Below are positions 1 to 16,254 of a stretch of 16,254 nt of DNA, in pieces. Made by a program: the position numbers and the translations under genes. Below the pieces are notes generated by a model. That model worked only from the letters and a program-made list of their open reading frames with translations. It made no database searches and was not told the DNA's origin. The stretch's first letter is position 1. The number at the start of each line of letters is the position of its first letter. This stretch comes from Bacilli bacterium (GTDB lineage: Bacteria > Bacillota_I > Bacilli_A > RF39 > UBA660), in contig JBJEXX010000057.1 in NCBI GenBank assembly GCA_051886215.1, positions 1 to 16,254 of the forward strand, read 5' to 3'.

Positions 1-71
1 GTTTTCTCTTTTTTTTATGTTTTAATAATTATTCCCACATCTAGTTTACTACATCGACTATCCTTTTTTTA

Positions 72-100
72 TTGAGTTTTTATGTAAAATATGTTATAAT
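72..100 (+). promoter_or_regulatory. SigA-type promoter upstream of the coiled-coil paralog pair
   Basis: TTGAGT (72-77), 17-nt spacer, then extended -10 TGtTATAAT (92-100). It lies just upstream of the RBS GAGGTG (108-113) and ATG 119. Confidence 0.6.
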
Positions 101-118
101 ATCGTGCGAGGTGTTACT

Positions 119-772
119 ATGACCAAAAAAGAAAAAAAAGAATTGTTAAATGACTTAGACAAGGCTAGAAACGAGTTGGAAAATTTAAATAGAAATATTA
201 GAGAAAAGTATGAAGATTTAGATTGGTTAAAAAAAGAAGAAGAAGTTTTAAATAAAAAAATTCAACAATGTAAAATGTATATTGATTTAAAAACCGCAAT
301 AGAGACTTTACAAGAAGAAAAAAATAATTTAGAACAAGAGTGTAATAATTATTTTGATCGTGATAAATTAGTTTTTGCGGAATATTCATTAAAAGATGAT
401 GATAAATATAATTTAGGAGTTTTTAAAGTGTCAATAAGTGAAGAACCTATTGGTTATGATTATAAGCCTGTTAATTTATATAGAAATATATTTAATCCAT
501 TATTGGTTGGTGCTATATATAGTGGGAAAGGAAGACTTTTGAGATGTGACGATGAACCTATGTCTATTTATGATCTTAGAAATATAGTTTCTTTTTCTGA
601 TGTTTTAGTTTATACAAATAATCAAGAGTTATTATTAAAAGAAAAAGTATCTAGTACTGAAATAATGAAAGTAATGGAAACTTTGATTGAAAATTCAGAA
701 TTATTTGGATTATCGGGTTATGAAGATAGAGTCAAGTTATTACAAAAAACAAGGGGTGTTCATAATGAATAG
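119..772 (+). CDS. Hypothetical protein: N-terminal coiled coil plus conserved C-terminal domain (paralog A)
   Basis: Start trimmed from the track's GTG 104 to ATG 119, which has GAGGTG 6 nt upstream. The N-terminal ~80 aa are K/E/L-rich and heptad-like. The C-terminal motifs LVFAEYSL, YNLGVFKV, NIF and NSELFGL..ED.V are shared with the next ORF. Stop is TAG 770-772. Confidence 0.8.
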   Translation: MTKKEKKELLNDLDKARNELENLNRNIREKYEDLDWLKKEEEVLNKKIQQCKMYIDLKTAIETLQEEKNNLEQECNNYFDRDKLVFAEYSLKDDDKYNLGVFKVSISEEPIGYDYKPVNLYRNIFNPLLVGAIYSGKGRLLRCDDEPMSIYDLRNIVSFSDVLVYTNNQELLLKEKVSSTEIMKVMETLIENSELFGLSGYEDRVKLLQKTRGVHNE

Positions 773-1451
773 AAAAGAAAAAAAGTTAGCTTTAGAAAAA
801 GCTAAAGAATATATACTTGATCTTGATGTATTGGAAGAAAAAATAAATTTAAAGCAAGAAAAATTAGATAAATTAAGTCAAGAATGTGATAGTCTTGAAG
901 AACAAGTTCAGCATTATAAATTGTATCTAGATCTAGAAGAATCAATAAAAGAATTAGAAAAGAGCGAGAAAGAATATATTAATAGGATAAAAAAATATAA
1001 AACAATAGAGAGTCATGAAGAGTATATTGATTTCTTAAAAAATGAGATAAAGGAATGTGAAGATTTAATATCTTCTTATTGTGATGTTGATTCTTTGGTA
1101 TTTGCTGCTTATAAGTTACAAGAATCTAGTAATATATATAATATTGGTGTTTTTGAAGTGGATTCAGATGATGATTATATGCTTTTTCAAAATATTTTTT
1201 CATCTTCTATTAGTGGAGTTTTAGATAATGATGAAGAAAATATAGAAGAAGCTATGGTTCTTATTAAAAGTAATAATATTATTCCTTTTTGGGAAGTTAT
1301 ACCGTATATGCCAGAAGATTTTGTTTTAAAGGGTGCATATAATAAAAAAGATATTATGCAAGTATATAAATTTGTAGTACAGAATGCTGAATTATTTGGT
1401 CTTGTTTCAAAAGAAGATAAAGTAATTCCTATGCAAAAGATTATAAAATAA
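765..1451 (+). CDS. Hypothetical protein: N-terminal coiled coil plus conserved C-terminal domain (paralog B)
   Basis: Start trimmed from 687 to ATG 765 (MNRKEKK), with RBS AAGGGG at 751-756. ATG 765 overlaps the upstream stop (ATGAATAG), indicating translational coupling. It shares KEKK, YKLYLDL, LVFAAYKL, YNIGVFEV, NIF and NAELFGL..ED.V with paralog A. Confidence 0.8.
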   Translation: MNRKEKKLALEKAKEYILDLDVLEEKINLKQEKLDKLSQECDSLEEQVQHYKLYLDLEESIKELEKSEKEYINRIKKYKTIESHEEYIDFLKNEIKECEDLISSYCDVDSLVFAAYKLQESSNIYNIGVFEVDSDDDYMLFQNIFSSSISGVLDNDEENIEEAMVLIKSNNIIPFWEVIPYMPEDFVLKGAYNKKDIMQVYKFVVQNAELFGLVSKEDKVIPMQKIIK

Positions 1452-1460
1452 GTTTAGATT

Positions 1461-1488
1461 GTAAGAAAAATTTTTCTTACTTTTTTTT
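1461..1488 (+). terminator. Rho-independent terminator after the paralog pair
   Basis: Perfect inverted repeat GTAAGAAAAA/TTTTTCTTAC (1461-1480) followed by a T8 run (1481-1488). Confidence 0.8.
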
Positions 1489-1556
1489 GAAAAATTATTT
1501 TATTTTAGTGTAATATATGTTATAATTAACGAAGTTTTGAGAAAGAAGTGAAGTTT

Positions 1557-3368
1557 ATGAAAAAAAGAAATATTGCTATAATTGCCCATGTTGACCATGG
1601 TAAAACTACATTAGTAGACGAAATATTAAAATTTTCAGGTACATTTAGAGATAATGAAGAAGCTTCTTCAATGGATTCTAATGATCTAGAAAGAGAACGT
1701 GGTATTACAATTCTTGCAAAGACTACTGCGATAAACTATAACGATTATAGAATTAATATTTTAGATACTCCAGGACATGCTGATTTTGGAGGAGAAGTAG
1801 AACGTATAATGAATATGGTAGAAGGTGTTTTACTAGTTGTTGATGCTTATGAAGGTACTATGCCTCAAACAAGATTTGTTTTAAAGAAAGCTTTAGAAGC
1901 TGGAGTTAAACCTATTGTTGTTATAAATAAAGTTGATAAACCAGCTGCTAGAGTTAATGAAGTTATTGATGAAGTATTAGAATTATTTATTGAATTAGGA
2001 GCTACAGATGAACAAATAGATTTTAAAACAATTTATGCATCTGCTTTAAATGGGACTAGTAGTGATAATCCGGATCTTTCTACACAACATCCTGGATTTA
2101 AAGAATTGTTAGATTTAATTATAAGTGAAATACCAGCACCTAATGGAGATAATAGTAAACCTCTTCAATTTCAACCAGCATTATTAGATTATAATGATTA
2201 TGTAGGTAGAATAGGTATCGGTAAAGTACATAATGGAAAAATTAAAGTAGGTCAAATGGTTGATTGTATTAGATTAGATGGTTCTGTTAAGCAATTCAGA
2301 GTTCAAAAATTATTTGGTTATTTAGGACTTAAGAGAATTGAAATAGAAGAAGCAGAAGCTGGTGATATTTGTGCAGTCGCAGGACTTAGTGATATTTCTG
2401 TAGGAGAAACTTTATGTGATGCAGGTGTTAATGCTCCACTTCCAATATTAAGAATTGATGAACCTACTTTACAAATGACATTTGGAACAAATACATCTCC
2501 ATTTGTTGGAAGAGATGGCAAAATATTATCTGCTAGAAAAATAGAAGATAGATTATTTAGAGAAACACAAAGAGATGTATCTTTAAAAATTGAACAAAAT
2601 GATGCTGAAAGTTGGATTGTTTCAGGTCGTGGTGAACTTCACTTGTCAATTTTAATTGAAAATATGCGAAGAGAAGGATTTGAACTTCAAGTAAGTAAAC
2701 CTAAAGTAATTATTAAAGAAATAGATGGTATTAAGTGTGAGCCATTTGAAGATTTACAAATAGATACTCCAGATGATACTGTTGGTAGTGTTATTGAACA
2801 ATTAGGTCTTCGTGGTGCAATAATGGAAAACATGATAAGTAGTGATGGTATTACTAGATTAAATTATACTATTCCATCACGCGGTTTAATTGGATTTATG
2901 ACTGATTTTATGACACTTACTAAAGGCTATGGAATAATTAATCATACATTTAAAGAATTTAGACCATATGAAAATATAGAAGTTGGGGAAAGAAAACTTG
3001 GTGTTTTAGTTTCTATGGAAAATGGTCAATCTACTGCCTATAGTATTGGTAATTTAGAAGATCGTGGTATTATGTTTATTGAACCTGGTGTAGAAGTATA
3101 TGAAGGTATGGTTGTAGGTGAATGTAATAGAGATAATGATCTTGCAGTTAATGTAGTAAAAGGTAAACAACTTACAAATACTCGTGCGGCTGGAAGTGAT
3201 CATACAGTAGTCTTAAAAAGACCTCGTCCAATACCTCTTGAATATGCACTAGATTATATTAATTCAGATGAATTGGTTGAAGTAACACCTAATAATATCA
3301 GAATAAGAAAACAAATATTAAATACACAAGAAAGAAAAAAAGCAGAAGCAAAGAAAAATTCACAATAA
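1557..3368 (+). CDS. typA: Translational GTPase TypA/BipA
   Basis: G1 [10 protein letters not shown]3 DTPGHADF and G4 NKVD are present. Length (~600 aa) and EF-G-like domain order match TypA/BipA. The start could be ATG 1557 or GTG 1548. An extended -10 TGtTATAAT lies at 1518-1526. Confidence 0.95.
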
Positions 3369-3372
3369 AAAT

Positions 3373-3398
3373 ACAGGATTATTCATCCTGTGTTTTTT
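3373..3398. terminator. Bidirectional intrinsic terminator between the convergent typA and 3379-3915 genes
   Basis: Stem ACAGGAT (3373-3379) / ATCCTGT (3385-3391), loop TATTC, T6 run at 3393-3398, with an A-run on the other side. Confidence 0.75.
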
Positions 3399-3915
3399 GT
3401 TTGCTTTCTACGACATAGTACTCATTATTACTTGTATTTACTAATCTTTTATATCCACATATTACATTATCTATTTTATAATAATAATTATAATTTTTTT
3501 GAGCATTATTAGACATAACTCTTGCTATTATTAGATAAGCATTATTGGTTTCGCATTCTTCTTTATTGTTAGAATCAACTAATTTATTTAAATATCCTGT
3601 AGATACTAATTCATCAATAGATATTTGTTTACAATCAACATTACTACTTTGACAATTTAGATTTCTATCTAATTCATTTACTTCTTTTCTAGAAAATGTT
3701 GTCTCTGGATAATCTTCCAAAGTTAAATAATCATTTGCGACAATATAATTTTTACCCGCAGTAATAATAGAATCTCTTAGATATTTATAATATGTATCAG
3801 TTGATTGTTTAGGTACAAATTGTTTATAATTAAGACCAAATATCATTATAAGTCCAAAAACTATAATTCCTAAAATTACAAAAATATAAGATTCCCCTTT
3901 ATTATTTAATTTCAT
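3379..3915 (-). CDS. Hypothetical membrane-anchored protein (single N-terminal TM helix, Cys-containing extracytoplasmic part)
   Basis: RBS AGGAGGA precedes the ATG on the minus strand. The N-terminus MKLNNKGESYIFVILGIIVFGLIMIFGL is a hydrophobic anchor. Five Cys residues lie in the C-terminal part. I recognise no catalytic motif. Confidence 0.7.
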   Translation of the reverse strand: MKLNNKGESYIFVILGIIVFGLIMIFGLNYKQFVPKQSTDTYYKYLRDSIITAGKNYIVANDYLTLEDYPETTFSRKEVNELDRNLNCQSSNVDCKQISIDELVSTGYLNKLVDSNNKEECETNNAYLIIARVMSNNAQKNYNYYYKIDNVICGYKRLVNTSNNEYYVVESKQKTQDE

Positions 3916-4029
3916 ATCTAGTCCTCCTATGTTACGATTATAACATATAAATATTAAATAAAAAATAAAATTAACTATTTATAGTTCTTTTTTAATTCTT
4001 GTAGTATAATTTTAAGTGAGGTGTTATTA

Positions 4030-5373
4030 ATGTTTAATAATAAAAAAGTTTTAATATTGGGTTTTGCAAGGAGTGGTTATGATTGTGCAAAATTATTGGT
4101 AAATAGAAAAAATGAAGTTATTATTACTGATAATAAAGAAAAAGAAAAATTAGATATAAAAAAAATAGAAGAATTAGAAAATTTAGGGGTTAAATTCATT
4201 TTAGGTAATAGTGATATTTCTATTTTAGATGATACTTATGATTATTTAATTAAAAGTCCAGGAGTACCTATTAAACATCCATTTGTATTAAGAGCCAATG
4301 AATTAAATATAGAAGTAGTTAATGAAGTAGAGGTTGCTTATTTATTACTTCCAAAAGATATTACATTAATTAGTATTACTGGAACTAATGGTAAAACTAC
4401 TACTACAAGTTTAACTTATGAAATAATAAAAAATGCTTATCCTGAAAAGACACATTTAGTAGGTAATATTGGAATTCCTTTTACAGGTTTAATTAATGAT
4501 ATTAAAATTGGAGATATAATTGTTTCAGAAATTAGTTGTCAACAACTTGCTAATTTAGAAAAGTTTAAACCTAATATTGCGGTAATGACTAATCTTTTCC
4601 CAGCTCATATAGATTTTTTTGGTGATTTTACAACCTATAAACAAGTAAAGGCTAAATTATTTAAAAATCAAACAAAAGATGATATTGCTATTTTAAATTT
4701 AGAAAATAGTGATGTCTTAGAAGAAACTAAAAATATAAATTCTAAAAAATTATATTTTTCTAGTAAACAAAAAAGTGACATATATTTAAAAAATAACAAA
4801 ATATATTATAAAGATGAAGAAATTTTAGATACTTCTATTATGAAAATAAAAGGTATACATAATATTGAAAATGTTATGTGCGCAACTATTGTAGCTAAAG
4901 AATTAAACGTTAGTAATGAAATAATAAAAAAAGTAGTAGAAAACTTTATTGGAGTTGAACATAGATTAGAATTTTCAGGAAAAGTTAATGGAGTAAAATA
5001 TTATAATGATACAGAGGCAACTAATATTAAGTGTACTCAAATTGCTCTTTCTTCTTTTGATGAACCTATAATTTTAATATTAGGTGGTCTTGAAAGAGGC
5101 CAAGATTTTAATGAATTAAGAGATTATATGAAAAATGTAAAAGCTATTATTGGTATTGGAGAATGTAGAGAAAGAGTAAAAGAATTTGGTAATAGTTTAA
5201 ATATAGATACTTATATTTTTGAACATTTAAAAGAAGGATTTCAAAAATGTGTTGAAGTATCAACTGATGGTGATGTAGTACTTTTATCTCCGGCTTCTGC
5301 TAGTTGGGATCAATATAAGCAATGTGAAGATAGAGGTGACGAGTTTAAAAAATATGTAAAAGAAATAGATTAA
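4030..5373 (+). CDS. murD: UDP-N-acetylmuramoyl-L-alanine--D-glutamate ligase
   Basis: Start trimmed to ATG 4030, with GAGGTG at 4018-4023. Motifs are the N-terminal Rossmann VLILGFARSG, the Mur ligase P-loop GTNGKTTT, VGNIGIP, SCQQL and NDTEATN. Length is ~447 aa. Confidence 0.9.
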   Translation: MFNNKKVLILGFARSGYDCAKLLVNRKNEVIITDNKEKEKLDIKKIEELENLGVKFILGNSDISILDDTYDYLIKSPGVPIKHPFVLRANELNIEVVNEVEVAYLLLPKDITLISITGTNGKTTTTSLTYEIIKNAYPEKTHLVGNIGIPFTGLINDIKIGDIIVSEISCQQLANLEKFKPNIAVMTNLFPAHIDFFGDFTTYKQVKAKLFKNQTKDDIAILNLENSDVLEETKNINSKKLYFSSKQKSDIYLKNNKIYYKDEEILDTSIMKIKGIHNIENVMCATIVAKELNVSNEIIKKVVENFIGVEHRLEFSGKVNGVKYYNDTEATNIKCTQIALSSFDEPIILILGGLERGQDFNELRDYMKNVKAIIGIGECRERVKEFGNSLNIDTYIFEHLKEGFQKCVEVSTDGDVVLLSPASASWDQYKQCEDRGDEFKKYVKEID

Positions 5374-5410
5374 TTGTTTAAATATTAATTAAACCATATA
5401 GTATGAGAAC

Positions 5411-5439
5411 TTGCAAAAAAAACCATTATATGTTATTAT
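5411..5439 (+). promoter_or_regulatory. Orphan SigA-type promoter in the murD-gltX spacer
   Basis: TTGCAA (5411-5416), 17-nt spacer, TGtTATTAT (5431-5439). Confidence 0.5.
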
Positions 5440-5445
5440 GAATAT

Positions 5446-5560
5446 GTCAAGGAATCTTGAATAAAATAAAAAAGGGAACATTCAGTTTTTCTGTGTTGAA
5501 TGTCTACCTAACAATTTTTAGACAGACATTTAATTCAAATGTGAATTAAGTGTCATTTTT
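5446..5560 (+). ncRNA. Candidate small RNA (about 110 nt) or structured murD 3' UTR
   Basis: The segment is bounded by the promoter at 5411-5439 and the strong terminator at 5526-5560. It contains further hairpins (ACATTCA 5479-5485 / TGAATGT 5498-5504; GTCTA/TAGAC around 5502-5524). No ORF with an RBS is present. Confidence 0.3.
5526..5560 (+). terminator. Rho-independent terminator
   Basis: 12-bp stem ACATTTAATTCA (5526-5537) / TGAATTAAGTGT (5542-5553) with one G-U pair, loop AATG, then CATTTTT. Confidence 0.7.
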
Positions 5561-5568
5561 ATATTTAT

Positions 5569-5597
5569 TTGCTTTTATTAATAGCTTGTGATATAAT
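5569..5597 (+). promoter_or_regulatory. Promoter of the gltX T-box leader
   Basis: TTGCTT (5569-5574), 17-nt spacer, TGaTATAAT (5589-5597). Confidence 0.65.
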
Positions 5598-5603
5598 CAT
5601 AAA

Positions 5604-5815
5604 TGTAAAAAACGAGGAAGAAGAAGAGTAGAATATTTTTATTAAATAGAGAGCTTATGGTTGGTGAAAATAAGTTAATAAGATATTTGAAGAAACTTTG
5701 GAGTTTAATACTTGTTAAAAAGTATTGCGAATATCCGCGTTAAGGATTTAAGATTACTTTAGTAATAAATTAAGGTGGTACCACGAGATTTCGTCCTTAT
5801 GGATGGAGTCTTTTT
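5604..5815 (+). promoter_or_regulatory. T-box riboswitch leader with Glu specifier (GAA)
   Basis: Stem I elements are GAAGAAGAGTA (5' side), the AG bulge AGAGAG and the distal loop GGTGAAA. The specifier loop reads GAA-GAA-A (S-turn GAA 5689-5691, codon GAA 5692-5694, purine 5695). The T-box core AAATTAAGGTGGTACCACG lies at ~5767-5785. The terminator is GATTTCGTCC (5787-5796) / GGATGGAGTC (5801-5810) plus T5. Confidence 0.85.
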
Positions 5816-5835
5816 ATTTTGAAAGGAGAGATAAT

Positions 5836-7497
5836 ATGACAAGTAAAGATTTAGCAAATTTAATATTTCCGGATGTGAAACATGATATTCACTATTATGA
5901 AGAAATGTATAAACCAAGAGATTTAAAAGAAGGAGAAAGAGTTACTAGAGTTGCGCCATCACCAACTGGTTATATGCATTTAGGTACTATGTTTCAAGCA
6001 CTTATTGATTATGTAATGGTGAAGAATAATGGAGGAGTATTTTATTTAAGAAATGAAGATACAGATACAGCTCGTGAAGTAGAAGGTGCGGTAAAATTAG
6101 TTATTGATACTTTAATGGATTATGATATTATACCTGATGAGTATGAAGTAGGAGAAAAGATAGTAGGATCTTATGGCCCTTATAGACAAACTTCTAGAAA
6201 AGAAATTTATCATACTTTTATTAAACATTTTATTGAAATAGGTAGAGCTTATCCTTGTTTTTGCACAAAAGAAGAATTAGATGAGTTAAGAACAAAACAA
6301 GAAAATAGAAAGTTTAGAACTGGATATTATGGAATTTGGGCTCATTGTAGAAATTTAACTATTGATGAGCAAATTGAAAAAATTAAAAATGGAGAATCTT
6401 TTGTAATTAGATTTAAATCTGAAGGTAATTTTGATAAAAAATTCTTGTTTGATGATTTAGTAAAGGGAAAAGTTGAACTTCCTGAAAATGATGAAGATTT
6501 TGTTATTATGAAATCTAATGATAAATTACCTACATATCATTTTGCTCATTTAGTAGATGATTATTTGATGAAAACTACACATGTTGTTAGAGGAGAAGAA
6601 TGGTTGCCCTCAGTTCCTAAACATATAGAATTATTTAGAGCGTTAGGTGTAAGAGGACCTAAATATATTCATACACCATTAATAGTAAAAAAAGATGGTA
6701 ATGGAGTAAGAAAATTAAGTAAAAGAAAAGATCCAGAAGCAAATATGACATACTATAAAGAATTAGGTTATCCAAGAAAAGCTATTATTGAAGCTTTAAT
6801 GACAATTATTAATTCTAATTATGAAGAATGGCATACCGCTAATCCGGACAAAGAATTTACTGATTTTACTTATAGCCCTAAAAAAATGTCTTCAAGTGGA
6901 GCATTCTTTGATTTAGAAAAATTAGATAATATTTCTAAAAATATTATTAGTCGTATGAAGGCAGAAGATGTTTATAATGAATTATATAATTGGTGTTTAG
7001 AATATGATTTAGAATTTAAAGAATTATTAGATAAGTATAAAGATTATTCAATTAATTTATTTAATATAGAAAGAGAACAAAAAAAACCTAGAAAAGATTT
7101 TACTAATTACTCTGATATTAAAAATCAAGTATGGTATATGTATGATGAATTATTTGATAATATGTTTAATGGTTATGACTTTGTTAATATAAAAGACAAA
7201 GAATTGATTACAGAGGCATGTCAAGAATATTTTAATAATTATTATGATATAAATGATGATAAAGATACTTGGTTTAATAAAATGAAAGAATGCTGTGAGT
7301 CTTTAGGATATTGTTCTAATATGAAAGAATATAAAGAAAACCCAGAAAAATATAAAGGTAGTGTTGCGGATTTTTCTACTATTATAAGGGTCGCAGTTAC
7401 TACTCGTAGTATGACTCCTGATTTATATGAAATATTAAAATTATTGGGTGAAGATAGAATAAAAACAAGAATTAATAAGTGTATTTCAAGTATTTAA
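5836..7497 (+). CDS. gltX: Glutamate--tRNA ligase (GluRS)
   Basis: Start trimmed from 5803, which lies inside the T-box terminator, to ATG 5836 with RBS AAAGGAGAG. Class I motifs are PSPTGYMHLGT (HIGH-like) and KLSKRK (KMSKS), and RNEDTD is typical of GluRS. The upstream T-box specifier GAA agrees with this call. Confidence 0.9.
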   Translation: MTSKDLANLIFPDVKHDIHYYEEMYKPRDLKEGERVTRVAPSPTGYMHLGTMFQALIDYVMVKNNGGVFYLRNEDTDTAREVEGAVKLVIDTLMDYDIIPDEYEVGEKIVGSYGPYRQTSRKEIYHTFIKHFIEIGRAYPCFCTKEELDELRTKQENRKFRTGYYGIWAHCRNLTIDEQIEKIKNGESFVIRFKSEGNFDKKFLFDDLVKGKVELPENDEDFVIMKSNDKLPTYHFAHLVDDYLMKTTHVVRGEEWLPSVPKHIELFRALGVRGPKYIHTPLIVKKDGNGVRKLSKRKDPEANMTYYKELGYPRKAIIEALMTIINSNYEEWHTANPDKEFTDFTYSPKKMSSSGAFFDLEKLDNISKNIISRMKAEDVYNELYNWCLEYDLEFKELLDKYKDYSINLFNIEREQKKPRKDFTNYSDIKNQVWYMYDELFDNMFNGYDFVNIKDKELITEACQEYFNNYYDINDDKDTWFNKMKECCESLGYCSNMKEYKENPEKYKGSVADFSTIIRVAVTTRSMTPDLYEILKLLGEDRIKTRINKCISSI

Positions 7498-7520
7498 AAA
7501 AGAGTTTTAAACTCTTTTTT
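7496..7520. terminator. Bidirectional terminator between the convergent gltX and EEP genes
   Basis: AAAAAAGAGT (7496-7505) / ACTCTTTTTT (7511-7520), loop TTTAA. Confidence 0.7.
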
Positions 7521-8259
7521 TAGTATTTTTAATAATTATATTTGCACCTATAGGATAATGATCACTAGGATAAATTCCTTTATATCTATTTGTATATTTT
7601 GTTACTTGATCATAATTTAAATCTTTAGTTATTAAAATGTGATCCAAGTGATAGATTTCTTTTATTGTAGAATAGGTTTTACCAATATCTTTTGTTATAT
7701 CAATTAGATTGTTGTCTTTACAAAAATCTTTTAAATTTCTATATCCAGTATTAAAATCTCCTGTTATCAATATAGGTTTATTCTTTGTGTTTTCTTTTAT
7801 TAATTTTGTTATACATTCTAATTGGAGTAATTTGTTTTTTTGAGGCTTATTAGTTAAATGAGTATTATAACAATAAAAATCTTCAGTTTCTATATAATTA
7901 ACTATTCTAGGAAAAAAATCATATTTAAATTTTGTTTTAGGAATTTCTGGAGTATTTGATAAAGAGTATGTTTTACTATTCATGACTTTTATATTTGTTT
8001 TTACTAATATACAATTATATTCGTCATAAATACTATTTTTTCTTAGACGACTGTGTCCATAAAAGTTATAGGTTAAATTATTAAGTTTTAATAAATATGT
8101 TAATTGTTTTTTTGCCTTATGAGTCATTTCTTGTGTACCAATAATATCTGGTTGTTCTTCTTTTATAAGTTCTACTGTAGAAATTAATCTTTCTTTCCAA
8201 TTGCTTTTTTTAAATAAAGATATGCCATCATTTCTAAGATTAATAGATAATATTTTCAT
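7507..8259 (-). CDS. Endonuclease/exonuclease/phosphatase (EEP, DNase I-like) family protein, paralog 1
   Basis: EEP motif series: SINL.N, IIGTQEM, NTHL, ITGDFN, LDHIL, SDHYPI. No signal peptide. RBS GGTGA precedes the ATG. Confidence 0.85.
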   Translation of the reverse strand: MKILSINLRNDGISLFKKSNWKERLISTVELIKEEQPDIIGTQEMTHKAKKQLTYLLKLNNLTYNFYGHSRLRKNSIYDEYNCILVKTNIKVMNSKTYSLSNTPEIPKTKFKYDFFPRIVNYIETEDFYCYNTHLTNKPQKNKLLQLECITKLIKENTKNKPILITGDFNTGYRNLKDFCKDNNLIDITKDIGKTYSTIKEIYHLDHILITKDLNYDQVTKYTNRYKGIYPSDHYPIGANIIIKNTKKRV

Positions 8260-8316
8260 ATAATCACCAACATAATTATACTATAAATAAAAAATATATA
8301 GTGTTTTTCTTATATA

Positions 8317-9063
8317 TTATTTTTTAATTTTAATTTTTGCACCTATAGGATAATGATCACTAGGATAAATTCCATTGTAGCTGTTTGTATATTTATAAAT
8401 TTCTTCTACTTCTATATCTTTACTTACTAATATATGGTCAAGTTGTGGCAATTGTTTGTTTTCTCTAAATGTTTTTCCTATATTTTTAGTTATATCTTCA
8501 AGATTATTTTCTTTACAGAATTGATCAAGTAAATAATTGTATCCCATATTAAAATCACCAGTGATTATTAGTGGTTTATTTTGATCATGATATTGTGCAA
8601 ATAGATTTGTCATACATGTTAATTGTAATTCTCTATTAATTTTAAATAAATTATCAAGATGTGTATTATAGTAATCAAAATTAATTGTTTCAATACTTGT
8701 AGTTATTCTTGGGAATACGTCTAATGGAAATTTTGATTTTGGGATCAATGGTGTGTTAGATAACGCATATGTATCAGTATCTAAAACTTTTATGTTTTCT
8801 TTTACAATTATTGCATTATATTCATCTGCAATTGAACCATTTCTAGATCTACTTTTACCATATATTTTATATGGTAAATTATAATATGAGAACAAATTAT
8901 TTAATTCATCTTTTACTTTTATAACCATTTCTTGTGTACCAATAATATCTGGTTGTTCTTCTTCTAATAGATTTAAAACAGCATTTAATCTTTTTTTCCA
9001 ATATTTATTAGAAGATGGTGGAGTTATTCCTCCATTTTTTAAATTAATAGACATTACTTTCAT
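8317..9063 (-). CDS. Endonuclease/exonuclease/phosphatase (EEP, DNase I-like) family protein, paralog 2
   Basis: Same motif series: SINL.N, IIGTQEM, NTHL, ITGDFN, LDHIL, SDHYPI. No signal peptide. RBS AAGGGTGAG precedes the ATG. Confidence 0.85.
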   Translation of the reverse strand: MKVMSINLKNGGITPPSSNKYWKKRLNAVLNLLEEEQPDIIGTQEMVIKVKDELNNLFSYYNLPYKIYGKSRSRNGSIADEYNAIIVKENIKVLDTDTYALSNTPLIPKSKFPLDVFPRITTSIETINFDYYNTHLDNLFKINRELQLTCMTNLFAQYHDQNKPLIITGDFNMGYNYLLDQFCKENNLEDITKNIGKTFRENKQLPQLDHILVSKDIEVEEIYKYTNSYNGIYPSDHYPIGAKIKIKK

Positions 9064-9090
9064 AAACTCACCCTTTACTAAATTGACGAT

Positions 9091-9119
9091 ATTATAACAT
9101 ATATAATAGTAAGAGTCAA
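9091..9119 (-). promoter_or_regulatory. Strong SigA-type promoter driving the EEP pair
   Basis: On the minus strand: TTGACT (9114-9119), 17-nt spacer, TGtTATAAT (-10 hexamer at 9091-9096). Confidence 0.75.
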
Positions 9120-9160
9120 GAAGTTATAGAAACGAAAGGATATTATAAATTATAAAAATG

Positions 9161-9174
9161 TGATAAAATATAAT
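9161..9174 (+). promoter_or_regulatory. Possible promoter of the AAA+/vWA operon (weak call)
   Basis: TGaTAAAAT (9161-9169) overlaps TATAAT (9169-9174). No convincing -35 element was found. Confidence 0.3.
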
Positions 9175-9188
9175 AGACAATTATATTT

Positions 9189-9296
9189 ATGGATTTAAAA
9201 CTGAAAAGTTTTTTATTAAGTGGAAGATTTTTATTTGGCATTGTGTATGGTAGTTGTTTAGTGCGCGCCGCTGACGATGATGGTTCTAAGTACTAG
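9189..9296 (+). other. Upstream ORF fragment in frame with the AAA+ ATPase gene, ending at an in-frame TAG (possible disrupted 5' end)
   Basis: ATG 9189 ... TAG 9294-9296 encodes MDLKLKSFLLSGRFLFGIVYGSCLVRAADDDGSKY*. It is in the same frame as 9336-11156, and the codons after the TAG (SYSYSRHGAIRPAL) still look like protein. No RBS precedes ATG 9189. Confidence 0.4.
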
Positions 9297-9335
9297 TCTT
9301 ATAGCTATTCCCGTCATGGTGCCATTCGCCCAGCT

Positions 9336-11156
9336 TTGCAAGATTCATCTTTGATCAGAAAAATCTCCCCGAACAAAGTGAGGGGTTATAATGATACATA
9401 TGAGGTAGAATTTGGAGAATATCCTCAATATGCAGCAAGTTCTTGGATGCAAAATACTTTGAATTCAGAATATAATAGAGGTAGCCTTAAGACTACAGGA
9501 AAAACATATACTTTTGATTCAGTTAGATTTGATGATTATGATAAAAAAATGGAGCCTGTAACATATAACGAATACGAATATAATGGAGAAAAATATATTC
9601 GTCTTATGGCCAATTCTGGTAATGGTAGTACTGATTTATCAAATGGTATTAAATATAATGATGGTGACTATGTTTGGATTAAGATTGAACCTGTAAAATG
9701 GCTTATTGATGAGAAACAAGGATTATTACTTTCTAAAAAAGGTATTCTTTCTGGTATAAGATATCATACGAAAGATACAAGATATGATGGTGATTTCTCT
9801 AAGACAGAAATGAAAGCTTATTTGGATAATTATTTATCAAAAGATTTATTTAATAATTTTGTTTTAGATAATACTATTAGTTCTGTAGAAAATGGAAGAA
9901 AATCACGAATTGAAAAACTAAATCCTGATACTACTGATATTTCTGATAGGAGAGCTATGACTTATACAGAAATTATTCATAATTGGATAGAATCAGGTCA
10001 ATCAGTTTTATTAAGAGGACCAAGTGGTATTGGTAAAACAGAAAGATTAAAAACACTTTATCCAAATTTAATTTATATAAAATTAACAAATAATATGTTC
10101 CCAGAAAAAGTTGTAGGTTCAATGAATTTACAGACTGGACAAAGTATTCCTCCAGATTTTTATAAGCAAGCTTTGATGTCTTGCGCTACAGAGGAAGAAA
10201 AAAAACTAGTAAAAGAAAATGTACAAAATATTTATGATTTAGTTGATACTATTTATGAAAGATCTAAAAATAGTTCTGAAAAAGTAGTAATATTACTTGA
10301 TGAATTATTAAATGTAAAACCGGCAGTACAATCACTTGTATATACTTTAGTATTAAATAGATTAGTAGAAATAGGAAATGGATTAAAATTACCTGCTAAT
10401 ACAGTTATTGTTGCTACAGGTAATCAGAAAAAATATTCAAGTGTTGCTGAAGATTTAGCGGAACCATTAGAAAAAAGATTTGATCATATTTTAGATATGG
10501 AACCTAAAGTAGGAGAATGGATAAATGATTATGCAATTCCAAATAAAGTTCATCCTTCAGTAATTGGTTATATTTTTTCAAAATACAATCAAAAAGGAAA
10601 AAGTGAATCAATTTCGGATATGAATTATTTTTATGAAGAACCAGAAGTTGGTGATCTTCATACTGATTGTAATGGTTGCCGTGGCAGAACTAATGATCCT
10701 CGTGGTTGGGTTTCGATTTCCAATACATTATATTCATTTGAAAAAGATTTAGCGGAAGGTAAATTTATTGGTAAAGATGTAGAAAATTTACTTCAAGTAT
10801 CATTAAGTTCAAAACTTCGTGATGAATGGGCAAGAGAGTTCTTTGATTTTTATAATATTCCTACTATTTCTGTGGATGAAGTAGTTAATAAAAATTATAC
10901 TCAAGCAGATTTGCCAAGAAATATAAATGAAAGATTTGCTTGTGTTACTTCTTTACTTTTAGCTGATTTAGATCAAGTGCAATATTGTAGAGATTTTATA
11001 AGAGAAAATTGTGATCCAGAATATTTACAACTCTATGATATTTGTTGGTGTGGTAATGATGAAAGAAGAATGGAAAAGATAGTCGAATTACAAGAATGTA
11101 CTACACTAAGTGATGATATCAATATGTCTAGTGAAGGAGTTGGAATAAGAATATGA
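9336..11156 (+). CDS. AAA+ ATPase (MoxR/AAA_5-like) with a ~190-aa N-terminal FGxYPQ...W.I...LLS domain and a Cys-containing C-terminal region
   Basis: Walker A GPSGIGKT (nt 10017-10040), Walker B VVILLDE (10284-10304), sensor-1-like VIVATGN and Arg-containing EPLEKRF. The start is unresolved: none of TTG 9336, GTG 9378 or ATG 9447 has an RBS. The stop TGA 11154-11156 overlaps the next ATG. Confidence 0.75.
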   Translation: MQDSSLIRKISPNKVRGYNDTYEVEFGEYPQYAASSWMQNTLNSEYNRGSLKTTGKTYTFDSVRFDDYDKKMEPVTYNEYEYNGEKYIRLMANSGNGSTDLSNGIKYNDGDYVWIKIEPVKWLIDEKQGLLLSKKGILSGIRYHTKDTRYDGDFSKTEMKAYLDNYLSKDLFNNFVLDNTISSVENGRKSRIEKLNPDTTDISDRRAMTYTEIIHNWIESGQSVLLRGPSGIGKTERLKTLYPNLIYIKLTNNMFPEKVVGSMNLQTGQSIPPDFYKQALMSCATEEEKKLVKENVQNIYDLVDTIYERSKNSSEKVVILLDELLNVKPAVQSLVYTLVLNRLVEIGNGLKLPANTVIVATGNQKKYSSVAEDLAEPLEKRFDHILDMEPKVGEWINDYAIPNKVHPSVIGYIFSKYNQKGKSESISDMNYFYEEPEVGDLHTDCNGCRGRTNDPRGWVSISNTLYSFEKDLAEGKFIGKDVENLLQVSLSSKLRDEWAREFFDFYNIPTISVDEVVNKNYTQADLPRNINERFACVTSLLLADLDQVQYCRDFIRENCDPEYLQLYDICWCGNDERRMEKIVELQECTTLSDDINMSSEGVGIRI

Positions 11157-11542
11157 ATAAACAATTAGTAGAACTACAAAGAGGCTGTAAAGCCACTTGT
11201 GTTGTAATTTTAGAGGAACAATGTAAATATTTGGAAAAAGGAATTGCCATGGAGGCTAAAATAGGAGATGACTATTTATTTGCTAGACCATATGGTAATC
11301 CAATTTTTCGAGAAAAACTTGATCGTCTTTCAAAAGAACAATCTTTAGTATATTTTGTAATAAATAGAATTAATGAAATTAATGAAGATATGCAAAATAG
11401 ATATATAGGCCTAGTGAAAGATAGAGAATTTGGTGGATATAATTTAGCTGATAATGTAATTATTGTTTTAACGATTGGTAAAAAAGAAGATTTAAAGAAA
11501 ATTTCTAAAGAACTTTATCATTTTTGTGTTGTGGCTTTTTAG
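11153..11542 (+). CDS. Small hypothetical protein (129 aa) resembling a P-loop-less AAA+ core fragment
   Basis: ATGA start/stop overlap with the ATPase gene. Its stop TAG (11540-11542) sits inside the RBS of the next gene. QSLVYFVINRINEI and NVIIVLTIGKK match QSLVYTLVLNRLVEI and NTVIVATGNQKK of the upstream ATPase. Confidence 0.7.
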   Translation: MNKQLVELQRGCKATCVVILEEQCKYLEKGIAMEAKIGDDYLFARPYGNPIFREKLDRLSKEQSLVYFVINRINEINEDMQNRYIGLVKDREFGGYNLADNVIIVLTIGKKEDLKKISKELYHFCVVAF

Positions 11543-11550
11543 GTGCAATT

Positions 11551-12930
11551 ATGGAGTTAGATAGAAATTTACTTTATAATGCTAAAAGATTATTATTAGC
11601 TAGATATTCACGATTTGGAAGTGATATTGCCAATATAAATATTGAATATAATACTAATTTAAAATACCATACCGCAGCTACTGATGGTAAAACTATATTT
11701 TTTGATCCTGATTATTTAGCTAGTTTAAGTGAGGATGATACTATATTTTTAATTGCTCATGAGATAATGCATATTAAATTTAATCATGTTTTTAGGTTAA
11801 TAGATAAAAATGGTAATAAAAGAGATATGGATATTTGGAATGAGACTACAGACGCTATAATAAATGCCAATCTTGAAAGAGATGGTTTTAAAATAAAGGA
11901 AGGTTATGTTAATAGGCTGGGAGCTTTAAAATATAGTGCCGAAGAACTTTATGAAATAATAAAAAAAGAAAAAGAAGAAAAAAATAGTCAAGATAATCAA
12001 AATGGTCAAGGACAATCTGATAATAATGATTCTTCTGAAAAAAGTAATCAAGATAATCAACATATAGGTGATGATCATAGTCTTTGGGAAGAAGCATTTT
12101 CAAAACAAAATAATGATAATATAAATGAAAATAATAATGATAATAGTGAAACTAATTCAAGTGAAGATGTAAAAAGTTCATCTTATAGTGTGAATGAGTT
12201 TGAAGAATTTTCTAAAAATAGGCAAGAACGTAGAAACATAGCAAAAGAGTCTTTAAATCGCATTAAAGAAGAAATGTTAAGAAATTTTAATAAAGATTCA
12301 GCTTTTAAAAATGTTAATTTAGGCAGTGTAGGAGAAAGTAAGAACGAAATGGATTGGAGGTCTTTATTACGCAGAGAAGTAGAAAAAACAGAAACTATTT
12401 GGTCACAAAGACGTTCTATTGCAGAAAATAATTATGCATATAGATTAGAAGAAGAGGATATAGAAGATGAAGCTTTGACAGAAGTAATGATAGATGTATC
12501 TGGTTCAGTGGATTTAGATTTGGTTAGGGCTTTTTTAAGAATGCTAAAACCAATACTTAAAGAATCCAAATTACGTGTAGGATGTTTTAATGAAAAATTT
12601 TGGGGTATGGTTGATATTAACTCTATTGCAGATATTGATAATTTTACTATTCCGGATGAAGCTAGGGGACATTCGGCTTGGACTGAAGATTGGGATTTAG
12701 CAGTTAGATCTTTTTCTAAAAAAAGAGAAGTTAATAAAATAGTTTTTACTGATGGGGAACCTTGTCCTGGCACTATGCCTAAACCTGATTTAGCAGGTGA
12801 AAATGTAATTTGGCTAGTATATGGTAATGATAATTTTAAACCATGTTGTGGTAAAGTTATTACTATAACGGAAAAATATCTTGAACAATTGCAAACTATT
12901 AATACGAAAGATGTAATAAAATCAAGGTAA
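11551..12930 (+). CDS. Zn-metallopeptidase-like (HExxHxxxxH) / low-complexity linker / vWA-like (MIDAS) fusion protein (DUF2201-type architecture as I recall it)
   Basis: Start trimmed from 11524 to ATG 11551, with RBS AGGTG at 11541-11545. Motifs are TAATDGKTIFFDP, then HEIMHIKFNH (nt 11758-11787) and WNETTDAIIN. An N/D/S/Q/E-rich linker spans nt ~11959-12183. The MIDAS-like DVSGS lies at nt 12493-12507, with IVFTDGE downstream. Confidence 0.85.
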   Translation: MELDRNLLYNAKRLLLARYSRFGSDIANINIEYNTNLKYHTAATDGKTIFFDPDYLASLSEDDTIFLIAHEIMHIKFNHVFRLIDKNGNKRDMDIWNETTDAIINANLERDGFKIKEGYVNRLGALKYSAEELYEIIKKEKEEKNSQDNQNGQGQSDNNDSSEKSNQDNQHIGDDHSLWEEAFSKQNNDNINENNNDNSETNSSEDVKSSSYSVNEFEEFSKNRQERRNIAKESLNRIKEEMLRNFNKDSAFKNVNLGSVGESKNEMDWRSLLRREVEKTETIWSQRRSIAENNYAYRLEEEDIEDEALTEVMIDVSGSVDLDLVRAFLRMLKPILKESKLRVGCFNEKFWGMVDINSIADIDNFTIPDEARGHSAWTEDWDLAVRSFSKKREVNKIVFTDGEPCPGTMPKPDLAGENVIWLVYGNDNFKPCCGKVITITEKYLEQLQTINTKDVIKSR

Positions 12931-12954
12931 ATATTTGAAAAATGATTATAAGTA

Positions 12955-12983
12955 TTGTAAAAAATAAATATTAATGCTAAAAT
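12955..12983 (+). promoter_or_regulatory. Possible promoter for tRNA-Glu
   Basis: TTGTAA (12955-12960), 17-nt spacer, TGcTAAAAT (12975-12983). Confidence 0.45.
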
Positions 12984-13011
12984 AATAATATCTTTTTAAG
13001 ATATTATTTTT
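12984..13011 (+). terminator. Rho-independent terminator of the AAA+/vWA operon
   Basis: AATAATATCTT (12984-12994) / AAGATATTATT (12998-13008), loop TTT, followed by TTT. Confidence 0.65.
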
Positions 13012-13013
13012 AT

Positions 13014-13090
13014 GGTCTGTTGGTGAAGTGGCTTAACACATCGCCCTCTCAAGGCGACATTCACGGATTCGAATTCCGTACAGACTACCA
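13014..13090 (+). tRNA. tRNA-Glu (anticodon CUC)
   Basis: Hand-folded cloverleaf: acceptor GGTCTGT/ACAGACT, anticodon stem TCGCC/GGCGA, loop CTCTCAA, T-arm ACGGA-TTCGAAT-TCCGT. CCA is encoded. The layout closely parallels Bacillus tRNA-Glu. Confidence 0.9.
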
Positions 13091-13150
13091 TTGAATATAA
13101 CTGGATTTCTATCTAGTTTTTTTTATTATATTTCTATTTTTGAGCATAAT

Positions 13151-13184
13151 AAAAAATGTTGAATAATTCAACATTTATTTTTTT
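13151..13184. terminator. Hairpin terminator between the convergent tRNA-Glu and tRNA-Gln
   Basis: ATGTTGAA (13156-13163) / TTCAACAT (13167-13174), flanked by an A-run and a T-run, so it could act on either strand. Confidence 0.6.
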
Positions 13185-13258
13185 GGTTGCCCTGATTGGA
13201 TTCGAACCAATGATGATGGAGTCAGAGTCCACTGCCTTACCGCTTGGCTACAGGGCAA
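13185..13258 (-). tRNA. tRNA-Gln (anticodon CUG)
   Basis: The reverse complement folds as TGCCCTG-TA-GCCAAGCGGTAAGGC-A-GTGGA-CTCTGAC-TCCAT-CATC-ATTGG-TTCGAAT-CCAAT-CAGGGCA-A-CCA. The U1-A72 pair and the GCCAAGCGGTAAGGC D-arm are typical of tRNA-Gln. Confidence 0.9.
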
Positions 13259-13284
13259 TATATATTTATATTGTAATACTTTTT

Positions 13285-13320
13285 ATAAAAAAAGAAAATA
13301 TATTTTTTTATATACTTTCT
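13285..13320 (-). terminator. Rho-independent terminator of the cyclophilin gene
   Basis: On the minus strand: AGAAAGTATAT / ATATATTTTCT (11 bp, one G-U pair) followed by a T-run. Confidence 0.6.
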
Positions 13321-13327
13321 TCTTTTA

Positions 13328-13927
13328 TTAATCAATTTGTTTTATATATTCTATTATTGGTTGATTTGCTTTTTCGATTGTTCCGTTATCATCAGTAGGG
13401 GTAGCGGTTTCACATATTTTATCAACAACTTCTATTCCTTCTGTAACATAACCAAAAACTGCGTATTCACCATCTAAGAAAGTTGAATCTTTATGTACTA
13501 TAAAGAATTGACTACTGGCACTATCTGGATTTTGACTTCTAGCCATTGATATTGCTCCTCTAGTATGAGATAGATTATTTTCTACACCATTTGCTGAAAA
13601 TTCTCCTTTAATTGTTGTATCACTGCCGCCCATTCCTGTTCCTTCTGGATCTCCTCCTTGCATCATAAAATCTTTAATTATTCTATGAAAAGTTAATCCA
13701 TCATAAAATTGTTCATTAACTAAATTTATGAAGTTCGTTACCGTAATGGGTGCGCTATCGGCATCAAGTTCAACTTTTATAGTTCCATATTCTTTTATTT
13801 TTATTTCTATATTATGTTTTCCACTTAAATAATTATTGTCCATTTTTTCCTCCTCGCAACCTGTATTAATAAATATAAACATAAATAAAAATACTATACT
13901 AATTATTTTGATAATTTTATTGTTCAT
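13328..13927 (-). CDS. Peptidyl-prolyl cis-trans isomerase, cyclophilin type, lipoprotein
   Basis: Cyclophilin core motifs are FHRIIKDFMMQGGDP, SMAR and QFFI. The signal peptide carries the lipobox FINTG-C. RBS AAGGAGGA precedes the ATG. Confidence 0.9.
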   Translation of the reverse strand: MNNKIIKIISIVFLFMFIFINTGCEEEKMDNNYLSGKHNIEIKIKEYGTIKVELDADSAPITVTNFINLVNEQFYDGLTFHRIIKDFMMQGGDPEGTGMGGSDTTIKGEFSANGVENNLSHTRGAISMARSQNPDSASSQFFIVHKDSTFLDGEYAVFGYVTEGIEVVDKICETATPTDDNGTIEKANQPIIEYIKQID

Positions 13928-13965
13928 GTCTCCTCCTTATGTTATTTATTATAACATTATTTATA

Positions 13966-13994
13966 TTGAATAAAAAGTTTTTTTATGTTATATT
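13966..13994 (+). promoter_or_regulatory. Promoter of the 14021-14863 gene
   Basis: TTGAAT (13966-13971), 17-nt spacer, TGtTATATT (13986-13994). Confidence 0.6.
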
Positions 13995-14020
13995 ACTTTT
14001 ATAAGAATAAGGAGGATAAC

Positions 14021-14863
14021 ATGAATAAAAGTGAAAAAAAATCAGGTAAAGGTTTAAAAGTTTTAGCTGTATTATTATTGATAATATCTTTATGTTTAAT
14101 TGGTAGTGGTGTATATTTAAAATTTATGAATGATAATAAAAAAGAAGAACCAAAAGAAGAAGTAATAGAGGAACCAATAATAACAGAAGAAGAATTAGAT
14201 ATTGATAGTGATGAAGTAGTAAGTTTATTTAATTTATTACAACTAAATAATATTACAAATCCTGTGGTTAGTTCTGATATTAAAGATTATTATTTTACGA
14301 AAAATGATATAAATGATGATTTAAAATTATATTTAGGTATATCTACACTTGATAAAGTAGTTAATTTTGATGTTAATTCTACTACTCCTATAGAAATAGA
14401 AGTAAAAGATATTGAAGATAATATTTTAAAAATATTTGATTCTGAAAGAACAGATAAAACTTATAAAGATTTCACTTTGAATAATAGTTTAGTTGCTAAG
14501 TATAATAGTGAAACTAATAAATATAGTATTGAAGTGTCTAATACAGAAGTTACTGATAAGTCTCAATATTATGGAGAAGTTGTTTCTGCTAAGAAAGAAG
14601 GAGATATTATAACTTTAGTAATAAGAACTTATTATGCTTCATATGAAGATATAGATAATAATCCTGAGACTCCTTCAGTTTTCAATTTATATAAAGATTC
14701 TACAAAAAGTGAAAAAATAAGTGAGATTGCTGAAGGATATACAGAACTTCCTAAAATTAAGGATACATCTATAGATGAAAATAAATTTCAAGACTATGAA
14801 TTTATATTTACTTCATCTACTGATGGATATAAATTAACTTCATTTAATAAAGTTACAAAATAA
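14021..14863 (+). CDS. Hypothetical membrane-anchored protein with an acidic linker
   Basis: Start trimmed from 13985 to ATG 14021, with RBS AAGGAGGA at 14008-14015. The TM helix is LKVLAVLLLIISLCLIGSGVYL, followed by an E/P/K-rich linker. I recognise no motifs. Confidence 0.75.
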   Translation: MNKSEKKSGKGLKVLAVLLLIISLCLIGSGVYLKFMNDNKKEEPKEEVIEEPIITEEELDIDSDEVVSLFNLLQLNNITNPVVSSDIKDYYFTKNDINDDLKLYLGISTLDKVVNFDVNSTTPIEIEVKDIEDNILKIFDSERTDKTYKDFTLNNSLVAKYNSETNKYSIEVSNTEVTDKSQYYGEVVSAKKEGDIITLVIRTYYASYEDIDNNPETPSVFNLYKDSTKSEKISEIAEGYTELPKIKDTSIDENKFQDYEFIFTSSTDGYKLTSFNKVTK

Positions 14864-14885
14864 AAGTACATTAATGTACTTTTTT
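14862..14885 (+). terminator. Rho-independent terminator
   Basis: AAAAGTACA / TGTACTTTT palindrome followed by a T-run. Confidence 0.7.
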
Positions 14886-14900
14886 AAATATTAAAAATTA

Positions 14901-14939
14901 ATATAAAAAGAGAATCATAATTTTTTTATAATTCTCTTT
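14901..14939 (-). terminator. Terminator downstream of tRNA-Lys
   Basis: AAAGAGAAT (14907-14915) / ATTCTCTTT (14931-14939), with a T-run on the minus strand. Confidence 0.55.
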
Positions 14940-14949
14940 ATTTTTATAA

Positions 14950-15025
14950 TGGTGTCCCCTTAGGGATTCGAACCCTAGACCCACTGATTAAGAGTCAGTT
15001 GCTCTACCAACTGAGCTAAGGAGAC
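14950..15025 (-). tRNA. tRNA-Lys (anticodon CUU)
   Basis: The reverse complement folds as GTCTCCT-TA-GCTC-AGTTGGTA-GAGC-A-ACTGA-CTCTTAA-TCAGT-GGGTC-TAGGG-TTCGAAT-CCCTA-AGGGGAC-A-CCA. Confidence 0.9.
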
Positions 15026-15100
15026 AATTTGTTATTACAGATGATATTGTAACATAATTTTTTTCTTTTTGGTATATTTTTTGCTAAATTTGTTTAATAA

Positions 15101-15129
15101 TTTTACAAAATTATAGTTTTTTAGTATAA
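15101..15129 (+). promoter_or_regulatory. mnmA promoter
   Basis: TTTACA (15101-15106), 17-nt spacer, TATAAT (15124-15129). Confidence 0.6.
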
Positions 15130-15147
15130 TTGTCGGTGGTGAGACAT

Positions 15148-16254
15148 ATGAAAAAAGTTGTTATTGGTATGAGTGGTGGAGTAGATTCATCAGTTGCGGC
15201 TATACTTTTAAAAAAGCAAGGCTATGAAGTTATTGGACTTTTTATGAGAAATTGGGATAGTTTTGTTAATAATGATATTGAGGGAAATCCTAATTTGGGA
15301 AATAATATTTGTCCACAAGAGCAAGATTATAATGATGCTTTAGAAGTATGCAATAAAATAGGTATTCCATTACATAGAATAGATTTTATAAAAGAATATT
15401 GGGATAATGTATTTACTTACTTTTTGGATGAATTAAAAAAAGGAAGAACTCCTAATCCTGATATTATGTGCAACAAATATATTAAATTTGATTATTTTGT
15501 CAGAGAAGCAAAAAGATTGGGTGCCGATTATATTGCGACAGGTCATTATGCAAAAATAGAAAATGGTCGTCTTATGAGAAGTCATGATAAAAATAAAGAT
15601 CAAACTTATTTCTTATCACAATTATCTGAAAAACAACTTGAAAATGTTTTGTTTCCACTTGGTGACATAGATAAACCTGAAGTAAGAAAAATTGCTTTAG
15701 AATATGATTTAATTACTGCTAAAAAGAAAGATTCAACAGGTATTTGCTTTATAGGTGAGAGAAATTTTAAAGGATTTTTAAAAAATTATTTACCTAGTCA
15801 AAAAGGAAAGATTATTGATATTGATACAAATGAAGAATTAGGTACACATATAGGATTAATGTATTATACAATTGGTCAAAGAAGAGGACTTGAAGTAGGG
15901 GGAACTAAAGATAAGTTATTTGTTGTAGGTAAAGATTTAAATAAAAATATTTTATATGTTGCTGAAGGAGAAGATAATAAATATCTTTATTCTAATAGTT
16001 GTATAGTAGAAGATGTTAATTTCAATTGTGCTGAACGCCCTACAAAATGTACAGCAAAATTTAGATATCGTGCAGTTGATTATCCAATAGAAATTAAATA
16101 TTTAGAGGATGGTAATTTACTGGTGAGTTATGATAGTATTAAAGCAGTAACTCCAGGACAAGCATGTGTTTTTTATGATGGTGAATATTGTTTAGGTGGG
16201 GGTATTATTAAAGAAGTTAGAAAAAATAATAAAAAATTGTGGTATTTATTATAG
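15148..16254 (+). CDS. mnmA: tRNA-specific 2-thiouridylase MnmA
   Basis: Start trimmed to ATG 15148, with RBS GGTGGTGAG upstream. Motifs are the PP-loop [22 protein letters not shown] and DQTYFL, with a catalytic Cys in GICFIGE. Stop TAG lies at 16252-16254. Confidence 0.93.

Follow-up and report, generated by a model that had tools for sequence, protein, structure and literature searches.

A three-gene operon in a 16,254-nucleotide stretch of DNA from a Bacilli bacterium (hereafter the window) is real, and probably descends from a cassette targeted by a diversity-generating retroelement (DGR): in our preferred reading the complete family is such a cassette, encoding a sensor-driven, ATPase-gated protease, and the window holds a sensor-less derivative shortened by deletion between the template repeat (TR) and the variable repeat (VR). 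Its family, which had not been described before, is large and found in gut and rumen Firmicutes.

Three coupled genes form one operon

Three open reading frames on the forward strand (9336-11156, 11153-11542 and 11524/11551-12930) form one operon. Genes 1 and 2 share an ATGA overlap, positions 11153-11156, indicating that gene 2 is translationally coupled to gene 1; the TAG stop of gene 2 (11540-11542) sits within TAGGTG, the ribosome-binding site of gene 3, eight nucleotides 5' of its ATG at 11551. Both junctions were as described in the first-pass annotation, which had also closed the operon with a terminator at 12984-13011. A likely terminator is present there as an A/U-rich hairpin with a perfect 11-bp stem (12984-13008; -7.2 kcal/mol, z = -3.5) followed by a U run, and had been overlooked by a terminator scan based on G+C content. 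The flanks of the trio in the window are housekeeping genes. All three proteins appear cytoplasmic: no signal peptides, membrane or hydrophobic segments were found in any of them. The motifs originally listed for the operon are all real, and invariant or nearly so in 21 ATPase and 32 peptidase-vWA homologues (Table 1); only the start proposed for gene 1, at 9189, did not hold.

Table 1. Features of the operon and its upstream region, in window coordinates
Feature	Position	Strand	Basis
Remnant of conserved non-coding DGR leader (between avd and TR in complete cassettes)	9190..9240	+	Alignment
VR-type repeat, TR/VR hybrid	9262..9335	+	Repeat alignment with homologues
In-frame TAG, four codons past the invariant Gly of the VR	9294..9296	+	Repeat alignment
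Gene 1, AAA+ ATPase (AAA_5), longest ORF 606 aa	9336..11156	+	ORF, Pfam and homologue alignment
Walker A GPSGIGKT, Lys234 at 10035-10037	10017..10040	+	Invariant in 21 homologues
Walker B VVILLDE	10284..10304	+	V318, I319, L321, D322, E323 invariant in 21 homologues
Gene 2, 129-aa protein, AAA+ alpha/beta-like fold, no P-loop	11153..11542	+	AF2 model, Foldseek, 86 homologues
Gene 3, predicted metallopeptidase (DUF2201_N, minigluzincin-like) fused to VWA-like domain, 459 aa	11551..12930	+	Pfam, family profile
Zinc-site motif HEIMHIKFNH (H70, E71, H74, H79), Glu71 at 11761-11763	11758..11787	+	Homologue alignment
MIDAS-type DVSGS (D315, S317, G318, S319 invariant)	12493..12507	+	Homologue alignment
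Likely intrinsic terminator of the operon: A/U-rich hairpin and U tract	12984..13013	+	Folding

The encoded proteins

Gene 1 retains the beta-rich remainder of a sensor domain, an AAA core and a conserved C-terminal region, and is without the VR-bearing N-terminal part. The expected AAA_5 profile matched at 28.3 bits, above the Pfam gathering score of 22, and the putative MoxR assignment comes from this single match at 28 bits; AAA_3 matched homologues weakly (E 0.05-0.07), and no PDB chain matched the ATPase family profile at E <= 0.1. GPSGIGKT, DE and TGN are invariant across the 21 homologues, and gene 1 also carries the motifs VATGN and EPLEKRF.

Gene 2 had no match in a Pfam scan. Its AF2 model (pLDDT 90) found only AAA+ alpha/beta domains in Foldseek, the top matches being FlrC, NtrC1, MgsA, Lon and RFC (E about 2e-4 to 1e-3, TM 0.5-0.6), and this model supports the original description of gene 2 as an AAA-like fragment.

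The two profiles foreseen for gene 3 fared differently. DUF2201_N matched at 76 bits (cut-off 23.2) and was found in 32 of 32 peptidase-vWA homologues, in which H70, H74 and H79 do not vary and E71 is conserved in 90% or more. The VWA-like DUF2201 profile, though spanning positions 3-122 of 123, scored 14.7 bits in the window protein, below its cut-off of 26.4, and reached E <= 0.1 in 22 of the 32 homologues (best E 3e-4); the DxSGS...TDG signature is nevertheless invariant, including T400-D401-G402 (FTDG of FTDGE). Among PHROGs, 1297 matches gene 1 (E 9e-33) and 1314 matches gene 3 over its full length (E 4e-39).

A DGR targets the ATPase in related loci

Databases hold homologues at 42-71% identity (829 for gene 1, 86 for gene 2 and 998 for gene 3), which places the genes far beyond chance, and the hosts are all uncultured gut or rumen Firmicutes. 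A genome scan gave 75 loci, 66 with enough upstream DNA and 65 with downstream sequence; genes 2 and 3 accompany the ATPase in 54 of the 65, bearing out the expected co-occurrence. A complete DGR (avd, TR and reverse transcriptase, RT) lies directly upstream of the trio in 27 of the 66, and RT fragments are kept in seven more. The order in complete cassettes is avd, leader, TR, RT, one to three ATPase genes, the small AAA-like gene and the peptidase-vWA gene. The RT matches RVT_1 (E 1e-20) and is 41% identical to that of gut phage nd12, in which a DUF6273 target is likewise situated downstream of the RT (PMC10743442); the bAvd-like gene of the 27 loci matches its profile over the full length but below threshold (E 1.6e-5 to 1.6e-3).

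Comparison of these loci shows the complete form of the family to be the target cassette of the DGR. We found 21 TR/VR pairs; in the 19 that align ungapped, TR adenines take 227 of 256 mismatches, against an adenine content of 33.5% (binomial p = 2e-75), and at two loci (L013 and L015) a single TR serves two ATPase paralogues. The VR covers ATPase residues about 60-100, in an N-terminal, cytoplasmic, DUF6273-like domain, and has the layout ARVVxxxGxxxxxxVxxRxxGARPAL, with some 12-17 codons rewritten at template adenines. Among 16 near-identical 738-aa proteins there are eight VR alleles, with a substitution density roughly tenfold that of the remainder. A model of the sensor domain had no significant structural neighbour and lends no support to a C-type-lectin-like fold.

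Diversification is not obligatory, because about half of the loci are without a nearby RT, although their cassettes are intact; 'short forms' with a nonsense codon in the VR are common in RT-linked cassettes.

The DGR link, missed in the first-pass annotation, is the most informative feature that we encountered.

The window copy has a leader-to-VR junction

The first-pass annotation had begun gene 1 at an ATG (9189-9191) and had seen in the trio an intact, autonomous, ATPase-gated protease defence module with its own N-terminal sensor. Conserved catalytic motifs, tight gene coupling and the lack of a client enzyme all agree with such a module; nevertheless, we regard it as hardly credible. The frame from 9189 meets the in-frame TAG, which is a genuine stop here since gene 2 ends with TAG, and the supposed start sits at the remnant of the non-coding DGR leader; moreover, about 65 N-terminal ATPase residues conserved in homologues are absent, and tblastn with the N-terminal module found nothing in the window. 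The proposed sensor-like domain does exist in homologues, as the DGR target, but the window ATPase is 5'-deleted and TAG-interrupted. Past the TAG the earliest possible start is TTG 9336, and the 592-aa NCBI annotation corresponds to GTG 9378; no Shine-Dalgarno sequence is visible upstream of 9336, 9378 or the next ATG. We infer that the window ATPase has no credible start, ribosome-binding site or hypervariable hairpin. The window also contains no RT, no avd, no second repeat copy and no TR in cis.

The leader remnant aligns with the pre-TR leaders of L006, L010, L030, L031, L034, L037 and L068, and with L028, in many invariant columns (GATT..GAAA..TTT.ATTAAG..AA.ATTT), and in the window it runs straight into a VR-type repeat. 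This repeat is a hybrid: behind the 5' constant GCGCGCC come a variable stretch poor in adenine and a VR-type 3' end, CGCCCAGCTTTG, with one extra codon; its translation, VRAADDDGSKY*SYSYSRHGAIRPAL, keeps the layout of the homologues. At their 3' ends TRs read CCAGATTCAC, and VRs and the window read CCAGCTTT. The TAG occupies the position at which the TRs of L032 (TGA) and of L034, L039 and L086 (TAA) template a stop, and is probably a fossil of that stop.

The junction fits TR x VR recombination: exchange between these direct repeats would have deleted the RT gene together with the spacer and some 65 ATPase codons, fusing the TR leader to a VR-type repeat, and avd would have been lost as well. 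At L028 the same leader-hybrid-ATPase arrangement is found with avd still upstream. An assembly artefact might conceivably account for the junction, but three observations make that unlikely: avd too is missing, the constant stretch in common is short, and the 3' end of the repeat has drifted.

We infer that the operon in the window has lost its sensor and is now a relic or a module left constitutively uncoupled, with genes 2 and 3 intact. Both a relic and a still useful operon stand as descriptions, because the reading frames are intact and invariant residues are kept, yet gene 1 has five private changes at otherwise invariant columns (family median one; genes 2 and 3 have one each). That the truncated operon still functions is possible, if doubtful: an ATPase starting at 9336 or 9378 would work with the peptidase-vWA protein without the variable hairpin, for example constitutively or under a different trigger, and would have been kept by selection after loss of the DGR. 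The extra codon in the repeat suggests that the deletion happened some time ago, yet the genes are undecayed, and both the intact RT-less cassettes and the frequent short forms of the family agree with continued function. Against it stand the missing Shine-Dalgarno sequence, the excess of private substitutions in gene 1 and the AF2 model, in which the missing residues belong to a single compact domain (pTM 0.87), so that their loss probably destabilises it.

Genomic neighbourhoods and function

RavA-ViaA, CbbQ-CbbO and NorQ-NorD are all recognised by an AAA_5 ATPase next to a vWA protein with a MIDAS, a pairing that could mark the trio as a MoxR-type chaperone or maturation system for a client protein, not a conflict system. 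We consider this very unlikely. As the first-pass annotation had proposed from the window, there is no client enzyme: none recurred in the flanks of 30 homologous loci (150 ORFs, no family in more than four), and the contexts of these loci all differ. Furthermore, the vWA protein has its own peptidase, a hypermutated ligand-binding domain makes no sense for a fixed client, and cassettes are duplicated in tandem, some of them within mobile elements (L002).

Other ideas about context gave way. The nuclease-like gene pair and tRNAs beside the operon, once thought meaningful, are absent from the context of the family, and the flanks showed no enrichment of defence genes and do not look like the defence islands that had been anticipated. 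The trio matched no named system among PADLOC-DB v2 profiles, in keeping with its description as uncharacterised: genes 2 and 3 had no matches, and the sole match was a weak, partial DolB on gene 1 (27 bits). Among 2.9 million viral contigs the family is all but missing.

Variable-target recognition might instead serve a purpose other than immunity against phage, such as kin or competitor discrimination, proteolysis on host or dietary cues, or control of mobile elements; this we hold to be rather unlikely. Cellular DGR targets are mostly ligand-binding proteins whose ligands are unknown (PMC8144416), the defence-island context is absent, and related ATPase and peptidase-vWA pairs occur in N4-like phages and, among toxin-antitoxin genes, on a Synechocystis plasmid. 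However, the lack of signal peptides and membrane segments implies an intracellular ligand, favouring invaders, and the closest described analogues are read as conflict systems (PMC7159879, PMC10907252).

Relation to known systems

The complete system resembles DGR-associated MoxR-vWA ternary conflict systems of the VMAP type, proposed in cyanobacteria and purple sulfur bacteria (Kaur et al. 2020, PMC7159879; Doré et al. 2024, PMC10907252). Both would combine an AAA+ ATPase, a vWA protein and a third component with a DGR that hypermutates a ligand-binding domain, and both are predicted to be cytoplasmic with a peptidase as the presumed output. Compared by their published definitions (PMC7159879), the systems of Kaur et al. 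are set apart by description: their variable C-type-lectin/FGS domain is at the vWA C-terminus, whereas here the VR lies near the ATPase N-terminus; their effector and FGS domains are C-terminal to the vWA domain, whereas here that domain is itself C-terminal, behind the zinc peptidase; their third component is VMAP, iSTAND, FtsH or a beta-propeller, in place of the 129-aa P-loop-less AAA-like protein; and their hosts are multicellular bacteria, in contrast to the unicellular gut Firmicutes here.

The same two-gene core, likewise overlapping or abutting, is found in pairs of a MoxR-like ATPase with a DUF2201_N/DUF2201 'VWA-like metallopeptidase' on Synechocystis plasmid pSYSA and in Schitoviridae (N4 gene 24 and its neighbour). 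Unlike gene 1, their ATPases (~340 aa) have neither an N-terminal sensor nor a C-terminal extension; the pairs lack both a DGR and an AAA-like gene in the middle, and identity over the peptidase part is only about 30-35%. McrBC-type systems place an N-terminal target-recognition domain on an AAA_5 NTPase with a partner effector. On this description both would share the logic of an AAA_5 motor that carries a variable sensor at its N-terminus and is coupled to a separate effector, but the McrBC effector is a PD-(D/E)xK nuclease and the one here a vWA-peptidase with no sign of DNA binding. Selecase and the minigluzincins (MJ1213, PDB 4QHF-4QHJ) are like gene 3 around the HExxH helix (family profile against MJ1213, E 2.7e-5), although selecase is a 110-aa stand-alone enzyme and the gene 3 domain (~190 aa) is fused to vWA.

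DUF6273 proteins are DGR targets of gut phages, as in tentaclins and Faecalibacterium prophages (PMC10743442, PMC11792537), and share with our family the related RT (41% to nd12), a target downstream of it, and the variable hairpin motif GWYW...aRvV...G......V..R..GaRPal, which aligns with the C-terminal end of the domain. In the phages the targets are Ig-domain proteins of the virion or surface, whereas here a cytoplasmic ATPase carries the module as a fusion, and the DUF6273 profile is matched over its last third only, at the very N-terminus of the ATPase.

Proposed mechanism

The complete system is most likely one in which a hypervariable cytoplasmic sensor drives an ATPase-gated protease, and the trio may thereby function in defence. 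The hypervariable surface would bind an unpredictable intracellular ligand, most plausibly a phage or other invader protein, and binding would alter the assembly or activity of the ATPase. The ATPase would in turn act on the MIDAS/vWA domain of its partner, as in MoxR-vWA pairs, releasing or positioning the zinc peptidase to cleave its target, while a role in capping or regulating the ring is probable for the AAA-like protein without a P-loop.

Domain content and organization of the operon

The three genes, which lie in a contig of 26% G+C from an uncultured Bacilli metagenome-assembled genome (MAG), constitute an operon whose products have the assigned domain content. As the first-pass annotation had proposed, genes 1 and 2 overlap by an ATGA at 11153–11156, the stop codon of gene 2 falls within the gene 3 ribosome-binding sequence (TAGGTG, 8 nt 5′ of the ATG), and a likely hairpin terminator closes the unit. 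Every motif that it listed was correctly placed, by arithmetic on ORF coordinates, and the residues are invariant or nearly so in homologues.

Features of the window and of homologous loci
Feature	Location	Strand	Remarks
Coiled-coil ORFs	104-772; 687-1451		overlapping, similar; 222 and 254 aa; no Pfam match
T-box leader	5606-5801		115 bits; 5′ of glutamyl-tRNA synthetase gene, 5803-7497
Tandem EEP (endonuclease/exonuclease/phosphatase-family) paralogues	7507-8259; 8317-9063	-	73% identity over 200 nt
Non-coding element, about 45 nt, GGATTTTAGGTTGAAAAGCCTTTAATTAAGAAGAAAATT	window 9190-9240; L006 8135-8220 and equivalents		conserved between avd and TR in all complete cassettes
Gene 1 ORF	9336-11156	same as genes 2, 3	ORF listing
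Gene 2 ORF	11153-11542	same as genes 1, 3	ORF listing
Gene 3 ORF	11524-12930	same as genes 1, 2	ORF listing; ATG at 11551
Hairpin and U tract	12984-13013		A/U-rich, 11 bp
Three tRNAs and mnmA, side by side	13014-13090; 13184-13257; 14950-15025; 15130-16254
TRs with in-frame stop	L006, L031, L032, L034, L039, L042, L048, L068, L086

Gene 1 matched Pfam AAA_5 above threshold, as anticipated, and also the phage family phrog_1297; neither its sequence nor its family profile matched any PDB sequence. On gene 3, the predicted metallopeptidase was borne out by a DUF2201_N match of 76 bits, and the family profile matched the minimal zinc peptidase selecase (MJ1213; E 2.7e-5). The von Willebrand factor A (vWA)-like domain expected there was recovered in part: the DUF2201 (VWA-like) model aligned end to end with the C-terminal half but below threshold, reaching E ≤ 0.1 in 22/32 homologues, and the DxSGS and TDG motifs are invariant. 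For the gene 3 product, NCBI has a 100% identical entry, ACI4OT_02915. No hydrophobic segment was found in any of the three proteins, and PADLOC matched none of them to a defence system.

Gene 2 had no profile match. Its AlphaFold (AF2) model was confident (pLDDT 90), and every structural neighbour, at E about 2e-4 to 1e-3 and TM 0.5–0.6, was an AAA+ alpha/beta domain. Because the P-loop is absent, the label 'AAA fragment' is fair. A phmmer match to staphylococcal B-domains and engineered protein A repeats in the PDB (E 9e-8) arose from one helical segment, residues 57–98 (KEQSLVYFVINRINEINEDMQNRYIGLVKD), of which no stretch passes alone; we judged it compositional because the model has an alpha/beta AAA-like fold.

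Many homologous cassettes carry a diversity-generating retroelement

Searches returned 829 ATPases, 86 small proteins and 998 peptidase–vWA proteins, mostly 55–70% identical and from gut or rumen metagenomes throughout. With the nearest homologues at about 68–70% protein identity, saturation of synonymous sites is to be expected in any dN/dS comparison. A scan of one genome per species gave 75 loci, in MAGs of uncultured Clostridia, Bacilli, 'Tenericutes' and Christensenella and in one Alistipes finegoldii isolate-binned contig; the single weak match that the ATPase found among 2.9 million viral contigs indicates that the cassette is not phage-borne. Full-length ATPases have 700–747 residues, with an N-terminus about 100 residues longer than the window ORF.

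The architecture varies. Tandem ATPase duplicates are common, with up to three copies (L012, L013, L015, L016, L023, L024, L025, L033, L038, L060). Two proteins, P0208 and P0251, reach 962–971 aa; P0208 carries the N-terminal module twice, the second time from around residue 270. One subfamily has a further conserved gene, of 159 aa and lacking a Pfam match, between the ATPase and AAA-like genes (9124–9603 in locus L002, and 30 other places); it is absent from the window.

In locus L006 an RVT_1 reverse transcriptase (RT) gene lies just 5′ of the ATPase, preceded by a 78-nt repeat (8221–8298) that differs at six positions from a copy in the ATPase N-terminal region, 6/6 at adenines of the upstream copy. 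This is the arrangement of a diversity-generating retroelement (DGR), with a template repeat (TR) and a variable repeat (VR). Where 2.3 kb or more of upstream sequence is available (66 loci), a full RT is present in 27 and RT fragments in a further 7; a bAvd-like gene (avd) precedes the repeat in 27 loci. Across 19 ungapped pairs, 227/256 TR/VR mismatches fall at template adenines, against an adenine content of 33.5% (p = 2e-75). The TRs follow the classic AAY design, reading ARVVNNNGNDNNNNVNNRNNGARP. Sixteen otherwise near-identical 738-aa ATPases carry eight VR alleles, with substitutions about tenfold denser in the VR than elsewhere in the protein, and at several loci two tandem ATPase paralogues, differing in their VRs, are served by one TR. 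Together these data show that the DGR targets the ATPase N-terminal domain in this family.

The conserved non-coding leader between avd and TR, GGATTTTAGGTTGAAAAGCCTTTAATTAAGAAGAAAATT, may act as a promoter or form a 5′ structure in the DGR RNA. The nearest phage relatives of the RT are gut-phage DGR RTs, the closest being that of phage nd12 (41% identity), whose DUF6273-domain target lies 3′ of the RT with a variable repeat near its 5′ end (PMC10743442).

In 7/20 members the targeted N-terminus matched the DUF6273 profile over its last third (best E 9e-5), and in three it matched Fib_succ_major. DUF6273 has been assigned to the C-type-lectin fold in the literature. An AF2 model of the first 294 residues forms a single compact, confident domain (pLDDT 88, pTM 0.87), for which Foldseek found no significant neighbour in the PDB or BFVD, so this assignment was not reproduced; the best relevant match was a phage DUF6273 protein (E 0.067, TM 0.25). 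By hhalign, the larger nd12 target aligned weakly and over the hairpin motif only (E 0.002, probability 14%), and the smaller one gave no alignment.

A deletion is strongly indicated in the window copy

Gene 1 had been started at ATG 9189, but that frame stops at TAG 9294–9296. We rejected the reading of TAG as a sense codon: gene 2 and ORF 104–772 terminate in TAG, and because gene 2 does so at the terminal residue of all its homologues, this organism uses TAG as a genuine stop. Aligning 9130–9345 with the pre-TR region of seven complete cassettes identified 9190–9240 as the conserved avd–TR leader, so ATG 9189 is a chance ATG inside a leader remnant. The leader runs directly into a repeat whose variable part is adenine-poor, as in a VR, and whose 3′ end is of VR type (CCAGCTTT, where TRs have CCAGATTCAC) with an extra codon (GAIRPAL versus GARPAL). 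Repeat searches, blastn and tblastn were among the methods that found no RT, avd, N-terminal-module match or second repeat copy in the window, and Rfam returned only the T-box and two tRNAs, with no match at 9190–9340.

The simplest reading of this junction is recombination between the two direct repeats, TR and VR, which would have removed about 65 ATPase codons together with the spacer and the RT. Locus L028 has the same junction, with avd still in front, and is the only one to resemble the window. The alternative that the junction was created by the assembler is unlikely, because avd is also missing, the constant stretch shared by the repeats is short, and a codon has been gained at the repeat 3′ end. 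We therefore regard a deletion as strongly indicated, and our verdict is that the window carries a derivative, without sensor or DGR, of a widespread and hitherto undescribed ATPase/protease cassette that is targeted by DGRs. The first-pass proposal of an extra, sensor-like N-terminal domain on the ATPase is strongly reinforced for the family, where that domain is the DGR target; this copy does not carry it intact. An RT or TR elsewhere in the MAG with a 3′ end matching CGCCCAGCTTTG would indicate a DGR acting in trans.

Stop codons are templated at hypervariable positions

An in-frame stop (TAA, TGA or TAG) occurs in 9/21 TRs, at recurrent hypervariable positions. The assembled VR keeps the stop in seven of these nine cases and has Trp or Cys in the other two; all VR stops are at templated-stop positions. 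The window TAG lies four codons past an invariant Gly, the stop position in the TRs of L032, L034, L039 and L086. 'Short' database ATPases of 593–599 aa (L006, L086, L087) are VR-nonsense alleles of otherwise complete cassettes; the cassettes of L086 and L087 led us to reject shared deletion variants as their explanation.

Programmed ON/OFF switching, access to aromatic residues and tolerated damage are all candidate explanations of the templated stop. Under the ON/OFF reading, with a nonsense codon templated within the hairpin in many of these DGRs, a full-length sensor would arise only from adenine-mutagenized copies.

Genomic neighbourhood

Nothing beyond the cassette itself was common to the 30 loci compared, whose flanks hold GNAT acetyltransferases, HTH regulators, a few integrases and serine recombinases, and housekeeping genes. 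Of a client metalloenzyme, already noted as missing nearby, there was no trace at any locus, and a defence-island test with PADLOC on 150 flanking ORFs gave sparse, scattered matches. In L002 (1–16331) the cassette sits within an inserted element that also encodes a serine recombinase and an IS66 transposase. The element splits a glycoside hydrolase 94 (GH94) gene, of which fragments lie on both sides, suggesting mobility.

The window flanks encode BipA, MurD, GltX with its T-box, two EEP-family paralogues, cyclophilin, MnmA and tRNAs. MnmA thiolates U34 in Glu, Gln and Lys tRNAs; the three window tRNAs have C34 anticodons throughout (Glu-CUC, Gln-CUG, Lys-CUU), tRNA-Glu being called by ARAGORN only and scoring below the Rfam gathering score.

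Discussion

The first-pass annotation was largely right in what it observed; its interpretation was partly right and incomplete. In the mechanism that we envisage, the hypervariable cytoplasmic domain would sense an unpredictable intracellular ligand, the ATPase would turn sensing into work on its MIDAS/vWA partner, and the zinc peptidase fused to that partner would be the output. Among described systems, the DGR-linked MoxR–vWA ternary conflict systems (PMC7159879, PMC10907252) come closest. Unlike these, the gut family has no VMAP, iSTAND, FtsH or propeller component, carries its variable domain on the ATPase rather than the vWA protein, and has its peptidase fused N-terminal to the vWA domain; because their defining features fail, we consider it a new variant and not a member. 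N4-like phages and the Synechocystis plasmid pSYSA share the ATPase and peptidase–vWA core without sensor or DGR, and there too it is uncharacterized. For the N4-like phage VWA-like metallopeptidase, RefSeq copies (for example NC_049463.1) and PHROGs (phrog_1314) give 'HNH endonuclease', whereas the GenBank originals give metallopeptidase; the former is probably a propagated mis-annotation. Targeted full-text searches found no published description of the gut cassette, which large DGR surveys may list in their supplements.

The conclusion for the window is narrower: it holds a sensor-less remnant, in which the annotated 'AAA family ATPase' is a truncated gene. The family illustrates cassette decay through TR×VR recombination, and its compact cassette, four to six genes on hundreds of gut metagenome contigs, offers testable handles in the Walker A, HExxH and MIDAS residues and the templated stop codons. 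The human gut is where DGRs are densest, and to our knowledge almost all known DGR targets are surface or virion proteins with a C-terminal variable repeat. We tentatively raise the possibility, which we hold to be rather unlikely, that gut Firmicutes possess an intracellular, antibody-like recognition system: an AAA+ ATPase, its binding hairpin under continuous rewriting by a DGR, would gate a zinc protease tethered to a vWA domain, and templated nonsense would add a stochastic ON/OFF switch. If true, an N-terminal VR on a motor protein would represent an architecturally new class of DGR target, and stochastic switching atop diversification a new mode of DGR use. That the hypermutated domain here belongs to a cytoplasmic ATPase linked to a protease supports the view that targeted hypermutation serves bacteria in recognizing ligands inside the cell, and extends this view from the multicellular cyanobacteria and purple sulfur bacteria for which it was proposed to ordinary gut anaerobes.
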